Shown here piece by piece: positions 1-64,000 of a stretch of DNA of 64,000 nt. The notes under the pieces are model-generated. The model worked only from the letters and a program-made list of their open reading frames with translations, was not told the DNA's origin and ran no database searches. Position numbers and translations under genes: made by a program. This DNA is from a virus (lineage: Duplodnaviria; Caudoviricetes), in IMG/VR virus record IMGVR_UViG_3300020151_001495, positions 52,131-116,130 of that record. One strand, given 5' to 3'. Positions within the stretch are counted from its first letter, which is position 1, and the number at the start of each line of letters is the position of its first letter.

Positions 1-345
1 CTTTTGCTTACGAGCAGTTTCTTTATCTTTCTCATTACCACTATTCCATAGCTGACGATTCAGTTCACCAACTGGATCTTTTTGATTGATAGTAGTAAGA
101 GAGTTTTCGATATACCAACCACCAGGACCTTGGAATGCATGAGAATAAATCTTAGCCCAGGGAGTAGCACTTTCTCCAGCAGCAGGAAGAAAGCGAATAA
201 TAGCGTAACCATTTCCAGCCTTGTCTACTTCTGGCTTCCATAGCCTTTCGTCAGAACTAGATTCAGTACTGGATTGCTTTTCCATCTCCTGAGTTAGCTT
301 CTCAAATACAGAAGATGAGTTACGCTTGAGTGTTGCAAATGACAT
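1..345 (-). CDS. gp32: Single-stranded DNA-binding protein gp32, N-terminal part (runs off the window edge)
   Basis: Hand translation from ATG at 345: MSFATLKRNSSSVFEKLTQEMEKQ...DERLWKPEVDKAGNGYAIIRFLP, the gp32 N-terminal signature; GGAG upstream. Confidence 0.95.
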   Translation of the reverse strand, partial: MSFATLKRNSSSVFEKLTQEMEKQSSTESSSDERLWKPEVDKAGNGYAIIRFLPAAGESATPWAKIYSHAFQGPGGWYIENSLTTINQKDPVGELNRQLWNSGNEKDKETARKQK

Positions 346-363
346 TTAGATTCTCCGTATTAA

Positions 364-388
364 TTGGATTAGTTGGATTAGTTGGATT
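364..388 (-). repeat. Three 9-nt-period repeats (AATCCAA[CT]) in the gp32 leader; candidate autogenous translational operator
   Basis: TTGGATT at 364, 373 and 382 on + strand, just upstream of the gp32 RBS. Confidence 0.6.
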
Positions 389-413
389 CAGCTTGTCCAC
401 CGAATACATGACT

Positions 414-442
414 ATCATAGCAGGTTCAGGCTGGGTTGTCAA
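414..442 (-). promoter_or_regulatory. Sigma70-type promoter for gp32
   Basis: TTGACA-17 nt-TATGAT. Confidence 0.8.
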
Positions 443-761
443 GCTTTTTCTTGGCCTCTGCAATTCCCTCTTTCATCTCTGAAAAGATTTGTGTCAGATC
501 CATTCCTGGAGAAATTCCAAGAAAAATAGCAGACTGTTTTAACATTTCAGTAAATTCTTTGGCTTCTTTATCTTCAGAATACTTAGCTCTAAAATAAAGA
601 AACTCTTGTAATTCAACCAGCCGTTCAAGTTTGTTTAAACATTCTATTTTAGATTCAATTGTTCTGTCCAAAGAATTTTTCAATGCTTCACGTATGTCTT
701 CATACAGAGACATCATTTCTACGAGTTCATCACGAATTATTTCTTGTTCAAAAAATTTCAT
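426..761 (-). CDS. Conserved cyanophage hypothetical protein
   Basis: 111-aa helical ORF between gp59 and gp32 with overlapping start/stop. Confidence 0.75.
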   Translation of the reverse strand: MKFFEQEIIRDELVEMMSLYEDIREALKNSLDRTIESKIECLNKLERLVELQEFLYFRAKYSEDKEAKEFTEMLKQSAIFLGISPGMDLTQIFSEMKEGIAEAKKKLDNPA

Positions 762-1345
762 AATTGAATTTGATCTAATAGAATATGTTTATATTTAGGT
801 TTGTCTACAGAAATGAAAGGTTCGTATTTTACTACCTTTCGTTTTAGATCTGGCCAGATAACTGGCTCTGTAATAGTAGCATCAAAATCTTTGACATAGT
901 TTAATAATACGTTTAGTATAACTAGTGTTTCTAGAGATATAGATTTTGATAGGTACTTTACAATGATGGGTGGATGGGTATGAGAGACTTTAAATATATC
1001 TTCAAAACAATTATCATTCAACAATACCAGAACATCACGTTTGAATGTATCTGGCATTAATTTAATTTTTTGTTTCCATCTAGGATATACTGTAGAATTT
1101 TCAATGCGAGATATATTTCCAATCCAGGTACTTTCATCGCCAACAAAATTAGCAATGAAATATTCAATGAGTTCTTCTCTAGAATATTTCATTGCTAATT
1201 TTTTAAAAAAGTATACATCTTTTCTTTTTTCAAAAGCTTTCATAGAAGCTTTTGTTTTTCCACAACATTTAAAATAATCAAATCTATCTGTAGTAAAATG
1301 TAATTTTATTGCAAGATATAATTTATATACTTCAAATGGATTCAT
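758..1345 (-). CDS. gp59: Helicase loader gp59
   Basis: VYKLYLAIKLHFTTDRFDYFK N-terminus; ISLETLVIL motif; synteny gp33-gp59-gp32. Confidence 0.9.
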   Translation of the reverse strand: MNPFEVYKLYLAIKLHFTTDRFDYFKCCGKTKASMKAFEKRKDVYFFKKLAMKYSREELIEYFIANFVGDESTWIGNISRIENSTVYPRWKQKIKLMPDTFKRDVLVLLNDNCFEDIFKVSHTHPPIIVKYLSKSISLETLVILNVLLNYVKDFDATITEPVIWPDLKRKVVKYEPFISVDKPKYKHILLDQIQL

Positions 1346-1626
1346 AGGGGCAATCTTGCTCTAGAAGATCTTTTCATAAAATTCATACGTTGAGCATCAA
1401 ATTTCAGTTTTTCCTTAAGAGGTTTGGAAATAAGTTTAGATACATTTTCTAATTCAATATTATGTGATTCGCAATAAACAAGAATAGCTTCAATATAGTT
1501 GAGACCACCTTGATTAGAACGAACGATTTCTTCAACTTCCATAGAGAATTTTGTAGCAGTCATAAATTTGTCTTCAATAAATTGTTCAAAAGTTTCGCCA
1601 TTTTTAGTGGATTTACGTTGTTCCAT
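1342..1626 (-). CDS. gp33: Late transcription coactivator gp33
   Basis: NYIEAILVYCE...SKLISKPLKEKLKFDAQRMNF. Confidence 0.9.
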   Translation of the reverse strand: MEQRKSTKNGETFEQFIEDKFMTATKFSMEVEEIVRSNQGGLNYIEAILVYCESHNIELENVSKLISKPLKEKLKFDAQRMNFMKRSSRARLPL

Positions 1627-2297
1627 TAGAACTTAAGCATTTGGTTATTCCATTCTTTAATATAATCTAGAAGTACATTCATATAATGTTTGATATCGTA
1701 TTCCTGAAAGACTTGAATTTCTCCATCCTCACATGCAATTAGAGTTACGAGTTTCTTTACTTTAACCCCAGTACGTTCATAATACATCATTGCATATGCA
1801 CATTCCTGAGCTATGTAATTGTCAATCCATTCTCTCTTCTTTGGTTCAGTAGATGTTTTGAAATCTATAATTGCAAGCTCATTCTCGTATTCTGCAATGC
1901 AATCGACTCTTCCTGCAAGCTTTAATTTATCGCTATACAGCGCCCCCTCTAGAGTATGGATATTATTAATTTTATCTAGAAAAGGTTTTATACATTTAAA
2001 CATGTATAAAGGGAGTACTTTATCCTTGTACTTCTCTTCATTGAATATATTATTTAGGTAATCTTCATTCATTAGATGAAAATTAGTTCCCCTAAGTGCA
2101 GCTCTGGAAGAAATACGATTAGCTTCTTTTTCTCCTACTCTTTTTCTCCATTCAAGAATAGACTTCTTTTTCATGGCTCCTATAACAGTAGTAACGGAGG
2201 GATATTTGTTACCTTCTGGAGTAACATACATCCTTCCGTTATTTGTGGTTATAGATTGTAGATCAATTAAAGGAGCATTATTTAAATGTACAAACAT
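1626..2297 (-). CDS. PD-(D/E)XK exonuclease (Cas4/RecB-like) of T4-like cyanophages
   Basis: YPSVTTV, GTNFH, AGRVDCIAEY...IIDFKTS, Q..AYA motifs. Confidence 0.85.
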   Translation of the reverse strand: MFVHLNNAPLIDLQSITTNNGRMYVTPEGNKYPSVTTVIGAMKKKSILEWRKRVGEKEANRISSRAALRGTNFHLMNEDYLNNIFNEEKYKDKVLPLYMFKCIKPFLDKINNIHTLEGALYSDKLKLAGRVDCIAEYENELAIIDFKTSTEPKKREWIDNYIAQECAYAMMYYERTGVKVKKLVTLIACEDGEIQVFQEYDIKHYMNVLLDYIKEWNNQMLKF

Positions 2298-3052
2298 TAC
2301 AATCCTAAATTCATTTTACTAATTAGATAACTCTTGATTAGTCCAGAACGAACGATATCTGGAATTCCAAATTCTACCATAGAAAACTCTTCCATGGTCT
2401 GAAGAATACTCATAAAGTTAAGAATACCATTCCTTTCATTGGTCTTAACTAAGTCTGTCTGATTTACATCGCCGCAGAAAATAATTTTAGTATCTTGACC
2501 AACACGAGTGATGATAGAATCTAATTCATGGAAATTAAGATTCTGACTTTCATCCACAATAATGATACAATTATCAAGTGTAGTTCCTCTAATAAAAGAA
2601 GTAGACCAAAAACTAATAGTTCCTTGATTTTTCAGATTGCCATATAGCATCTCAAAGGATGCTTCGTCTGGCATCTCAAACATATATTTTACCATATTCT
2701 TATATGGAATCTGGTAAAGACTTGATTTATCTTCATGATCACCAGGAAGAAAACCAATTTCTCTTGTAGAAACTAAAGAACGAACCATATAAACTTTGTC
2801 ATATGGTGTCTTTTCATTGAGTACATCCTTTAGTGCAAGATACAAACTAATGAAAGTTTTTCCAGTTCCTGCAGCACCATAAAGAAATAGATTCTTATCA
2901 TTCAAGTATTCTTCAAATACCTTTTCTTGAGCTGGAGTAAGAGCAGAGATATCTCTCATGTGCTCACTATCAATTGGCTTTTTCCTTCTCATTTTTTTAG
3001 CTGGCATATCAGCGAAGGTTTGGTCATTTTTTCTTCTGCGTGAACTTGTCAT
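2297..3052 (-). CDS. phoH: PhoH-like ATPase
   Basis: GAAGTGKT, IGFLPG, IRGTTLD, VDESQN, GDVNQTD, DIVRSG motifs. Confidence 0.95.
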   Translation of the reverse strand: MTSSRRRKNDQTFADMPAKKMRRKKPIDSEHMRDISALTPAQEKVFEEYLNDKNLFLYGAAGTGKTFISLYLALKDVLNEKTPYDKVYMVRSLVSTREIGFLPGDHEDKSSLYQIPYKNMVKYMFEMPDEASFEMLYGNLKNQGTISFWSTSFIRGTTLDNCIIIVDESQNLNFHELDSIITRVGQDTKIIFCGDVNQTDLVKTNERNGILNFMSILQTMEEFSMVEFGIPDIVRSGLIKSYLISKMNLGL

Positions 3053-3279
3053 ACGTCAATAGTCGAATGTGCATGGTTTGTTTTGATGCGACGAAGAACG
3101 TCTTTAAAGGTATCAGGAGCTTTGTTTTTTAACTCTCCAACTCCTCCCACTACGTTTATTCCCGTAGGAACTTGCGTAAGGTGTGGATTTTCTGCCAGGT
3201 ACGTTTCTCGTTCAGCCATGTACATCCATTTATCAAAATGTTCACCTGTGTTATTATCTCTAAATCTATAAGTTGGCAA
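3049..3279 (-). CDS. FmdB-like small protein; start probably TTG at 3279
   Basis: (M)PTYRFRDNNTGE N-terminus; GGAGG 6 nt upstream of the TTG. Confidence 0.65.
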   Translation of the reverse strand: MPTYRFRDNNTGEHFDKWMYMAERETYLAENPHLTQVPTGINVVGGVGELKNKAPDTFKDVLRRIKTNHAHSTIDV

Positions 3280-3280
3280 G

Positions 3281-3826
3281 TTATACCTCCATTGTGTTAA
3301 ACCATTCAGGAATTGTGGCGGGAGATTTCCATTTCGCAAAAGAAACTTTTTCTCCAATATAATAATTGCGATAAGACTGAATTGTGTCAGTTTCCTTATA
3401 TTTATCGGGCATTGCAGGTGGAGGATCCGACCAACCCAAATTAGGAAGATTAGTGGGAGGATACTTTAGATATGCCTTCAAAGACTCAGTAGCATGAAAC
3501 TTGCCATATCTCCTGGTGTACTCGATGCAACACTGCTCAAAGAGTTCGTAGAGCCACTTATAATGTGATCTAGAACTCCTAGCCCAGACAGCAGAAGGGT
3601 GGTTAATATGACAAGCTTTATAGAGATTTGATTCTCTTGGCTCATCAAGTTTGAATCGTTTGACTTTACGATTCTTTTCAGTAAGTTCAACATAACCAAT
3701 ACCGTCAAGAACTCGATGAGCAGTTGATAGAAGTTGTGCATACTCAACAATCATTTTAACTACATGTTTGTCACAATGCTCTTGGGCACAAATTGTAGGA
3801 TTGTAATCTAGATAAAAAATGTTCAT
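3281..3826 (-). CDS. Pyrimidine-dimer DNA glycosylase/endonuclease V-like protein
   Basis: MNIFYLD...HCDKHVVKMIVEYAQLLSTAH, HINHPSAVWAR, YRNYY motifs. Confidence 0.8.
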   Translation of the reverse strand: MNIFYLDYNPTICAQEHCDKHVVKMIVEYAQLLSTAHRVLDGIGYVELTEKNRKVKRFKLDEPRESNLYKACHINHPSAVWARSSRSHYKWLYELFEQCCIEYTRRYGKFHATESLKAYLKYPPTNLPNLGWSDPPPAMPDKYKETDTIQSYRNYYIGEKVSFAKWKSPATIPEWFNTMEV

Positions 3827-3844
3827 AATAAAGGGAGATTCACA

Positions 3845-4507
3845 TTACCATTCTAGTGCTTCTGCAACGTCAGGGAAGCAGGTTTTAAAGACATCTTTAC
3901 ATTCGTTTGCAATGTCCATATGTTCTTTCTGGGTTCCGTTTGAAGATCGTAGATTGATATAATGAATCCATGACCTGGCTGAGCCCTTCATATAAATTCT
4001 TGTTGGTGTTGCTAAAGGAAGCACAAACCTTGCACATTCCTTTGCCACGCCCTTCTCAAGCAGACGGTTATAAAGATTCTGACCTTGCTGGAAGTACTCA
4101 GAAATCTCACCCTGCAGTCCTAGTTTCACATACTCACCAAGATCATCAGTAGAGTTTTGACGATTTTTGGTATCTTGACGACGAAGATCTGGGACAGATG
4201 GCCTATCAGTAAGAAGTTTGGTATCTGCATACCGTTGTGAAAATTCTTGAAATGTAAATGAACGGTGACGAAGCACCTGGGCCGCTATACCTCTAGTGGT
4301 ATTAATCTCTAGAGTCATATCAGCTTGTTCAAAGATGCTCCAGTGATTCTCTCGAATACAATAACGAAGAAGTCCTGCAGCAGTATCAAACTTTTCTTGG
4401 TTTGCTGGATTACTTACACGAGCAGTATAAGTAATCACTTCTTGGGCTGTCTTACCTTCTAGTTTACCAGCACCTTGACTTAACGAAATCAAAAAAACAT
4501 TGCTCAT
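3845..4507 (-). CDS. thyX: Flavin-dependent thymidylate synthase
   Basis: HWSIFE, RHRSFTFQEFSQRY, ECARFVLP, TQKEH; start moved to MSNVF to avoid overlap. Confidence 0.95.
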   Translation of the reverse strand: MSNVFLISLSQGAGKLEGKTAQEVITYTARVSNPANQEKFDTAAGLLRYCIRENHWSIFEQADMTLEINTTRGIAAQVLRHRSFTFQEFSQRYADTKLLTDRPSVPDLRRQDTKNRQNSTDDLGEYVKLGLQGEISEYFQQGQNLYNRLLEKGVAKECARFVLPLATPTRIYMKGSARSWIHYINLRSSNGTQKEHMDIANECKDVFKTCFPDVAEALEW

Positions 4508-4509
4508 AG

Positions 4510-4767
4510 TTACTTTTTCTTTTTGGGTTCCTTTGGTTCTATTCCCCATAGTTTGGGATTGACCTTGCCATCGGTCCAGCGGATGTCTTTCAGACCTTCA
4601 CGGTACTTGTCCCAGTACATGTCGAAGATCTGAGCCCGCTTGTTACATACTATTATATCATACTTGGTTTGGTTGTCAACCTCATAGGTGACGATATAAG
4701 AGTTTAGTGGTAACGTCTTATCCTTGGCTAAACTTTTATCGCAATCTAAGTGTACAATTTTACACAT
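4510..4767 (-). CDS. Conserved cyanophage hypothetical protein
   Basis: 85-aa ORF tightly packed in the operon. Confidence 0.75.
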   Translation of the reverse strand: MCKIVHLDCDKSLAKDKTLPLNSYIVTYEVDNQTKYDIIVCNKRAQIFDMYWDKYREGLKDIRWTDGKVNPKLWGIEPKEPKKKK

Positions 4768-4768
4768 G

Positions 4769-5221
4769 TCACGACCTATTCCCCCACTGGATTTCTGGGT
4801 ATGCTTCTTCTATAGCATTCTTGGTGATCTTATATCTCTTGCCAAGTTTCTTGTCTTTGACCAGGCAAAGAACAGAAGCTTCATCCTTGTGTAAAGCTTC
4901 TAAAAGTTGAATGAACATTAGTTCTCGCTTTGAACTAGGAAGACCATCGTTTCCTCCTTGTACAAAGTTATACAGAATACGATACTCATGTAGTAGTCTT
5001 GTATGTTCTGTATCAATCGGAACATCATTCGCTGTATATGGAACTTCTCCCACTGGGAGCATTGACTTAATGCTTTCGTCAAAATTCCAGATTAAAAGTG
5101 ATTGAAGTGCTGGGGTCTTGTACTTTTTTAGTAGTGCTACCTTTTCAGCTTTGGTTTTTGCATTTGATATTTTTTGAAGAACTTCAGATAGCAGAAGTCT
5201 TTCTACAGGCAATTCAGACAT
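4769..5221 (-). CDS. Conserved T4-like phage hypothetical protein
   Basis: LPVGEVPY, KRELMFIQLLEALH motifs. Confidence 0.8.
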   Translation of the reverse strand: MSELPVERLLLSEVLQKISNAKTKAEKVALLKKYKTPALQSLLIWNFDESIKSMLPVGEVPYTANDVPIDTEHTRLLHEYRILYNFVQGGNDGLPSSKRELMFIQLLEALHKDEASVLCLVKDKKLGKRYKITKNAIEEAYPEIQWGNRS

Positions 5222-5223
5222 GG

Positions 5224-6102
5224 TTAAAATTCCTCCATTTCATTTAATAAAAATACTAGTTTATGATCAATAAAATAGTTAATTGATACATGTGGTAACT
5301 TATTACTATTTAACTGTTCAAATTCTTCTATAATTTTAGATTCAATCTCTCCAGGTATCATACTAAAATCAATTAGTTTAAGATTTCTATGATAGTTAGA
5401 AAGTTGTTCTGTATTGCAATAACTTTCTGGTTCAGAATTTATCCATTTTTCAATATTCTTTTTACTGATTGGTTTCTGTCTTTTTCCAGTTACAAACGTA
5501 TCAGATGCAGATAAAAAATTTGGAATTCCATCTGACCTATCACCTTTTATTACATGTTCTTTTATGTAATTCTTTGCGTTTATTTCGGTGATGTACTTCT
5601 TTTGTACTGGATTATATTGAGAAGCACATGGATACTTCTTTAATTGAATAAAATCTTTATCACCAGAAAGTATTAAAACTTTTTCTTTTGGTAGATTTTG
5701 TTTTTCTCTTTTTATATTTTGTAGAGTGACATATTTTGTCATAGTGGCAATAATGTCATCAGCCTCTGCTCCATATACTTCTAATACAATATATGGAAAG
5801 TTGTCTCGAATCTCATCTCGAATTTTATTTAATATATCGAAAATTTGAGACCAATTATGGGTTGACTTCTCTCTATCTTTTTTTCTATTCTGTTTATAAT
5901 ATGGAAAAAATTCTTTTCTCCAATAGTGTTTACTATCGTAACAAAGAACTAGATCACCATATTCTGCATGGAACTTTTTTTTGTAGGATTTGATAGCAAC
6001 CAAAACCATATGACGAACCATATTTTCATCTAGTTCATCAGCATTTTTTATTTGCATCATTAAATTACTAATCATGCACTGATTCATATCGACAAGAATC
6101 AT
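5224..6102 (-). CDS. rnh: T4-type RNase H (5'-3' exonuclease)
   Basis: MILVD, YWRKEFFPYYK, EADDII, SGDKDFIQL, GDRSDGIPN motifs. Confidence 0.95.
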   Translation of the reverse strand: MILVDMNQCMISNLMMQIKNADELDENMVRHMVLVAIKSYKKKFHAEYGDLVLCYDSKHYWRKEFFPYYKQNRKKDREKSTHNWSQIFDILNKIRDEIRDNFPYIVLEVYGAEADDIIATMTKYVTLQNIKREKQNLPKEKVLILSGDKDFIQLKKYPCASQYNPVQKKYITEINAKNYIKEHVIKGDRSDGIPNFLSASDTFVTGKRQKPISKKNIEKWINSEPESYCNTEQLSNYHRNLKLIDFSMIPGEIESKIIEEFEQLNSNKLPHVSINYFIDHKLVFLLNEMEEF

Positions 6103-6105
6103 AAG

Positions 6106-6339
6106 TTAATCCTCTTCTTCATCATCCTCTTCTTCTTCGAAACGAACTGCAATTAATTCTTCTGTTATATAGTTACCATTTTCATCATACATTTCTGGAT
6201 GGGAATTTGGTGATGCAGAAGAAATAGGATTGAAGTATTCATTAGCAAACCATCCGAATACCATTCCTATCATAAAACTCAATACAATTAAAACTAATCC
6301 AATAGTCAAAACAGATACTAGAACTAGTAAACTTGACAT
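6106..6339 (-). CDS. Small membrane protein
   Basis: Hydrophobic N-half, HPEMYDENG motif, acidic tail; AGGAG upstream. Confidence 0.75.
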   Translation of the reverse strand: MSSLLVLVSVLTIGLVLIVLSFMIGMVFGWFANEYFNPISSASPNSHPEMYDENGNYITEELIAVRFEEEEDDEEED

Positions 6340-6361
6340 GGCTCTACTCCTTTATCTACTG

Positions 6362-6532
6362 TTAAGTATTAACGTCGTTGATGAAGATTTTAACCTCAAC
6401 TCGGTAGATTTTTCGGAGAAATGAAACTACCCTGAGAAAGTGAAAGTTAGGCTTTTCTTGAAAAGTCTGTTTCCTCCCACTTAGCATTGCCATTACATTT
6501 TTATTTAGGTACTTTTCTGGAATTGAATTCAT
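6362..6532 (-). CDS. 56-aa hypothetical protein (below ORF-track cutoff)
   Basis: Hand translation MNSIPEKYLNKNVMAMLSGRK...; ATGA overlap with upstream ORF. Confidence 0.55.
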   Translation of the reverse strand: MNSIPEKYLNKNVMAMLSGRKQTFQEKPNFHFLRVVSFLRKIYRVEVKIFINDVNT

Positions 6533-7239
6533 TTAATTGTTTTCATAAAAATTTGTTTTATATTAGTTCTTCCAGTAGGAACCTTTGGTTTTGTAGTTAG
6601 ATGAGATACAATATTTTCAATATTGTATTTTGAGCAAGAACTAATCTCAGGAAGAAACTCTTCAGGATTTCTAATCTTTCGAACCCAAGACTTGTCAGGA
6701 TCAAATCCAGTGATTAAAGTTCTTCGAACACCAAGAGATCTACCAGTATAATAAGTAAGCTCCCTAGTTTCTACATTGTATAGAAAAATATGCTTTGAAT
6801 TTAAAAGCTCAGTTGTAGGTAGTGACTTGTATGTAGTTGAACCAAGAGTAAGATCATCAGAATAAAAACTAATGTACTTAAGTAGTTTATCTGGTGAAGT
6901 ACTTTTCCGTTTACGAATAATCTTTTTATTATCTTTGTACTTATAAAGATCATCAACAATTTGTTCTAAAAATTCTTTAAAATCTCTGAGTTCAGATTTT
7001 CTAAAATTTCCATAACCTTCTTTTACTTGAGGGTCTTCACCACTCATTGCAATCTCAAGTTCTTTAATTTGATATTCAATTCCATTAGCTTTAGTATCAA
7101 CAAAATTATTGATAGTTCGTCTATCAATATTTTCAGATTGTAGGAATTTAATAAAATTAGCTTTTGGCTTCTTTCGTTGAATTACAAAATCATCGATAAG
7201 AATATCAATGAATGAAGAAATCTCACAAACTTTGTTCAT
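6529..7239 (-). CDS. Conserved T4-like phage hypothetical protein
   Basis: 236-aa ORF with KEGY and TGRTN motifs; coupled to nrdC. Confidence 0.75.
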   Translation of the reverse strand: MNKVCEISSFIDILIDDFVIQRKKPKANFIKFLQSENIDRRTINNFVDTKANGIEYQIKELEIAMSGEDPQVKEGYGNFRKSELRDFKEFLEQIVDDLYKYKDNKKIIRKRKSTSPDKLLKYISFYSDDLTLGSTTYKSLPTTELLNSKHIFLYNVETRELTYYTGRSLGVRRTLITGFDPDKSWVRKIRNPEEFLPEISSCSKYNIENIVSHLTTKPKVPTGRTNIKQIFMKTIK

Positions 7240-7472
7240 ACAATACCATTCTCCATAAGATACTTTACAGTTTCAGATGCACCACCAATTAGGTTTCCAT
7301 CAATCAATACTCGGGGAAAAGTAGAACCTTCTCCAAATTCCGAAATAAAATTATCTCGATCAAAATGATCTCCTAGTTTATACTCTACATAGGCAACATT
7401 TTGAATATTAAAAACAGTTTTAATTTTTTCGCAATAAGGACAGTCATCCTTAGTGTACAGTACTACATCCAT
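7236..7472 (-). CDS. nrdC: Glutaredoxin
   Basis: CPYC, TFPRV, IGG motifs. Confidence 0.93.
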   Translation of the reverse strand: MDVVLYTKDDCPYCEKIKTVFNIQNVAYVEYKLGDHFDRDNFISEFGEGSTFPRVLIDGNLIGGASETVKYLMENGIV

Positions 7473-7498
7473 AGGTCGCTGGAATTCTATTCCTATGT

Positions 7499-7527
7499 AT
7501 TATAGCACACTGGCTGGGAAAAATCAA
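7499..7527 (-). promoter_or_regulatory. Sigma70-type promoter
   Basis: TTGATT-17 nt-TATAAT. Confidence 0.7.
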
Positions 7528-7531
7528 GGGA

Positions 7532-7613
7532 TGGGCAGGGAGGGATTTGAACCCCCGTAGGCAGAGCCAGCGGATTTACAGTCCGCCTCCATTAACCACT
7601 CGGACACCTACCC
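7532..7613 (-). tRNA. tRNA-Tyr(GTA)
   Basis: Cloverleaf with long variable arm; anticodon arm GCGGA CT GTA AA TCCGC; CCA not encoded. Confidence 0.95.
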
Positions 7614-7774
7614 TAGAAACGTTTAAACTTCCACTTTAATTTTATATATTGAAGTTGAAGATAAACAAAAAAGTGATTTACTTTAATAGCAATCCAGTCT
7701 AATACGTTTGAATCTGTTATACAAACGTATGAAAATACGGAAAGTAGTAAAATAAAATAAAAGTAATAATCCAT
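7613..7774 (-). CDS. 53-aa membrane protein
   Basis: Hand translation MDYYFYFILLLSVFSYVCITD...; TAATG coupling; stop overlaps tRNA-Tyr G1. Confidence 0.55.
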   Translation of the reverse strand: MDYYFYFILLLSVFSYVCITDSNVLDWIAIKVNHFFVYLQLQYIKLKWKFKRF

Positions 7775-7944
7775 TATTCCACAATATCGTTGAAATAACC
7801 TTCTTCGATTGCGTCGGATAATACTTGAGTTATCAATTGTTCTACTGTAACTCCTCTAGCTTCTGCTAGAGCATGAGCAATTTTAGCAGTCTCATCATCT
7901 AGTTCAATTTCAAGTTCTTCAGTTTTTTCAGAATTAGTTGTCAT
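7774..7944 (-). CDS. 56-aa protein, possibly ribbon-helix-helix-like
   Basis: Hand translation MTTNSEKTEELEIELDDETAKIAHALAEARGVTVEQLITQVLSDAIE... Confidence 0.6.
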   Translation of the reverse strand: MTTNSEKTEELEIELDDETAKIAHALAEARGVTVEQLITQVLSDAIEEGYFNDIVE

Positions 7945-7965
7945 AAAAAATTAATTTATAAACAA

Positions 7966-8052
7966 TGGAAAGAGAGGGATTCGAACCCTCGATAGAGTTG
8001 CCCCTATACAGACTTTCCAGGTCTGCTCCTTAAACCACTCGGACATCTTTCC
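7966..8052 (-). tRNA. tRNA-Ser(GGA)
   Basis: Cloverleaf with long variable arm; CAGAC CT GGA AA GTCTG; discriminator is A rather than the usual G. Confidence 0.9.
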
Positions 8053-8243
8053 TAGAAAGGAGAATCTTCGTATCCAGGAGGATACTCATTCTCCGAATCG
8101 TAACATGGATTTATGCATGGAGCATCTACTTTACGATATTGGCAAACTCGTTGGGCAAGAAATTCTAAAGTTCCTGGCTTTCCATGAGAAAACTTTGCCA
8201 TACCATCTTCAATACATACCTCACATGCAGGACATTTTTCCAT
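8052..8243 (-). CDS. Cys-rich hypothetical protein
   Basis: 63 aa, CPAC...RVC...CINPC. Confidence 0.7.
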   Translation of the reverse strand: MEKCPACEVCIEDGMAKFSHGKPGTLEFLAQRVCQYRKVDAPCINPCYDSENEYPPGYEDSPF

Positions 8244-8266
8244 GTTACTTCTGGTATAGAATGATA

Positions 8267-8422
8267 TTATTTAGTCTCATTCTGATACTTTCGTTTTAAT
8301 TCATTGACAATGATTAATGATTTTTTTAATCCTAATGCATAATCATTATGTCCATATTTTATAGAAATTTGAACACTGTGTTGAACTCTTTCTACAAATT
8401 CTTTATAAAAATTTTCATTCAT
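8267..8422 (-). CDS. 51-aa hypothetical protein
   Basis: Hand translation MNENFYKEFVERVQHSVQISIKYGH... Confidence 0.5.
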   Translation of the reverse strand: MNENFYKEFVERVQHSVQISIKYGHNDYALGLKKSLIIVNELKRKYQNETK

Positions 8423-8645
8423 TTTGAATTGATCTTGCGTCTAGTTGTCGAATTTTATAAAGAGGACTCCTCATGTATTTTTTAATTCGTTTGAGTTCTT
8501 TGTGTAGTTGTTTTAAATTTTCTAGATCTTGTCTAATCTCAGCAGGAGATTTAATTTTATCCTCATTTAAACTAAGTTCTGGAGTAAGAACAGTTTCCTC
8601 ATCTAAAACTTCAGTAGATTCTACATCAATAATTTGTTCTTCCAT
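8415..8645 (-). CDS. Hypothetical protein
   Basis: 76-aa ORF directly below a sigma70 promoter. Confidence 0.7.
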   Translation of the reverse strand: MEEQIIDVESTEVLDEETVLTPELSLNEDKIKSPAEIRQDLENLKQLHKELKRIKKYMRSPLYKIRQLDARSIQNE

Positions 8646-8669
8646 ATACTATGAATTAATGTAAACTAT

Positions 8670-8698
8670 ATAGTAGCACATAATCATTCGGTTGTCAA
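8670..8698 (-). promoter_or_regulatory. Sigma70-type promoter
   Basis: TTGACA-17 nt-TACTAT. Confidence 0.8.
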
Positions 8699-9102
8699 GT
8701 CAAGTACCGAATATCATCAATAAATCCTGCATCCAGTGCATTTTGTAACATCAAATCGGAAGAACTTCCTGGCTTTGGTTGTGCAGAAAAATAGATTACA
8801 AAATAAGCATCTGGATTCATAGATTTCAATAAAGCCCCATTTGCGATAGCTTTTTTAACACTGTCGGTACGTTGGGCTCCTGGTCGTTTTTTATCGCCAG
8901 AAAGTCCACCTTTTACTTCGATGTATTCAGTGATTAGACCATCCGTTGCTACGAAGTCAACGTCAATACCAATAGAGTCAAATTTAAAATTTTTATGTAG
9001 AATTGATTTTCTAGAATCACGTAGATGTTCCTCTACTAGATTCTCAAATTGAATTCCAGTTTTTCTACTTTCTGATTGAAAATTAATTTGCATTGTATTC
9101 AT
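8695..9102 (-). CDS. PD-(D/E)XK restriction-endonuclease-like protein
   Basis: GIQFE...IDVDFV...YIEVKGG catalytic pattern. Confidence 0.7.
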   Translation of the reverse strand: MNTMQINFQSESRKTGIQFENLVEEHLRDSRKSILHKNFKFDSIGIDVDFVATDGLITEYIEVKGGLSGDKKRPGAQRTDSVKKAIANGALLKSMNPDAYFVIYFSAQPKPGSSSDLMLQNALDAGFIDDIRYLT

Positions 9103-9113
9103 TCATAGATAAT

Positions 9114-9143
9114 AAAAAACCACCTACTTATTATAGGTGGTTT
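9114..9143 (-). terminator. psbA intrinsic terminator
   Basis: AAACCACCTA-loop-TAGGTGGTTT then T-tract. Confidence 0.8.
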
Positions 9144-9158
9144 GAAGGGATTTGTCAA
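9130..9158 (-). promoter_or_regulatory. Sigma70 promoter overlapping the psbA terminator
   Basis: Perfect TTGACA-17 nt-TATAAT. Confidence 0.85.
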
Positions 9159-9163
9159 GTACC

Positions 9164-10243
9164 TCAGCCGATGGCTGGTGCTTTGAGAGCAACAGGAGTT
9201 GCTTCAGCAGTAGCAAGGTCCAGAGGGAAGTTGTGAGCGTTGCGCTCGTGCATCACTTCAAAACCGAGGTTAGCACGGTTGAGGATGTCTGCCCAGGTGT
9301 TGACCACACGACCACTGCTATCGAGCAGGGACTGGTTAAAGTTAAAGCCGTTGAGGTTGAATGCCATGGTGCTAACACCAAGTGCAGCAAACCAAATGCC
9401 AACTACAGGCCAAGCAGCAAGGAAGAAGTGTAGTGAACGTGAGTTATTAAAGGAAGCATATTGGAAGATAAGGCGACCAAAATAACCGTGTGCAGCTACG
9501 ATGTTGTATGTTTCTTCTTCTTGTCCAAACTTGTATCCATAGTTTTGGGATTCGTTTTCAGTAGTCTCACGAACGAGTGAAGACGTAACCAGACTTCCGT
9601 GCATAGCACTAAAGAGGCTGCCACCAAATACCCCAGCCACACCGAGCATATGGAAAGGATGCATGAGAATGTTGTGTTCTGCTTGGAAGACGAGCATGTA
9701 GTTGAACGTGCCTGAGATTCCGAGAGGCATTGCATCACTGAAGGAACCTTGACCGAAAGGATAAACAAGGAACACTGCAGAAGCAGCGGCAACAGGAGCA
9801 CTATAAGCAACGCAGATCCAAGGACGCATACCCAGACGGTAGGAGAGTTCCCACTCACGACCCATGTAAGCATAGATACCAATTAGAAAATGGAATACGA
9901 CCAATTGGAATGGTCCACCATTATATAGCCACTCATCAAGTGAGTTTGCTTCCCAGATGGGATAAAAGTGAAGTCCAATAGCATTGGAACTAGGGACAAC
10001 AGCACCAGAGATGATGTTGTTTCCATACATAAGTGAACCAGCTACAGGTTCACGAATCCCGTCGATATCAACTGGGGGTGCAGCTACGAAAGCAACAATG
10101 AAACAGATAGTAGCAGCGAGAAGGGTAGGAATCATTAGAGTTCCAAACCAACCGACATAAAGACGGTTATCGGTAGAAGTTACCCACTCACAGAATTGTT
10201 CCCAAGTGTTACTCCCACGCTGTTGAGCGATGGATGCGGTCAT
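9164..10243 (-). CDS. psbA: Photosystem II D1 protein, intronless, Glu130 type
   Basis: MTASIAQQ...NRLYVGWFG...MGREWELS...[13 protein letters not shown]; 359 aa from ATG 10243. Confidence 0.99.
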
Positions 10244-10275
10244 AGTTTTAAAAGAACGTAAAGGTTTATGCATGT

Positions 10276-10340
10276 TTATTAAGAAATGTTTCATTCCTTA
10301 ATAACCTATTTATGGTAACACAAGATACGAAGTCTGTCAA
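10276..10340 (-). promoter_or_regulatory. psbA promoter region: sigma70 promoter, overlapping late-type box and 13-bp leader hairpin
   Basis: TTGACA(10335-10340)-17 nt-TACCAT; CATAAATA overlaps the -10; inverted repeat 10276-10288/10292-10304. Confidence 0.7.
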
Positions 10341-10380
10341 GGGGGGTTTGCCTAAATATAATTGAGTTGAAAAATTGTGC

Positions 10381-10545
10381 ATGTATAGGTTTAACTCAGA
10401 CGACATAAATTATTTAATTTTAGCATGTAATGCTTATCAAGAAAAAACTGGTTCTGATGAAATGTGGGATGTTTTTAGTGATATGAAAGAAAAATTATAT
10501 ATCTACATGGAGCAGAATCTATATGGACGAGAGAAGGACATTTAA
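10381..10545 (+). CDS. 54-aa hypothetical protein
   Basis: Hand translation MYRFNSDDINYLILACNAYQEKTGSDEMWD...; CTAAATA late box at 10352. Confidence 0.6.
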   Translation: MYRFNSDDINYLILACNAYQEKTGSDEMWDVFSDMKEKLYIYMEQNLYGREKDI

Positions 10546-10717
10546 TACTCCTATCAGAGAACCTTGGAATGCTCCGATCCATCAGATATTAAAAGCTATA
10601 GATAATCATACAAGAGAATATCTAAAGACTGAAGATCCTTGGCATGAAGAAAAGGCTAATATGTTGAGAGCATATTTGCACGAATTAAAAACTTGGATTC
10701 ATAAAAATGAAACTTAA
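10523..10717 (+). CDS. Conserved cyanophage hypothetical protein
   Basis: NTPIREPWNAPIHQILKAIDNH motif. Confidence 0.75.
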   Translation: MDERRTFNTPIREPWNAPIHQILKAIDNHTREYLKTEDPWHEEKANMLRAYLHELKTWIHKNET

Positions 10718-10991
10718 ATTTCCAACACTAGATAATATAGTTCCTGTTATGGTTGCATTTGTAGCAACAGCAATTGTTGGAATGACATTTACCAACTATG
10801 TCATTTGTAATTTTAAAGTAATGACTAGTTTACATTATTTGTATCTCGTAAAAGCATTTGATAAAAGTGGAGCCAAGCCACCAAGTAAATGTGACGACAA
10901 TACATCAGAATCTATTCAAACACTGATGTCTTTATTAGCAACTATCATTGCACTCAAAGCAGATTTAAAGAATAAAAAAGAAAATGAATGA
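10707..10991 (+). CDS. Small protein with two hydrophobic segments
   Basis: 94 aa, coupled in + strand operon. Confidence 0.65.
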   Translation: MKLKFPTLDNIVPVMVAFVATAIVGMTFTNYVICNFKVMTSLHYLYLVKAFDKSGAKPPSKCDDNTSESIQTLMSLLATIIALKADLKNKKENE

Positions 10992-11236
10992 ATTTCCATG
11001 GGGAGTCGCAATAGGACTCGGAATAGTTTTAGTAGGAACTTTAGCTTGTATAATTTACATAATAATGTTAGACTACCTAGAAAGTAAAGATGAAAACCCT
11101 AAGCATTGAATTATTAATTATAATAAGATTAATAACTAATGATGGAATATTTTTAGAAAATAGAAGACCTCTGCCGAAAAGACAATCGACAGAGGTTTCT
11201 CGTTTTATAAAAAGACCCGCAAAAAAAGGAAGGAAA

Positions 11237-11869
11237 TTATTTTATCTTATATAATCCAGAATCCCACAATGCACCCTCCGCTCTACGTCTTCTAGCAAGT
11301 CCTTTCTCTACACTGGATCCTGGATTACGATATCGATAAAGTGCCTCAGGAATCATATGCCAAGACTTTTCCTTTAGTGTTTTTGTTATGGTAGCAAATC
11401 TATCTGAACCATAAAAATTAGCCCCAAGATTATATGCAAATGAAAGTAATGCTCCACGCATCTCATCATTCATTTCATTCCAGTATGGAATCTTAGTGAG
11501 TGGTGGCATAAACTGATTTCTCAATTGATACTCAAGCAATTCATCTGCTTGTTGTTGAGTAATTTTATCTGTAATTTTGAATGGTTTACCATTTAAATCT
11601 TTTGTACTTCCCCATCCGATTGTAATAGGAAGTCCACCAGTAAGAGAATCATAATATCCACTTAAATGACATCCTTCAAACTCTTTAATCAATTTAATTC
11701 CAACCTGAGGAACTACACTGGAATCTACAGATTTATATTCATTTCTAAATTTTTTAGCAAATTCTTCTAATACTTTAGGTGAAGTATTTTGCTGGAGATA
11801 TTCCCATGCATCCATTTGATGCATATATCCTTCAGTGTGTTTCGCAGCATCAGTTAATTTTATAGACAT
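11237..11869 (-). CDS. Lysozyme/endolysin (GH24)
   Basis: LIKEFEG...TIGWG...ALLSFAYNLG...GLARRRRAE. Confidence 0.9.
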   Translation of the reverse strand: MSIKLTDAAKHTEGYMHQMDAWEYLQQNTSPKVLEEFAKKFRNEYKSVDSSVVPQVGIKLIKEFEGCHLSGYYDSLTGGLPITIGWGSTKDLNGKPFKITDKITQQQADELLEYQLRNQFMPPLTKIPYWNEMNDEMRGALLSFAYNLGANFYGSDRFATITKTLKEKSWHMIPEALYRYRNPGSSVEKGLARRRRAEGALWDSGLYKIK

Positions 11870-11903
11870 AAAAAAAGGAGGTATTGAACCTCCTGTATTT
11901 ATT
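11870..11903 (-). terminator. Terminator after hli fused to a late promoter for lysozyme
   Basis: AATAAATA-C-AGGAGGT-TCAAT-ACCTCCT-TTTTTT-ATG. Confidence 0.7.
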
Positions 11904-11907
11904 CAGT

Positions 11908-12027
11908 TCACCAAACTCCAGGAATAATTTGTCCTGTAGTAAAATAAGTGCCGATTGCAACTACAAATCCTAACATAGCGAGGCGACCATTAAGAGTCTC
12001 AGCCTCGGGGGTAAATCCAAATTTCAT
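11908..12027 (-). CDS. hli: High-light-inducible protein (39 aa, missed by ORF track)
   Basis: MKFGFTPEAETLNGRLAMLGFVVAIGTYFTTGQIIPGVW; ExxNGRxAM motif. Confidence 0.93.
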   Translation of the reverse strand: MKFGFTPEAETLNGRLAMLGFVVAIGTYFTTGQIIPGVW

Positions 12028-12042
12028 GATAGTTCTCCTAGA

Positions 12043-12336
12043 TTAAAGGTTTTCTTCTTGTTCAGTAAGGATGACGCAATCACTGGTGGGATATGCAACA
12101 CAAGTTAGAACCCAGCCAGCTTCCATTTGCTCATCGTCAAGGAACGATTGTTCTTCATTATCTACAGTGCCGCTAATCAGTTTACCAGCACAAGCAGAGC
12201 AAGCACCAGCACGACAAGATGAGGGAAGATCTACGCCAGCGAATTCAGCAGCGTCAAGGATGTATTGGTCATCAGGGCACTGAATAATTTGTTCGGTGCC
12301 ATCGGGGGATTGAAGTGTAACGTTAAAAGTAGTCAT
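12043..12336 (-). CDS. petF: Plant-type [2Fe-2S] ferredoxin
   Basis: [13 protein letters not shown]...[11 protein letters not shown]. Confidence 0.97.
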
Positions 12337-12422
12337 TAGTAAGTTTCACAAAGTTTTTCTACGGAATATGCCAGCAGCACTAGGAAGCTGACTCCAGTAA
12401 TTGTAAACAAAAGTTCAGTCAT
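12336..12422 (-). CDS. 28-aa single-TM peptide coupled to petF
   Basis: [28 protein letters not shown]; TAATG overlap with petF. Confidence 0.6.
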
Positions 12423-12435
12423 TGTCAATCAATTG

Positions 12436-12630
12436 TCAGAAGATCCCGAAGAAGAGCTTGCCAGTGCTAGCATAAGAAATGATCCCAGCAATAATACCGA
12501 CCATAGCCCAGCGTCCATTATATTTCTCCTTTACTTGGTTGGGGGTGTCCATACCGTAGTTTTCATAATACATCGTGGGTTCTTTCGCCCACATATTCTG
12601 TTGCCCACGATCATTTGTTGTTACAGTCAT
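12436..12630 (-). CDS. hli: High-light-inducible protein (64 aa)
   Basis: MTVTTNDRGQQNMWAKEP...EKYNGRWAMVG...TGKLFFGIF; start placed downstream of promoter. Confidence 0.92.
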   Translation of the reverse strand: MTVTTNDRGQQNMWAKEPTMYYENYGMDTPNQVKEKYNGRWAMVGIIAGIISYASTGKLFFGIF

Positions 12631-12657
12631 TATAGATTCATTAAGAATTATTACATT

Positions 12658-12692
12658 ATTATATATGAGAAAGGGGGATTTGTCAACCCCCC
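12658..12692 (-). promoter_or_regulatory. Sigma70 promoter for hli-petF-hli, with its -35 inside the porin terminator hairpin
   Basis: GGGGGGTT-GACA-AATCCCCC-TTT hairpin; TTGACA-17 nt-TATAAT. Confidence 0.85.
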
Positions 12693-12715
12693 TATTGTTA
12701 AAATTTCCTGACCTA

Positions 12716-14191
12716 TCAGAAGGTGAACTTCGTCTGGATAACTCCACCCCACTTGGAGGCATTATCATTCAGGCGTTGGATATCACTTGCATAGAAGATT
12801 GCAGGAGTGATGCTGATATTGTCAGACACCTGATACTTGTAGAAAATTTCAAGCATCGTTGCTTTCTCAAGATCTTCACCAGTGGGTGCTTGACCTACAG
12901 CAACACCAGCGGAGTTGCCCTTGGCAAATACATCAGACCACTGAAGACCTGCCATCCAGGATTGACTGTCGGTAGCATCACTTTGAATGCCACTTACAGT
13001 GTTCCAACCGTAACCAGCAGAGATGGAAGGAACCCAACCAGACTGCTTAGGTTGCCAGTATGCGTTGATGGAGTAACCATTAGAGGTTTGACCAGGAACC
13101 AGAGTACCTGAAGCACCGTTCAGACCATTGTAGGTGCGAACACGAGTGCCTTCAGTACCATAACGGTAACCAGCACCGATACCCCAGTTTTGACCACGAT
13201 AACCGATTTGTGCCATCGTGTTCAGAGCACCAGTCTCATCAAATACACCAGTTTCACTATTGTCACCATCTTGGGCAACATAGTTTACACCAGCAACGAA
13301 ACCTTGCTTACCTTTTTGCTTCCACATAGCACCGAAACCAGCACCAGTTGCCTTGTTATAGACACCAGGAGCACCAGCAACAGCGAAGAAGTCAAGAACT
13401 TCAGACTTATATGCTGAAGGAACCCATGCCATTTCGGTGTTACGAACCTTAGCACCAACAGTCAGAGTAGTGCTGTTGTTGAATGCAGGGAAGGAATAGT
13501 ACAGACGGTCAAGTACTACGTTATCACCATTTTCGCTGGAGAAGTTGTCTGCCTTATCCAGTTTGAACAGGGAAGAAGAGGAACCAAAGGGATCAGAACT
13601 GAAGTTAGAAGAACGCAGACGGGTACGGAGCAAGTCCTTACCAGTGAACGAAGTATCAAAGTTCAGACGAACATCATAGTTGAAAGCAGTGCGAGTGCTT
13701 ACATCATCTTTGGTATCATAACCAGGAACACCACCAAGAACGAAGGTTGCTTCACCACGGAGTTTAGTGGTGGTGGAGAACTGAGTTGCCTCAAGTTCAC
13801 CAACCTTTGCTTCCAGACCATCAACACGACCACGAAGAACAGCAAGTTCTTGTGCAAATTCTGCTTGAAGACGCTTGAGTTCGTCGGTAACTTCGGTTAC
13901 ACGATCAAGACAAGCATTTAGAAGAGCAGCTGCTTCAAAACGAGTCATTGCCTGACCACCAACAAAGGTGCCATTAGGATAACCAGCAACGCAACCATAA
14001 CGCTCTACAAGGTTACTGAGTGCCTGATATGCCCAATCAGTTGGCTTCACATCAGAGAACTGAGTGACACTTGCGACCTGTTCTGCAGAAGCATATTGAT
14101 TAACTCCTTCCATATTAAGGTCAGCTGCATTCACAGCAGGAGTAATCAAACCCAGTGCAACAGGTGCAAGAATTAAATGATTAATTTTCAT
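12716..14191 (-). CDS. Cyanobacterial outer-membrane porin (SomA/B, iron-uptake porin type: SLH domain plus OprB-like barrel)
   Basis: Signal peptide; SLH FSDVKPTDWAYQALSNLVERYGCVAGYP; QFSTTTKLRGE; C-terminal Phe; start moved to 14191 below promoter. Confidence 0.93.
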   Translation of the reverse strand: MKINHLILAPVALGLITPAVNAADLNMEGVNQYASAEQVASVTQFSDVKPTDWAYQALSNLVERYGCVAGYPNGTFVGGQAMTRFEAAALLNACLDRVTEVTDELKRLQAEFAQELAVLRGRVDGLEAKVGELEATQFSTTTKLRGEATFVLGGVPGYDTKDDVSTRTAFNYDVRLNFDTSFTGKDLLRTRLRSSNFSSDPFGSSSSLFKLDKADNFSSENGDNVVLDRLYYSFPAFNNSTTLTVGAKVRNTEMAWVPSAYKSEVLDFFAVAGAPGVYNKATGAGFGAMWKQKGKQGFVAGVNYVAQDGDNSETGVFDETGALNTMAQIGYRGQNWGIGAGYRYGTEGTRVRTYNGLNGASGTLVPGQTSNGYSINAYWQPKQSGWVPSISAGYGWNTVSGIQSDATDSQSWMAGLQWSDVFAKGNSAGVAVGQAPTGEDLEKATMLEIFYKYQVSDNISITPAIFYASDIQRLNDNASKWGGVIQTKFTF

Positions 14192-14220
14192 ATTGTGTAA
14201 AGAATTACAACTACAGATTT

Positions 14221-14300
14221 TATTTATATTGTTAGAAACCGTAATAATGTTCGGTTCCTCCCCAATATTATAGGGTAACGGGTGGGAGTTGTCAACCCCC
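14221..14300 (-). promoter_or_regulatory. Porin promoters: sigma70 and late
   Basis: TTGACA(14290-14295)-17 nt-TATAAT; TATAAATA at 14221-14228. Confidence 0.8.
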
Positions 14301-14303
14301 TTT

Positions 14304-14457
14304 GCAGGCTCGCCACCAATTTTGATTACGAGAAAATTGGAAACTCGGCGGGAGTATCCTCCACATCCGCACCAGTCGGCATATTTTATGTCCATCCGAC
14401 GAGGACTATTTGGGTCATATTGACTCCACCAGGGTATTTTTTAAGTCATTCCAAGAC
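14304..14457 (-). ncRNA. Pseudoknotted ncRNA, probably the cyanophage manA RNA motif
   Basis: Two H-type pseudoknots (GTCC/GGAC with GTCGG/CCGAC; CGAG/CTCG with CCAATTTT/AAAATTGG) and GGTGCGGATG...CCCGCC...GTGGCGAGCCTG core; family name from recall, not searched. Confidence 0.65.
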
Positions 14458-14643
14458 TTCTAAATCTTTGTATATTTGCCAAATATACTGTTTGTGTTCT
14501 TGAAGTTTCTGAATCGTTTCGTGAAGTTTAGTATAATTTTTTAAATCCATTTGGGATTGGACTTGTTTAAGTGTGGTAATCACATTTTCAATTTCAGCAC
14601 AAACTTTTGATAACTTTAAAGAACAGTAAATTGAATTGTCCAT
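14446..14643 (-). CDS. 65-aa helical hypothetical protein
   Basis: ORF whose last codons overlap the 5' hairpin of the ncRNA. Confidence 0.6.
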   Translation of the reverse strand: MDNSIYCSLKLSKVCAEIENVITTLKQVQSQMDLKNYTKLHETIQKLQEHKQYIWQIYKDLEVLE

Positions 14644-14654
14644 TTGTTTAAAAA

Positions 14655-14697
14655 GGGGGTTGCTCCCGACCAGGGTTTTTAACGTCTCTCCATGACG
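14655..14697 (-). repeat. Second copy of the 5' module of the manA-like RNA
   Basis: CGTC-ATGGAGA-GACG-TTAAAAA-CCCTGGT versus GTC-TTGGAAT-GAC-TTAAAAAAATA-CCCTGGT. Confidence 0.6.
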
Positions 14698-14702
14698 AAA
14701 TA

Positions 14703-15143
14703 TTAGGGTTCTAAAATTGTTTCGTCAACAACTTCTTCAGTTTCTTCTTCAACGGATTCTACTACTTCGGAAATAGTAGGTGCATTACTTACATTCCAAT
14801 TGACAGAAACACTATCCTCTAGTTGTAATGCATCAATTCTATCTTGAATATTAGAAACAGAATACTTTACATAGGAGAACTCTTCAATAGAATCAACTTT
14901 TTCATTTGCTAAAAGCCACTCAACAATAGTATCTTGAGTGATCTCATCAAAAGGAATAAATGATTCTGAATCTAATTCCGAAATATTAAATGGAATAGTT
15001 CCTCCACAAGTATAAGTAAATTGTGGATATTCTTCTGAAGCAGCACTAACACCAACTGTAACTTCGTAAACTACATTAGTAAGATCGCCAACAGAAAGTT
15101 TCCGATTTAAATTTCCAATACTTAAATTGTAATTAATAGCCAT
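14703..15143 (-). CDS. Acidic hypothetical protein, possibly tail-fibre associated
   Basis: MAINYNLSIGNL...FIPFDEITQDTIVEW; CTAAATA late box upstream. Confidence 0.65.
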   Translation of the reverse strand: MAINYNLSIGNLNRKLSVGDLTNVVYEVTVGVSAASEEYPQFTYTCGGTIPFNISELDSESFIPFDEITQDTIVEWLLANEKVDSIEEFSYVKYSVSNIQDRIDALQLEDSVSVNWNVSNAPTISEVVESVEEETEEVVDETILEP

Positions 15144-15214
15144 AGTAATCTTGATTATTTGCTCTATAATATTTAGATTCAAAATAACTAAGCATTTTTT
15201 GAATCCTATTGCTT

Positions 15215-15243
15215 AGCATATCACATGTGGATTGGGTTGTCAA
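15215..15243 (-). promoter_or_regulatory. Sigma70-type promoter
   Basis: TTGACA-17 nt-TATGCT. Confidence 0.65.
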
Positions 15244-15246
15244 GTA

Positions 15247-15918
15247 TCAAATGATGACCATCTTTTCATGACCAACCCTGCAAGTGGGATCCATCCAGAT
15301 GTCAAATCCTACATCCTTTGCATCATGACAGAATGATACATCTTCGGAACATACATCCTGAACATTCTCATCAATGTACATTAGTTTTGGTGCAAACCAG
15401 GGATATTCAAGTTTCTCAAATACTCCTCGTTTAATTAGAACCCAACCAAATCCAATATAATCTACTTTAATTGGATCTGTTTTTTCTGCCATATCTTCAG
15501 TTGTTAAAAATTGATACGTGCCATGTTTTTTGAAATATTCATCATCCATGCTCTGAACAACTGGAGTGTACATTCCACCAGAAACAGCACCTCCAGGTTG
15601 TGCGTACCAACCAGAAGCAATTGGTTTATTCATATCAAATAATTTCTGAAACATCTCGTTATTAAATCGAATGTCAGAATCAATCCACATCATATAATCA
15701 TAATGTATTCCATCAAATGGTTTTTGATTTTTACCTTTACTTACATCTGCGCCAGCACATTTACATCGTGCATAATTTACCATGCTAGAATACTGCTGGG
15801 AAATTTTAAAAGAAGCTCCTTGTTGAGAAACATATGATAGCAGTTCGATAAAATTTATCATGAAGTTACCACTATATGTTCTGCCTGGTAAACAAAAAAT
15901 GATAGTTTTACCCTTCAT
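15247..15918 (-). CDS. GT-A fold glycosyltransferase
   Basis: YMMWIDSDI (DxD), YIGFGWVLIKRGVFE, SEDVSFC, VGHEK. Confidence 0.85.
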   Translation of the reverse strand: MKGKTIIFCLPGRTYSGNFMINFIELLSYVSQQGASFKISQQYSSMVNYARCKCAGADVSKGKNQKPFDGIHYDYMMWIDSDIRFNNEMFQKLFDMNKPIASGWYAQPGGAVSGGMYTPVVQSMDDEYFKKHGTYQFLTTEDMAEKTDPIKVDYIGFGWVLIKRGVFEKLEYPWFAPKLMYIDENVQDVCSEDVSFCHDAKDVGFDIWMDPTCRVGHEKMVII

Positions 15919-16132
15919 GCTGGGTTCGATCTTTAGGCTTGGGCTTGTTACATTCATTGCAATAAAATGAAAATCCAGATTTAAAATATTTTACCACTTG
16001 AAAGTGATCTTTGTCAAGAGGTAGTTCAGTGTCGCATCTAGAACAGGTTCTAGTCCCACCACCAACAAAGGTTTTCGAGGGTGTTGATGAACTGTTCGTG
16101 ATAGACAGTGCGGCTAGGATTCGGTTTACCAT
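15908..16132 (-). CDS. Small Zn-finger protein; start uncertain
   Basis: RTCSRC...YCNEC. Confidence 0.5.
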   Translation of the reverse strand: MVNRILAALSITNSSSTPSKTFVGGGTRTCSRCDTELPLDKDHFQVVKYFKSGFSFYCNECNKPKPKDRTQHEG

Positions 16133-16631
16133 CTTTCATGTCATGTAGATACTGTATTATACCACGAACCACGGGGGTGTCCTGGAAGTATTCGTGCATT
16201 CGGTAACAATTGAATTTCTCATTGTATTCGACGAATCCATGAAGCGGTGCCATGTTGCGACGATGAGCACGGATGAATACATCTTCATCCTTGATACCAT
16301 TCTTGTTACGAATGTCAAGTGGAGTATATTTTTCACCATCATATTCTTCATCAAGTTCTTCTGATTCACCAAATACAAAGTGAAGGTCTTCGTAATACTT
16401 TTCCATCAACTCTAAGTCTGGTGCTACACGAATATCCTCATTCTCTTCCAGATAATAATCCATTCTGCGTTTTGCATCTGGGTCTGTCAGACGAAATACA
16501 ATGTTACCAACGTAATAGTTTACTGGACCACCATAAAGATGGGATGATTCTCTCTTACGAAAAGAGAGGTGGATTATTTCAAATCCAGCCTCTTCGTTTT
16601 CTTCCATTACTAAACCTTGTGAAATGCTCAT
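16050..16631 (-). CDS. Hypothetical protein
   Basis: 193-aa ORF in operon. Confidence 0.75.
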   Translation of the reverse strand: MSISQGLVMEENEEAGFEIIHLSFRKRESSHLYGGPVNYYVGNIVFRLTDPDAKRRMDYYLEENEDIRVAPDLELMEKYYEDLHFVFGESEELDEEYDGEKYTPLDIRNKNGIKDEDVFIRAHRRNMAPLHGFVEYNEKFNCYRMHEYFQDTPVVRGIIQYLHDMKDGKPNPSRTVYHEQFINTLENLCWWWD

Positions 16632-16633
16632 AA

Positions 16634-16861
16634 TTAATATCGTTCAGGAATGTTATCGTAATCTAGTGGGTGGTCTTGTTTCTTTTCAGACTTACGAAGT
16701 TTTTTAAGGTGTTCAAAAAGAAGTTTAATCTCTTTGTATGCATCATTTGCATTCATTCTTCCTGACATTTCTGCAGCAAGAATATATTCTACCCTTTTAC
16801 CAAATGCTAAAAGTTGTAATTCAAATTCTGTTTGGTTTTCATACATTGAATTTAATTTCAA
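16634..16861 (-). CDS. Conserved cyanophage hypothetical protein
   Basis: FGKRVEYILAAEMSGRM...AYKEIK. Confidence 0.7.
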   Translation of the reverse strand: MKLNSMYENQTEFELQLLAFGKRVEYILAAEMSGRMNANDAYKEIKLLFEHLKKLRKSEKKQDHPLDYDNIPERY

Positions 16862-16865
16862 CTGA

Positions 16866-16939
16866 AGCCCAAGGTCGGACTTGAACCGACGACCTACGGT
16901 TTACAAAACCGTTGCTCTATCCAGCTGAGCTACTCAGGC
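16866..16939 (-). tRNA. tRNA-Thr(TGT)
   Basis: Cloverleaf; ACGGT TT TGT AA ACCGT. Confidence 0.95.
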
Positions 16940-17202
16940 ATATCTTCGGGATTCTCCAAGTCTACTGGAAATAAACATGGATGGCATTCTTCATCAATTA
17001 AATAGAAGGATGTTCTGTATAATTCTTCAGGAGTATATTCAGGATTGTTTGATGCATCTATCTGAATATATGGATCCTGTTGCATTATATGAGGAATCTC
17101 TTCAAATGTAAAAGGAACATTGTTAATGAAATACATTTCCACAATTTCATTGTTGTAGAAACAATAGTTAGATGAAATTTTGTATTTCATTATAGTATCC
17201 AC
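16930..17202 (-). CDS. Conserved cyanophage hypothetical protein
   Basis: MYFINNVPFTF...YLIDEECHPCLF; last 10 nt lie inside tRNA-Thr. Confidence 0.7.
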   Translation of the reverse strand: MDTIMKYKISSNYCFYNNEIVEMYFINNVPFTFEEIPHIMQQDPYIQIDASNNPEYTPEELYRTSFYLIDEECHPCLFPVDLENPEDMPE

Positions 17203-17224
17203 CGATACACATATTTATCGGTAA

Positions 17225-17342
17225 CTCCCCCGATAGGACTTGAACCTATAACCCATCGGTTAAGGAAAAAACTGGAATCGAACCAGAACTAAAGGAACCT
17301 TCTTTTCCACAGCCGATTGCTCTGCCATTGAGCTACAGGGGA
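17225..17342 (-). tRNA. tRNA-Asn(GTT) interrupted in the anticodon by a 46-nt insert (exons 17309-17342 and 17225-17262)
   Basis: Without the insert it is a 72-nt canonical tRNA: TCCCCTG TA GCTC AATGGCA GAGC A ATCGG CTGTTAA CCGAT GGGTT ATAGG TTCAAGT CCTAT CGGGGGA G, with the Asn G73. Confidence 0.9.
17263..17308 (-). ncRNA. Mini-tRNA-shaped intervening sequence
   Basis: GGAAAAGA AGGTTCCTTTAGTT CTGG TTCGATT CCAG TTTTTTCC T. Confidence 0.8.
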
Positions 17343-17379
17343 ATAAATAGTTGGTATTAATTTAAAAAGTTATACCAAC
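17342..17379 (+). promoter_or_regulatory. Late promoter and 8-bp hairpin abutting the HNH start codon
   Basis: AATAAATA at 17342-17349; GTTGGTAT(17350-17357)/ATACCAAC(17372-17379). Confidence 0.6.
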
Positions 17380-17709
17380 ATGAATAAAAAAGAAACTAGA
17401 ACTTATGCTGATAGAAAAGCAAAAAATCCTAACTGGGCTAAAAAGATGACAGAAAGAGTATCTGCAACTAGAAGAAAAAATGTATCTTTAATTAAAGAAG
17501 AAGCTGGAGGAAAATGCTGTATGTGTGGATACAACAAATGCACGGCAGCACTAGAGTTTCATCATTTAGACCCAGATGCTAAAGAAGGAGGAATTATTGG
17601 TTCCACTGCATCTTTAGCAAAGCAAAGAGAAGAAGCAAAAAAATGCATTCTTGTATGTGCAAATTGTCATCGTGAAATTCACTCTGACTTATCTATGTAT
17701 CATAGATAA
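17380..17709 (+). CDS. Free-standing HNH endonuclease, putative homing endonuclease
   Basis: CCMCGY...LEFHHLDP...CILVCANCHREIH. Confidence 0.9.
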   Translation: MNKKETRTYADRKAKNPNWAKKMTERVSATRRKNVSLIKEEAGGKCCMCGYNKCTAALEFHHLDPDAKEGGIIGSTASLAKQREEAKKCILVCANCHREIHSDLSMYHR

Positions 17710-17715
17710 AAATTA

Positions 17716-17926
17716 TGGTAGGTGGGGATAACTTTACCTATGTTATCCCTCTTTACTTCTCCAAGCCTTGGCCTAAAGGGGTATTTGGCACCTACGATTT
17801 TAAGGGCAAGGATGTCCACCTACGATAAAATCTACGATGTGGCCGAGGGGATCCTTTGTTTAATACAACGTTCCTTGTTGTACCCTTTACTACAGCATTC
17901 TGGTTTATCTTTCCAGTGCCACTAGC
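17716..17926 (-). ncRNA. Unidentified structured RNA of about 210 nt
   Basis: Several stems (GCACTGG/CCAGaaTGC, TACAAC/GTTGTA, GGGATAAC/GTTATCCC), three ATCGTAG repeats, ends in CCACCTACCA; ends approximate. Confidence 0.55.
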
Positions 17927-17998
17927 ACCTCTGTCTAGGAATCGAACCCAGTTTCCAAGTGCATTGTCTGCCTGTCCTTACCAATAGACTACCAGAGG
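17927..17998 (-). ncRNA. tRNA-like element with an unpaired anticodon arm
   Basis: Acceptor CCTCTG/CAGAGG, D arm with TGG, T arm CTGGG TTCGATT CCTAG; positions 27-31 and 39-43 do not pair. Confidence 0.7.
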
Positions 17999-18003
17999 AT
18001 GAA

Positions 18004-18168
18004 CTAATTTTGTCCCAGAAGATATTCTACTGTAGTTGCAACATCATTCATTGCATCACGAAGATTTGGTCGTTGACCAGATTCTTGTTTAATAATTGGT
18101 CTGGAATTGTCAGTTAGAGTCCACCTCCACTGATTCATATCCTTACAATACCAAAGTTTAATGTTCAT
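18004..18168 (-). CDS. 54-aa cyanophage hypothetical protein
   Basis: Hand translation MNIKLWYCKDMNQWRWTL...ESGQRPNLRDAMNDVATTVEY. Confidence 0.7.
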   Translation of the reverse strand: MNIKLWYCKDMNQWRWTLTDNSRPIIKQESGQRPNLRDAMNDVATTVEYLLGQN

Positions 18169-18313
18169 GTTTGGTTTTTTCTAATTTAATCCAATTAAGA
18201 AGAGCATTTACTTCTGCTCTCTTTGCTTCAGTGAAGTCATTACCTTTACTGAAGAGATAAAAATCCAATGCTTCAATAGCAAGTTTTCTATCTTGTTGAG
18301 AAATAAGTGACAT
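18158..18313 (-). CDS. 51-aa hypothetical protein
   Basis: Hand translation MSLISQQDRKLAIEALDFY...LLNWIKLE; GAGG upstream. Confidence 0.65.
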   Translation of the reverse strand: MSLISQQDRKLAIEALDFYLFSKGNDFTEAKRAEVNALLNWIKLEKTKHEH

Positions 18314-18335
18314 AATAACCTCAAAATATGAGGGA

Positions 18336-18406
18336 AGCGAATGACGGGGATCGAACCCGTGACACCAACTTGGAAGGATGGGATGTTACCGCTACACCAC
18401 ATTCGC
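18336..18406 (-). tRNA. tRNA-Gly(TCC)
   Basis: Cloverleaf; CT TCC AA loop; U73. Confidence 0.93.
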
Positions 18407-18459
18407 AGTGACTCCTCTGTTTGAGCATCGTTGATAGGCTTGAGGAGTATTAATTGTAT

Positions 18460-18693
18460 TTATTTAAATGTAATTACATCGTCAGAAATACCAGTACCTA
18501 CATATCCATTATAATATGGATTTTTTAAAGAATAGTCTTTCTGTGCTTCAGAAGCTAATAATCCTTCTACCGTACCTAATGCAGATGCAATTTGAGAAAG
18601 AGTCCAGATATCTTCATGCATAGCACCTATTTCAAGTGCAGAACGAAGTGTTTCTCTAGCCTTTTCAATTTGATACTTAACTGAATCTCCCAT
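18460..18693 (-). CDS. Hypothetical protein
   Basis: Start moved to MGDSVKY to avoid tRNA-Ala. Confidence 0.7.
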   Translation of the reverse strand: MGDSVKYQIEKARETLRSALEIGAMHEDIWTLSQIASALGTVEGLLASEAQKDYSLKNPYYNGYVGTGISDDVITFK

Positions 18694-18712
18694 AGTAATA
18701 ATATAGTGGGGA

Positions 18713-18785
18713 TGGAGAATAGGAGACTCGAACTCCTGACACCCGCCTTGCAAAGGCGATGCTCTACCAACTGAGCTAATTCCCC
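18713..18785 (-). tRNA. tRNA-Ala(TGC)
   Basis: Cloverleaf; G3:U70; TT TGC AA loop. Confidence 0.95.
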
Positions 18786-18789
18786 AGAT

Positions 18790-18938
18790 GGATTAGGTGT
18801 GTACCCATTCTGGTTACAGGGACCTAACCTCTATCCGTATGTTGACTTTGCAGTTCACATCGAACTAGTTATGATACAGCATCTGCCTACTCATAACTAG
18901 GGTATTTACCGTCAGAAGGAAAGTTCTGTTAACGGTAA
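18790..18938 (-). ncRNA. Four-hairpin structured spacer between tRNA-Pro and tRNA-Ala
   Basis: TTACCGT/ACGGTAA, CTAGTTATGA/TCATAACTAG, ACT-GCAA-AGT, TTAGGT/ACCTAA. Confidence 0.5.
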
Positions 18939-19012
18939 TCGGAATGATAGGATTCGAACCTACGGCCACTCGCTCCCAAAGCGAGTGCTCTACCAAACTG
19001 AGCTACATTCCG
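18939..19012 (-). tRNA. tRNA-Pro(TGG)
   Basis: Cloverleaf; CTCGC TT TGG GA GCGAG; C1:G72, A73. Confidence 0.95.
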
Positions 19013-19015
19013 AGA

Positions 19016-19087
19016 TGGGAATACTGGGAGTTGAACCCAGACTAAGCCCTTATAAGGAGCCCGCTCTAACCATTAAGCTATACTCCC
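19016..19087 (-). tRNA. tRNA-Ile(TAT)
   Basis: Cloverleaf; GGCTC CT TAT AA GGGCT; A73. Confidence 0.88.
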
Positions 19088-19096
19088 GAGATTAAA

Positions 19097-19354
19097 TTAA
19101 CGAACTTCGTAATCTAATCTTCTTATTCGTCTCTTTGGAGTTGTCAATTGTTCCATAGTTTTTGATTGTTTTTGTTTTGGTTTGGTAAACCCAGTTACCA
19201 TTTCGACTTGGCTCATGTCCTGTGCTATTATAACAGGTAATCCATTGTTGTCAAGCCTTATGTAAGTTTCGTTGGGACATTTACAAGATTGTCCCCTGTT
19301 TGGAGTTGCTACTTCAAGATTGGAATTGCAACATTTGCATCTGATTTTGTACAT
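19097..19354 (-). CDS. Zn-ribbon hypothetical protein
   Basis: RCKCC...SCKCPN; RRLDYEVR C-terminus. Confidence 0.75.
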   Translation of the reverse strand: MYKIRCKCCNSNLEVATPNRGQSCKCPNETYIRLDNNGLPVIIAQDMSQVEMVTGFTKPKQKQSKTMEQLTTPKRRIRRLDYEVR

Positions 19355-19384
19355 TGTTTCATGCCTTAATTTATTCAGTTGTCA

Positions 19385-19458
19385 CGACTCAGGAGGGACT
19401 TGAACCCCCGACCAACTGCTTAGAAGGCAGATGCTCTATCCAGCTGAGCTACTGAGTC
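19385..19458 (-). tRNA. tRNA-Arg(TCT)
   Basis: Cloverleaf; CTGC CT TCT AA GCAG. Confidence 0.95.
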
Positions 19459-19909
19459 ATTCATTTGATTTTAACATGTTTTCGGGGCAGTTGTCAACCC
19501 ATGGGGCACACAACCTGATTTCCCCGCCAAGTGCTCGACACTCATCAGTATAACACACAGAAGTGTCTACTGGTTTTTCTGAGTACCGTGGAGCTGGTAT
19601 TCTAACATATCCATAGTCTCCTGTCAAGCGTTCATAATCTGAAATTGCTTTATCAACTTCTAATTCCACCTTAGCATCAAGTTGTTTTTGATGGTCTGGT
19701 AAGTCTGGAAGATTTTGTTCCAGACCCAATCTTTGAATTAGTGCTGTGTAAATTTTCCAAAGTTGTTTTTCATCTAATTTCAATTGTCCAGCAAGACCAG
19801 CAATGATAATAGCGATGATAGAAACAACAACGAATCCTTTGATATATTTAGGACTTAATTGTGGAAGAACTTTAAACTTACCTTCTTTAATTTCAAAGAG
19901 TTTAAACAT
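19457..19909 (-). CDS. Membrane-anchored hypothetical protein
   Basis: One TM segment; Cys-rich C-terminus CYTDECRALGGEIRLCAPW; GGAGG before MFKLF. Confidence 0.7.
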   Translation of the reverse strand: MFKLFEIKEGKFKVLPQLSPKYIKGFVVVSIIAIIIAGLAGQLKLDEKQLWKIYTALIQRLGLEQNLPDLPDHQKQLDAKVELEVDKAISDYERLTGDYGYVRIPAPRYSEKPVDTSVCYTDECRALGGEIRLCAPWVDNCPENMLKSNE

Positions 19910-20225
19910 TGTCATCCTCCCAAAAATTTTCCAAAGCTTCATCAACTACATCTTTAGGAGAAACATAGTTTGATTTATCTCTAAGCTTCTTTGTGTCAAA
20001 AGTAAGAGTTGGAGTTATAGACCCATTGGATTCTACTCTTACTTTTGCTCCAAATGGAGTTCCTTTTGGTTGAATGTTTAATGTATTCGCAGAGTCCAAT
20101 GATACTTTAATTTTATCATTCTCTGCTTTTAAATATCCTGCTTTGCCAAGAATGTCAACGACATCTTTCTGATTATCTGGCAATCCATTATTTTTCATGA
20201 GGAAGGGGAGAACGAATCTCCCCAT
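19902..20225 (-). CDS. Hypothetical protein; start may be MKNN at 20198
   Basis: ORF below a GATAAATA late box and hairpin. Confidence 0.65.
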   Translation of the reverse strand: MGRFVLPFLMKNNGLPDNQKDVVDILGKAGYLKAENDKIKVSLDSANTLNIQPKGTPFGAKVRVESNGSITPTLTFDTKKLRDKSNYVSPKDVVDEALENFWEDDNV

Positions 20226-20235
20226 TATTTATCTG

Positions 20236-20598
20236 TTAAACTCTAGAGTAACAGATTCTCGCCACTCCCTGTCCAGGGTGAGCAATAGTAGAGAATGCCC
20301 CGTAGGACAGGTCGAGGTCTCGTCCTCCGACATATGGACCTCTATCATTCACTCGCACAATAACTGACTTACCATTACTTTGATTTGTAACACGTAACCT
20401 AGTACCGAATGGAAGCCACTTATGTGCAACAGATTGACCATATGCATTATATCTTTCACCGTTAGCGGTGGTTTGGCCGTGATATCCATCACCTACACCA
20501 TAATGTGATGCCAGGGAACATCCGCTGGCTGCCTCAGCTTTTTGGGGCGTAAATCCAAGAAGTGTTGAAGCAATTAGAAGAGTTGAAAATAGACGCAT
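20236..20598 (-). CDS. RlpA-like lytic transglycosylase (double-psi beta-barrel) with signal peptide
   Basis: ASHYG...TANGE...AHKWLPFGT...VRVNDRGP...LDLS. Confidence 0.9.
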   Translation of the reverse strand: MRLFSTLLIASTLLGFTPQKAEAASGCSLASHYGVGDGYHGQTTANGERYNAYGQSVAHKWLPFGTRLRVTNQSNGKSVIVRVNDRGPYVGGRDLDLSYGAFSTIAHPGQGVARICYSRV

Positions 20599-20620
20599 TT
20601 AAATTAATAGAATTCTACAT

Positions 20621-20714
20621 CCCAATAGAAGGGGGGTACACCCAACCTCTCGGAGGGCACCTTCCTGGGCACAAGATGATAACACTCAATCGCTTATGAT
20701 ATAAGTTGGTGTTA
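20621..20714 (-). promoter_or_regulatory. Structured 5' leader of the rlpA-like gene
   Basis: Long stem CCCAGGAAGG...CCTTCTATTGGG enclosing CCTC-CGA-GAGG; upstream hairpin TAACAC/GTGTTA. Confidence 0.55.
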
Positions 20715-20718
20715 CCAA

Positions 20719-20789
20719 TAGGTGAAGAAGGAATCGAACCTCCGTAATTCAGTTAATCGCTGACCGCTCTGCCACTGAGCTATCCACCA
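20719..20789 (-). ncRNA. Non-canonical tRNA-like gene (loop CG-ATT-AA)
   Basis: Intact D and T arms; U1:U72 and G27:A43 mismatches; G at position 33. Confidence 0.7.
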
Positions 20790-20793
20790 GATA

Positions 20794-20841
20794 ATAATAC
20801 CAGGAATCTGTTCAGTTGTCAAGGTGCTTGGGATATTTATA
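20794..20841 (-). promoter_or_regulatory. Sigma70 and late promoters
   Basis: TTGACA(20817-20822)-17 nt-TATTAT; TATAAATA at 20834-20841. Confidence 0.75.
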
Positions 20842-20848
20842 AAACTTA

Positions 20849-21541
20849 TCAGGGTTGGAAAACCCTACCCCATCCATCATTTCCTTTTGGACACCATCTA
20901 TGTGATAGTTCTGATCTCTTATACACAGCTCCTTTTCCATTAGTTACTGCACCAGTATACCCATCATTTAAAGAACCATATGGATCATTGACTACATAAT
21001 CTCCTGCTGGAGTCTTACCAATGACTACAACCATGTGCCCACCACGAGGTGCAGATAAAGGACCCCTATGTAAGATACCAATAACAACAGGTCTGCCGTT
21101 GGATAGTTCACGATCAAGATCAGCAAAAGTAAGACCGTAACTAAAGTGTGACTTAATACCATAGCTTGTAAGAACTTTGGTTTGAACCATATGATCAGTT
21201 GTATCCCCAATTGAAAATACTTTTTGAACATAGGCATCATCGCCCTTAGCTCCTTTTAACGTGCCTGGTTTAAAATATTCAAGACACATAGCACAACTAG
21301 AGCTGTTACAAGTACGGTCAGCATCTCTGTAATTATCGGTTTGTGGAAAAAATGGAACATCTAAAATATTTGATTTTGGTTTATCTGATTTAGATCTAAA
21401 AATTTTAATCCAGTTAGCCTCATCTTGAGTTAACTCCTGAGCCTTGAGAAGTAGATCTTTTTCAAATTGTTCTACCCCAGCAACATGCTTTGGATTGTTC
21501 TCATCGTAATGTTTAAAAAAGTTGTGTAAATCAATCTGCAT
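20849..21541 (-). CDS. Peptidase C39-like protein, probable cell-wall hydrolase
   Basis: VPFFPQTDN...CNSSSCAM...GGHMVVVIG...VNDPYG. Confidence 0.85.
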   Translation of the reverse strand: MQIDLHNFFKHYDENNPKHVAGVEQFEKDLLLKAQELTQDEANWIKIFRSKSDKPKSNILDVPFFPQTDNYRDADRTCNSSSCAMCLEYFKPGTLKGAKGDDAYVQKVFSIGDTTDHMVQTKVLTSYGIKSHFSYGLTFADLDRELSNGRPVVIGILHRGPLSAPRGGHMVVVIGKTPAGDYVVNDPYGSLNDGYTGAVTNGKGAVYKRSELSHRWCPKGNDGWGRVFQP

Positions 21542-21875
21542 TTTTCTCTCCGAATAGTTTAATGAAATACTCTGCATCAACAACGACTAAAGGTTTTTTG
21601 TGATTCTTTTTCATAACAACGATTGGTTCATAATCACCTGAGTTAGCTTTAGCTTGTTCATAAGCTTCCCATACATTCAATTTTTCAACATTTTTACATT
21701 CAATAGAAAATGGAAACTTACTTCTAGCAGCTCTAGCCATGATTAAATCTTCACCACCAGCACCCATAGATCTAGATTCAATATCTTCAGGATGTACATC
21801 TAGTTGTTCTATGAGTTGATCTCTAACCCACTTCTGTAGATTCCTACCTTTAGCTTTAGCACTTTGAGGTTTCAT
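21531..21875 (-). CDS. Small PD-(D/E)XK endonuclease, resolvase-like
   Basis: AKAKGR...GEDL...SIECKN...AYEQA. Confidence 0.8.
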   Translation of the reverse strand: MKPQSAKAKGRNLQKWVRDQLIEQLDVHPEDIESRSMGAGGEDLIMARAARSKFPFSIECKNVEKLNVWEAYEQAKANSGDYEPIVVMKKNHKKPLVVVDAEYFIKLFGEKNAD

Positions 21876-21907
21876 TATGTATCTTTATATATTATCTAAA
21901 ATATTTA

Positions 21908-21960
21908 TCTGAACCCTAACAGAGTCATTATACAGACTTTTACGAGGTTTGTCAAACCCC
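21908..21960 (-). promoter_or_regulatory. Sigma70 promoter with conserved downstream element (copy 1)
   Basis: TTGACA-17 nt-TATAAT followed by GACTCTGTTAGGGTTCAGA. Confidence 0.85.
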
Positions 21961-22030
21961 CATACGAATTTCGCATTATAGGTAAAAAACACAGCTTTTT
22001 TTCTATGGTTTTACTAGGGGTTTCGAGCAT

Positions 22031-22056
22031 AAAAAAAGAGACCCCTATGGGGTCTC
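22031..22056 (-). terminator. Intrinsic terminator
   Basis: GAGACCCC-ATA-GGGGTCTC-TTTTTTT. Confidence 0.85.
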
Positions 22057-22078
22057 CGAGTGATTTGTGAGCTGGTTA

Positions 22079-23065
22079 TCAGTCTTCTAGGATTGCAGAA
22101 ATCCACTCTTCGGACATGTTAACCATGATAGCTTGTGCTGCTTCTGGAGTATCTGCATAACCTTCGGTTAGAAGGTGATCAAGAACTACATCATACACAT
22201 CTACATCTTCACCTAGTTTAGATGCTAGCTTACCTGCACCAGAAGCAACCTTTCTGGCTACTTTACCAGCTCCTTTCTTAAGGAATCCTTTAATAGCAGA
22301 ACCTGCAGCTTTTGCTGCGCCTGCAGTTGCAGATGCACCCTTACGTGCAGCATCAGATGCTGCAGTACCTGCTGCAGTTGCTTTATCTTTTGCCATCTTA
22401 CCTGCAGCATAACCAGATACTGCAGCAGATGCTGCCTTCTGCTTAACTGCACTCTTAACCATATCTGCACCACGTTGTAGTTTATTAGCAGCTCTGGTTG
22501 CAAGGTGCCCAACAACCTTAGCACGAATTCCTCTGCGAACAGAAGGATCCTTTGCACCCTGTCTTGCCTGAATTGCAGTTGTATTAATAGGCTTACCTTT
22601 CTTGCTTGTTTCTAGACCATGCTTGGCAGCATAGCCTGCAACACGAGTATCTACAGCCTTTCTGACTGCACCTACTGCCTTACCAGGAGCATCCTTAACA
22701 GCCTGTGCTTGACGCTGGCGAGCAGCAGAAACTACTGCAGTACGTCTTGCTTGCTGACGCATTGCAGTACCCTGACCAGTGGTTACTGGTGCAGATTTCT
22801 TATCAGAACTTAGTTTAGTGTACCCACCACGACCAGTAGTTACAGTAGCCTCAGAAAGAAGATCTTCGAATGCTTCTAGAATATCATCTAGTTCATATCC
22901 CTCTTCTACCATAGCTTCGATTGTTTCATCAACAATCTCTTCTAGCTCATCATCATAAAGATAGCTAACGTCTTCAAATAGTTCTGTTTCTTCGGATAGA
23001 GTTTCTCTTAGTTCGTCGTCATATACGGCGAAGTAAGACTCATAAAGTTTTTGGGTACTTGTCAT
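22079..23065 (-). CDS. Ala/Lys-rich late protein, probable internal head protein
   Basis: Acidic ends, basic core, L/I-x-E sites; TATAAATA at 23097-23104. Confidence 0.7.
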   Translation of the reverse strand: MTSTQKLYESYFAVYDDELRETLSEETELFEDVSYLYDDELEEIVDETIEAMVEEGYELDDILEAFEDLLSEATVTTGRGGYTKLSSDKKSAPVTTGQGTAMRQQARRTAVVSAARQRQAQAVKDAPGKAVGAVRKAVDTRVAGYAAKHGLETSKKGKPINTTAIQARQGAKDPSVRRGIRAKVVGHLATRAANKLQRGADMVKSAVKQKAASAAVSGYAAGKMAKDKATAAGTAASDAARKGASATAGAAKAAGSAIKGFLKKGAGKVARKVASGAGKLASKLGEDVDVYDVVLDHLLTEGYADTPEAAQAIMVNMSEEWISAILED

Positions 23066-23120
23066 TGGAGTTTCTATAAATGTTACTTTATAGTATTATT
23101 TATAAAAACTCCCGTATTGA

Positions 23121-24284
23121 CTATAGTTTAAATCCAGAAAAAGTATCTTTTTTCATATCTTGTTTGATGCCACCAATTACATAAGATTCAATTTCTGTTT
23201 CTTGTGGTGCGTTTTGCATCATCTTAGAATTTAACCAATGCTCAGTCCAAGGTAATGGATTGTTTGACATTGAAATATCAAATTCTGGCTTGAGACCAAT
23301 GGCCTTCATTCTGCGATTTGCAATATATTCAACATACGAAGATAGTAGCTTTGAATTTAATCCGATCATAGAACCATCCTTGAACAGATACTCTGCCCAT
23401 GCTTTCTCTTCATTTACTGCAAGAATATACATTTGACGTACATTATCTTGTTCCTCTTCAATAATCTCCAACATTTGAGGATCATCACCATTCTTCCAGT
23501 TCTTAATGATATTCTGTGTAATGACTAGATGCTGAGATTCATCACGAGCAATCAAACCAATAATCTTAGCAGAACCTTCCATGAGTTTGAGTTCTCCAAA
23601 TGCAAATGAACACGCAAAGGAAACATAAAAACGAATACCCTCAAGAATGTTCACATTCATGACAGCACGATATAATTTTCTCTTAACTTCTTTCAGTTCA
23701 ATATTTGCAGTCGTATGGTCTCCAAGTTCCCAGAGTTTACCACCACCCCACTGTTGAGCACATTCAATAAGTTCATCGTATGCTTGAGTTACACTGGTAG
23801 CACGTTCTAGAATCTTTTCATCATCTAAAATAGTATCAAATACTTCAGATACATCCGAATATACATTCTTAATGATATAAGTGTATGAACGACTATGAAT
23901 CATCTCCATAGTTTCCCAGATAGTCATACAAGCTTCTAGTTCTGGAAGTGAGCAGTATGGGAGAAATGCCATACCAGGACCACGACCCTGAACAGAGTCA
24001 AGCATAATCTGATACTTTAGGTTTGAAGTAAAGATATGCTTTTGCTCTGGACGTAGAGTTTGATAGTCTGCACGATCTTTTTGAAGGGAGACCTCCTCAG
24101 GTCTCCAGAAATATCCTAACTGTTGTTGAGTCAGTTTATCGAAGATAGGATACTTATAGGTATCATATCTTTGAACTCCCAGAGGAGCACCAAAAAACAT
24201 TGGTTGCTTTTTGGTGTCTACATGATTACTATTAAATACGGTCATACCCTTGATTTCACTGTTTGTATTTCTGATGAATTGCAT
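23121..24284 (-). CDS. nrdB: Ribonucleotide reductase class I beta subunit
   Basis: FWRPEE, LDSVQGR, EMIHS, EGIRFYVSF, RDESQH, APQETEIESY. Confidence 0.98.
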   Translation of the reverse strand: MQFIRNTNSEIKGMTVFNSNHVDTKKQPMFFGAPLGVQRYDTYKYPIFDKLTQQQLGYFWRPEEVSLQKDRADYQTLRPEQKHIFTSNLKYQIMLDSVQGRGPGMAFLPYCSLPELEACMTIWETMEMIHSRSYTYIIKNVYSDVSEVFDTILDDEKILERATSVTQAYDELIECAQQWGGGKLWELGDHTTANIELKEVKRKLYRAVMNVNILEGIRFYVSFACSFAFGELKLMEGSAKIIGLIARDESQHLVITQNIIKNWKNGDDPQMLEIIEEEQDNVRQMYILAVNEEKAWAEYLFKDGSMIGLNSKLLSSYVEYIANRRMKAIGLKPEFDISMSNNPLPWTEHWLNSKMMQNAPQETEIESYVIGGIKQDMKKDTFSGFKL

Positions 24285-24295
24285 GTAAATTCTCC

Positions 24296-26596
24296 TTAAA
24301 TTTTGCAGCTTTCGCAGTCGTCTTCTGACTCTAGTTGAGAAAGTAGTTGTGATAGTGCTTCACTTTTTTCTTCTACATCTCCGTCTGTTTTGCTATCATA
24401 TGTGTTTTGATAATAGCTTGTCTTCCAACCATACTTATATGTAGATAGAAGATCTTGAGCCATAACAGATACAGGTACTTCATTGTCGGCATAATTCTCT
24501 GGATTATAACTCCAGTTGCCCGAGATTGCCTGATCAAAGAATTTTTGCATTACCGCAACAATGTTAATATAACCATTGTTGTCAGGCATATCCCAAAGAA
24601 GCGTATAGTTTTTCTTGAGGGTTTGATAGCTAGGAACAATTTGCTTAAGTGGTCCTTTCTTTGATTTCTTAACGGACAAGTAATCTCTAGGAGGTTCGAT
24701 TCCATTGGTCTCGTTTGACACAACGGAACTGCTCTCTGAAGGCATCTGTGCGGACAGTGTTGAGTGCCTGAGACCGTGAGCCAGGATGGATGCTCTAAGA
24801 TTTTCCCAATCATAATGGAGATGGTGTGGTGTAATTTCGTCTACATCTTTCTTGTATGTATCGATTGGAAGAACACCTTGAGAATACTTAGTACGATCAA
24901 AGTAATCACACTTACCTTTTTCGGCAGCAAGTTGATTAGATGCCTTGAGAAGATAGTATTGAAATGCTTCGGTTAGATCATGAACAAGTTTCCATGCTTG
25001 TGGATCTTCATATTTTGCTCCATTACGAGCAAGGAAGTGAGCAAGACCGATGTAACCAATACCAAGAGAACGACGAGATTCTGTAGAAATTCTAGCAGCT
25101 GCAACTGGATAATCTTGATAGTCAATCAGTTCATCTAGAGCACGAACAGAAAGATCACATAGCTCTTCCATTTCATTCAGATTATTGATCTTACCAACAT
25201 TAATTGCAGAAAGAATGCATAGTGCAATCTCGCCTTTTGAATCATCAATATGATCAATCGGAACAGTTGGAAGTGTAATCTCTTGACAAAGATTGGACAT
25301 ATTTACTTTGTCCAGGAAAGAACTATGAGAGTTACAATGATCGATATTCATAATGTAGATACGACCAGTTTCTGCACGTTCTTTCAGAATGTTTAGAAAT
25401 AGTTCTTGAGCGCCGATAGTTTTTCTTGGAATAGATGTATCTCGTTCATAAGATACATATAAATCGTCAAATCGATCAGTGCCAAAAGCATCATAAAGAA
25501 GAGGAACATCGTGGGGAGAGAAGAGTGAAACTTCTCCGTTTTGGATGAATCGTTCATAGAATATTTTGCTGATTTGAATTGAATAATCTAACTTACGAAC
25601 ACGATTATCTTCCGTTCCCTTATTGTTTTTTAGTACTAGGATGTCTTCAATTTCTTGATGCCAAATAGGAAAATGAACTGTAGCTGAGCCACCTCGTATG
25701 CCGTTTTGAGTGCAACACCTGACCGTCGCTTCAAATTTCTTGAGAAATGGAATGACTCCTGTATGTGAGACTTCTCCGCCACGGATCTTGCTATTGATAC
25801 CCCTGATTCTGCCTGCGTTAATACCGATTCCTGCACGCTGAGCCACATAACGGCCAATAGCCATGTCAGAGCTGAAGATAGAATTAAGAGAATCGTCAGA
25901 ATCAATAAGCACACAAGAAGCAAATTGACGAAGAGGTGTTCTAACACCTGCCATAATTGGAGTTGGGATGTTGATCCTGTGCTTGGAGATTGCGTTGTAG
26001 TATCGTTTGACATAATCAAGTCTTGTTTCTTTTGGATATTCTGCAAACATAACTGCAGAAATTAGCATGTACATATATTGAGGAGTTTCATAAATTTTCT
26101 TTGAACTCCTATCCTGAACCAAATATTTGTCTACTACTTGTCGTAATCCTGCATATGTGAAAATATAATCTCTCTCATGATCAATCCATGAATTAATTTT
26201 ATCCCATTCTTCCATGGAATACTTGCTGAGTAGTTCTCCATCATAAATTCCCAAGGAAACACCACCAACAAAATGATCATGGACATCTGGAAATTCTACT
26301 TTCCAATTAGGTCCAAAGACTTGTTTATATAAACCGAAAAGCAAAAGACGAGCAGCAACATACTGATAATTTGGATTATCGAGGCTGATAAGATCACTAG
26401 CCGATCTAACCAAAATTTCTTGAATTTCATCAGTAGTAATTCCGTCGTAGAATTGAAGACCAGATTGAATCTCCACTTGAGATGCACTTACTCCAGCAAG
26501 ACCACCGCAAGCACATTCTACCATGTTATGAATTTTATCTAAATTGAGGGGCTCAAGAGTACCATTACGTTTTTTTACTTTAGTACCGTTGCTCAT
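24296..26596 (-). CDS. nrdA: Ribonucleotide reductase class I alpha subunit with ATP cone
   Basis: VKKRNG, QFASCVL, SNLCQEI, KTSYY, CESC. Confidence 0.98.
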   Translation of the reverse strand: MSNGTKVKKRNGTLEPLNLDKIHNMVECACGGLAGVSASQVEIQSGLQFYDGITTDEIQEILVRSASDLISLDNPNYQYVAARLLLFGLYKQVFGPNWKVEFPDVHDHFVGGVSLGIYDGELLSKYSMEEWDKINSWIDHERDYIFTYAGLRQVVDKYLVQDRSSKKIYETPQYMYMLISAVMFAEYPKETRLDYVKRYYNAISKHRINIPTPIMAGVRTPLRQFASCVLIDSDDSLNSIFSSDMAIGRYVAQRAGIGINAGRIRGINSKIRGGEVSHTGVIPFLKKFEATVRCCTQNGIRGGSATVHFPIWHQEIEDILVLKNNKGTEDNRVRKLDYSIQISKIFYERFIQNGEVSLFSPHDVPLLYDAFGTDRFDDLYVSYERDTSIPRKTIGAQELFLNILKERAETGRIYIMNIDHCNSHSSFLDKVNMSNLCQEITLPTVPIDHIDDSKGEIALCILSAINVGKINNLNEMEELCDLSVRALDELIDYQDYPVAAARISTESRRSLGIGYIGLAHFLARNGAKYEDPQAWKLVHDLTEAFQYYLLKASNQLAAEKGKCDYFDRTKYSQGVLPIDTYKKDVDEITPHHLHYDWENLRASILAHGLRHSTLSAQMPSESSSVVSNETNGIEPPRDYLSVKKSKKGPLKQIVPSYQTLKKNYTLLWDMPDNNGYINIVAVMQKFFDQAISGNWSYNPENYADNEVPVSVMAQDLLSTYKYGWKTSYYQNTYDSKTDGDVEEKSEALSQLLSQLESEDDCESCKI

Positions 26597-27579
26597 ACTT
26601 TTTTCCATTGAATAAATTTAAGGTTTGCTTCTAATCCTTGATAGATGTTGGTTTTAATAATATCTCCGACACAAATTCCAGAGATTACCATATCATTAAT
26701 ATCTTTTTGTCGTATTAAAGATGGCCAGATTACTATCTTTTCTCCTGATTGGATTAACTGTTCATACTTCTGAATGATCTGTAAATTTCGTGGTTCATTA
26801 TCTAAAATATAAACCCTGTCTTTATAAATGGACTTATCTAAGTAAACATCAGATCCACACATAGCAATTGCATTAGACAGAAAAAGAGAGTCAAATGGAC
26901 CCTCTGTAATGTAAATGGTTTTATTGAAATCTACAGTATTAAGTCCAAAGACCTTAACATATCGATCATCCAGGATGGTAGTAATATAACGCAATTTTGA
27001 ATTTTTGTCAAGAGCCCTACCCTGGTATCCAAATAACTTTTCAGATTTAGAAAAGAGTGGAATGACAATTCTAGATTCTTTAATTGTGTTTTCTGTTTTT
27101 GACCAAGCATTAAAATCCTCAGCGTAGTAAAGAGTGGAAAAATATTTTTCTGGTATTTGACGTTTGGAAAGGTATTCCTTAGCTGGGTGTGTATTATTTA
27201 GTTCTGATATCTTTTGAAGCTCGGATAGTGGAGTTGTATTGAAAACTGGTTTTTTAAATTCAACATTTAGTTTTGGAGTTGCAGTATTTGAATTTCTACC
27301 AGTAGTTCCATTCTTAAATCTTTCCATGACATATTCATCATGGAGATTTACATCTATATCTTTTAGAAAATTAGATAGGGTTCTTCCTACGTTACAATTA
27401 TGACATTTGAAAAATACATCACTTCGTTTTATGTAAAAAAATCCTCGTGCTTTGTTTCTATTCCTGGATGAATCACCACAATATGGGCATCTAAAGTTGT
27501 AGAGATTTTGATGCTTCTTTGTAAATTTTTCTACCCTAGAAGAAACTAGATTGATGTATTTCGAATCAATGTAATTCAT
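26593..27579 (-). CDS. gp61: DNA primase gp61
   Basis: NFRCPYCGDS...CHNC; TEGPFDS; DNEPRN; KDINDM. Confidence 0.96.
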   Translation of the reverse strand: MNYIDSKYINLVSSRVEKFTKKHQNLYNFRCPYCGDSSRNRNKARGFFYIKRSDVFFKCHNCNVGRTLSNFLKDIDVNLHDEYVMERFKNGTTGRNSNTATPKLNVEFKKPVFNTTPLSELQKISELNNTHPAKEYLSKRQIPEKYFSTLYYAEDFNAWSKTENTIKESRIVIPLFSKSEKLFGYQGRALDKNSKLRYITTILDDRYVKVFGLNTVDFNKTIYITEGPFDSLFLSNAIAMCGSDVYLDKSIYKDRVYILDNEPRNLQIIQKYEQLIQSGEKIVIWPSLIRQKDINDMVISGICVGDIIKTNIYQGLEANLKFIQWKKV

Positions 27580-27602
27580 AGTAAAGAGTATGTGCTCCAA
27601 CC

Positions 27603-27631
27603 AGTGTAGCACACGATCAAAGCGGTGTCAA
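27603..27631 (-). promoter_or_regulatory. Sigma70 promoter for primase-nrdAB
   Basis: TTGACA-17 nt-TACACT. Confidence 0.75.
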
Positions 27632-27646
27632 GGAAAAATCAAAAAA

Positions 27647-28063
27647 TTACCTTGAACGAATCTGATGATGGTTTTGCATTTCTGATGGAGTCCACCATCC
27701 AGATGCAAGTGTTGAGAATGCTGTTGTGAGAACTGCTAGAAGAACGCCACATCCAACAGTCATCCATTTTATCTTACCAACTTCTTTAACTTCAATCTCA
27801 ATCTTATCAATTCTGTCAGAAACTCTTTTACAATTATCTTCATTTTCTTCTTTCATTTCATAGATCAATCTTGAAAGTGAGTTGTCTGCTCTCTCATGCT
27901 GTTCTATTTTTTCATCATGTATAGCTAACATCTTACTAATAGTCTGACTAGTTTCACTTATCTTTTCTATAGCAGATTCAATCTTTTTCATCATCTGCTC
28001 GTATACACTAAGTCTTTCTTCCAGTAAAGCTATTTTAGTTTCTGTAGTAGTATTCTGAAACAT
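27647..28063 (-). CDS. Coiled-coil protein with C-terminal TM segment
   Basis: Heptad pattern followed by KWMTVGCGVLLAVL. Confidence 0.75.
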   Translation of the reverse strand: MFQNTTTETKIALLEERLSVYEQMMKKIESAIEKISETSQTISKMLAIHDEKIEQHERADNSLSRLIYEMKEENEDNCKRVSDRIDKIEIEVKEVGKIKWMTVGCGVLLAVLTTAFSTLASGWWTPSEMQNHHQIRSR

Positions 28064-28076
28064 TTGCCTGATTTAG

Positions 28077-28481
28077 TTACTGTGGTGTCGCACCTCTGGA
28101 CATAGCAAATGTTGAAATTCTCTCAAACCCAGAGGAAGATGAGTTAATTGTTTTAATCATTTTAACTCTATTACTAGCATTCAAATTTCTATACAAATCA
28201 ACTAATTTATTTGCAGCATCGGAAGAAACTTGAGCCTTCTCTCCATTATCAAAAACAACCATTCCCTGTTGACCACCTAAGGTAATTTGTTTCAATTGAT
28301 CAATTACCTTTCCTCCACTTTCAAATAATTTAGTCTCATTTACCTTTTTCTTTTTTCGTTTGGAGGCAGGAATTCCAGGTGGTTCTACACTAGGAGGTAA
28401 AGATACTTCAGCACCAGTACCTACACTATTCGCAGCAACTTCTTCATTGTAATTCATATCTTGTTTAACTCCTCCAAACAA
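28077..28481 (-). CDS. Hypothetical protein
   Basis: ORF in late operon; start uncertain. Confidence 0.65.
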   Translation of the reverse strand: MFGGVKQDMNYNEEVAANSVGTGAEVSLPPSVEPPGIPASKRKKKKVNETKLFESGGKVIDQLKQITLGGQQGMVVFDNGEKAQVSSDAANKLVDLYRNLNASNRVKMIKTINSSSSGFERISTFAMSRGATPQ

Positions 28482-28816
28482 TAACTATCTGGGTCTATGG
28501 TTGAAATTGTATTCGATTCTATTCTATTCAAAAATATCATAAATGATTTTAAGTACTTCCAATAATATTGATCTATTTTAAAAAACAATATTGGAGTAGC
28601 AGCATCACCGAAAATGTTATAGACAACAATAATATGATTCAACAAAAGATGAGTTTTGAGAACACCTGTTTTATCATAACGTTTAAGTAATCTTTTAATA
28701 TACTTAAATCTTTTCAGGTCTTCAAAAAAATCATCTTTTGTCATCGCAGTTGGATTGTCATAATTTTTAATTGCAAATAACAAAAAGTTATCTTCATTCA
28801 ATTCATTAAATCTCAT
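28454..28816 (-). CDS. Conserved T4-like phage hypothetical protein
   Basis: FAIKNYDNP...DLKRFKYIKRLL...HLLLNHII. Confidence 0.8.
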   Translation of the reverse strand: MRFNELNEDNFLLFAIKNYDNPTAMTKDDFFEDLKRFKYIKRLLKRYDKTGVLKTHLLLNHIIVVYNIFGDAATPILFFKIDQYYWKYLKSFMIFLNRIESNTISTIDPDSYCLEELNKI

Positions 28817-28822
28817 ATATTA

Positions 28823-29428
28823 TCACGCATAGGTTAGTGAAGCAGAGTTAGAAATTACTTCTTCAGTACCACCTGCAGAAGTAATCTTCACACGGAACTT
28901 GTAACCATTATAGGTTGCCTTAGCTGCAGCAGTAATAGCAAGAGTGCCAGTGGTTGTATCAGAAAATACACCAGTGTTTGTAAGATTAACCCAACGTGTA
29001 CCAGTTGCAGTCTGATACTGCCACTGATAAGTGAGAGTTCCAGGAGTACCAGTTGTTGAAGTGGTAACTGCAAATGTTCCAGTATAAGGAGTTGAAGCAC
29101 CAGTTACGTCTGCAGGTTGTGCAGTAATTGTTACTGCAGAAGCAACGTCTGCTGCAATGGTGTCATCAGACTGAGTTTCATTTGCATTTGTATCTGGATC
29201 GGAAAGAGCTACTAGCTTTTCTGCTTTATGACGAGTATTTCCTGCATCATCAGTGTATGAGAAATAAGACCACCAACCAGGACCATCGATTCCACGAACA
29301 CGGTTCTCATTTAATGCAGCCTCAGTTTCATCCACAAAGACAATTGTTTTCGCTTGGGATGAAGATGCAATAGTATATTCAACCTTTGTCTTATTTGTGT
29401 TTGAATCAGTTCTTCCGTATAAAGACAT
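28823..29428 (-). CDS. Virion protein with C-terminal Ig-like domain
   Basis: MSLYG, GPGWW, RHKAEKLVA; TITAQP...LTYQWQ...YKFRV; TATAAATA at 29461-29468. Confidence 0.75.
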   Translation of the reverse strand: MSLYGRTDSNTNKTKVEYTIASSSQAKTIVFVDETEAALNENRVRGIDGPGWWSYFSYTDDAGNTRHKAEKLVALSDPDTNANETQSDDTIAADVASAVTITAQPADVTGASTPYTGTFAVTTSTTGTPGTLTYQWQYQTATGTRWVNLTNTGVFSDTTTGTLAITAAAKATYNGYKFRVKITSAGGTEEVISNSASLTYA

Positions 29429-29460
29429 TTAAAAATCCTCTGAATTTTTTATTCTAATAA

Positions 29461-29492
29461 TATTTATAAAAAATGGGGAGTCACCTCCCCAT
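29461..29492 (-). terminator. Terminator whose T-tract runs into a late promoter
   Basis: ATGGGGAG-GTGA-CTCCCCAT-TTTT-TATAAATA. Confidence 0.75.
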
Positions 29493-29495
29493 GAG

Positions 29496-29645
29496 TCATT
29501 TATTTAAATGTTTTAAAAATGTGTTAATTAACTGGTATATACTATTTGATTTTATCTTTGAATTAGAACCTAACCATTCAGATAAAGCTAAACAAAATGC
29601 TAACAATATAGTAAACCCAAAGTTAACTATTAAACATTCAATCAC
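29496..29645 (-). CDS. 49-aa membrane protein
   Basis: Hand translation from GTG: ...FTILLAFCLALSEWLGSNSKIKSNSIYQL. Confidence 0.5.
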   Translation of the reverse strand: MIECLIVNFGFTILLAFCLALSEWLGSNSKIKSNSIYQLINTFLKHLNK

Positions 29646-29815
29646 TTACAATCTCTAAGAAGTGCAGTTCTTACAGTTGTAGCAATTATATTATCAATGT
29701 CATTATCTGTAGTGTTAACATAGCGGTCAAGTAAATCACATACTAATTTTTTTGTATGGCAGCTGTTCATAGCTGCTATTAGTAGTGGTTTTACTAATTC
29801 TACAAGTGCTCCCAT
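29642..29815 (-). CDS. 57-aa hypothetical protein
   Basis: Hand translation MGALVELVKPLLIAAM...TDNDIDNI; AGGAGG RBS. Confidence 0.7.
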   Translation of the reverse strand: MGALVELVKPLLIAAMNSCHTKKLVCDLLDRYVNTTDNDIDNIIATTVRTALLRDCK

Positions 29816-29845
29816 GGTGTCCTCCTAAAGTGGATATATTTATAT

Positions 29846-32440
29846 TTATCTTAAACGTGGGTTTCTTTGTTGAGCCGATAGTGATGGATGGTCATCTCTA
29901 TATCTTCTTCTTGGTGCTTCGTCATCATGGTCATCTTTTGGTCTTGTTGCACCTTTATGAAGTCCAGTATCTCCAGGAGTTTTTTGCTTTTCTAAAGTAG
30001 CATCTTTTCTTAAAAGTTGAGCACTTCCAAGATCACTAGCCTGAACTTCTTTAGCAGTTCTTGTACGTCTAAGACCACCTTTTTGTGCTTCTCTTTTTTC
30101 AATTGCTCTTGCAGCCCATCCCAATTTTGTTTCATCTATGTTCTCAACTTCTTCCATATGACCCATTGGAAGTTTACCTTGCTTTTGCAGTTGCAATCTT
30201 TGTTGCTGTAGCATTAGTTGCTTTCTCTGCATTTGCTGTTGGGTTTTCATTCTTTGCTGACCTTGTGCTGCAGTTTTAGCTGCTTCTGGATCTGCTTGTT
30301 CCTCTTGCTGTTTCTTATATTCTTTCCATGTAGTTGCAAAAGCAATTGCTTTTTCCTGTTTGGTTAGTCCATCTTCAGCATATCCAGCTTTGATGTGCTT
30401 AGCCATTCTTTTAAACTTATCACCTGGAGGGGAAACTTCATCAATCTGTTCAACTTCTTCAGCAGTTACATTTGCTTTTGGATTAATAATTACTCCATCT
30501 TTTTTCTTTCCTTTCATTTCTACTTCACGATTCGAAACATTAGTAGAAGTGTTTTGAACAAACTTTTTTGTAGCTACATCACTAGAAGCTACTTCAACTA
30601 AAGATCTCCAATCTGTAAAATTAAATCTGGAAGTATTGTAAACTGCAGTTAAAGTTTCTTCAATAATTTCACGAGCAGTTGGCTCAGTTTCTTCTACCAT
30701 CATTATTGCCTTTTCCATGTAATAATTAAAGTGCTCTTGATCTAATGATTCAAAAATCTCTTGAACTTCATCATAATTAAAAGCAATCTCAGACTCAATG
30801 AAATACCAAGCAAGAAGCTCTTTTTCTTCTTTTTTCATTTTCTTGACAAAAGTTCCAACTGCTCTTCCTGCAGCTTGAGCTACAGTTGCTCCAGACTTTC
30901 TAGCTGCTACTGCTTGTCCTGCAGCTGCTCCAGCAGCACCCGCAGCCTTGACTGCAGTTCTACCTGCTGCCTGAGCTGTTCTACCAGCTGCAACAGTCGC
31001 TTGTCTTCTTGCTCTAGTTGCTGATGCAGATTGTTCGGCTTTTTTACCCCTAGCCCTAACTGCATCATAAGTTGCCTTAACCTCTGCCGCACGTCTTGTA
31101 CCTACCTGTCTTGCTGTATTTACTGATTGTCTAACCGATGCGATATCCTTTTCTGCTCTTGCTTTAAGTGCTCCAAGAATTCCACCCTTTCCTTTTTCTT
31201 TAGTTTGTGTTGGAGTTGATTTTGTTTCTGGTTGCTTTTTAGCTACCTTTTTAATAGTTCCAGAAGAACTTGGACCAGATAGTTTTCTGGTAGTTCCATA
31301 TTTTTCTACTGCAGCTTTTGTAGATTTACCTGGAGCTGCCTTTAATGAAATACCTCTTGCTTTTCCAGTTGCAGCAGTTTTTTTCTTTCCGACTAAAGTT
31401 CTTGCTTCGCTGAGCATATACTCATCGGAAATTTCATTCACAAAATCACAAAAATCATCAAGTCCCATCTCCTCAATTAGAATATCAATACCATATTCAT
31501 TGAGTCCTTCATTCATGAAATATGCTGTTGCAATTTCTGCAACATCTTCCATCTTCACACACTTATCTTTGCCACCTTCAGTACCTGCATACTTATAACC
31601 TTTCCAGCAAGCTTTGCCATCAGCACCTTGCTCTTTACCTTGCTTATTCTTGGCTTCTGTAGCAAACTCTTCAGGGAGTCCTTTTGAACCACCTACTTTG
31701 TTATATTCAGCTCTACGCTTAGCACCACTCTTATTATATTGATGATACTCTTTTTCAGAACTACTGAGTTTTGGAGTATTTACTGGTTTTGCACCAGGAG
31801 CAGTAGGAGCATCTGGCTTTGCACCTCTTGAACGACCCTTAGTGTAATAGTTTGGTCCAGTTTTTTCATCCCCAGAAATTCTCTTGCCTGCATCAGAACG
31901 TCCAGCCTGATATTCTTTTTCAGATTGTCCGTGTCTACCTTTCCAGAGTTCTGCAACGTAATCTACATCTTCAGTACGCTGTCTACGCTTAGCAATAGCT
32001 GCAGATACTGCGGATCTGCGTTTGCGAATATACTTATCATTCTTATCATTTGGCTTACCATCATTATCAATATCAGAATCCTCTTTACCAACTGGATCTA
32101 ATGCTTCAGTTTTTGAATTCAACTTAGATTGAATTCTTTGTTTAATTTCTGGCATAGAGCCAACATTATAAATTGCTAATGTTGGGGCACTGAATGTTCT
32201 ACCGTCTGTGTACACAGCAACATTCATATAATCTCTTACTTTTTGATTCTCTAAAAGGGTAAGAGCATATTCTAGAGTAGTATCAATTAAATTTTCTCTC
32301 AAATAATTTTCTTGGGCATCTACATTTCCAGGAAAATGCACATTAGCAGTCTCTACAAGTTTTGTAGCTCTATACATCATATCTGGTGTAAGAGACATGA
32401 AATTTGAAATAATAGATAAATCCATGTTGGGTGTATACAC
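29846..32440 (-). CDS. Large modular Lys/Ala-rich protein, probable internal head protein
   Basis: Modules bounded by hydrophobic-x-E sites; DIDNDG motif; KACWKGY motif. Confidence 0.7.
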   Translation of the reverse strand: MYTPNMDLSIISNFMSLTPDMMYRATKLVETANVHFPGNVDAQENYLRENLIDTTLEYALTLLENQKVRDYMNVAVYTDGRTFSAPTLAIYNVGSMPEIKQRIQSKLNSKTEALDPVGKEDSDIDNDGKPNDKNDKYIRKRRSAVSAAIAKRRQRTEDVDYVAELWKGRHGQSEKEYQAGRSDAGKRISGDEKTGPNYYTKGRSRGAKPDAPTAPGAKPVNTPKLSSSEKEYHQYNKSGAKRRAEYNKVGGSKGLPEEFATEAKNKQGKEQGADGKACWKGYKYAGTEGGKDKCVKMEDVAEIATAYFMNEGLNEYGIDILIEEMGLDDFCDFVNEISDEYMLSEARTLVGKKKTAATGKARGISLKAAPGKSTKAAVEKYGTTRKLSGPSSSGTIKKVAKKQPETKSTPTQTKEKGKGGILGALKARAEKDIASVRQSVNTARQVGTRRAAEVKATYDAVRARGKKAEQSASATRARRQATVAAGRTAQAAGRTAVKAAGAAGAAAGQAVAARKSGATVAQAAGRAVGTFVKKMKKEEKELLAWYFIESEIAFNYDEVQEIFESLDQEHFNYYMEKAIMMVEETEPTAREIIEETLTAVYNTSRFNFTDWRSLVEVASSDVATKKFVQNTSTNVSNREVEMKGKKKDGVIINPKANVTAEEVEQIDEVSPPGDKFKRMAKHIKAGYAEDGLTKQEKAIAFATTWKEYKKQQEEQADPEAAKTAAQGQQRMKTQQQMQRKQLMLQQQRLQLQKQGKLPMGHMEEVENIDETKLGWAARAIEKREAQKGGLRRTRTAKEVQASDLGSAQLLRKDATLEKQKTPGDTGLHKGATRPKDDHDDEAPRRRYRDDHPSLSAQQRNPRLR

Positions 32441-32457
32441 TAGTTGTTTATTTATTA

Positions 32458-33657
32458 TTATTTATCTTTTCGTTTAGCTGTAGTAAATGATTGAACTTTT
32501 TCTCCAGGAGTTAATCGTTGAACATATTGTCTATAATCATCAGTTCCTATTTCCAGAGCTTTTGGATGATAACTTAAATCTTTAATCCAGGTTCTGTGAA
32601 TCTTCTTTTCTTCATCAACAAAGATTACATAGTTAGATCCTCTGGTAATTATTTTTCCATCAATACCAGTAACAGAGTCTTTAATATATTCACCAATATT
32701 AAAGATATTTTTTTGATAATATTGTTCACGAAGATTTTCAACATCAAGTTCTGGAGAGATGCTCCACAAACTTTCATTTAATTTCATGGACTTTCTAACT
32801 TGCATATAAATTGCACGACATTCCTTTTTACTTACATTTCCAGGAAGTGCTTGTTTGAATGTCTCATAATCATTTTCTAAGACAGCTTTACGCATTACTG
32901 AACTGCTGGTTCCTTCAGATTTATCTACATCTGGATCTGGAATTCCTGCACCAACAACTTCAACTCCATAAAAATCATAAACACTACCATTATATTTTTC
33001 TGCAATCTTCTGATATTTGTTAACGTTCTCATCACCACATACAATAATCACATGATGATATCCTTCGTCATGTAATGACTGCAAAATATCATAAATGTTG
33101 TCTCCATTCTCTGGATCATCTATAATGTTTTCTGCATAGTCAGGAAACACATGTTGCATTATATTATATTTGGTTTTAAAATCTAAAGGATTTTGTTTTT
33201 TATCAGAACTTCTACTGGGATAAATTCTATATTCTGCTTCTAATTCTTCTGCATTTTCTTGCACTGCACTCAATAAACTCTCATGTCCGATTGATGGAGG
33301 ATTAAATCTTCCAAAAGTTATTACTACTGCAGGTCCTTCTCCTTCGGATGGTTGTACTTCTGGAGTAGCAGAAGCAGCCCCAGAACCCGAAGGGGGCGCT
33401 GGAGCTGGTGCAGGAGCGGAAGAAGTATTAACATCAGCTACGGATTGTGGACCAGAAATAGGAATTCCATTTTTAAATTTGGTTTTCTCTGCTTTCGAAA
33501 TGGGAACTAATCGTTGACCTCCCATTTCACTTTTAGCAACTATTTCACCTTTAGAATTTGAATAATACCCTTTTCCTAGGTGTACCAAATTCTTTTTTTC
33601 TGCTTCCTTTCCCGCTGGTGTTCTAGCTTCAATTATAAATTTTTTGAAAGTTTTCAT
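32458..33657 (-). CDS. Cytidylyltransferase-like (HIGH-family) nucleotidyltransferase with N-terminal capsid-targeting-like sequence
   Basis: TFGRFNPPSIGH, KQNPL, SSSVMR; N-terminus MKTFKKFIIEA; late boxes at 33683-33697. Confidence 0.85.
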   Translation of the reverse strand: MKTFKKFIIEARTPAGKEAEKKNLVHLGKGYYSNSKGEIVAKSEMGGQRLVPISKAEKTKFKNGIPISGPQSVADVNTSSAPAPAPAPPSGSGAASATPEVQPSEGEGPAVVITFGRFNPPSIGHESLLSAVQENAEELEAEYRIYPSRSSDKKQNPLDFKTKYNIMQHVFPDYAENIIDDPENGDNIYDILQSLHDEGYHHVIIVCGDENVNKYQKIAEKYNGSVYDFYGVEVVGAGIPDPDVDKSEGTSSSVMRKAVLENDYETFKQALPGNVSKKECRAIYMQVRKSMKLNESLWSISPELDVENLREQYYQKNIFNIGEYIKDSVTGIDGKIITRGSNYVIFVDEEKKIHRTWIKDLSYHPKALEIGTDDYRQYVQRLTPGEKVQSFTTAKRKDK

Positions 33658-33681
33658 CAAAAGCAAGTGTTTCTACATCTA

Positions 33682-34143
33682 CTATTTAGTATTTATTGTA
33701 CATATTACTGAACTTGCTCTGATTAAATTAGTGTATACAACTAGAGTATTGTATATGTTATTAGTATTAGCATATAAAAATTTTACTCCATCATCCCTTT
33801 CTTTAACAAAATTTTTAACTTTTTGTTGTCGATATCGAATATAGAATTCAATAAATGCTGTAGTAATTTGTTTTGGATTTGCTAAATTTTGTTTGGATTT
33901 AGGATATTTAAACATGAACTCTTTAAATATCCTAAACATATAAAAATTTTTATTTAAATGGATTAGTTCAATAAACTCTGAGCACAATGGAAGAAACCTT
34001 CTAATAGCACTCAAATAATTTTCATACTTTTGAGTTTCACTGTCAGGAACAAGCATCGAGAGAGTTTCCAAAAAATGAATGCAATTATTTACTCCTTGTA
34101 CTCCTTCTTGAAAAGGATGTTCTCTGACGACAGTGAGATTCAT
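33682..34143 (-). CDS. Hypothetical protein
   Basis: 153-aa ORF coupled to mazG. Confidence 0.65.
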   Translation of the reverse strand: MNLTVVREHPFQEGVQGVNNCIHFLETLSMLVPDSETQKYENYLSAIRRFLPLCSEFIELIHLNKNFYMFRIFKEFMFKYPKSKQNLANPKQITTAFIEFYIRYRQQKVKNFVKERDDGVKFLYANTNNIYNTLVVYTNLIRASSVICTINTK

Positions 34144-34583
34144 CAGATGTCTCCTTGTTGACGGTTCTCTGAACGGAATACTCGGAATGCTCCTTCTGGA
34201 TAACGTGCAGTTAGTTTTTCAACATTCATTTCCAGAACTTCTTCCAGATTTGTTCCTAGTGCAATACAACCCTGAGCAATATACCACATCACATCTCCCA
34301 TTTCTTTAATCATGTGAGTACGTGATTGATCATTATAAGGTTTGCCTTGGAAAGCAATCTTCTTTACAATCTCTGCAAACTCACCACCTTCCGCAGTAAG
34401 ACCAATAGCAGCAGTTAGAAGTCGGTTCAAGTCAACACCAACACCGTTTACGTTGTCTTCAGGCAACTTACGTTCAAGTTCATTTACTTTATTTACAAAC
34501 TCTTCTGGGTTGCTTGAGTAAATGCTGGTAGTATCGCCAACGAATTGTTGGTATGCATCGAGACTAATTAACTTTTTTGTCAT
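34143..34583 (-). CDS. mazG: MazG nucleoside triphosphate pyrophosphohydrolase
   Basis: GLTAEGGEFAEIVKK...KEMGDVMWY...NVEKLTARYP. Confidence 0.93.
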   Translation of the reverse strand: MTKKLISLDAYQQFVGDTTSIYSSNPEEFVNKVNELERKLPEDNVNGVGVDLNRLLTAAIGLTAEGGEFAEIVKKIAFQGKPYNDQSRTHMIKEMGDVMWYIAQGCIALGTNLEEVLEMNVEKLTARYPEGAFRVFRSENRQQGDI

Positions 34584-35965
34584 ACTTTAAAACCTTCAAA
34601 TGTTCTTTGTTTACTAGTAAATTTGTCTTCGTACTCAGAGTCATCAAACGATTGACCAGAATCTGTGATTCCTTTCTGAGCAGTCACATCAACATTATAC
34701 AACTTCATCTTCGCCCTGTCAACCCCCACGATAAATCTTTTGAATACCGTTGGATCATTGTAACGATTCTTAAGTTGTTTTACCATGATATGTCCAAGTT
34801 GTTCTAACTCTTCCGTACTAATTAGAGCAAACATAAAATCTGCAGTAGCAGGAAGACCAAAAGATTCAGAAGTATCGGTAAGTTCAACATCAGAATTACC
34901 GTATCCTGATCGAGTGGTTTGAGTAGCTGTAACAATAGGAACATTACATTCTACTGCAAGACCACGTAACTCTTCTGCAATAGCTTTTACATAGGTGTAT
35001 GAATTAACTATACTTCCTTTGTATCTGGATGATGCACAGATGTTTAGGTAATCAATAAAAATAATGTCTGGTCTAAAACCTTTCTTCAATGCTAGGTCAT
35101 TCAGAAGACTTTTAAAATGCCCTACGTGTGCAGATGCAGTAGGATATTCCTTGATGATTAACTTTCCTCTCGTCTTCTCATGTAATTTCATGAGTTTAGA
35201 TTCATATAAAGTCTTAGGAATATCAATAATCTCTTGTATATTTACATTCAAGAGGTTCGCATCAATTCGTTCAGCAATCCTTTCCTCTGCCATTTCAAGT
35301 GTAATGTAGAGAACATTGCGCCCCTGCAGGAGGATGGAGCTAGCCATGTGGCACATGAATAAACTTTTGCCGACACCCGTACCAGCAAGAGCGACATTGA
35401 GAGTCTTGCTAGGGAGACCACCTTTTGTAATTTTGTTAAAAAATTCAAGGTCGAATGGAATTTTGTCTTCTTTTTTGTGGTAAAAATCATATCGAGATTC
35501 TGAGTCTGAAATATAGTCATGACCAATATGGTCATCAAATGATACTGATAATGCATCGGAAAGAATAGAAGGAATTGAATCCTTACTTCTGGTTTTATCC
35601 TTTCCGTCTGCAATTTTAACTGAGTCTAATAGAGCCAAATAAATGGCTCTATCTTTACACCATTTTTCTGTGGTATCCAGTAACCATTGTCCATCAACTT
35701 TATCTTCATTTAACTCATTAATGAGATTAATTGAAGACTGATACATGTCGTCCGAGATGTCCTTTCTATTTTCAACTTCGATATTCAAAATTGATTTAGT
35801 AGGAACATCATCGTACTTCATGATGAACTTATGAATTTCCTGAAAGATTACTTTTTCATATAGTAATTCAAAGTAATTTTCTTTAATAAACGGAACTACC
35901 TTTCTGGCATATTTTTCATCATAAATTAAATTCGAAAGAATTTTTGTTTCAATTCTATCCATCAA
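34580..35965 (-). CDS. gp41: Replicative helicase gp41
   Basis: [42 protein letters not shown]. Confidence 0.97.
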
Positions 35966-37002
35966 GATTCGTCTCCATCAAATGTTTCCACCGTTCCATA
36001 ACTATACTCCTTTTTAGCACATTCGTCAAGTGCTTCCATCACTTCGGCAGTAAAGAATTTTTCAGGATCCGAAAGGATAGCCTTAGCATAATACTTGCCA
36101 TCATTAATTTCATAACGACCACCAGATTTAGTGAAAATTCCGTACTTCTCACCCAGCTCCAGTAGTCCATAGTACTTGTCAAGCCCACGCTCATCATAGA
36201 ATAACCTCGTTTCAATTAGTGAATTTTCTTTAGTAAACCTAGACTTAAATGCTTTGCACTTGATGATGTTACCTACTACTTCAGTTCCATCTTTCTCTTT
36301 TGATTTAGAAAGATAGATGATAGTTGAAGCTGCATACTTAAGACCAGATCCACCACCCATTTCTTTGGTTGGCATATAGGATCCAATTACATCATAGGTG
36401 TGGTTGGTCACGATCATCGGAATGCCCGCTGTACCAAGCTTCAGGGACAGGATACGGAACACAGACTTAATGACCTGTGAACGGGTCATGTCACGGGTTT
36501 CCTTGCCATCCGTGGCATCCTGGATCTCTTTGGTGGTCGCAAGCATTCCCAGAGAGTCTAGCACAAACATGAGGGGTGGGCGCTCATCCTTCTTAAGTTT
36601 CATGTATTCATCAACTACTTTGATTGATTGAGTACGAAATTCTTGAACAGTAGAGACTGGAACTAGACCAACTCGTTTTGCATCAATACCACGACTGGTC
36701 ATCATTTCTTTTGTAATTGCAGACTCAGTTTCAAAGTAAATTACTTGTCCAGTAGGATTTTGTTGAAGGAAGTATTTAACGATTGACAAAGCGAAGAAAG
36801 TTTTTCCAGTAGATGACTCACCAGCGAGAGCTGTAATCTTGTTGTTAGGTAGCCCCCCAAAAATACTCCCACTAAGGAGAGCATTAAAGATATAGCTCCC
36901 AGTGTCAACAAAGCCCCCACAATCTCCTGCGGTGACTCCATCTTCGACGATTCCTGCATATTCGTTATCTAATTGTTTGATTACACTATTTAAGAAATTC
37001 AT
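35962..37002 (-). CDS. uvsX: RecA-like recombinase
   Basis: [24 protein letters not shown]. Confidence 0.96.
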
Positions 37003-37022
37003 AAGTTACTCCGTTATAATGG

Positions 37023-39512
37023 TTAAATAAATCCTTCAAGGGTTCCTCTTTTTTCAGATACCCATCCAATCGAATTCAAAACATTTTCAAGTGGTTTCAG
37101 AAAGCTTGTTTGAAATTGCATATTGTAATCAATATACTTGTGCAATCCAAATTCCTCAGGAAGAGTCTGAAAATATGAAATGACATTTTCTCCGATAGGA
37201 TTAGGTTCTTTGAGGTAAATAAATTTAATCTTTTCTCCTTCTTGAATATAAGGATACTTGTTAGTTAGCTTCAACTGCTTTACTAAATGATTGTATAGAA
37301 TTGCTCCTCTTACTTGAATCGGAGTTCTCTCTGCATATAGTTTAACAGGGTTTTTATATTTGTCAAGGTTGTTTAGACCTCGTGGGAATGAAATATTTAC
37401 AATATCTTGTTGCTTTGTTTCTTCCTTAATATCTTTGATAAATTTAATCACATCGTCATTATCACTCATGAGAATAATTTTAAATGCTTTCTTTAATTTA
37501 TCTCGGTAGTAAGAAGGAGTAGAAGATCGTGCAGTTTCCAATCCCATGATTTTCATTTTTGGTTCAGTATATCGAACCCCTTCACTGTCCCATACATTCA
37601 AGATATATCTTTTCTTTGCAGTCCAGATTCCTTTGTCTGCGATATTCTCTCGTTTCATTTGCATTTTTTGATCAAATGCATTCACGTATTTCGCCAATTC
37701 TTGGTAAGAACTTTCAATATACTTTTCAAATTCCATAGTACAGATCTTATCAAGGAACGAAACAACGCTCTCAGTAGTTTTCTCTCTTCCCTTGAATATA
37801 GCACGAACAAAAGGACCCATATTAAGATAGATGGAATCAGTATCAATTGCAATAACATAATCATCATTAGTTTTGAGTATTTTGTTCATGTATCCATTTA
37901 GATTCTTTTCAATCCAGCGAATCGAAAGCTGTCCTGAAAGAGTAATTGCTTCTGCGTTTGCAATATGAAAGTATCGAAAATGTTCATTGCCAATAGCACC
38001 ATATGCAGAGTTGAGTTGAATCTTTCGTGCCATCTGAATGTTATTACAGCGAGCAATCTCCTTCTTTAATTCATTCGTTGGAGTTTGTTCGTATTGCTGT
38101 TTAGCAGCAATCATTTTCTTCTTATAGATTGTACGATCATCATAAGTTTTCTGCATTAATTTTGGCAGAAAACCTTGCTCATTAATATCGTACATTGCAC
38201 CATTTGCACAGACAGTAGCACATTCTAATTTAGAAGTGTCTACTTCCATATTCAATAATTTATCAACAGATATTCCAGACATTCTCTCTTCTAGAAGAGT
38301 TTCTGGAGATATGTTGTATTGCATTATCAAGTGTGGATATAGTGAATTCAAGTCAAATGATACAACCCAATCATGCTTTCCTAGGATAGGATCTTTTACA
38401 TATGCACCTTCATATGCATAATCTTTCTTATTTGATTTTTTAGGAGGAACTACAATGTTCTTCTTCTTCAAATAATTGAAAATAATATTATCCCAGGTTT
38501 TTACCTGAGAATATACATCCTCATAGTTCTGCTTGGCGTCATATGCCATAGTAAGACAAAGTTCAATCAACTTCATTTTATCATCAAGACGCTCAACTAG
38601 TTCAACGTCTCGAATGTTATAGTCAACAAACTTTTCCCAGTTTTCAGTATAAAATTGTTTGAAGTTTTCAAACTCACTATGGTCAATTTTATTTTCACCA
38701 AGTTCTACTGATGCAATATGATCTAGTCGATATGATTCTTGGTTTGTGTAAGTAAACTTTTGATATAGATCATAATAGTCCAAACATGATATTCCAATCA
38801 AGTTATAGACAATTTGTTTTCTACCACGAACTACAATCTCTCTACTATAGAAAAGATTCCATGGAGACATAGACTTTGCATATTTATCTGACAATACTCG
38901 ATCTAAACGTTTCATGATGTATGGAATATCGTATAGATAAACATTCCATCCTGTAATTACATCTGGAGTATTATCAACCCACCAAGAAACAAAACTTCGA
39001 AGCATTTCTTGTTCAGTCCAGAACACATTATATGTTACATCGGATCTGGTAGGTTGATACTCTCTAGTTCCCCATACACAAATTTTCTTTGTATTTAAAT
39101 CCTTTACTGTAATACATAGCATTTCTTCAGATGCAGTATCAACATTAGGGAATCCATTTTCACAAGCAACCTCAATATCTAGAGAAAATATCTTTAGTTG
39201 GGATATATCAAACTTGATTTCAGATTCTGAAAATTCATCTGCAATGTATTGAGATAAGAATCTTTCGTATCCAAATATTTCAAAGTTGTCTACTCCTTCG
39301 TATTTTTTGATAAACTCTCTAGCTTCTTTTACTTTGTCAAATTTAATTGGGGAAACATAATTGCCATCCAACGTTTTGTACTTAGTAGGTTTTGGAGATG
39401 GGACAAATAAAGTAGGAGAGAATTTATCCTTGTAAATTTCTGCAACTCCATTATCGTATCCTCGATAATAGATTGAATCTCCTACCAATTGAATATTTGT
39501 GTAAAACCTCAT
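37023..39512 (-). CDS. gp43: Family B DNA polymerase gp43
   Basis: DIEV, DLNSLYP, KIQLNSAYG, DTDS, KKRY. Confidence 0.98.
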   Translation of the reverse strand: MRFYTNIQLVGDSIYYRGYDNGVAEIYKDKFSPTLFVPSPKPTKYKTLDGNYVSPIKFDKVKEAREFIKKYEGVDNFEIFGYERFLSQYIADEFSESEIKFDISQLKIFSLDIEVACENGFPNVDTASEEMLCITVKDLNTKKICVWGTREYQPTRSDVTYNVFWTEQEMLRSFVSWWVDNTPDVITGWNVYLYDIPYIMKRLDRVLSDKYAKSMSPWNLFYSREIVVRGRKQIVYNLIGISCLDYYDLYQKFTYTNQESYRLDHIASVELGENKIDHSEFENFKQFYTENWEKFVDYNIRDVELVERLDDKMKLIELCLTMAYDAKQNYEDVYSQVKTWDNIIFNYLKKKNIVVPPKKSNKKDYAYEGAYVKDPILGKHDWVVSFDLNSLYPHLIMQYNISPETLLEERMSGISVDKLLNMEVDTSKLECATVCANGAMYDINEQGFLPKLMQKTYDDRTIYKKKMIAAKQQYEQTPTNELKKEIARCNNIQMARKIQLNSAYGAIGNEHFRYFHIANAEAITLSGQLSIRWIEKNLNGYMNKILKTNDDYVIAIDTDSIYLNMGPFVRAIFKGREKTTESVVSFLDKICTMEFEKYIESSYQELAKYVNAFDQKMQMKRENIADKGIWTAKKRYILNVWDSEGVRYTEPKMKIMGLETARSSTPSYYRDKLKKAFKIILMSDNDDVIKFIKDIKEETKQQDIVNISFPRGLNNLDKYKNPVKLYAERTPIQVRGAILYNHLVKQLKLTNKYPYIQEGEKIKFIYLKEPNPIGENVISYFQTLPEEFGLHKYIDYNMQFQTSFLKPLENVLNSIGWVSEKRGTLEGFI

Positions 39513-39874
39513 TTAGCAATAAGTTGAGTGTAAAGGTTAAGAATTTCTGGAGCTGGTTCTATGATAGTCATAATTTTATCCGAATTCAGAAGAATATCTA
39601 CATCTTCGGTAAACATAGGATATTTAACTAACTGAGCATAATCAGTTTGAATAGTTGTAATCTCTTCACCATCTTTAATATTTTTTTCTTCAGTAGTTCG
39701 TAGAAATGCTGCGTTATCTGGAGGAAAATGTTTATCCTGTTCGTTATAATCCCAGTAAGTTAGCTCCAAAACTCGATATGGATTTTTCATGTACAGAGAA
39801 GGCTCTTCATCTAGCTCTTCATATTCACAGACAATATAATCATTGTTGATGAGTTGAATCAATTTAATATTCAT
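39509..39874 (-). CDS. Hypothetical protein
   Basis: Start moved to MNIKLIQ below the promoter. Confidence 0.7.
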   Translation of the reverse strand: MNIKLIQLINNDYIVCEYEELDEEPSLYMKNPYRVLELTYWDYNEQDKHFPPDNAAFLRTTEEKNIKDGEEITTIQTDYAQLVKYPMFTEDVDILLNSDKIMTIIEPAPEILNLYTQLIAK

Positions 39875-39902
39875 GATTGGTTTCAGTAGAACATCTCTAT
39901 GT

Positions 39903-39931
39903 AGTATACCACGCTTCCGTCCCCGTGTCAA
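39903..39931 (-). promoter_or_regulatory. Sigma70 promoter for the gp43 operon
   Basis: TTGACA-17 nt-TATACT. Confidence 0.85.
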
Positions 39932-39932
39932 G

Positions 39933-39973
39933 AAAAAAGACCCACCCCTGATAGTTGCCAGGGAGGGTCTTTT
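39933..39973 (-). terminator. hsp20 terminator
   Basis: AAAAGACCCTCCCTG...CAGGGGTGGGTCTTTTTT. Confidence 0.8.
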
Positions 39974-40005
39974 GCCAACGATATTTGGGGATTTCCCTTG
40001 ATTAT

Positions 40006-40476
40006 TTAGGCATCTTCTGTTAAAAGGGTTGGTTCACTTTTAACTCCTGAAATGCTCCAGGTTGTTTTCTTTTGATGTTCTGGAATAATTCTTTCGATGT
40101 CTACTGTTAATAATCCATGCTCAAAATTCACAGAGGATACTCTATGTTCATCAGAGAGTTGAATTTTACGGGTGAAGGAACGTTTTGACAGACCTTTGTG
40201 TACATACTGTCTTGAAGTATCTCGTTCCTCAACTTTGCTGGCAATTGTGAGAATGTTTTGTTCTGTAAAGACTTCAATCTCTTCTGGTGTAAATCCTGCA
40301 AGAGCGACTTCAACTGTGTAGTTACTATTGTCATGTTTGACGATATTGTAGGGCGGATAGTTGACGTTAACTGAATGATGCATTGCATCTAGACGGTTAA
40401 ACATTTCATCCAGACCTACAGCGAGTGGAGCGTAGTCGTTCCAAAATGAGTCTAGTGATTGAGTAGTGAATTTCAT
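40006..40476 (-). CDS. hsp20: Small heat-shock protein
   Basis: NYPPYNI, VALAGF, HKGLSKRSF, GLLTV, IIPE. Confidence 0.95.
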   Translation of the reverse strand: MKFTTQSLDSFWNDYAPLAVGLDEMFNRLDAMHHSVNVNYPPYNIVKHDNSNYTVEVALAGFTPEEIEVFTEQNILTIASKVEERDTSRQYVHKGLSKRSFTRKIQLSDEHRVSSVNFEHGLLTVDIERIIPEHQKKTTWSISGVKSEPTLLTEDA

Positions 40477-40482
40477 TTTTAA

Positions 40483-40530
40483 TCTCCTTGTTAAGCGAGA
40501 GTTGTTTATAGAGACCCGTTTGGCATCTCT
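40483..40530 (-). promoter_or_regulatory. ROSE-like RNA thermometer candidate
   Basis: TCTCGCTT-AAC-AAGGAGA hairpin sequesters the SD; second hairpin AGAGAT/GTCTCT upstream. Confidence 0.55.
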
Positions 40531-40632
40531 TCACAATTATATATATAAGTATTCCTAAATATACAGTTCGGATTTCCGAAAATAAATATAGTATAACCAG
40601 TACACATATTATGCTTTTAATGGCGATGAAAT

Positions 40633-40666
40633 AAAAAAAAGAAGGGGGGCTACTGCCCCCCTTTCT
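40633..40666. terminator. regA terminator, possibly bidirectional
   Basis: A-tract-GAAGGGGGGC-TACT-GCCCCCCTTTC. Confidence 0.8.
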
Positions 40667-41091
40667 CATTCTGGTTGTTTCTTTTTACCAATGTTATATT
40701 TACTCTCTAAAGTCCACTCATGCTTATCCTTAAATGAAAGAACTTTGATTTGACTTAAAGGTGCTGCATCAGATACTTGATCTGCATTAACAATTTTAAC
40801 CAATCCCCAATCTTGTAGTAACTGAGCTACTCGGTTCTTCCTTTGAATATCATTCGCAAATAGATTTGCTCGTTTGCCATCTAGAGCAAACAATTCTTTA
40901 AAGTGTACAATATAATATCTACCTTGCTTATGAAGAATATGGCAAGATTGATATAATTTTTTTTCTTTACGTGAAGCAACTCCAATTCTAGTCAGAGTCT
41001 CACGAACTTTCAAAAAATCATCTGGTTCATTTAAAATCACTTCAACCATCTGGTCAGGTGACCAAGATACTTCGATGTCACTAGTACTCAT
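40666..41091 (-). CDS. regA: Translational repressor RegA
   Basis: DDFLKVRETLTRIGVAS...LYQSCHILHKQGRYYIVHFKELF. Confidence 0.97.
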   Translation of the reverse strand: MSTSDIEVSWSPDQMVEVILNEPDDFLKVRETLTRIGVASRKEKKLYQSCHILHKQGRYYIVHFKELFALDGKRANLFANDIQRKNRVAQLLQDWGLVKIVNADQVSDAAPLSQIKVLSFKDKHEWTLESKYNIGKKKQPE

Positions 41092-41471
41092 CGTTTTCCT
41101 CCACGATTCATTTTAGATTTAATAAATTCAATTTGGTCTCCGTTAAGTATTTTTAATGCAGATTTTGCTTTGTCGGTATTGTAACCATAATATTGTTTAA
41201 TTAGGTCAACAATATCGTCATCCTGCTTTTTTAACCAAGGAGAGAACCTTTTTTTCGGCCTGATAATATTTATATAAAAATCATATTGTAACTTCTTATC
41301 TATTTGCCAATGATAATTCATTTCATTAGCAAATAAAACAATATCAGAGAATCCAGAGAAATACCTATTAATAACATATGAATTATATTTCTTTTCGTAT
41401 CCAGGATCAGAATCCATCAGATTGATCTTAGATTGATTGATGGAATTTAGATAATCTTTTAAATCATACAT
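41088..41471 (-). CDS. gp62: Clamp loader small subunit gp62
   Basis: YLNSIN, ANEMN, QYDF, KRFSPW, YYGY. Confidence 0.93.
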   Translation of the reverse strand: MYDLKDYLNSINQSKINLMDSDPGYEKKYNSYVINRYFSGFSDIVLFANEMNYHWQIDKKLQYDFYINIIRPKKRFSPWLKKQDDDIVDLIKQYYGYNTDKAKSALKILNGDQIEFIKSKMNRGGKR

Positions 41472-41472
41472 A

Positions 41473-42420
41473 TTATTTAAACTGACAGTCGTGCATAATT
41501 TCAGTGAAACAAGCAAGCAAGTTGATTTCTTGATCTGCAACAAAAGGAACTTTTGATTGGTAGTTAGCAAGAATAATAACTGCCTGTGGAATATATTGAG
41601 GTTTCATTGTTTGATACATCTTGTCGTATACCAACCTAATCAATCTATTCACATCATTGTCTAGATTTTCAACAACCCATTTCCTCACATTACTAAAGTC
41701 TTTATCTCGCATGAAAGTGATTAGATTCTTTACATTAGAATCAGAAAAGGTTGCAAGAATTCCACTGTCAATTGTTCCACCAGAAGAATAACGTTGCAGT
41801 TCGTTTAAGACTCTCCTCCAATCTGGGAAAAAATTATTGATTACTTCTGCAACAACTTTTTCATCATACTCGACATTCTCTTTCTCAAGTATAAACCTGA
41901 CACGGTTGAAGAACTCTGATGCGATTCTAGCCTTTTCCTTTCCTGTGATGTTGAAATCGAAGACCGCACATCGTGATTGAAGGGGTTCAATGATCTTGTT
42001 CTTGTAGTTACAGGTGAAGATGAATCTGCAGTTGCGATGAAACGTCTCAATGTTTGCCCGTAATAGGAGTTGTACGTCGTTGGTTGTGTTATCAGCTTCG
42101 TCAATAATGATGACTTTTGGTTTATTAGTTGTTTCCAGTGATACGGTCGATGCAAAGTTTTTGGCTTTGTTCCGAACTGTGTCGAGAAATCTACCTTCAT
42201 CGGATCCATTGATGACATAAGAATCTACTCCTAATTCATTACACAATGCTTTAGCTACTGTTGTTTTCCCTATTCCTGGAGGACCAGAAAACAACATATT
42301 TGGAATTTCTCCCTTAGTTACAAAATCCTCAAAACAGGTTTTAATACTGGAAGGGAGAATACAATCATTTACTACTGTTGGTCGGTAAGACTCAACCCAC
42401 AAAAAATCATTACGAGACAT
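41473..42420 (-). CDS. gp44: Clamp loader large subunit gp44
   Basis: LWVESYRP, GPPGIGKT, IIDEAD, SRC. Confidence 0.96.
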   Translation of the reverse strand: MSRNDFLWVESYRPTVVNDCILPSSIKTCFEDFVTKGEIPNMLFSGPPGIGKTTVAKALCNELGVDSYVINGSDEGRFLDTVRNKAKNFASTVSLETTNKPKVIIIDEADNTTNDVQLLLRANIETFHRNCRFIFTCNYKNKIIEPLQSRCAVFDFNITGKEKARIASEFFNRVRFILEKENVEYDEKVVAEVINNFFPDWRRVLNELQRYSSGGTIDSGILATFSDSNVKNLITFMRDKDFSNVRKWVVENLDNDVNRLIRLVYDKMYQTMKPQYIPQAVIILANYQSKVPFVADQEINLLACFTEIMHDCQFK

Positions 42421-42424
42421 GGGA

Positions 42425-43090
42425 TCATTCCTCAATTTCAGAATCTGGTTCTAGTGCAATTAGATAAGTAAGCTTATACCGAGAACTAACAAAAGTAGAA
42501 ACGTTCGGAAATGAGATCTTTACATTATAACTATCTGGAACAATCTTTAGGTTTTCTACTTTGAAGTTAACATTAAACTTACGAGTAGTTTTTCCTACGG
42601 TAACTGAGAAATTATTAGATGTGGAGTTTTCTCTATCACACACTACTAAAGTAACTTCAGTACCATTACCGATTAGAGACATATCATCTAGCTGATATAC
42701 TTTGGCTGCCTTGAATAGTGAATTAAGAACTTCTTCCGATAACTCAAACTCAACATCAGTTGAAAGATCAGGAAGTTTTTTATTACTAGTTTGAATAAGC
42801 GATGGATCACAATAGTAATATTTTACCTTGGATCTACCACTTGTAATCAGTACATACTTTTCATTTGAAAAATCAAACTCTGGAGTTTTCAGAATGGTGA
42901 GTCCTCGAAGAAATTCAAGCAAATCATAAATGGCAAAGTCTGCATCGAAATGCTCTTGGCATTCATAGATTGCTTTAATATTTTTCTGAGGAGAAACCGT
43001 TTGAATTACATTTCCTTTCTTCACTACGATTGAAGAATTAATGTTCGCAAAATTTTCAAGAATGTTTTTGGTTTCATCGGAAATGTTCAT
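42425..43090 (-). CDS. gp45: Sliding clamp gp45
   Basis: NFANIN, FAIYDL, FKVENLK, YLIALE. Confidence 0.92.
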   Translation of the reverse strand: MNISDETKNILENFANINSSIVVKKGNVIQTVSPQKNIKAIYECQEHFDADFAIYDLLEFLRGLTILKTPEFDFSNEKYVLITSGRSKVKYYYCDPSLIQTSNKKLPDLSTDVEFELSEEVLNSLFKAAKVYQLDDMSLIGNGTEVTLVVCDRENSTSNNFSVTVGKTTRKFNVNFKVENLKIVPDSYNVKISFPNVSTFVSSRYKLTYLIALEPDSEIEE

Positions 43091-43401
43091 ACTGATTTAA
43101 ACTCCTGAAGACCGTTGTTAATACGTGAATAATGTTTATCAAAGTGAAGCAAAAGCATAGCATAGTGAATGACTTTCATCAAATCACGTTTGTTGTGACC
43201 ATCTTTGTCACCATAACGAGAGCCATACTTTAAAATGTTTGCTTGACAGAAATCTTGAGCTAACCCCTTAGCTGCCATAAGATCAATAGTCTGAACATCA
43301 CGATAGTCTTCGTCGTGACCGCAGTAATGACTTCCATAAGTACTTACTATATACTCCTCAATATCCTTGAGGATCCTATCTTCATTGTACTTCCATTGCA
43401 T
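43087..43401 (-). CDS. Conserved phage protein
   Basis: FCQANILKYGSRYGDK...DLMKVIHYA; GGAG upstream of 43401. Confidence 0.8.
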   Translation of the reverse strand: MQWKYNEDRILKDIEEYIVSTYGSHYCGHDEDYRDVQTIDLMAAKGLAQDFCQANILKYGSRYGDKDGHNKRDLMKVIHYAMLLLHFDKHYSRINNGLQEFKSV

Positions 43402-43418
43402 AATTAAAATCTCCAAAT

Positions 43419-43472
43419 AAAAAATGGGGAGAAAGACTCCCCTAGTATACATCAATCAAATAGAACTGTCAA
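43419..43472 (-). promoter_or_regulatory. Sigma70 promoter fused to the cobS terminator
   Basis: TTGACA-17 nt-TATACT then GGGGAG-TCTTT-CTCCCC-ATTTTT. Confidence 0.8.
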
Positions 43473-44568
43473 GTGCTTCTTCATTAGTTTCTACCACACC
43501 TTCCTCAGTAGTTTCTAGGGCAGAAGCATCAATATTCTTATAGAGATCTAGGAAAGAACTCTTGGTATCATCATCAAAACGATTAATACAAACATTGATA
43601 GCTTTCTTGCGGTTTTTGAAAATTGCAAATGATTGAATGATGTGAACAAGACGGCGAGTGGTAATAATTTCATCTACCCCACCATCATAGAAGGTCTTAC
43701 GAATGTTATCAGCCCAGACAATTAGCTTGTCTACAAACTCCTCATCAACAACCTCAAATGAATTCATCAGGTTCATAAGAATCTTTTTCTCAGTCGCCAT
43801 AGAAGGATAAGGTTGCTCAAACGTGATGGGGAAACGCTCAAGGAAAGCTTCGTTCATCACGTTAGTGCCGATGAAGCGACCATCATCAGAACCCTTGCCC
43901 TTGGTGTTGGCGGTAGCAATCACGTTGAACCCAGCAGAGGGAGTCACATACTGGTTAATCTTCTTGAGGAAAACACCTTTACCTTCTAGGACAGACTGCA
44001 AGCACATGATCTTGTTAGAGGCAAGGTCAATCTCATCAAGCAGAAGAACTGCACCACGCTTCAGGGCATTTACCACAGGACCATCATGCCATACGGTTTC
44101 TCCATCAACGAGTCGGAATCCACCCAGCAGATCATCCTCATCAGTCTCAATGGTGATGTTGACACGAATCAGTTCACGCTTCAAGTGGGCACAAGCTTGC
44201 TCTACACTTACAGTTTTGCCGTTGCCAGAAAGACCAGTGATGAAAACAGGATAGAACATACCAGACTTTACAATTCGCTTCACATCACTGAAGTTACCAA
44301 ACGAGACATAGTTTTTGTCTTTCTGGGGAATGAAGCTAACTGCAGGTGTAGCAGGAGTTGCAGACATAGAATTAAAGGTCTTTTCGAGTTGTTCAGTTAC
44401 AGTCAAATTCCAGACTCCACGACCAGATTTGTTGGGTTCAAGTGTCTTGCAGATAGATGCAAGAGAAGTATTTGAGTTTGCAGCATATTCAATCAGTTGT
44501 TGGCGAGTCACAGTTTCGCCATAAAGAGCAGTCAGGTTTTGAAGAAGCTGATCAATCATTTGAGTCAT
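43456..44568 (-). CDS. cobS: MoxR-type AAA+ ATPase, CobS-like
   Basis: GLSGNGKT, LLLDEID, ATANTKG, AFLERF, ITTRRL. Confidence 0.9.
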   Translation of the reverse strand: MTQMIDQLLQNLTALYGETVTRQQLIEYAANSNTSLASICKTLEPNKSGRGVWNLTVTEQLEKTFNSMSATPATPAVSFIPQKDKNYVSFGNFSDVKRIVKSGMFYPVFITGLSGNGKTVSVEQACAHLKRELIRVNITIETDEDDLLGGFRLVDGETVWHDGPVVNALKRGAVLLLDEIDLASNKIMCLQSVLEGKGVFLKKINQYVTPSAGFNVIATANTKGKGSDDGRFIGTNVMNEAFLERFPITFEQPYPSMATEKKILMNLMNSFEVVDEEFVDKLIVWADNIRKTFYDGGVDEIITTRRLVHIIQSFAIFKNRKKAINVCINRFDDDTKSSFLDLYKNIDASALETTEEGVVETNEEALDSSI

Positions 44569-44597
44569 AATGAAATTACCTCGTTTGGTATGAAAGT

Positions 44598-44626
44598 AGT
44601 ATAGGGTAAATGGGGTGGGGTGTCAA
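44598..44626 (-). promoter_or_regulatory. Sigma70 promoter
   Basis: TTGACA-17 nt-TATACT. Confidence 0.85.
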
Positions 44627-46767
44627 GCGATTTGCTCGATGAATTTTGATAAGATGATCTTATTGAAAGCCTTCTTACTCATTTGAGTTTTAAATGCTGT
44701 CAGGACATTTGATGAATTTACTAAAGAGTCATCGGTGGAAGAATTGTTTCCAATTTCAATGAAGTACAGTTCATTATACCCCAAAGAAGTTGCAGTAAAT
44801 GATTTAGTTTTACCCCACTCTGAAGATACCTCACTCCAAGATGAAAATTCACTTTTCAGATAACGGTTAAGAAAATTCTTAGCACCATAGAAATCAATAA
44901 GCCTAAATCCTACAGCATTGGATCCAGTGATTTGACGATAATAATCTACAAATGAACTAGTGATCCCAATACTTCCATTCTTACTGATATTCATCATAGT
45001 AATTTTGTTCTTCTTGTCCTGAAAACATAGAACTTCATTACTAGCAAGCCACCCAGAATGAACAATGTTCCTACTGCCGTGATTTGGACGATTGTATGAA
45101 ACTGAGTTGGATTCTCCATCAGTCAAGAAAACTGTGTTGACTTTATCTACTTTATAAATTTTCTTGAACTTGTCGAACACCTCAATAGCTGCGAATACAC
45201 ATTCATTCAGAGGAGTGCTACCTAGATCATAATGACCATATTCATGAGTTAGATATGATTGATGATCTAGAATATGTGCGAGTTTCCAAAGGTTCTTCAT
45301 CTGACTCTCCATTTGAGCAGTATTCATTTTACTACTCAGAAAATTCACAAGAAGAAAATCATTATTGATAAAAATTTGATTATCCTTTACAGCTGGTTGC
45401 TTACTACGAGACATTTGAGCATAATTCCTTGCAATGTTCCTGTCATTAAAGGAATACACTTCAAAGGGAATTTGCGTCTTTTTGCAGAACTGAATCAGAT
45501 TGAACAGTTGCTTGATAGTACCTACTAGGTTTCCTTGCATGGAACCAGACCAATCAAGATACATGATTAGACCATGAGACTTACCTTTAGGAATTACAGT
45601 TACCTTCTTGAAGATATCGTCATTCCACTTATAGGAATACATTTTGTTGGTATCAAGAACACCAGTTCCAGCAGTAGCAGACCGATTGTACTCGGTTGCT
45701 CGCTTCTTCATTTCAAATTCTTTAATCAGATATGACACAGACTTCTTACAATCATCCTTGTAATTTTTGTAATCACTCTCTGCATTGTTCAACATATTCT
45801 GATAATATTTTTTGTTCTTATATCCAGAATGACTAGCATAATCAATCATGCTCGTAAAAATCTTAGGAAGATCCTTCACACATTCTTTCCAGGGAAGAAT
45901 GTAATTATCAATATTAATGGATGGTGGAGTCAGATAGATATAGGTATTGCCAGTAAGACTAGCAAGTTGTTGTTGATTTTTAGACCATGCAGCATCAGTA
46001 TCAGAAGTAAAGTCTGCTTGCTTTCCAGAATTGTTGGAAGAAGATGGAGTAGATTCCTCAGGAGCATCTTCTTTGTTATCACAATCGGATTGAGCAGAAG
46101 TTTGATTCTGACTATCACTCACATTACTATCAGAACTTTGATTTTCTTGTGAATCAGATTGTTCTAATTCTTCATCTACAGAATCTCCTGTGGCAGAAGA
46201 CAGTTGAAGTTCGACTTCTTGTTCAGTATGCTCCACAAGTTCCTTGACGATATTTACCACATCATCAAAGGTTTCTGCATTAGAAATTTTACCAATGAAT
46301 ACCTGTTCTTCTGGAGTAAATTTAATAAACATTCCAGCATGAACGTTGCCGAGTTTGAAGTGGAGGTTGATTTTATCAATAAACTTCAGTTTATTGACAT
46401 CAATAGAATTAATCTCAAAGAAGTCTTGATTATTCAGTTCTGAGTATCCACGGTAGAATGAACGAGCGAGACCAGGATACTTTCGCTTCATCAGCTTCTC
46501 AATGCGAGCATCTTCAACAACATTCAGATATCCCTGAGGAAGATTTAGATCGCTACCATACAAATCTGGAGTGTAAATGGCATGACCAACTTCATGACCT
46601 ACAAGAAGATCATATACATCATTAGAAGTGCCTTCCCAGATAGGAAGAGTCAGTACACGATTATGTGTATCAAAGCTTGCAGTAGGGACTGAACGATGCT
46701 CAACAGTAAGGTTTTCGGTTGCCAGGAGTTTCGCAAGAATGCTCTTGGACTGTTGGATGTCAGACAT
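44623..46767 (-). CDS. Metallopeptidase-like/VWA protein, CobT-like partner of the ATPase
   Basis: HEVGH...NVVEDARIE; MIDAS DWSGSM, STPL, LTDGE. Confidence 0.85.
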   Translation of the reverse strand: MSDIQQSKSILAKLLATENLTVEHRSVPTASFDTHNRVLTLPIWEGTSNDVYDLLVGHEVGHAIYTPDLYGSDLNLPQGYLNVVEDARIEKLMKRKYPGLARSFYRGYSELNNQDFFEINSIDVNKLKFIDKINLHFKLGNVHAGMFIKFTPEEQVFIGKISNAETFDDVVNIVKELVEHTEQEVELQLSSATGDSVDEELEQSDSQENQSSDSNVSDSQNQTSAQSDCDNKEDAPEESTPSSSNNSGKQADFTSDTDAAWSKNQQQLASLTGNTYIYLTPPSINIDNYILPWKECVKDLPKIFTSMIDYASHSGYKNKKYYQNMLNNAESDYKNYKDDCKKSVSYLIKEFEMKKRATEYNRSATAGTGVLDTNKMYSYKWNDDIFKKVTVIPKGKSHGLIMYLDWSGSMQGNLVGTIKQLFNLIQFCKKTQIPFEVYSFNDRNIARNYAQMSRSKQPAVKDNQIFINNDFLLVNFLSSKMNTAQMESQMKNLWKLAHILDHQSYLTHEYGHYDLGSTPLNECVFAAIEVFDKFKKIYKVDKVNTVFLTDGESNSVSYNRPNHGSRNIVHSGWLASNEVLCFQDKKNKITMMNISKNGSIGITSSFVDYYRQITGSNAVGFRLIDFYGAKNFLNRYLKSEFSSWSEVSSEWGKTKSFTATSLGYNELYFIEIGNNSSTDDSLVNSSNVLTAFKTQMSKKAFNKIILSKFIEQIA

Positions 46768-46790
46768 AGGTGCCTCAATTCGTTACACAT

Positions 46791-46830
46791 ATAGTAACAG
46801 GTCCATCCCACTGTGTCAATGGGATGGACC
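46791..46830 (-). promoter_or_regulatory. Sigma70 promoter with -35 inside an 11-bp perfect inverted repeat
   Basis: GGTCCATCCCA-TTGACACAG-TGGGATGGACC; 17-nt spacer; TACTAT. Confidence 0.8.
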
Positions 46831-46841
46831 ATAAGGATTGC

Positions 46842-48554
46842 TTATAGCTCTTTTACTTTACTAAAGTTTTTAACCTTTTGGAATTGTAGAACCTTCTCAA
46901 ATTTATCGTGAAGCATGTCTCCTTTATGTGAGATAACAAATATATTTGTGTCAGAATCAATTCCACGAATGATGCGAAGAAAATCTTCTGTTCCAGAAGT
47001 ATCTAGTGAACTATCAAAAACTTCGTCTAAAATTAGTAGATTTGTATTCGTAGAATTTTTTAGTTTGGCAACTGCTCTCCAAGTAAACATCAGTGCCAAA
47101 TCAATTCTCATTTTTTCTCCTTCGGAGAAAGATGCATAACTAAACTCATCACGAAATCTAGATTTGATAGTTTCTTCAAAGTTTTCATCAAGATTAAAGT
47201 TCACATAAAAGTCCATCATCTGAAGATATTTGTTGATGAGTTGATTCATCACTGGTAGATATTTTTTAATGATCTTAGATTTAATTCCAGTATCTTTAAG
47301 CAAACTAGAAATAACTTCATAGTATGTTTTATTAGATTTCATCTTATCTACTTGTTTCTGAAGAACAACTCCTTCGGAAGCTAATGCAGTAAGTTTTTGT
47401 TTCTCAGTTGCGATGTCTTTATCTGACTCAGAAATTTTTTCAATTTCTTCTTTAAGTGCATCAATAAATTTAGAAAGCCCATTGCACTTATAATTTTGAG
47501 AAGTCATCTTAACAGTTAGATCATTGATCTCAGATAAGATTTTTTGAGATTGATCAATAATTTGTTGGGATTCTTCGATTTTAGACTCTACTTCTTGTAT
47601 TGAAATTTGAAGTTTTGTTATGTCAGAATTACATTTTGATATATGTTTGGTTTTTACTTCATCCGTCAAATCTTGTTGACAAGTTGGGCATGTATCATTT
47701 TGATCATAAAATTGTATATTGGTTTCATGATCAGATAATTTAGTTAAAAATTTTGTCTTAAATTTTTCTAATTCTTTAATATTAATTTTTGGTAAATCTG
47801 CAAGTTCCTGATTTTTATGCGTTAGTTCTTTGCAAATATCCTTATAGGTATCGTTACATTCTTTTATTTGATCTTCATAATCTTGAATTTGATTTTGTTT
47901 ATCTTCAATATTCTTTTGAGATTGATTTTTAATATAGTCAATATGATCTTTTTGCATCTTGACTTTTTCTTTTAGAAATTGAATTTCATTCTCGTAAGAT
48001 TTGATAGTATCATTGTTTGTTTTGACTCTATCTTTGAGGATGACATTCATTGTCGAGAAAATACGAATGTCTAGAAGATCTTCAATGATTTCTCTACGGT
48101 GTGCTGCAGGGAGTTGCATAAATGGAACAAAGGTACTTGATCCAAGAATTACAATCTGAGTAAATGATTTGTAATTTAATTTTAGAATATTTTGTTCAAG
48201 ATATTTCTGTTGATCCGAAGCAGCTGCGACTTGATCTAACAGTTGACCGTCAATCCAGATCTCAAAAATATTTGGTTTGAGTCCACGAATAATTCTATAT
48301 TCTTTTAATCCAATACTAAACTCTAGGTCTACTTTACAGTCTTTCTCATTTATAGAGTTAATAAGTTGGTTTTTATTGACCTTGCGAAAGGACTTGTTGA
48401 ACAATGCAAATACAATCGCCTCAATGACTGTACTTTTTCCTGCTCCATTGGAACCTACAACCAAAGTAGTATTTGCATCTTTCAGGTTAATTGTTATAGG
48501 AGAATTTCCTACTGCAAGAAAATTGGAATAAGTTATAGATTTAAATAAAATCAT
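46842..48554 (-). CDS. gp46: Recombination ATPase gp46 (Rad50/SbcC-like)
   Basis: GSNGAGKS, CPTC hook, FSEGE, LDEVFD, ISH. Confidence 0.97.
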   Translation of the reverse strand: MILFKSITYSNFLAVGNSPITINLKDANTTLVVGSNGAGKSTVIEAIVFALFNKSFRKVNKNQLINSINEKDCKVDLEFSIGLKEYRIIRGLKPNIFEIWIDGQLLDQVAAASDQQKYLEQNILKLNYKSFTQIVILGSSTFVPFMQLPAAHRREIIEDLLDIRIFSTMNVILKDRVKTNNDTIKSYENEIQFLKEKVKMQKDHIDYIKNQSQKNIEDKQNQIQDYEDQIKECNDTYKDICKELTHKNQELADLPKINIKELEKFKTKFLTKLSDHETNIQFYDQNDTCPTCQQDLTDEVKTKHISKCNSDITKLQISIQEVESKIEESQQIIDQSQKILSEINDLTVKMTSQNYKCNGLSKFIDALKEEIEKISESDKDIATEKQKLTALASEGVVLQKQVDKMKSNKTYYEVISSLLKDTGIKSKIIKKYLPVMNQLINKYLQMMDFYVNFNLDENFEETIKSRFRDEFSYASFSEGEKMRIDLALMFTWRAVAKLKNSTNTNLLILDEVFDSSLDTSGTEDFLRIIRGIDSDTNIFVISHKGDMLHDKFEKVLQFQKVKNFSKVKEL

Positions 48555-48816
48555 AAGTAATAGTTTCAGGAGGAATTACAAAATCTTCAGGAGTAATAAC
48601 ACAATAATTATATCCAAAATTTTCACATGCTGCAATAGCATCGTCTTCTTCTATTTCTAGTGGTTCCATATCTGGAAACCCATCTGCTTCCAACAACCCA
48701 ATATAACGAATTGCATCATCATGCTCTACAAACATTTGAAGAACTTTAGATCCATCAGATGTTTCTACTGCGTATGCCCCTTCGTGCTTTTTTCCTTTGA
48801 GTGTTAGAATATACAT
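48541..48816 (-). CDS. Conserved cyanophage hypothetical protein
   Basis: EGAYAV...DDAIRY...ITPEDFVIPP. Confidence 0.8.
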   Translation of the reverse strand: MYILTLKGKKHEGAYAVETSDGSKVLQMFVEHDDAIRYIGLLEADGFPDMEPLEIEEDDAIAACENFGYNYCVITPEDFVIPPETITYDFI

Positions 48817-49865
48817 TATTGTATTTCACATGCTTCTATATATATTGATTTAATTAATGACTTCAAACTAGATTTATCATAGTTGTCTTTCATATCTTCA
48901 ACATATCTTTGTAAAGTAGTTAAAGTATCTTCGTGTTCAATAGTTTCAACATCACCACTATCTGATACTAGTTGGGTGTCTTCAATAATTTTTAAATCAT
49001 GAACACCAACATTATAGAATTTTTCAACAATCTTATCAAACATGTAAAGATCTGTTTTATTCTCAACTATAATCTTAATATAGGTATCTTTGTATTCACT
49101 GAGATCTATTTTTAGATAATCAGTTTTAGAATCATCATAATAAAACTTTTTGAACATTCTAAATGGATTACGAATGAACTTCAATTTTCTTTCATCTAGA
49201 TCATATAGATGAAATCCTCGTTCTTCATTGTAATCACTCCAGGTCATCTCATATGGATTGCCAAGATAGTAAATATTATCACTTCTAGACTTGTGGTGAA
49301 AATGACCTGAGAATACTCTTTTAAACTTAGAGAAAATATCTCGATCTAGACCACCTTCAAAAGTATGTCCTGGATGAGCCTCAAATCCATTGATCTCCAA
49401 ATGACCAAATAAAACTTCAGATTTTGTTGTCTGAAGATGCTGCATTACGTTTGCTTGATTTTCAGAGTTGATCCATGGAACCATTGTAATGGTATTACCA
49501 AGAATATCAATATCACAAATTTCGTCATAAATTGTAATATTATCATAGCAATCCAACAATAAAGTTGGAGTGTTAACTCTGTTTGTATTTTTATAATATG
49601 CAGTATGGTTTCCAACAATCATGTGGATCTGAATACCCATATCTGCCAAACGATCATAGTAATATCTTTTGATTCTATCCCAAGCTACAAAATCAATAGC
49701 CTTACGATTATCAAAAGTATCTCCAAGATCAAATAAAATTTTGATGTTATTTTGTTCTAAGGTTGGAAAAAATACTTCATCATAGAACTTAAGAAAAAAC
49801 TCCCAGAAAGCCTGAGATCCTTTTCTTCCATCTAGATGTTGATCGGTAATAATAGCAGAATTCAT
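48816..49865 (-). CDS. gp47: Recombination nuclease gp47 (Mre11/SbcD-like)
   Basis: DQH, GDTFD, GNH, GHFH motifs. Confidence 0.96.
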   Translation of the reverse strand: MNSAIITDQHLDGRKGSQAFWEFFLKFYDEVFFPTLEQNNIKILFDLGDTFDNRKAIDFVAWDRIKRYYYDRLADMGIQIHMIVGNHTAYYKNTNRVNTPTLLLDCYDNITIYDEICDIDILGNTITMVPWINSENQANVMQHLQTTKSEVLFGHLEINGFEAHPGHTFEGGLDRDIFSKFKRVFSGHFHHKSRSDNIYYLGNPYEMTWSDYNEERGFHLYDLDERKLKFIRNPFRMFKKFYYDDSKTDYLKIDLSEYKDTYIKIIVENKTDLYMFDKIVEKFYNVGVHDLKIIEDTQLVSDSGDVETIEHEDTLTTLQRYVEDMKDNYDKSSLKSLIKSIYIEACEIQ

Positions 49866-50335
49866 CGGTTATTACGATATTCAAGGTTTTCTTTGATACT
49901 ATTCATATCAGACATATTAAATCCTACAATACTATCATCTGCTGCAAACACTTCATCAAAACCAGATCTTTCTAATAACTTATTTTTAATCTCTAGTTGT
50001 TTTTTCTCTTTTTGAATTCTACGAAGAAAAGCAAAATAAATTATCTGAGTAAAATATGCAAAAGGATTAGTAGACTTTTCTGGATCAAAGTTATCAATAT
50101 ATTGAAGACAATTTTCGATTCCATCGCAGATCATATCATCCTTGAACATATAGTTCACAAAATTAGGACGGTAAGAAAGATGAGTTGCAATTTTAAGAAA
50201 GCACTCTCCAATGTAATTGGGGACTTTTGGTTTGTCTTTTCCCTCTTCTTTGGATCTTTTTACTTGAGTCCTATAGACAACAAGGGCTTCTAAAAAATCT
50301 TTATTGTTGACGTAGTGTTCTTTTTTCTTCATCAT
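49862..50335 (-). CDS. gp55: Late sigma factor gp55
   Basis: HYVNNK, RPNFVNY, NPFAYFTQIIYFAFLRRI. Confidence 0.97.
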   Translation of the reverse strand: MMKKKEHYVNNKDFLEALVVYRTQVKRSKEEGKDKPKVPNYIGECFLKIATHLSYRPNFVNYMFKDDMICDGIENCLQYIDNFDPEKSTNPFAYFTQIIYFAFLRRIQKEKKQLEIKNKLLERSGFDEVFAADDSIVGFNMSDMNSIKENLEYRNNR

Positions 50336-50363
50336 TCAAGATACTGGTTATGCAAGTGTTTAA

Positions 50364-50392
50364 AGTATAACACATATGTGTCGATAGTGCAA
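50364..50392 (-). promoter_or_regulatory. Sigma70 promoter for gp55
   Basis: TTGCAC-17 nt-TATACT. Confidence 0.65.
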
Positions 50393-50396
50393 CCCC

Positions 50397-50444
50397 TTGA
50401 CAAGACCTCTGAATATGTGTATAATGACTCTGTTGGGGGTCAGA
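50397..50444 (+). promoter_or_regulatory. Antisense-pointing sigma70 promoter with conserved downstream element (copy 2)
   Basis: TTGACA-17 nt-TATAAT followed by GACTCTGTTGGGGGTCAGA; no + strand ORF follows. Confidence 0.8.
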
Positions 50445-50451
50445 ATTAATA

Positions 50452-50850
50452 TTAGATATCTATATTAAGTCTAAAGGACTTCTCTAGTAGTTCTCTTGCA
50501 ACATCAATTTTATTTTTAAATCCCATTTCTTTATCTAGAGAAACTCTATTGTCATCTATTTGATTTAAATACTTTTTTACAGTGCCACGATAGAGCCTTA
50601 GAATTTTATCATCTGCTTCAGCGACAGTAAATATTTTATTTGTATCAATAAAAAATATATCTTCTTTTGAAAATTTGATCCAAGGTCTTAAGTCTACCTT
50701 ATACATTTCACCTGTTGGTGTATTAATTGGTTCAACCATTACTTCAAAAGGATTCTCAATGATAAATCCATCCTTGTCATCACAAGGAAGTATGTTTCCT
50801 ATTAGCTCTGTTCCATCTACTAATTTTAGTATTCCATAAAACTCATTCAT
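50452..50850 (-). CDS. Conserved hypothetical protein between uvsW and gp55
   Basis: FYGILKLVDGTELIG...PWI. Confidence 0.8.
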   Translation of the reverse strand: MNEFYGILKLVDGTELIGNILPCDDKDGFIIENPFEVMVEPINTPTGEMYKVDLRPWIKFSKEDIFFIDTNKIFTVAEADDKILRLYRGTVKKYLNQIDDNRVSLDKEMGFKNKIDVARELLEKSFRLNIDI

Positions 50851-52319
50851 AATTCTTTCTTAAAATTTATCGGAATAATTTCATAATCAAAATTTTCTTG
50901 TGAATATATTTTAATTCGTTCAATCAAGTGATTTAAAGTGTAATTTCTATTTTCTCCTTTTGAAAAATCATCAGCAATATCAAATAAAGTTGCTGTTGAT
51001 TTGTTATCACTTTTTCTCAATACTCTACCTATTGATTGCAGATTTCGTATTCTAGATTTTGAAGGAGATGCGAAAATAACATTATGTAAATTTTTTATAT
51101 TAATACCAGTAGAAAATGTTCCGTAAGATGCAATGATGATGGCATTTTTCTCAATTTCTGTGAGAGAACGTATTAGTTCTCTTTCTTCAGTCTCTACCCC
51201 ACCATACACAAAAAATACTTTTCTATTGGATCCTACCTCACTATTTATTAAATCAAATAAAACTCTACCATGTTTTTCTACCATGGCAAAAAGAACTAGA
51301 GTATTTCCTTTTTGATTTATAGCAAGATTTTTAATATATTTGTTTCGTCGTTCATGGCGACATATGTAATCCATTTCTTCTTGATACGACTCAAATGACG
51401 AGTAACCATATTGCAATAAGAGGATATTAATCTTTAAATTAGAAAGGTGTCCTTTTTCAATTAATTTTTTAGTTTTGACCACTTTATTCACAGGACCGAA
51501 TAAACCCTCTAAAATCAACTGGTTTACGTTCGTTCCATCAAGGGTTCCCGTGAATCCAATTCTGTGCTTGCAGTTATGAAGTTTTGTCATTATTGAAGTT
51601 AATGACTTAGCTTTAAACAAATGAGCTTCATCTCCAATAACAGCATCATATTTTTCATACCAATTTTTTGGCATTTTGTATATTGATTGCCAAGTTGTTA
51701 TTGTAACTGGTTTATTGGAATTTTTTATTTTGCCTGAATAAATTTTATGACAGTTAGATTCTGAGTCCCAACCATAATCATCAAAATCTTTTGTTAGTTG
51801 TTCTACCAGTGAAGTTGTAGGTACGATAATTAATGTGTTGTAATTCTTTGCAGTGTAATATCGTACAATAGAATAAATCATCAAAGATTTACCAGAAGCA
51901 GTTGGAGAAAGTAATAACTTTCTTTTATTTCTTAATGCTTCATATATTGCCTTATATTGATAATCTCTGATCTCTAACGGAATATGTAAACTTTTGATGA
52001 AATCAACTAAACCTTCAGGAGAAATATCATCAGAAATTTCATTTGGCATTCCATAGAATTTATTGTCTTTATCAACATAAGTATATCCTCGTTGACAAAT
52101 CCATTCGGTAAGATACTTATGTAACCCACAATAAATTAATCCATTTAATGGACTGAATAGTTTAATTTTTCCATCCCATAATCTCTTTTTAAACTGAGGC
52201 ATAAACTTTGCCCCAGGAACATCAAAACTAAAATATTCTGATAATTCATATTTTATATGTGGTTCGCACTCTACGGTGAGATAAATTTCATTTTTCTTTT
52301 GAATAATGATATCTGTCAT
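50847..52319 (-). CDS. uvsW: RNA-DNA/DNA helicase UvsW
   Basis: RDYQ, SPTASGKS, DEAH, TGT, QSIGR. Confidence 0.95.
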   Translation of the reverse strand: MTDIIIQKKNEIYLTVECEPHIKYELSEYFSFDVPGAKFMPQFKKRLWDGKIKLFSPLNGLIYCGLHKYLTEWICQRGYTYVDKDNKFYGMPNEISDDISPEGLVDFIKSLHIPLEIRDYQYKAIYEALRNKRKLLLSPTASGKSLMIYSIVRYYTAKNYNTLIIVPTTSLVEQLTKDFDDYGWDSESNCHKIYSGKIKNSNKPVTITTWQSIYKMPKNWYEKYDAVIGDEAHLFKAKSLTSIMTKLHNCKHRIGFTGTLDGTNVNQLILEGLFGPVNKVVKTKKLIEKGHLSNLKINILLLQYGYSSFESYQEEMDYICRHERRNKYIKNLAINQKGNTLVLFAMVEKHGRVLFDLINSEVGSNRKVFFVYGGVETEERELIRSLTEIEKNAIIIASYGTFSTGINIKNLHNVIFASPSKSRIRNLQSIGRVLRKSDNKSTATLFDIADDFSKGENRNYTLNHLIERIKIYSQENFDYEIIPINFKKEL

Positions 52320-52750
52320 TAAATAGTTCCTTGCATAAATTTCTGCCATTCAATACTATTTTTAATCTGAAATCCTCTAGTGCTAATATTGCTTAGAATA
52401 CTTTCTAATAAAAATATCATCTCCTTATAATAATTTAGTTTATTTAAAGCTGACTGAATTTCATCATCAGACTCAATATAAAGTTGAACATCTTGTTTAA
52501 GTACTTTTAAATCAAATGGTTTTTCTTTATATACATCTGCGTCTGCTTTTCCAGTATAATACTCAAACTTTTCTCTGAGCATTTTTTTGTAATCTTGTTC
52601 TTTTTTAATTTTAATTAATCTTACATCAGAAAGCCAATTTAAATACTTGCTATGTAGTTGTGGAATTTTGATAGATTCATGATCAAGTAGGTCTTCGTCC
52701 ATCTTGGAATCGTTAGTCCAATGATCTTTAATAAAGTCAATATCAATCAT
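52319..52750 (-). CDS. uvsY: Recombination mediator UvsY
   Basis: ESIKIPQLHSKY...YYTGK...RGFQIKNSIEWQKF. Confidence 0.93.
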   Translation of the reverse strand: MIDIDFIKDHWTNDSKMDEDLLDHESIKIPQLHSKYLNWLSDVRLIKIKKEQDYKKMLREKFEYYTGKADADVYKEKPFDLKVLKQDVQLYIESDDEIQSALNKLNYYKEMIFLLESILSNISTRGFQIKNSIEWQKFMQGTI

Positions 52751-53283
52751 AGTTTCTCGTCATTAATATCGTATATATCATATATAGTATACTTAAAGCT
52801 AACGTCAACAGCGAAGTATTCGGTGTCTGTATAAGTAGAATCAAAATTCAATCCACCAATACTTGTAGGAAACATATCTTTAAATACTATTTTAAATTTT
52901 TTATTAAAATTAGAATCTAAAACAAACAAAATTCCATCACTGTAAGTCTTATCATTGTAATCTTCTCCAGGAAGTTCATTTATTTCACCACCATACTCTG
53001 GATGCCCTAGCTTCTTGACCCAGTTATGTATAGTAACATAGTTTGATAGATTTTCATCAACTAAAAATCTAATATTTAAATCATCAAATGAAATTTCATC
53101 ACCAGGATGTGGAATTGCATTCCATCTAGTAGACTGAACTGCTACTGCTAAATTGATAGATGGAACATTTGCAGATTGACAATAAAACGATACTTTAGGA
53201 TATTTTACTAGCTGAAATTGAAATCCTACACCAGACAAAAAATTTGCTGGACATGCAGAGTTGTTAATAAAATTAGCTGCCAT
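52747..53283 (-). CDS. gp3: Tail completion/tube terminator gp3
   Basis: NFLS..GF, FYCQSANVP, FLVDENLSNY, FKY; follows gp23. Confidence 0.88.
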   Translation of the reverse strand: MAANFINNSACPANFLSGVGFQFQLVKYPKVSFYCQSANVPSINLAVAVQSTRWNAIPHPGDEISFDDLNIRFLVDENLSNYVTIHNWVKKLGHPEYGGEINELPGEDYNDKTYSDGILFVLDSNFNKKFKIVFKDMFPTSIGGLNFDSTYTDTEYFAVDVSFKYTIYDIYDINDEKL

Positions 53284-53307
53284 GGCGTTTTATTTATATT
53301 TAGGAAT

Positions 53308-53334
53308 AAAAAAAGGGAGCCCGAAGGCTCCCTT
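53308..53334 (-). terminator. gp23 terminator with UUCG loop
   Basis: AAGGGAGCC-TTCG-GGCTCCCTT-TTTTT. Confidence 0.92.
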
Positions 53335-53353
53335 GAAAAAGTTGTGAATTGAA

Positions 53354-54742
53354 TCACATTAGGTTTAGAACTCTGGTTCTTCTGTAGTAAACGTTGTCGT
53401 TTGCAATAAGCTCGCCAGAACGCTGAGTTAGACCACCTGCGAATGGGTTTGCAACCATGCCGTAGCGGGTCTTGAAGCCGATCTTAGGCTGGAAGGTGTC
53501 CTGACCGATGGAACGAACCATCTGGAGAGGAACGTATGGGCAATAGAAGAGACCTGCATCATATGCATTGGTTCCCTTGTAACCCATTACATAGTAATGA
53601 TCGTTAGAGATGTTTGCAGAATATGGGTCAACATACACCTTGATACGACCATTGATTGTACCAGCTAGAGTGGAAGCGGTATCATCTGGAGTCTCATTTG
53701 GATTGAGTAGTGGGGTGTAGTCTAGAAGCTTAGCAGCAGCTAGAGCACTTGCTACGTCTGCAGAGCAGATTAGGAAGTTACCCTTTCCTCTACGAGTGGT
53801 GTGGCCGATTGCGTTTGCATCACGCTCGATTTGGAACATGAGTCCCTTCCACTTCTCTACGGACCAACGACCGTTGGAGTCAACGTCGAGGTCGAAAGAA
53901 CCAGCGTTAGCTACGTTGTTCTGAGCACCAGCCTTAGCAGTCTTGTAGATTGTACGAACTACTTCACGGTTGATTTCTGCAAGAATCTCAGTAGAGAGAA
54001 TATTTGCAAGCTCAGTCTCAGCATCAAGACCATGGATAGCCTTGAGGTCTTGTGCTAGTTCTAGGGTGTACTCAGCTTTTAGAGCACGGCTCTTTGCTGT
54101 TACAGTTACTTTCTCGATTCCGAAGCTCATTTCACGGAACTCAGAACCAGACTCACCTAGAGCTTCTGCAGAGTTGGTGTTCATACCACCAACATAAGAG
54201 TAGTTAGCGGAAGTTGGGTTGAGTACGGATGGGTTGGTTGCAGTCTCGCCAGTTGCAGCAGAGTATGCACCACCAGCAGCAGATACTCCAGTAGGAGTCT
54301 CGTTGTAGAATGCTTCGTTGTCGAATACGTTTGGAGTGCTACCGTCACCATTACGGTCGGTTCCACGATGAGCACGCATTGCGAAGATTAGTCCAGTAGG
54401 ACCGCTCATTGGCTGAACGCCACAAATGTCATAAGCAATTAGCTTAGGCATTGAACGGCGGATTAGGCTGATTAGAACTGGGTCGAAACCTGCAACAGGA
54501 CCACCAGCAGCTGCACCACCAGAGAAGCCATGTGCGCCTGCACCAGCACCACCTGCAGTGAAGGAACCAGTGCTGTTTGCAGCAACTTCGGAAAGAACTC
54601 CACGCTCTTCACGAAGGAATTGCTCTTGGTTCTCAAGTAGAACTGCGGTTACTGCCTTACGGTGTCTATCGGAAATTGGGGAGAGATCGTTGTGCTCAAG
54701 AATTGGAGCCCACTTTCTCTGTAGTTGTTCTGAATTAAACAT
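53354..54742 (-). CDS. gp23: Major capsid protein gp23
   Basis: LLENQ, DPVLISLIRR, GVQPMSGPTG, ELAQDLKAIHG, FQPKIGFKTRYG; TATAAATA at 54792-54799. Confidence 0.99.
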   Translation of the reverse strand: MFNSEQLQRKWAPILEHNDLSPISDRHRKAVTAVLLENQEQFLREERGVLSEVAANSTGSFTAGGAGAGAHGFSGGAAAGGPVAGFDPVLISLIRRSMPKLIAYDICGVQPMSGPTGLIFAMRAHRGTDRNGDGSTPNVFDNEAFYNETPTGVSAAGGAYSAATGETATNPSVLNPTSANYSYVGGMNTNSAEALGESGSEFREMSFGIEKVTVTAKSRALKAEYTLELAQDLKAIHGLDAETELANILSTEILAEINREVVRTIYKTAKAGAQNNVANAGSFDLDVDSNGRWSVEKWKGLMFQIERDANAIGHTTRRGKGNFLICSADVASALAAAKLLDYTPLLNPNETPDDTASTLAGTINGRIKVYVDPYSANISNDHYYVMGYKGTNAYDAGLFYCPYVPLQMVRSIGQDTFQPKIGFKTRYGMVANPFAGGLTQRSGELIANDNVYYRRTRVLNLM

Positions 54743-54811
54743 TGGGGTAAAACTCCTGGGTTGTTAAATTTATTTGTTAGGAATCTATTAATATTTATAA
54801 AATCTAGATTA

Positions 54812-55945
54812 TTACTGAGCCCATCTGGACACCGCATTTACATACGCTGCCATTGGTCCTTCGTAGAAATCTTGATTCTTTTCAACAAGGTCTTCCACAT
54901 AATTTGATTGTACTCTTGGGAAATAATTCTCCTTAATGGTTTCAATCTTGTCACGGAAAGATTCTTCACTAATAAACTCAACACCTTCTGCAAGGCTGAA
55001 CATCTTTTCTTTTTGTGTATCTGCTAAACTATCGGATACTTCTGCAATGATTCCATTTTTAATATAAGAACCGATTTCTTTGTTTAGCTCAACATTAACT
55101 TCAATCTGTTCGTTGAGTTTTTCCTCCATTTCATCTAGTCGAGTTGCCATTTCGGCAACCACATCTTGTTGCTCTTCGGGAAGATTAATATTATTCTCAA
55201 TAAAGAGATTTGCAAGACCAGTCATGAGATTTTCTGCAATCTCGGTCTTGATGCCGTTGTCAATAGCAAGTGAATTTTCAGCAATCCACTGCTCGGCAAC
55301 ATACTCTAGGTGAGCATCTACACGAGTCTCTAGAGACTCAGCAATTTCTTCAATTTCTTCTTGAAGTCTTTGCTCGTATAGTGCTTCAAACTTTTCTAGC
55401 TCTTCAACTACTTTTGCTTTTACTGCAGCTTCGAAGATAGTTGCGGCCTTGGCCATGAAGTGCTCAGAAAGCTCTTCCCCATGGAATAGAGCATTTAGGT
55501 CTTCGGTTACATCGATTTCGATTTCCTCAGCCTTCATCTCTGTTTTTTCTTTTTTGGAAGATTTTTTCTTACCTCCTTTTTCATCATCATACTCATCATC
55601 ACATGCTTCTGCTTCTGAAATCACTTCTTCATCATCTAGCTCTTCTTCTTCTCTCATTCCCTTTTGACCAGGAGCTGAGCCTTGAAGACGTTGCATAGCA
55701 TCTGGCGCTTTAGCACCAGTATTTACTTTAGAAGATGACTTTTTCACTTTTGAAGAAGCCTTCTTGCCAATTTCATCGCCTTCTGGTTTTGTGGTGGAAG
55801 AACCACCGAGTTCCTCAGGCGATGCTCCCTGACCAGGAGTGCTGTGTTGTAATTTTTCCATACGATCTCCTGGTTTTGCGTGAGCAGTGACAACGTTTTC
55901 TTCTTCTAGAAATTCGTCAAATTCTGTATCTAATACATTGGACAT
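54812..55945 (-). CDS. gp22: Prohead core scaffold gp22
   Basis: KAATIFEAAV; acidic coiled coil; synteny. Confidence 0.93.
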   Translation of the reverse strand: MSNVLDTEFDEFLEEENVVTAHAKPGDRMEKLQHSTPGQGASPEELGGSSTTKPEGDEIGKKASSKVKKSSSKVNTGAKAPDAMQRLQGSAPGQKGMREEEELDDEEVISEAEACDDEYDDEKGGKKKSSKKEKTEMKAEEIEIDVTEDLNALFHGEELSEHFMAKAATIFEAAVKAKVVEELEKFEALYEQRLQEEIEEIAESLETRVDAHLEYVAEQWIAENSLAIDNGIKTEIAENLMTGLANLFIENNINLPEEQQDVVAEMATRLDEMEEKLNEQIEVNVELNKEIGSYIKNGIIAEVSDSLADTQKEKMFSLAEGVEFISEESFRDKIETIKENYFPRVQSNYVEDLVEKNQDFYEGPMAAYVNAVSRWAQ

Positions 55946-55987
55946 TGAAAAAACCCTCTAGAAATATGTAATATTTTCTAATATTAT

Positions 55988-56641
55988 TTATGAAATTTTG
56001 ATATTACGAAGAAAACTTTCAAAAACTTGAAGTTTTTTCTCGGTAATACTATGTGTAGAACAATTGTTAATTGCTCTTCTGTAATTGTTTATTACCCTTT
56101 CTTCTAACATACCATTATTCCAAATCCATTCTTTTCCTTCCATAATACCTTGAACAAAAGCATCTGGAGCAGATGGATCTGCAACAATATCAGCAGCAGT
56201 GGAAAGCATAAAGTCATCTTTGACTATGTTGACTCCATTTTTTTCTTCAATGGATCCAATACCCCTAGAAGAAACTCCAAGGCAAACTCCAGACTCAAGA
56301 AGAGACTTAGCGATCTTACCCATTGGAGTTTCTAGAATTTGAGCCTTACCAATAAAATTACTTCCTTCTGAACGAAGAGAAACAATCTTATGAGACACTC
56401 TATCTAGGTTAATTGTTGGACTATCAGGATGACCAAGTTCACCAAGAGCACGACCTTTATTTACATAATTTTCGCAGTATGAACCAACTTCACGCTCTAA
56501 AGTCGCAAATGGATACATACGACCATTACGATTTTTTAGATCTGCTTGAAGAAATACTCCTTCAATATAAAGGTTTCTCTTACCACCTTTTTCTTCGGTG
56601 ATAACCTTTATGTTTTCAATTGTTTCGGTGATTAGTTTCAT
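55988..56641 (-). CDS. gp21: Prohead protease gp21
   Basis: NRNGRMY, GELGHP, GVSSRG, DIVADPSAPDA. Confidence 0.97.
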   Translation of the reverse strand: MKLITETIENIKVITEEKGGKRNLYIEGVFLQADLKNRNGRMYPFATLEREVGSYCENYVNKGRALGELGHPDSPTINLDRVSHKIVSLRSEGSNFIGKAQILETPMGKIAKSLLESGVCLGVSSRGIGSIEEKNGVNIVKDDFMLSTAADIVADPSAPDAFVQGIMEGKEWIWNNGMLEERVINNYRRAINNCSTHSITEKKLQVFESFLRNIKIS

Positions 56642-56655
56642 TGTAGTAGGTACAA

Positions 56656-56904
56656 TTAATTTTCTTGGTCTTCTGATTCGTCTTCATACTCTATAAATCC
56701 TTCACCTTGATCAACATAATCATCATCAGTCTCATAATTATTTGAACTAAAAATATTCTGAGAAATTTGAATTTTTCTTAGTTCAACTTGATCTGAAGCT
56801 TTTCCGTATAAAGCATCATAAATTTTTTCATTTGCATTGATATTGTTTCTAGCAATAATACTATCAACAATCTCTTGTGATAAAGACATAAAAATTTCAC
56901 TCAA
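56656..56904 (-). CDS. Small acidic prohead core protein (gp67/68 position)
   Basis: Position between gp20 and gp21; acidic. Confidence 0.65.
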   Translation of the reverse strand: MSEIFMSLSQEIVDSIIARNNINANEKIYDALYGKASDQVELRKIQISQNIFSSNNYETDDDYVDQGEGFIEYEDESEDQEN

Positions 56905-56926
56905 TAAAAATTACAATAACTATTTA

Positions 56927-58585
56927 TTAAAATTTACCTTTATTATAATCAGATGGTGCTATGTAATTTTTAAATTCCGCATCTAGTCCTCCGCCAGCAG
57001 GACCAGCTTCTCCAGATGCAGCCATATCAGGTTGTCCCTGTTGATCTTGTCCTGGGGGAAGTTGTCCTTGCTGATCCATCATTTGAGTTGGATCTTGAAT
57101 AATTCCTAATTGCCTTTCTTTCTCAATCTGCATATCAATTTCTTCAATTTCACCATCAGTTTGTTTGAGAATTTGTCTACGAACATATTCAACAGAAAAA
57201 TACTTTCCAAGATATGGTTCTATTTGATTCACAATATTCATTCTGTCATTGAGAAGCTCAGAATTTTTAAGTTCAGTAAAGTGATTATCAAAGATATAAT
57301 CATACTGAATATATTCTTTCATCTCTTCCCAATCATCTGCAGTGATGATACCTTTGAGAAGAAGTTGAGTTCTTAGTAGATCATTAAACAGATCACTAAA
57401 ACGCTTACGAAGTCTGCCTACAAATTTAGCAAACTTAAGTTCATCTCTAGTGATTTCGTTAGTTCTACCAATAGTAAATGAACTTTCTTGTTCTAGTCTT
57501 GAGAGAGGAATATTTAGAGACTTGTAAAGTTTCTTCTGGAAATACTTGACATCTTCAAGTTCTCCAAGATTTTGTCCACCAGGAAGTGTGGTAATTTCTG
57601 TGCCACGACCACCTTCTCTACGAGGTAGCCAAAAATCTTCAAGCATACTTAAATGTTTACGATCATCACGAATTTCGCCAGTTTGAGAATCATATACAAG
57701 TTTATTTCTGTATCTACCCATGACCTCACGTAGATACTGTTCTGCTTTTACCTTTGGTAAATTACCTACATCAATGTAGAAAATTCTACGTTCTGGTGCT
57801 CGTGAAAGTCTATAGATGACAAGAGAATCTTCAATCATTCGTAGTTGATTGACAGACTTAATAGCTTTATATATATAACTCAAGACCATATTTCTATTAT
57901 GATCAAAGAGTCCAGATGGAACATAGCTTACTGCATCATTTGAAATTTTAATTCCATTTGCGTCAGAACCTTTGAACCCTTTTGGAAAATAGATATAATA
58001 TTCTAAAAATTCTCCGTAGTCATATCTCTGTCCTTCATTTGTAATCAGAGAATCTGCACTTTTGGTTTGTTTTATTTCTCTTACTCTCTTAATTTTTAAA
58101 GAATCAATATATCTTAACTCTTTAATTCCTTCTTTTGGATTATCAAAATCTATAATTTTATGATAATATAGTCTTCCATCAATGTACCAACGACGGAAGA
58201 TGTTATGGCACTTTTTGTCAAAATTAAGTAATCGTAAAATATTTTTAAATTCTTCTCTAATTGATTTCTTAATTTTTTCGCTAACTTCTAAGTTAGATAG
58301 TTCAACTGCGACTGGAGAATAATCCAAATCACTACTAATTGCCTCGTTTACAATATCATCAATAGCACCATCTACTTCTGGGTGCAATGCAATTTCTCTA
58401 TACTTTCGTACAAGTTCAAATTCATTGTTGTGTTGACCAACTCCATCCAAATCTAAATACTGACCAAAATAGGCACCTGCAGCTATTACTGAGGTGCCGT
58501 CGTCATCATTAGGAGGAGCAGGAGAAAAAGCTTTTGCGGGCTTTTTCTTCCTGTCTTCTATAGAAAATCCAAATAACTGAGTCAT
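56927..58585 (-). CDS. gp20: Portal protein gp20
   Basis: RAPERRIFYIDVGNLPK, EDFWLPRREGGRGTEITTLPG. Confidence 0.99.
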   Translation of the reverse strand: MTQLFGFSIEDRKKKPAKAFSPAPPNDDDGTSVIAAGAYFGQYLDLDGVGQHNNEFELVRKYREIALHPEVDGAIDDIVNEAISSDLDYSPVAVELSNLEVSEKIKKSIREEFKNILRLLNFDKKCHNIFRRWYIDGRLYYHKIIDFDNPKEGIKELRYIDSLKIKRVREIKQTKSADSLITNEGQRYDYGEFLEYYIYFPKGFKGSDANGIKISNDAVSYVPSGLFDHNRNMVLSYIYKAIKSVNQLRMIEDSLVIYRLSRAPERRIFYIDVGNLPKVKAEQYLREVMGRYRNKLVYDSQTGEIRDDRKHLSMLEDFWLPRREGGRGTEITTLPGGQNLGELEDVKYFQKKLYKSLNIPLSRLEQESSFTIGRTNEITRDELKFAKFVGRLRKRFSDLFNDLLRTQLLLKGIITADDWEEMKEYIQYDYIFDNHFTELKNSELLNDRMNIVNQIEPYLGKYFSVEYVRRQILKQTDGEIEEIDMQIEKERQLGIIQDPTQMMDQQGQLPPGQDQQGQPDMAASGEAGPAGGGLDAEFKNYIAPSDYNKGKF

Positions 58586-58623
58586 ATTATAAAGTGTACT
58601 TTTCTAGATGTTCAACTATTTAT

Positions 58624-59265
58624 TCAAAGTTTTGTGGTGGTAACTTCGAAGAAATTATACTGGAACTCTACTGTAAACTCTTCAATCTGGTCATTTGCAT
58701 CATATCCAAGATCGATTGCGGAAATTGAAGATGGCCATGCATCAAAGAACTTGTATGCACGAACAACGTCCATTTTAGCATCAGTTCCGTTTGTGTTTAT
58801 AGAAGCTGGAGTCTTGTCTGGAGTAACTCCATCTCTTCCTAGTTGATACACAACCATATCTGCACAATAAGTAAGTGCTCCATTCTTTCCATTACCATAT
58901 CCAAGTTGAGATACGTTTTCGGTTAGGGCGTTGATACCTCTTGACCAAATTTCAAATGCCTTACGAACTTCAAAGTTTCCGTCATTGATGACAGTTACTG
59001 ACCATGGTTCAAATGTTCTGTCTCCAGCAACTTTAAGCATTCTTCCTCTGAATGGAACTTCAATTGTTCCAATATTTGATGCTGGAATTTGAGCAGTTTT
59101 AACTAAAAATTCAGCTTGCTCAGTTGGTCCATTTCCAGAAACATTTGTTCCATCAATATCCACAATACCTTGTAAGGTTGGGAAGTTTAATCTAACGAGG
59201 AATAGATTAGGTCTAGCTCCTCCTTTTGATAACTTCGATTTAAATTCTGTAATACTCCTTGCCAT
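58624..59265 (-). CDS. gp19: Tail tube protein gp19
   Basis: GARPNLF, GDRTFEPW, IEEFTVEFQY. Confidence 0.96.
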   Translation of the reverse strand: MARSITEFKSKLSKGGARPNLFLVRLNFPTLQGIVDIDGTNVSGNGPTEQAEFLVKTAQIPASNIGTIEVPFRGRMLKVAGDRTFEPWSVTVINDGNFEVRKAFEIWSRGINALTENVSQLGYGNGKNGALTYCADMVVYQLGRDGVTPDKTPASINTNGTDAKMDVVRAYKFFDAWPSSISAIDLGYDANDQIEEFTVEFQYNFFEVTTTKL

Positions 59266-59298
59266 TTGTCTATTCTCCTAGGTTTGTATAGAATTAAA

Positions 59299-61341
59299 TT
59301 AGTTTGTTAATTCACCAAAAGAAACACCAGTCCTAGTAGCAACAAAGGTGATAGTGATAAAGTTGATACTTCTTGCTGGCTTAATATAAATTTCAGCATA
59401 AAATTCATTTGCATCAATGATATTTGTTGTGTTATTTGTTTCGTCACATACTACAAGGAAATCATGAATTCCTCTTCTGCCCTGTACATTTCTTAGATAA
59501 GGTTCAACCGCAGATTTAAAGGAACTTCTTGTAATTTCATCATTAATCTCAAATAGTTGATACTTGGAGAATCTTGCAATATTCTTTTCAAGTTCAATGA
59601 ACAGTCTACGAACATTGATTCTATTGAAAGAACTAGGAGATGCAAGTCCTGTTTTATCTCCAAATAGAACGATACCTTGACCTGGGAAGGATACAATAGG
59701 ATTAATTCTAGCAGAGTATAATCTATCTCTTTCAGATTGCTTTGGAGAATATGCTAATTTAGTAGCATTCTTTAGATTTCCTCTGTTATATCCTGCAGGA
59801 GAGAACCAAGTTTCGGAGTTAATTGTTGTATTGATGCAAAGACCAGCAACATCAGCTCCACAAGGAACGTATCTATAAGTATCATTAAACTTATCGTAAA
59901 TATACTTATATCCAGAATCAAAAATAGCATAGGAAGAGCTAGAGATTCCATTGAAGAAATCAATGATGCTATCAGTTTTTGAAGTACTAGAATTTCCGTT
60001 AATTACATCACTTCTTCTTGGAGAAATTACTGCCATGCAGTCCTTTCTAGTTTCTGCGATATCAATTAGCTTTAACGCTCTTGCAGTGCTAACCTTTCCT
60101 GGAATTAGGAAATCAACATCATTAAATGTCTCAGAATCTCTTACTAATTCATATCCATTTGTAACTGCAGTTTCAATGTCAGTTAGATCAGCTACAAAAT
60201 CATAATCAGTTCCGTTTCCTAGGGAGAATCCTACAGTAGAAGATCCAGAAACTGCGATTAGTGGATATACTTTATTTGCACTATTTGCAAGTCCAATTGA
60301 TGCATCAGATCCTCCAAATCCACCTCCCTCAAGTACTACTCTATTTGTAGTACCAATAAAATCTACTCCAGTGGAAGCTCCAGGATATACATAGGAAGAT
60401 TTTGAAGCAATAGTGCTATGGAAGTATGCAACTGTTCCGTCTAGATTAGAAGCATCTTTTGCCTTAGAAACATATGTATACTTTTCTAGTACTGTATTAG
60501 GAGTTCCTGTAATTACACCTTCTTCGTCTAGAACAACAACGTGCATTTCATCGAACTTTCCTCCTTTTGCAACAACACTGGAAGAAGTTCCTGGTTGTGG
60601 TGCAATATCACTCCACTTTTGTCCAGGTGCATATTCTAGATTGTTGTAGTAAGAATTATCTACTGCAGAAATATCTCCTGCAGCGATTAAGGTAACAGGG
60701 GTTCCTGCATTATCAGTGATTGAATATGTAGATAAGCCTGTAGTAGGAAGCTTTTTAGTTGAATCTGCTAAGGTAATCCATAGCTTACCACCACTTCCAG
60801 TAGAATCTACTTTATAAATCCAGCCAGTTCCTACTAGAGTAGTACCGTCTAAAATTCTAATAGCATCTCCAACTACTACAGTTGGATCAGTTCCGCTATA
60901 AGTTACAACCTGATCAGCACCATGGTCAACTGCAACTACCTTAAGAGAATTAAATTTAGCTCCAGCATTTCTTCCTGCAAAATAGAATGCATTACCAGTA
61001 TAATTTTCAAAATCAAACTGATTCTTAATGATAAAATCAGTTAGAGTGGTTGCTGCGTTATATGCAGTCTTCAATTGAATTGAACTACTTGTTGGTCTAA
61101 TTACTGCAGCAATTCCACCATACTGAATTATGGTTAGTGCTGAGTACCAAGATTCGTAGTTATAATCATTTGGCTTTCCAAATGTATCTACTAGCTCTTT
61201 CTCGCTAGAAATATAAGTTACTGTATCAACAGGACCAGTTTCTGCAGCAATTACGACAAGTGCCACATTCTGATCAGATACATTAATGGTTGCTGTTAAA
61301 TCAACCTCTTTTATAGTTACTCCAGGTGAAGCAAACGACAT
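59299..61341 (-). CDS. gp18: Tail sheath protein gp18
   Basis: SPGVTIKEVD, WFSPAG, RINVRRLF, IKPARSINFI. Confidence 0.97.
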   Translation of the reverse strand: MSFASPGVTIKEVDLTATINVSDQNVALVVIAAETGPVDTVTYISSEKELVDTFGKPNDYNYESWYSALTIIQYGGIAAVIRPTSSSIQLKTAYNAATTLTDFIIKNQFDFENYTGNAFYFAGRNAGAKFNSLKVVAVDHGADQVVTYSGTDPTVVVGDAIRILDGTTLVGTGWIYKVDSTGSGGKLWITLADSTKKLPTTGLSTYSITDNAGTPVTLIAAGDISAVDNSYYNNLEYAPGQKWSDIAPQPGTSSSVVAKGGKFDEMHVVVLDEEGVITGTPNTVLEKYTYVSKAKDASNLDGTVAYFHSTIASKSSYVYPGASTGVDFIGTTNRVVLEGGGFGGSDASIGLANSANKVYPLIAVSGSSTVGFSLGNGTDYDFVADLTDIETAVTNGYELVRDSETFNDVDFLIPGKVSTARALKLIDIAETRKDCMAVISPRRSDVINGNSSTSKTDSIIDFFNGISSSSYAIFDSGYKYIYDKFNDTYRYVPCGADVAGLCINTTINSETWFSPAGYNRGNLKNATKLAYSPKQSERDRLYSARINPIVSFPGQGIVLFGDKTGLASPSSFNRINVRRLFIELEKNIARFSKYQLFEINDEITRSSFKSAVEPYLRNVQGRRGIHDFLVVCDETNNTTNIIDANEFYAEIYIKPARSINFITITFVATRTGVSFGELTN

Positions 61342-61399
61342 GTTTATTACCTCTATGAGATTTTTTTCTCAAAACTATTTATTTATCTTTATATTTTAA

Positions 61400-63118
61400 C
61401 TACTGATATTCCCACATATAAGATTTATCGCCATATTCATCCACATTCCACCCACCTCCTCTTTTAGGAGTGTCTACAGAATCCCCATAATATCTAGAAT
61501 TATCTGCCACCATCCAATAGTCTCCTTTCACATCAACAAACTCAGTTTCTGGATCAGTTATGCCATCCAATATAAAACCAAATGGAGCCATATCCTGCTC
61601 AATAGCATCTCTTTGATCTTCAAAAATTCTTTTCCTAACATCATTTGATGTAAGCTCCCTGAAGTAAGGTTGTGTTGCTAACCAAGAAAAAATAACTAAG
61701 CACATTGCAAGGTCATCATTACAACCATCTTCTGCAGAAAATGTATCACTTTTTTGAATAAAGGTTGTCAATTCACTAATAATATCGTAGTCTGGAATTA
61801 TCAATTTATCATCTTCAATTAGTGCCTTTAAGTTTGCACATCCATACTTCTTGACAGCTTTAGTCATTTTGACTCCTAACTGTGCTTTGTTAGAGAATCC
61901 AGTTCCCACAATTTGTCCTGCTCTTCCTTTCATTGCACACATTAGAAGATTATCATATTCAAGATCAAATTGAAGAATATCTGCAACTTGACCTCCAATA
62001 TCATTTACTTCCACTAGAACATTTGCATTATTGTATTTTCTTCCAACTGTATCAATGATGTTCGGAAACAGAATAGGTTTGATCTCATTATTTTTATATT
62101 TTGCAACTAACTTATATGGAATAGTAGTTACATCCATTACAGTAAATGCAGAGTAATCATTCCCAACTCCTCTTGCAACGTCAACGGTCATTACATAATC
62201 ATGACCTTCAATAACTTCTTCATATACATCCAATCCAGCACTTCGTTTAAATGGGTCTTCATACACCATGGTACGAAGTTTATTTGGATTGATAAGAGTA
62301 TCAACAGATCCTAAGAATGTACACTCAAACTCCTGCTCAAACTGTCGTTGAGAAGTGTTTGCAATAGTTTCTTCTTTCCACTTCTGATCTCTTCCTGGAA
62401 CATCCCACCAGTTAACTTCAAGAGGAGTGTAACTGTTCTTTCCTCGTTCTGCATCATGCCAGAACTTATAGAACATGTTCATTCCATTTGGAGTGGAAAT
62501 GATAATAACTTTGGTTGTCTTACCAGATGAAATAGTTGGATATACAGAACTGAAGAACTGTTCTGCAATGTGGTTTGGAATGAACGCAAATTCGTCCAAG
62601 AAAATGATGTTAAAAGAGTTACCACGAACAGCAGATGATGATGTAGAAGCAGCAATGATCTTAGATCCGTTCTCTAGCTCTAGTGATCCACGGTTCCAAG
62701 AACCCACGCCCTGCTGTAGCCATTTAGGTAGATTTTCATATGATAACTGCAGTCGAGACAATAACTCCCTTGAGGTCTCCGCTTTATTTGCAAGAATTGC
62801 TATTTTTACGTTTGGGTTAAAAAGAGCATAGTGAAGAAGGTAAGAAACCACAGTGGTAGACTTACCTGTTTGTCTTGGGAGCTTTGCAATATTGAATCTG
62901 TGCTTATGAAAATTATCAATTAATCTTTCTTGGAACTCCCACATTTTAAAAGGTACTAAACCTTCATCAAGAGAAACAATTTTAATATATTTTTTGGCAA
63001 AATAAATTGGATCTTCTTGACACTTTAAATACTCTTCTAATTGTTCAGAAGTAAATTGAATTTGTACATTAGAAGGTTTTAGGTTGGGATTACCTTTATA
63101 ACTAGATTTTTCACTCAT
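61400..63118 (-). CDS. gp17: Terminase large subunit gp17
   Basis: YKGNPNLK, PRQTGKST, LDEFAF, STPNG, DDLAM. Confidence 0.98.
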   Translation of the reverse strand: MSEKSSYKGNPNLKPSNVQIQFTSEQLEEYLKCQEDPIYFAKKYIKIVSLDEGLVPFKMWEFQERLIDNFHKHRFNIAKLPRQTGKSTTVVSYLLHYALFNPNVKIAILANKAETSRELLSRLQLSYENLPKWLQQGVGSWNRGSLELENGSKIIAASTSSSAVRGNSFNIIFLDEFAFIPNHIAEQFFSSVYPTISSGKTTKVIIISTPNGMNMFYKFWHDAERGKNSYTPLEVNWWDVPGRDQKWKEETIANTSQRQFEQEFECTFLGSVDTLINPNKLRTMVYEDPFKRSAGLDVYEEVIEGHDYVMTVDVARGVGNDYSAFTVMDVTTIPYKLVAKYKNNEIKPILFPNIIDTVGRKYNNANVLVEVNDIGGQVADILQFDLEYDNLLMCAMKGRAGQIVGTGFSNKAQLGVKMTKAVKKYGCANLKALIEDDKLIIPDYDIISELTTFIQKSDTFSAEDGCNDDLAMCLVIFSWLATQPYFRELTSNDVRKRIFEDQRDAIEQDMAPFGFILDGITDPETEFVDVKGDYWMVADNSRYYGDSVDTPKRGGGWNVDEYGDKSYMWEYQ

Positions 63119-63125
63119 AATAAAT

Positions 63126-63905
63126 TTAATTTCTCTTTATATATACATTTTTTTGAGGTTTTGGTTTTTGATAAGCTGGTCCTGTTGTTTTTCTTTCTGC
63201 GGCTGCCCTTTCATTAGGATTATCTGTTCTATTTGCAAGAGTTCTAATTTTTGCTTGCCTTTGAACAGTTTTATGACCAGCACCAATCTCAAAGCTTGCT
63301 TCAGACATAAATTGAGAAAATGATTTTCCTTCACTTATTTTTTCATCAGATGAAAGATATTCCGCAGCAGTATCTACAAAGTCAGCAGCCCTAGTAATCT
63401 TAGATTGAACCCAAGCAGGAAGTTGTTGATTTGATTTGCGAATAACTTTACGAAGCATAGCAATAGATCTTTCCATTTGATCTAACTCAAGGTTAGCCAT
63501 GTATCCTTCATGATCTTTAATTTTGCCAGATGCAATTTCTTTATGATCTTCGTCAATATTTAATCTACGAGTATACATTTCCCATGCACTAGGTCCATAT
63601 GAGCACTCAGGTTTTGTTTCATTTTTTTGACAAAGTTGACAATATCTAACTTCCTGTTGCTCTTCCTTAACGGCTTTCTTTCCGTTTTTCCATTCTCCCT
63701 TGAGTTTCTTTTCCATCTTGAGTAAATGCTTGTAATAGTCTGGAAATTCTGCAATATGTTGAAGAGCAATACCATATGCTGCTTTATGGTCCGTCACATG
63801 TTCTCTTTCTACAGTAGACCCAACTTCTGCTTGACGAATAACATAGTTAACATCAACTCCATGCTTTCTAGCAATCTCTTGCTCTGTGGGAACTTTCTTT
63901 TTCAT
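63126..63905 (-). CDS. Modular hypothetical protein, possibly head-internal
   Basis: EREH...IALQHIAEFPDYY; LPAWVQSKIT; internal KSFSQFMSEA. Confidence 0.7.
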   Translation of the reverse strand: MKKKVPTEQEIARKHGVDVNYVIRQAEVGSTVEREHVTDHKAAYGIALQHIAEFPDYYKHLLKMEKKLKGEWKNGKKAVKEEQQEVRYCQLCQKNETKPECSYGPSAWEMYTRRLNIDEDHKEIASGKIKDHEGYMANLELDQMERSIAMLRKVIRKSNQQLPAWVQSKITRAADFVDTAAEYLSSDEKISEGKSFSQFMSEASFEIGAGHKTVQRQAKIRTLANRTDNPNERAAAERKTTGPAYQKPKPQKNVYIKRN

Positions 63906-64000
63906 TAGTAAATCTCCCTCCATTGAAGTGCTGCTCTGATTGTTCCAGCGTTATTACCAATATTTGTTGCTAACACAACATATACTTCTGATGAAGTAGA
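63905..64000 (-). CDS. C-terminal end of an ORF entering from outside the window
   Basis: ...EVYVVLATNIGNNAGTIRAALQWREIY*; TAATG coupling. Confidence 0.6.
   Translation of the reverse strand, partial: STSSEVYVVLATNIGNNAGTIRAALQWREIY

Follow-up and report, generated by a model that had tools for sequence, protein, structure and literature searches.

How can a tRNA be made from a gene whose anticodon is split by an insert that has itself the shape of a miniature tRNA? In bacteria and their viruses, no way of removing a tRNA intron other than self-splicing is generally recognized. The locus that raises this question lies in the window, by which we mean the whole stretch of 64,000 nucleotides of viral DNA analyzed here, and the window is in turn part of a 116-kb IMG/VR record (G000) that is ∼63% complete and comes from a T4-like, Kyanoviridae-type cyanophage. 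Its closest cultured relative is Synechococcus phage S-CREM1 (∼80% identity, over fragments only), and kinship with Synechococcus phages points to picocyanobacteria as the probable hosts. At positions 17225-17342, within a minus-strand tRNA cluster of this phage, a canonical class I tRNA-Asn(GUU) gene carries a 46-nt insert in its anticodon (Table 1). This location had been given correctly in the initial annotation of the locus, which left the strand unstated; the gene is on the minus strand. The reading that we favor, at slightly less than an even chance, is that the insert is a functional intron that would be excised by the RNase P and RNase Z of the host, after which a phage ligase would reseal the anticodon.

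Table 1. Features of the split tRNA-Asn(GUU) locus, in window coordinates, and two minimal inserts of similar design in other viral contigs (contig name before the coordinates).
Feature	Position	Strand	Basis
Exon 1 of tRNA-Asn(GUU): acceptor 5' strand, D arm, anticodon stem 5' strand, loop CUGU	17309..17342	-	Direct reading
46-nt tRNA-shaped insert (putative mini-intron)	17263..17308	-	Reading, fold, intron-less alleles, four-genome conservation
Exon 2 of tRNA-Asn(GUU): UAA, anticodon stem 3' strand, variable loop, T arm, acceptor 3' strand, G73	17225..17262	-	
Hairpin, 7 bp, ACCGAUA...UAUCGGU, two bases past the tRNA 3' end	17201..17222	-	Direct reading
Free-standing HNH endonuclease gene, 109 aa, divergent from the tRNA gene	17380..17709	+	phrog_2255, E 3.8e-23
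45-nt minimal insert in tRNA-Gln(UUG), junction 35/36	L244:10731-10775		IMG/VR scan
44-nt minimal insert in tRNA-Ile(UAU), junction 34/35	L176:4254-4297		IMG/VR scan

The tRNA body consists of a 7-bp acceptor stem (UCCCCUG/CGGGGGA, with one U-G pair) and discriminator G73, a D arm (GCUC-AAUGGCA-GAGC), a 5-bp anticodon stem (AUCGG/CCGAU), a variable loop of 5 nt (GGGUU) and a T arm (AUAGG-UUCAAGU-CCUAU); CCA is not encoded in exon 2, and the anticodon loop reads CUGU, the 46 nt of the insert, and UAA. From 17308 down to 17263 the insert reads GGAAAAGA-AGGUUCCUUUAGUU-CUGG-UUCGAUU-CCAG-UUUUUUCC-U. An acceptor-like stem of 8 bp (GGAAAAGA/UUUUUUCC) is stacked on a T stem of 4 bp (CUGG/CCAG), 12 bp in total, and is accompanied by a consensus T-loop (UUCGAUU) with a closing pair of the G53-C61 type, a 14-nt linker that starts with AAGG and a single unpaired U as 3' discriminator. 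The insert spans this minihelix from base +1 through the discriminator, with exon 2 beginning right after it, and the bases at positions -1/+1 of the 5' boundary are U/G. Minimum free energy (MFE) folding of the whole 118 nt returns the cloverleaf arms together with the 8+4 bp minihelix. Folding energy shows no excess of stability over shuffled sequences (z -1.17 for the 118 nt and -0.25 for the insert alone, the minihelix being AU-rich), and the case therefore stands on motif, register and comparison rather than on energy. Both default ARAGORN and default Rfam overlook the split gene. When introns are allowed, ARAGORN calls a tRNA-His(GUG) with an intron at 37/38, which is ruled out by the GUU of the uninterrupted allele and by the G73 of the tRNA body; a weak Rfam tRNA match (19.8 bits) that joins the D arm to the T arm of the insert is ruled out by the anticodon stem that it leaves unpaired. 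The hairpin past the tRNA 3' end is a possible terminator or processing signal.

The position of the insert can be read from alleles that lack it. A 20-mer from the 5' half of the tRNA matches 20 viral contigs, and an uninterrupted CUGUUAA loop occurs in four contigs (L018, L019, L020 and L023) whose tRNA is identical to the two exons at 72/72 positions, exon 1 corresponding to its 5' part. Similarity between these contigs and the window ends no more than 2 bases beyond each tRNA end, and the window allele is set apart from the uninterrupted tRNA-Asn(GUU) by 46 nt and nothing else. One U can be assigned to either side of the insert, which leaves two registers, 34/35 and 35/36, and only these restore GUU; in the one that agrees with RNase P and RNase Z cleavage, exon 1 ends at U35. 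Direct reading, fold and intron-less alleles thus agree on the anatomy and register first proposed for this gene. An assembly artefact or chimera, which the initial annotation had listed as a way in which the observation could fail, is excluded for the split gene: the identical 118 nt are present in three further IMG/VR contigs and in contigs from several independent lake metagenome runs. The DNA runs searched contained no intron-less form with the flanks of the window, and pattern scans of viral contigs for diverged copies of the insert returned only the same three contigs. Equivalent scans of JGI metagenomes turned up an insert of 28 nt, unlike this one, in another tRNA-Asn, together with chance matches. 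The uninterrupted 27-mer of the tRNA core is widespread across many bacterial phyla in a genome scan, and exon identity is therefore uninformative about the host. The RNA data are contigs of one metatranscriptome (X20), which cover 17336-17827 with the HNH gene and end just inside the tRNA 5' end; none spans the tRNA, and none shows a 46-nt skip that would join the exons.

The conservation of the split gene can be followed in related genomes. A sister genome (G001), which is complete (172,253 bp, with terminal repeats), carries an identical split gene (118/118), at ∼82% identity over the 53 kb that it has in common with G000, and these two genomes and two further ones (L002 and L003) are ∼82% alike overall. 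In the alignment of these four genomes, variable sites amount to 28/330 in the HNH gene and 39/273 in the downstream orf90, compared to 1/118 in the split tRNA and 0/46 in the insert alone. With the rate of the HNH gene as the expectation, binomial P values of 3e-4 (split tRNA) and 0.017 (insert) are obtained, and the test is conservative because the HNH gene is itself under selection. The sole variable site of the split tRNA lies in the T-loop of exon 2, where L002 has the purine-to-purine change G57A. These counts point to purifying selection on both the split gene and the insert. However, the split gene shares with the mobile HNH gene an island of high identity (∼17200-17750; 96–100% between G000 and G001, with flanks at 55–90%), and recent transfer could therefore explain part of the conservation. 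A variant of the insert is found in a contig of DNA run X1 that matches 17255-17337, in which three single bases are added and one is substituted, all four changes lying in the linker (insert positions 15-21); this contig has also further differences and other flanks.

Both boundaries of the insert coincide with canonical RNase P and RNase Z cleavage sites. Acceptor/T minihelices can serve as substrates of both enzymes, U-1/G+1 is the preferred context of RNase P, and in cyanobacteria, whose RNase P and RNase Z have both been studied biochemically, tRNA genes lack CCA, so that RNase Z cuts after the discriminator; the lack of CCA at this locus fits such 3' processing. The features of such substrates are all present in the insert, namely a 12-bp coaxial stack, a 7-nt T-loop of the form UUCRANY, G-C closure, a single discriminator and U-1/G+1. 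The enzymatic steps that we infer from this anatomy would run as follows. Transcription would produce a 118-nt pre-tRNA in which the tRNA body folds normally and the acceptor/T-arm minihelix projects from the anticodon loop. Host RNase P would cut 5' of G+1 of the minihelix, so that exon 1 ends in ...CUGU-3'OH, and host RNase Z would cut behind its discriminator U, so that exon 2 starts with 5'-pUAA...; these are the ends predicted in the initial annotation. The two halves would be held together by acceptor, D/T and anticodon-stem contacts, as in a tRNA nicked by an anticodon nuclease. An ATP-dependent RNA ligase would then seal the nick to restore CU-GUU-AA, the first candidate being a phage ligase of the Rnl1 type and the second a ligase of the PHA02142/Rnl2 type. 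Since the ends would be 3'-OH and 5'-phosphate, a healing step would be unnecessary. The freed 46-nt mini-tRNA would be a substrate for CCA addition and may serve a separate function. Cleavage by RNase P and RNase Z followed by ligation is the most economical reading of the locus, which we hold tentatively and at not quite even odds.

The routes by which known introns of tRNA genes are removed look unlikely for the insert. Group I introns of cyanobacterial tRNA-Leu and tRNA-fMet and the bulge-helix-bulge (BHB) introns of archaea and eukaryotes are likewise located in the anticodon loop. Unlike them, the insert has 46 nt, with neither a ribozyme core nor a bulge-helix-bulge nor a splicing endonuclease gene. 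A group I intron is rejected on size, 46 nt against the ∼200 nt or more of the ribozyme core (P3-P8), and with E up to 10 Rfam returns just a partial tRNA match and no group I or other ribozyme family. A BHB intron is rejected because the fold has 1x1 internal loops and no 3-nt bulges and because neither G000 nor G001 encodes PF01974 (EndA).

Further inserts of the same design were sought in IMG/VR by scanning for two T-loop motifs 22-36 nt apart, a spacing never seen in ordinary tandem tRNAs, and then asking which excisions restore a tRNA. The scan recovered the window element and two others (L244 and L176; Table 1), whose inserts are unrelated to it in sequence and alike in architecture. The three minimal inserts were aligned by structure with a script, as MAFFT misaligned them. 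In this alignment, which has a 7-bp acceptor stem and a 5-bp T stem, 35 of the 36 stem cells are paired, although the acceptor strands are identical between one another at just 5-8 of 14 positions. Compensatory changes are found at acceptor pairs 2, 3, 4, 5 and 7, and pairs G1-C72, G52-C62 and G53-C61 are invariant. The T-loop has the form UUCRAYU, U-1/G+1 is present in all three, and the linker, of 9-14 nt, starts every time with AA(A)GG; its GG could replace G18-G19 of the D-loop and cap the T-loop as a stable elbow mimic. The expectation that homologous inserts would keep their structure while their sequence varies is thus borne out in part, by two unrelated minimal inserts with covarying stems. 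N-CCA stands at the 3' end of the L244 and L176 inserts, whose host tRNA genes encode CCA as well, whereas neither the window insert nor its gene has it, so that the CCA state of host tRNA and own insert agrees in 3/3 cases. A dependence of the insert 3' end on phage-wide encoding of CCA was rejected, since the other tRNAs of L244 and L176 are mostly without CCA. Among the 10-11 tRNA genes called by ARAGORN in G000 and G001, none was found with CCA behind the discriminator by a rough script that returned several empty tails.

Longer inserts that contain a tRNA-like part also exist. Small 'enigmatic' tRNA introns have been described in Lak megaphages, which are Prevotella phages of ∼540 kb, with no mechanism proposed; they have 79-114 nt, and one of them 'may itself encode a tRNA' (Devoto et al., 2019, Nat Microbiol, PMC6784885; Fig. 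4, Table S6). The statement that no description was known therefore needs qualification, although our full-text literature searches found no description of a splicing pathway made of RNase P, RNase Z and a ligase, and the Lak introns were the only published relatives that they found. The likenesses are several: in both cases the inserts are small, non-self-splicing, located in the anticodon loop and identical across genomes, alleles occur with and without them, and a tRNA-like module (acceptor stem plus T arm) ends at the 3' splice site. Two inserts at 35/36 in contig L103 (81 and 88/89 nt), for which MFE folds are unreliable, share this last feature, their 3' part being a tRNA-like module that ends one base before exon 2, and like Lak-type introns they have, outside the module, a 5' hairpin and an A-rich linker. 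In Lak introns the hairpin and linker stand ahead of a fuller tRNA-like module. The window insert, by contrast, starts at +1 of its module and is only a 46-nt minihelix with both ends at RNase P and RNase Z sites, a minimal variant like L244 and L176, and its carrier is a T4-like cyanophage of ∼172 kb. The present locus shows that tRNA-shaped inserts are not confined to jumbo phages. In the cultured cyanophage B23, a tRNA is interrupted in its anticodon arm by a 40-nt hairpin.

The diversity of these inserts bears on which nuclease acts. Long Lak-type introns have extra 5' sequence and would therefore not be removed by RNase P alone, and an RNase Z cut after the discriminator would give the wrong exon end in L244 and L176, because their inserts end in CCA. 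It is thus improbable that RNase P and RNase Z by themselves serve as one mechanism for all of them, and the insert family as a whole may use another nuclease. The window insert would then be a true intron cut by a dedicated phage or host enzyme, or by an RNase E/III-type enzyme with kinase/phosphatase healing, before an Rnl1 ligase seals the tRNA. The 5' hairpin and A-rich linker that Lak-type and L103 introns have outside the module fit this proposal, as does the full heal-and-seal kit of G001 (kinase, PNKP phosphatase and Rnl1), since RNase P and RNase Z ends would not need healing. However, no candidate enzyme was found, neither G000 nor G001 has an EndA homologue, and the exact match of the minimal insert boundaries to canonical RNase P and RNase Z sites would not otherwise be required. 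We regard cleavage by another nuclease as unlikely.

Candidates for the ligase that RNase P and RNase Z excision would call for are found in the sister genome. The initial annotation reported that the window encodes no RNA ligase, and this extends to the whole G000 fragment (63% complete), where tblastn with the ligase, kinase and phosphatase proteins of G001 gave no matches. The suggestion to look for an Rnl1/Rnl2 ligase elsewhere in the genome was accordingly productive in G001, which has an Rnl1 and a second ligase, and not in the 116-kb fragment itself; G000 ends exactly where the ligase region of G001 starts. The Rnl1-type ligase of G001 has 409 aa (L033:1255-2481; PF09511, 98.8 bits), and its tRNA-specificity C-terminal domain (T4_Rnl1_C, PF20819) reaches 26.9 bits where the cut-off is 27. 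The ligase is immediately followed by an AAA_33 polynucleotide-kinase-like protein (PF13671, 76 bits), and the genome encodes also a deaminase-like protein and a HAD_PNKP phosphatase (PF25109, 100 bits). A second ATP-dependent RNA ligase is located elsewhere in G001 (L031:994-2055; 354 aa, PF09414/PHA02142, 102 bits); neither RtcB nor EndA was found in this genome. Rnl1 is rare in cultured cyanophages as judged from database matches, since among the best 40 records listed it occurs only in B3, B23 and BUCT-ZZ01. S-CREM1 has a PF09414 ligase, lacks Rnl1 and has an annotated tRNA-Asn that is uninterrupted; the PF09414 ligase is therefore not specific to intron carriers, and Rnl1 is the distinctive gene. 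In a small ad hoc sample, inserts and ligases occur together in G001, B23, G018, G024 and G025, and both are absent from the regions examined of G002, G014 and G021. Co-occurrence across genomes is thus suggestive within this sample, with S-CREM1 contrary to it, as is the complete genome G012, which has no Rnl1/Rnl2 match and yet three putative insert calls.

An alternative view is that the gene is dead, in that tRNA-derived scrap or a small mobile element inactivated a dispensable tRNA-Asn that now hitch-hikes with an HNH homing cassette. This view draws on the neighboring HNH gene, which starts 38 nt from the tRNA 5' end and has 271 homologues in IMG/VR. Among the best 80 of these 271 loci, 54 have an intact tRNA-Asn(GUU) no more than 150 nt away (on either side and in either orientation), three have a split tRNA-Asn, and the insert is limited to the closest clade (at least 88% amino-acid identity); at a fourth close locus (L056), the contig ends where the tRNA gene would be. 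The HNH gene is absent at this site from the insert-free phages L018-L023. By its genomic neighborhood, the HNH protein belongs to a tRNA-Asn-associated family of free-standing endonucleases, and its place beside a presumed target, its sporadic distribution and the identity island are those of a free-standing homing endonuclease. Split tRNA and HNH gene are probably mobile as a unit. Since most homologues adjoin an uninterrupted tRNA-Asn, the pairing with the split gene is recent and not obligatory, and the insert is not needed for protection from the HNH endonuclease, a role that the initial annotation had considered and that these 54 loci speak against. The identity of split gene and HNH gene at 96–100%, in genomes that are otherwise 60–90% identical locally, is a signature of recent homing that would suit a dead passenger, and the tRNA-Asn of the host is still at the disposal of the phage; among the X20 contigs, moreover, spliced RNA was not seen. 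Within the same island, however, the HNH gene varies far more than the split gene and its insert (28/330 against 1/118 and 0/46), and the only exon change retains a purine at T-loop position 57. Moreover, random scrap would not be expected to run from +1 to the discriminator, comprising the two acceptor strands but lacking D and anticodon arms, nor would unrelated inserts (L244 and L176) repeat this design with compensatory changes. Inactivation of the gene is accordingly improbable. It is more doubtful still that the locus is an unspliced processing cassette, from which a mini-tRNA acting as decoy or regulator would be released along with two tRNA halves, or which would keep a masked tRNA that is never completed: tRNA-like small RNAs released by RNase P and RNase Z are known elsewhere, mascRNA among them, and the linker GG could cap the T-loop as a stable elbow mimic, but the exons have kept the sequence of a working tRNA-Asn, for which halves or decoys would have no need, and RNA ligases suited to anticodon-loop nicks exist in the lineage.

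Excision by RNase P and RNase Z followed by ligation would combine elements that are known separately. In mascRNA (MALAT1), plant mitochondrial t-elements and tRNA punctuation, RNase P trims an embedded tRNA mimic at +1 and RNase Z trims it behind the discriminator. As in the proposed route, an acceptor/T-arm mimic lies in a longer transcript and a small tRNA-like RNA is released; there, however, the flanks are not rejoined, whereas here they are tRNA halves that need ligation. Nicks in anticodon loops are the speciality of T4 Rnl1: in T4 infection, PrrC nicks the anticodon loop, leaving 2',3'-cyclic-phosphate and 5'-OH ends that are healed by Pnkp and sealed by Rnl1. The route proposed here would likewise involve an anticodon-loop break in a tRNA held by its own structure and resealing by an Rnl1-type ligase, but T4 repair answers an attack by the host in which nothing is removed, while the breaks proposed here would be programmed, with 3'-OH and 5'-phosphate ends and the removal of 46 nt. 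The arrangement of the locus is similar to collaborative homing in cyanophages, in which the psbA intron, a self-splicing group I intron that lacks an endonuclease, is associated with the free-standing F-CphI: in both cases a free-standing HNH gene adjoins an interrupted cyanophage gene in an island of high identity between diverged genomes. Unlike the psbA intron, the window insert is not a group I intron, and most homologues of its HNH neighbor lie beside an uninterrupted tRNA-Asn.

What this locus adds is a carrier that is a T4-like, non-jumbo cyanophage, a naturally occurring pair of insert-bearing and insert-free alleles, a quantitative test of conservation and two further minimal examples with covariation. 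It is also the simplest member, its putative intron being nothing beyond an RNase P and RNase Z substrate. That phages use a kind of tRNA splicing different from both self-splicing and endonuclease-dependent splicing, in which host RNase P and RNase Z would do the work of splicing endonucleases on a miniature-tRNA intron and a phage Rnl1-type enzyme that of the ligase, is a serious possibility that we place somewhat below an even chance. If true, it would constitute a new, protein-dependent splicing pathway built from universal tRNA-processing enzymes and a phage ligase, T4-type RNA ligases would gain a routine biosynthetic role, and the maturation of a phage tRNA would depend on phage gene expression. 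The anticodon might moreover be hidden from anticodon nucleases until late, and a CCA-tailed decoy mini-tRNA might be released. As a bare substrate for RNase P and RNase Z with no CCA complication, with natural alleles, candidate ligases in G001 and probable picocyanobacterial hosts, the window insert is the cleanest test case so far. Default tRNA finders overlook or misname split genes of this type, and one Lak 'tRNA-Tyr' resembles a split tRNA-Asn.

Insert-bearing tRNA genes outside the carriers of the split tRNA-Asn gene include two on L103, a 133-kb viral contig that also carries a homologue of the HNH gene. Both contain an insert of the type described for Lak megaphages, consisting of a 5' hairpin, an A-rich linker and a tRNA-like module (Table). 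The second was called tRNA-Tyr by ARAGORN, an identity contradicted by its short variable loop and G73. When the intron is ended at the discriminator of the module, the loop reads CUGU before the junction and UAA after it, and by its sequence this gene is best read as a tRNA-Asn. A published gene has the same features: the 'tRNA-Tyr GTA' of Lak A1 is listed with a 93-nt intron, a 5-nt variable loop and G73 (PMC6784885, Table S6). Because setting its intron end at the discriminator of the tRNA-like module likewise yields CUGU/UAA, this gene may be a split tRNA-Asn(GUU) like that of the window.

Minimal tRNA-shaped inserts were found inside two further tRNA genes, each on a small viral contig (L244 and L176). 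CCA is encoded not only at the 3' ends of these inserts but also by the tRNA genes that bear them, and most neighbouring tRNA genes lack it.

The 28-nt insert in a metagenomic tRNA-Asn(GUU) is not tRNA-like, and an intact tRNA-Asn (L044:1667-1738) lies directly upstream of the interrupted gene. The insert-bearing tRNA of Synechococcus phage B23, which scores 51.4 bits with Rfam across 110 nt, was called by none of the tRNA finders run here unless introns were allowed; B23 is one of few cultured cyanophages with a homologue of the RNA ligase Rnl1 among the matches listed. In G018 (L128/L263), a 372-kb jumbo phage with three PF09414 ligases, six tRNA genes were called by ARAGORN as interrupted, with insert lengths of 32-80 nt. 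The tRNA-Gly and tRNA-Lys inserts both start with AUGGCUUCUGU and belong to a different insert family, which lacks a T-loop.

The HNH family is a free-standing endonuclease associated with tRNA-Asn: among the best 80 of 271 IMG/VR homologues (loci compared, L052-L127), 54 lie no more than 150 nt from an intact tRNA-Asn(GUU), and the two genes occur in three different arrangements. Further members of the family neighbour tRNA-Cys or tRNA-Ile.

In the window, the HNH gene and tRNA-Gly flank a tRNA-like gene whose acceptor, D and T arms are well formed and whose anticodon arm is aberrant (3-bp stem, 9-nt loop, no U33). ARAGORN missed it in the window itself and called it tRNA-His(AUG) in G001, L002 and L003, the other carriers of the split gene; its 17939-17988 portion is identical at 50/50 positions between the window's genome and the sister genome G001. 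A gene of the window called tRNA-Asn(AUU) has the loop CGAUUAA, with G instead of U at position 33, and a U1-U72 mismatch; Asn(ATT) tRNAs are likewise present in the Lak phage tables (PMC6784885). Two Rfam motifs above gathering score lie within the window's tRNA cluster, and tRNA-Gly directly adjoins the abiF motif, as in the cultured phage S-CREM1.

Table. Locations of the tRNA genes, inserts, RNA motifs and endonuclease gene discussed
Feature	Location	Strand	Remarks
tRNA with Lak-type insert	L103:942-1098		81-nt insert at 35/36
tRNA with Lak-type insert	L103:3141-3309		88/89-nt insert at 35/36
Minimal tRNA-shaped insert	L244:10731-10775		inside tRNA-Gln(UUG); 3' end GCCA
Minimal tRNA-shaped insert	L176:4254-4297		inside tRNA-Ile(UAU); 3' end UCCA
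Interrupted tRNA-Asn(GUU)	L044:1561-1661	-	metagenome contig; insert at 35/36
Insert-bearing tRNA of B23	L134:208-319 = MN695335.1:220408-220517		~40-nt hairpin insert in anticodon arm
HNH gene	window 17380-17709	+	
tRNA-like gene	window 17930-18003; L049:3058-3129	both -	
tRNA-Asn(AUU)	window 20719-20789	-	ARAGORN; Rfam tRNA score 45.8 bits
wcaG RNA motif	window 14302-14408	-	Rfam
abiF RNA motif	window 18411-18447	-	Rfam

Follow-up and report, generated by a model that had tools for sequence, protein, structure and literature searches.

A candidate free-standing homing-type HNH endonuclease gene associated with tRNA-Asn in a T4-like cyanophage

Within the tRNA gene cluster of a cyanophage, a small endonuclease gene stands back to back with a tRNA-Asn gene whose anticodon loop is interrupted, and this arrangement raises the question of whether the gene and the interruption belong to a single mobile unit or have come to be linked for some other reason. 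The locus lies in a stretch of 64,000 nucleotides (positions 52,131 to 116,130 of IMG/VR record IMGVR_UViG_3300020151_001495), referred to here as the window. The record is 116 kb in length, with an estimated completeness of 63%, and comes from a T4-like cyanomyovirus (Kyanoviridae-like). An initial annotation of the window had proposed a collaborative homing unit, in which the endonuclease would cut uninterrupted tRNA-Asn genes of co-infecting phages and the insert would make its carrier immune. The sample with which the locus was compared consisted of 80 IMG/VR loci encoding relatives of the endonuclease, together with the isolate genomes of S-WAM2 and S-H38, and was analyzed with tblastn and ARAGORN.

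The tRNA cluster of the window is encoded on the minus strand. The endonuclease ORF (17380-17709) is on the plus strand, and it was the sole plus strand ORF with homologs inside the cluster, in agreement with its earlier description as the only credible gene on that strand. The distance of 38 nt between the ORF and the 5' end of the tRNA-Asn(GUU) gene, which is on the opposite strand, was likewise as first described. The ORF is located between this 5' end and a structured RNA region; in other words, it is intergenic, and lies outside any intron or intein. A manA identity for positions 17716-17926 was rejected, there being no Rfam match even at E 10. A true manA was present in one relative of the window, L094.

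The 109-aa protein is a minimal form of HNH (His-Me finger) endonuclease. It was matched by PHROG HNH families, of which the best was PHROG 2255 (E 3.8e-23), and the match to Pfam HNH was weak and below the cut-off (E 0.012). Nine residues were invariant in an alignment of 24 relatives (C46, C49, H61, H62, C93, N95, C96, H97, and H101). The catalytic core motif of the beta-beta-alpha-metal type, EFHH(61-62)...CANCH(93-97)REIH(101), was unchanged across these relatives, and the two CxxC pairs of a structural zinc site (C46/C49 and C93/C96) were invariant as well. An AF2 model computed from the same alignment (pLDDT 86) consisted of a long basic helical arm at the N-terminus followed by the beta-beta-alpha HNH core (E58-62, E89-93, H94-101). 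Longer relatives have a C-terminal DNA-binding (HTH-like) tail, which is absent from the cyanophage protein. The top rows of a Foldseek search were all HNH nucleases, including Cap5, McrA, Cas9 HNH, T4 endonuclease VII, the Gme nickase, and T5 SciA, and none was significant. No close solved structure was identified: the best Foldseek E-value was 0.04, and PDB sequence matches were marginal. Judged by its sequence, the ORF is an intact HNH nuclease gene, and its product is predicted to be active.

The neighboring tRNA-Asn(GUU) gene, which runs on the minus strand from 17342 to 17225, is a real interrupted gene. It was missed by default ARAGORN and by Rfam, and it was found by ARAGORN with introns allowed, which mislabelled it as tRNA-His i(38,46). 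Its acceptor stem is TCCCCTG/CGGGGGA with discriminator G, and its anticodon loop is divided into CTGT and TAA by 46 nt, the in silico excision of which yielded a canonical tRNA-Asn(GTT). The insert (17263-17308, minus strand) is itself tRNA-like, having its own acceptor-like stem (GGAAAAG/TTTTTCC) and a T-arm-like hairpin (CTGG-TTCGATT-CCAG), all nested in the anticodon loop of the canonical tRNA. The exact 46-nt sequence was found in only three IMG/VR contigs, all from the same lineage, and its architecture was also found in L058, L073, L077, L088, L089, and Lak-B1, as well as in about 18 other phage tRNAs. A group I intron identity of these inserts was rejected, as there was no Rfam match in the region of the window or in L073, L077, L058, or L047; as a control, the same tool detected a group I intron in the tRNA-Leu of L118. 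With a length of 46 nt and no Rfam group I match, the insert of the window lacks the marks of a self-splicing intron.

Two regulatory elements precede the HNH gene. A late-promoter-type box, AATAAATA, is found at 17342-17349 on the plus strand and fits NATAAATA, the published late motif of cyanomyoviruses (PMC2984593). It is followed on the same strand by a leader hairpin (17350-17379), in which GTTGGTAT (17350-17357) pairs with ATACCAAC (17372-17379). The 8-bp stem ends directly at the ATG, as had been noted at the outset, and the leader from 17342 to 17395 folds at -10.0 kcal/mol (z -3.5), which was equalled by 2 of 200 shuffles. The late box had been described as touching base 1 of the tRNA; the box is real, but it goes further than touching, as it begins at the nucleotide complementary to tRNA base 1 (17342) and thus overlaps the tRNA-Asn gene by one nucleotide. 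RNA from 17356 onward was unstructured in the computed fold, and the hairpin would form only in transcripts begun upstream of about 17356. This position is also where a T4-type late promoter is predicted to start transcription.

The box of the window has A instead of the consensus first T, and comparison with L007 indicated that a 7-nt deletion joined AATAAAT and TTATAAATA at the box. Enrichment of late boxes within the window was rejected, as both forms occurred at the frequency expected by chance: there were 10 matches to AATAAATA where 9.5 were expected, and 8 matches to TATAAATA where 6.3 were expected, neither of which was significant. All eight matches to TATAAATA were on the gene-rich minus strand. 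The weight of the box rests on conservation in relatives. When 31 different upstream regions from cyanophages were compared, the homologous position matched TATAAATA in 28 and NATAAATA in 30 of them. All 31 also had a hairpin, with its end at the ATG or no more than a few nucleotides away (mean z -3.6), and its arms varied by group with the pairing kept (TGGTAGAA/TTCTACCA, GGTATAA/TTATACC, and TGGTAT/ATACCA). The late box and the start-masking hairpin together formed a module in 30 of the 31 upstream regions, which supports the initial suggestion of a T4-style control by late box and hairpin.

This design, with a late box placed at a hairpin, is documented for I-TevI, I-TevII, I-TevIII, segB, and mobE of Aeh1, in which a hairpin covers the translation start of longer transcripts, and late transcription begins within its 5' arm or 3' of that arm (PMC2988022). 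The window differs from the I-Tev design in that no clear Shine-Dalgarno sequence is sequestered, the stem abuts the ATG, the cassette is antisense, and the transcription start is a predicted one. A sigma-70-type promoter on the plus strand was looked for upstream of the cassette in the window and was not found. In arrangements A and B, described below, the cassette and the tRNA operon point the same way, whereas in the window it is antisense to all of its neighbors, and the hairpin of the window may therefore be a legacy of the co-directional arrangements of its relatives.

The association of the HNH family with tRNA-Asn was not confined to the window. Throughout the clade formed by 37 distinct cyanophage proteins (support 98/92), the HNH gene abutted tRNA-Asn(GTT) without exception, and it did so in three ways. 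In arrangement A (31 loci), the HNH gene came first, and its stop codon was the TAG formed by U8-A9-G10 of the tRNA, with the ORF overlapping the tRNA 5' end. In arrangement B (15 loci), the tRNA came first and the cassette followed about 35 nt downstream. Arrangement C, the divergent one of the window, was found with an intact tRNA in four loci (L007-L010) and with an insert in three loci and the window. All three arrangements were intermixed inside one subclade of the tree. The four loci with the intact tRNA-Asn form a sister clade with 79-81% protein identity; their intact tRNA-Asn occupies the place of the interrupted gene of the window, in the same back-to-back layout with the HNH gene. 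Outside of the cyanophages, relatives were found by tRNA-Asn in L060, L069, L071, L072, L074, and L078, and relatives from Lak megaphages likewise adjoined tRNA-Asn. Other branches of the family adjoined tRNA-Cys or tRNA-Ile, and distant relatives detected by tblastn were located beside tRNAs in the enterobacterial phages Henu11, Ro1, and Kenya-K36. The proposed tie between this HNH and tRNA-Asn thus holds in about 50 cyanophage loci, in non-cyanophage loci, and in Lak phages.

Relatives without the HNH gene were identified using a flanking 90-aa ORF (16933-17202) as a probe. In 16 loci (L091 and L094-L109), the flanking ORF was 76-92% identical to that of the window, no HNH gene was found beside the tRNA-Asn gene, and the tRNA-Asn gene was intact. 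The HNH gene and the insert occurred in the probe set only in contigs of the window lineage (L090, L092, and L093), giving a tally for this synteny group of four HNH-bearing loci with an interrupted tRNA and 16 HNH-less loci with an intact one. In the alignment of these regions (alignment A4), a block of approximately 490 bp (17225-17712), made up of the inverted HNH cassette and the divergent interrupted tRNA-Asn, replaces a 72-nt intact tRNA-Asn. The boundaries of the block were sharp, and the flanks (...CCACCTACCATAA on the side of the structured RNA, and TACCGATAAATAT...) were about 90% identical to those of L091, L095, and L106. The spliced allele of the window was only 0.68 identical to the L095-type allele, with acceptor TCCCCTG versus TGGAGTG and a different T arm, and the exon anticodon arm of the window (TCGGCTGT/TAACCGA) was the same as the intact arm of HNH-less relatives such as L095 and L098. 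The tRNA-Asn of L094 was chimeric. The replaced adjacent allele and the chimera are consistent with co-conversion, and the pattern of the block is the one that would be left by a homing endonuclease gene mobile together with the target gene beside it. The early classification of the gene as a free-standing, homing-type HNH is in keeping with this, as the gene comes and goes as a block, tRNA-Asn allele included, among relatives with flanks that are approximately 90% identical.

The most probable reading of these data, to which a probability of roughly 0.6 is assigned, is that the ORF encodes a homing-type HNH endonuclease, from a gene that is free-standing, expressed late, and specialized on the tRNA-Asn locus. 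Late in infection the gene would be transcribed from its own NATAAATA late box, and the start codon would be left free because the late transcript would begin within the 5' arm of the hairpin, while longer read-through transcripts would fold the hairpin and would not be translated. In a mixed infection, the enzyme would nick or cut HNH-less genomes in or beside the tRNA-Asn gene, and recombinational repair would then copy the HNH cassette and the donor tRNA-Asn allele together. The insert, being no more than about 80 nt away, would be carried along with the cassette, and protection of the carrier would not require the insert. Several observations weigh against this reading. The protein would have to achieve site specificity with about 100 aa and without the HTH-like tail; the cassette is antisense, and no plus strand transcript is evident upstream for which the hairpin would be needed; the box begins with A where the consensus has T, and the window contains no excess of such boxes; and the same-site inserts beside HNH relatives in five lineages, with the ORF inside the insert in L073, exceed what would be predicted. 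In addition, local inversions of a single linked unit could account for the three arrangements in place of repeated homing.

The closest precedent for the block pattern is SegB of phage T4, which is likewise encoded by a free-standing endonuclease gene within a phage tRNA cluster and is linked to tRNA-Asn, its preferred site being within T2L's tRNA-Asn gene (PMC2330249). For segB, too, a late promoter and a hairpin are predicted, and maturation of the neighboring tRNA is believed to affect the ORF end, which would damp its expression; the preferred site is one of phages without segB, and T4 itself keeps cleavable SegB sites (PMC2330249). SegB drives the inheritance of neighboring tRNA genes (PMC2330249), to be compared with the replacement of the adjacent allele in the window. 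The two differ in that SegB is a GIY-YIG enzyme for which activity and homing have been demonstrated, whereas the family in the window is of the HNH type, with predicted activity and homing. Unlike SegB, the HNH family tracks one tRNA, tRNA-Asn, across very distant phages. Small HNH endonuclease ORFs interspersed in a tRNA cluster are also listed for phage T5 (F-TflI, F-TflII, as well as F-TflIV) in a passage of the same source (PMC2330249).

The nested inserts were surveyed without reference to the HNH gene by scanning IMG/VR for two T-loop motifs 26-34 nt apart, followed by ARAGORN with introns allowed. The scan yielded 23 intron-type calls, approximately 18 of which read as nested tRNA-like inserts in anticodon loops, from many isotypes, and in several of them the inner element ended in CCA. 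Profile searches found an HNH-family ORF in three of 16 loci with nested inserts, one of them marginal, and none in the other 13. The tRNA-Asn genes of L214 and L242 were interrupted at the same CTGT/TAA site, and no HNH-family ORF was found within about 14 kb of either. Inserts in the tRNAs of Lak megaphages have been described as "enigmatic introns", and it was noted of a single one that it "itself may encode a tRNA" (Devoto et al. 2019, PMC6784885). These resemble the insert of the window in being tRNA-like and located in the anticodon loop, and the tRNA-Asn of Lak-B1 is interrupted at the same CTGT/TAA site, with an HNH relative adjoining. The insert of the window is a minimal 46-nt form from a cyanophage, and no link between inserts and endonucleases was drawn in the Lak study (PMC6784885). 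Together, the HNH-less nested inserts and the Lak introns indicate that this class of insert is independent of the HNH gene.

Inserts at the CTGT/TAA site were nevertheless found beside HNH relatives in four further unrelated lineages, with lengths of 96 nt in L058, 120 nt in L077, 141 nt in Lak-B1, and 747 nt in L073. Each of these had an intact sister, and in each case removal of the insert in silico yielded a canonical tRNA-Asn. In L073 the HNH ORF is found within the insert itself, and it is probably read with TAG as a sense codon.

The explanation put forward at the start, in which the HNH would target the uninterrupted anticodon arm, the insert would split this site and protect the carrier, and both would spread together to co-infecting phages with intact alleles, draws on several of these results but is considered rather unlikely. 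The HNH gene and the insert were strictly coupled in the synteny group of the window (four versus 16), the intact arm of HNH-less relatives is identical to the exon arm of the window, same-site inserts occur by HNH relatives in L058, L077, and Lak-B1, and L073 has the classical layout of an intron-encoded endonuclease. The coupling, however, represents one evolutionary event. The check proposed for this explanation, co-occurrence of the HNH with an interrupted tRNA-Asn, went against it and gave the outcome that had been named beforehand as its refutation: about 50 cyanophage HNH loci adjoined an intact tRNA-Asn, including L007-L010, and the gene was interrupted in three loci and the window, although such counts are confounded by the gathering of loci through the HNH and by shared ancestry, and no p-value was used as evidence. 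Outside of the cyanophages, Lak-A1 and Lak-B1 have identical tRNA-Asn exons, intact in the former and interrupted in the latter, and the HNH gene is next door in both. Immunity at the level of the allele was rejected as well, as HNH-adjacent and HNH-less tRNA-Asn alleles did not separate; one and the same allele was seen with an adjacent HNH gene (L001/S-WAM2) and without one (L103). Nested inserts also occur without the HNH in many tRNAs, among them the tRNA-Asn of L214 and L242. A known collaborative pair, F-CphI and the psbA intron of S-PM2, is also a free-standing endonuclease gene by an ORF-less insertion in a T4-like cyanophage; the motif of F-CphI is of the Endo VII type, and the insertion that accompanies it is a group I intron that splices itself and sits where the enzyme cuts (PMC6083498, PMC2988022). 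The insert of the window, in contrast, is tRNA-like and only 46 nt long, has no known splicing route, and is missing from most HNH-bearing relatives. A phage-encoded RNA ligase capable of joining tRNA halves was looked for in the 116-kb, 63%-complete record and not found: RtcB was absent from it, and RNA_lig_T4_1 had no match there, a search that was uninformative because the family matched no control genome either. Of the earlier claim that the insert confers immunity, the coupling in its own synteny group and the same-site inserts remain in favor, and the intact neighbors and HNH-less inserts count against it. As the relatives are mostly found beside uninterrupted tRNA-Asn genes, the insert is probably a passenger and not the shield of the nuclease, and it is most likely a linked passenger from the wider class of nested tRNA-like inserts.

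Three further explanations were weighed. It is conceivable, though doubtful, that phage tRNA genes harbor a mobile element of a novel type, of which the HNH family would be one half and the nested inserts the other. The insert would then be a tRNA-shaped "intron" at TGT/ of the anticodon loop with the HNH as its homing endonuclease, and it would be removed or tolerated by means of the tRNA-processing enzymes of the cell, not by self-splicing; L073 would represent the fused form, and the window, L077, L058, and Lak-B1 the split, collaborative form. There is little to recommend a domesticated, non-homing nuclease that serves the phage (in DNA damage to the host or a competitor, in recombination, or in defense interplay at tRNA genes) and is inherited with the cluster. 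In its favor, the catalytic core is under strong purifying selection even between distant phages, the lack of a DNA-binding tail in so minimal a protein points to low specificity, and its structural neighbors include the nickases Gme HNH and T5 SciA, with weak E-values. A domesticated gene is nevertheless hard to reconcile with patchy presence among relatives that are approximately 90% identical, where the neighboring allele was replaced as well, with a position tightly wedged against one particular tRNA in three arrangements, and with a regulatory design typical of selfish endonuclease genes. Least credible is a role at the level of RNA, in which the HNH would act on the tRNA-Asn precursor, and not on DNA, as a processing nuclease or a maturase for nested inserts. 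The constant adjacency to tRNA-Asn, the overlap of the ORF with the tRNA 5' end in arrangement A, and the maturase-like location of the L073 ORF inside its insert could be read in this way, but most of the partner tRNAs are intact and need no such step, the detectable relatives and structural neighbors are all DNA nucleases, and most nested inserts occur without an HNH protein.

The homing-type HNH gene proposed here adds a well-documented case to the short list of free-standing endonuclease genes in phage tRNA clusters, and the layout of its cassette is unusually clear, with a late box, hairpin arms that vary by group, and, in arrangement A, a stop codon borrowed from U8-A9-G10 of the tRNA. 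In marine cyanophages, where tRNA-Asn alleles turn over in a mosaic fashion, the lineage offers a concrete candidate for what drives this turnover, and natural pairs of phages with and without the HNH gene are now available for homing experiments. In addition, the unexplained tRNA "introns" of Lak phages are now connected to cyanophages and to a candidate endonuclease partner, which makes the nature of these inserts directly testable.

Where the HNH gene, a candidate homing-type endonuclease gene, precedes tRNA-Asn (arrangement A) or follows it (arrangement B), the ORF itself lacks a stop codon (phage loci L027-L056 and L013). The ORF is closed by a TAG belonging to the next tRNA, that of positions 8-10 (U8-A9-G10), as at L029:3295-3297, an example from L027-L056, and L013:3316-3318. 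With the stop lying inside the downstream tRNA, processing of that tRNA by RNase P would be predicted to yield a non-stop HNH mRNA.

The tRNA-Asn gene of locus L073 (2842-3663) carries a 747-nt insert at CTGT|TAA, the anticodon-loop insertion site. Nearly all of this insert consists of an HNH ORF and a zinc-ribbon/HTH-like tail, and a T-arm-like hairpin is found at its end. For the ORF to be unbroken, TAG has to serve as a sense codon. The window contains a second tRNA-Asn-like gene (20719-20789, minus strand) with the anticodon loop CGATTAA (G33, anticodon ATT), so the normal CTGTTAA loop is absent from both of its Asn-type tRNA genes. The tRNA-Asn of L094 (2406-2478), a relative sharing a flanking ORF, is chimeric: its first ~60 nt are identical to an allele associated with HNH genes of clade II, its 3' end is that of an L106-type allele, and the T and acceptor stems are mismatched owing to the join of the two alleles. 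This places a crossover within the gene, near the T-loop.

The scan of IMG/VR for paired T-loop motifs, made without reference to the HNH gene, showed that phage tRNAs of many isotypes hold nested tRNA-like inserts in their anticodon loops (L171, L174, L177, L200, L206, L212, L214, L227, L234, L237, L242, L251, L269, L277, and L285). These were often inserted straight after TGT, and several of the inner elements had an encoded CCA as their last bases. An insert of ~200 nt was found in tRNA-Leu(UAA) of related cyanophage contigs (L118:2192-2474; also L116, L119-L122, L127, L142, and L146); of these, only the L118 insert was tested, and it proved to be a true group I intron (Rfam RF00028, 58.5 bits).

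Three further RNA elements or conserved regions lie on the minus strand of the window. Between the HNH gene and a degenerate tRNA-like element (17927-17998) is a stretch of ~210 nt (17716-17926) that is ~90% conserved in HNH-less relatives, where it lies directly before tRNA-Asn; an Rfam search of this stretch matched no family. At 27.1 bits, the tRNA-like element falls slightly below the gathering score of the Rfam tRNA family; its acceptor, D and T arms are intact but its anticodon arm is broken. It is kept in relatives, in which ARAGORN calls it tRNA-His(atg). An abiF RNA motif (18411-18447; Rfam, 46.8 bits, gathering score 37) is located immediately upstream of tRNA-Gly; the S-CREM1 annotation shows this pairing too, and it recurs in L094.

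More distant HNH ORFs (33-44% identity) were found in L094 (819-1106) and in two other such relatives, L100 (2984-3163) and L102 (345-521). The end of each abuts the 5' end of a tRNA-Pro or tRNA-Thr gene, which suggests, from gene position, that there are sister HNH subfamilies linked to tRNAs other than tRNA-Asn.
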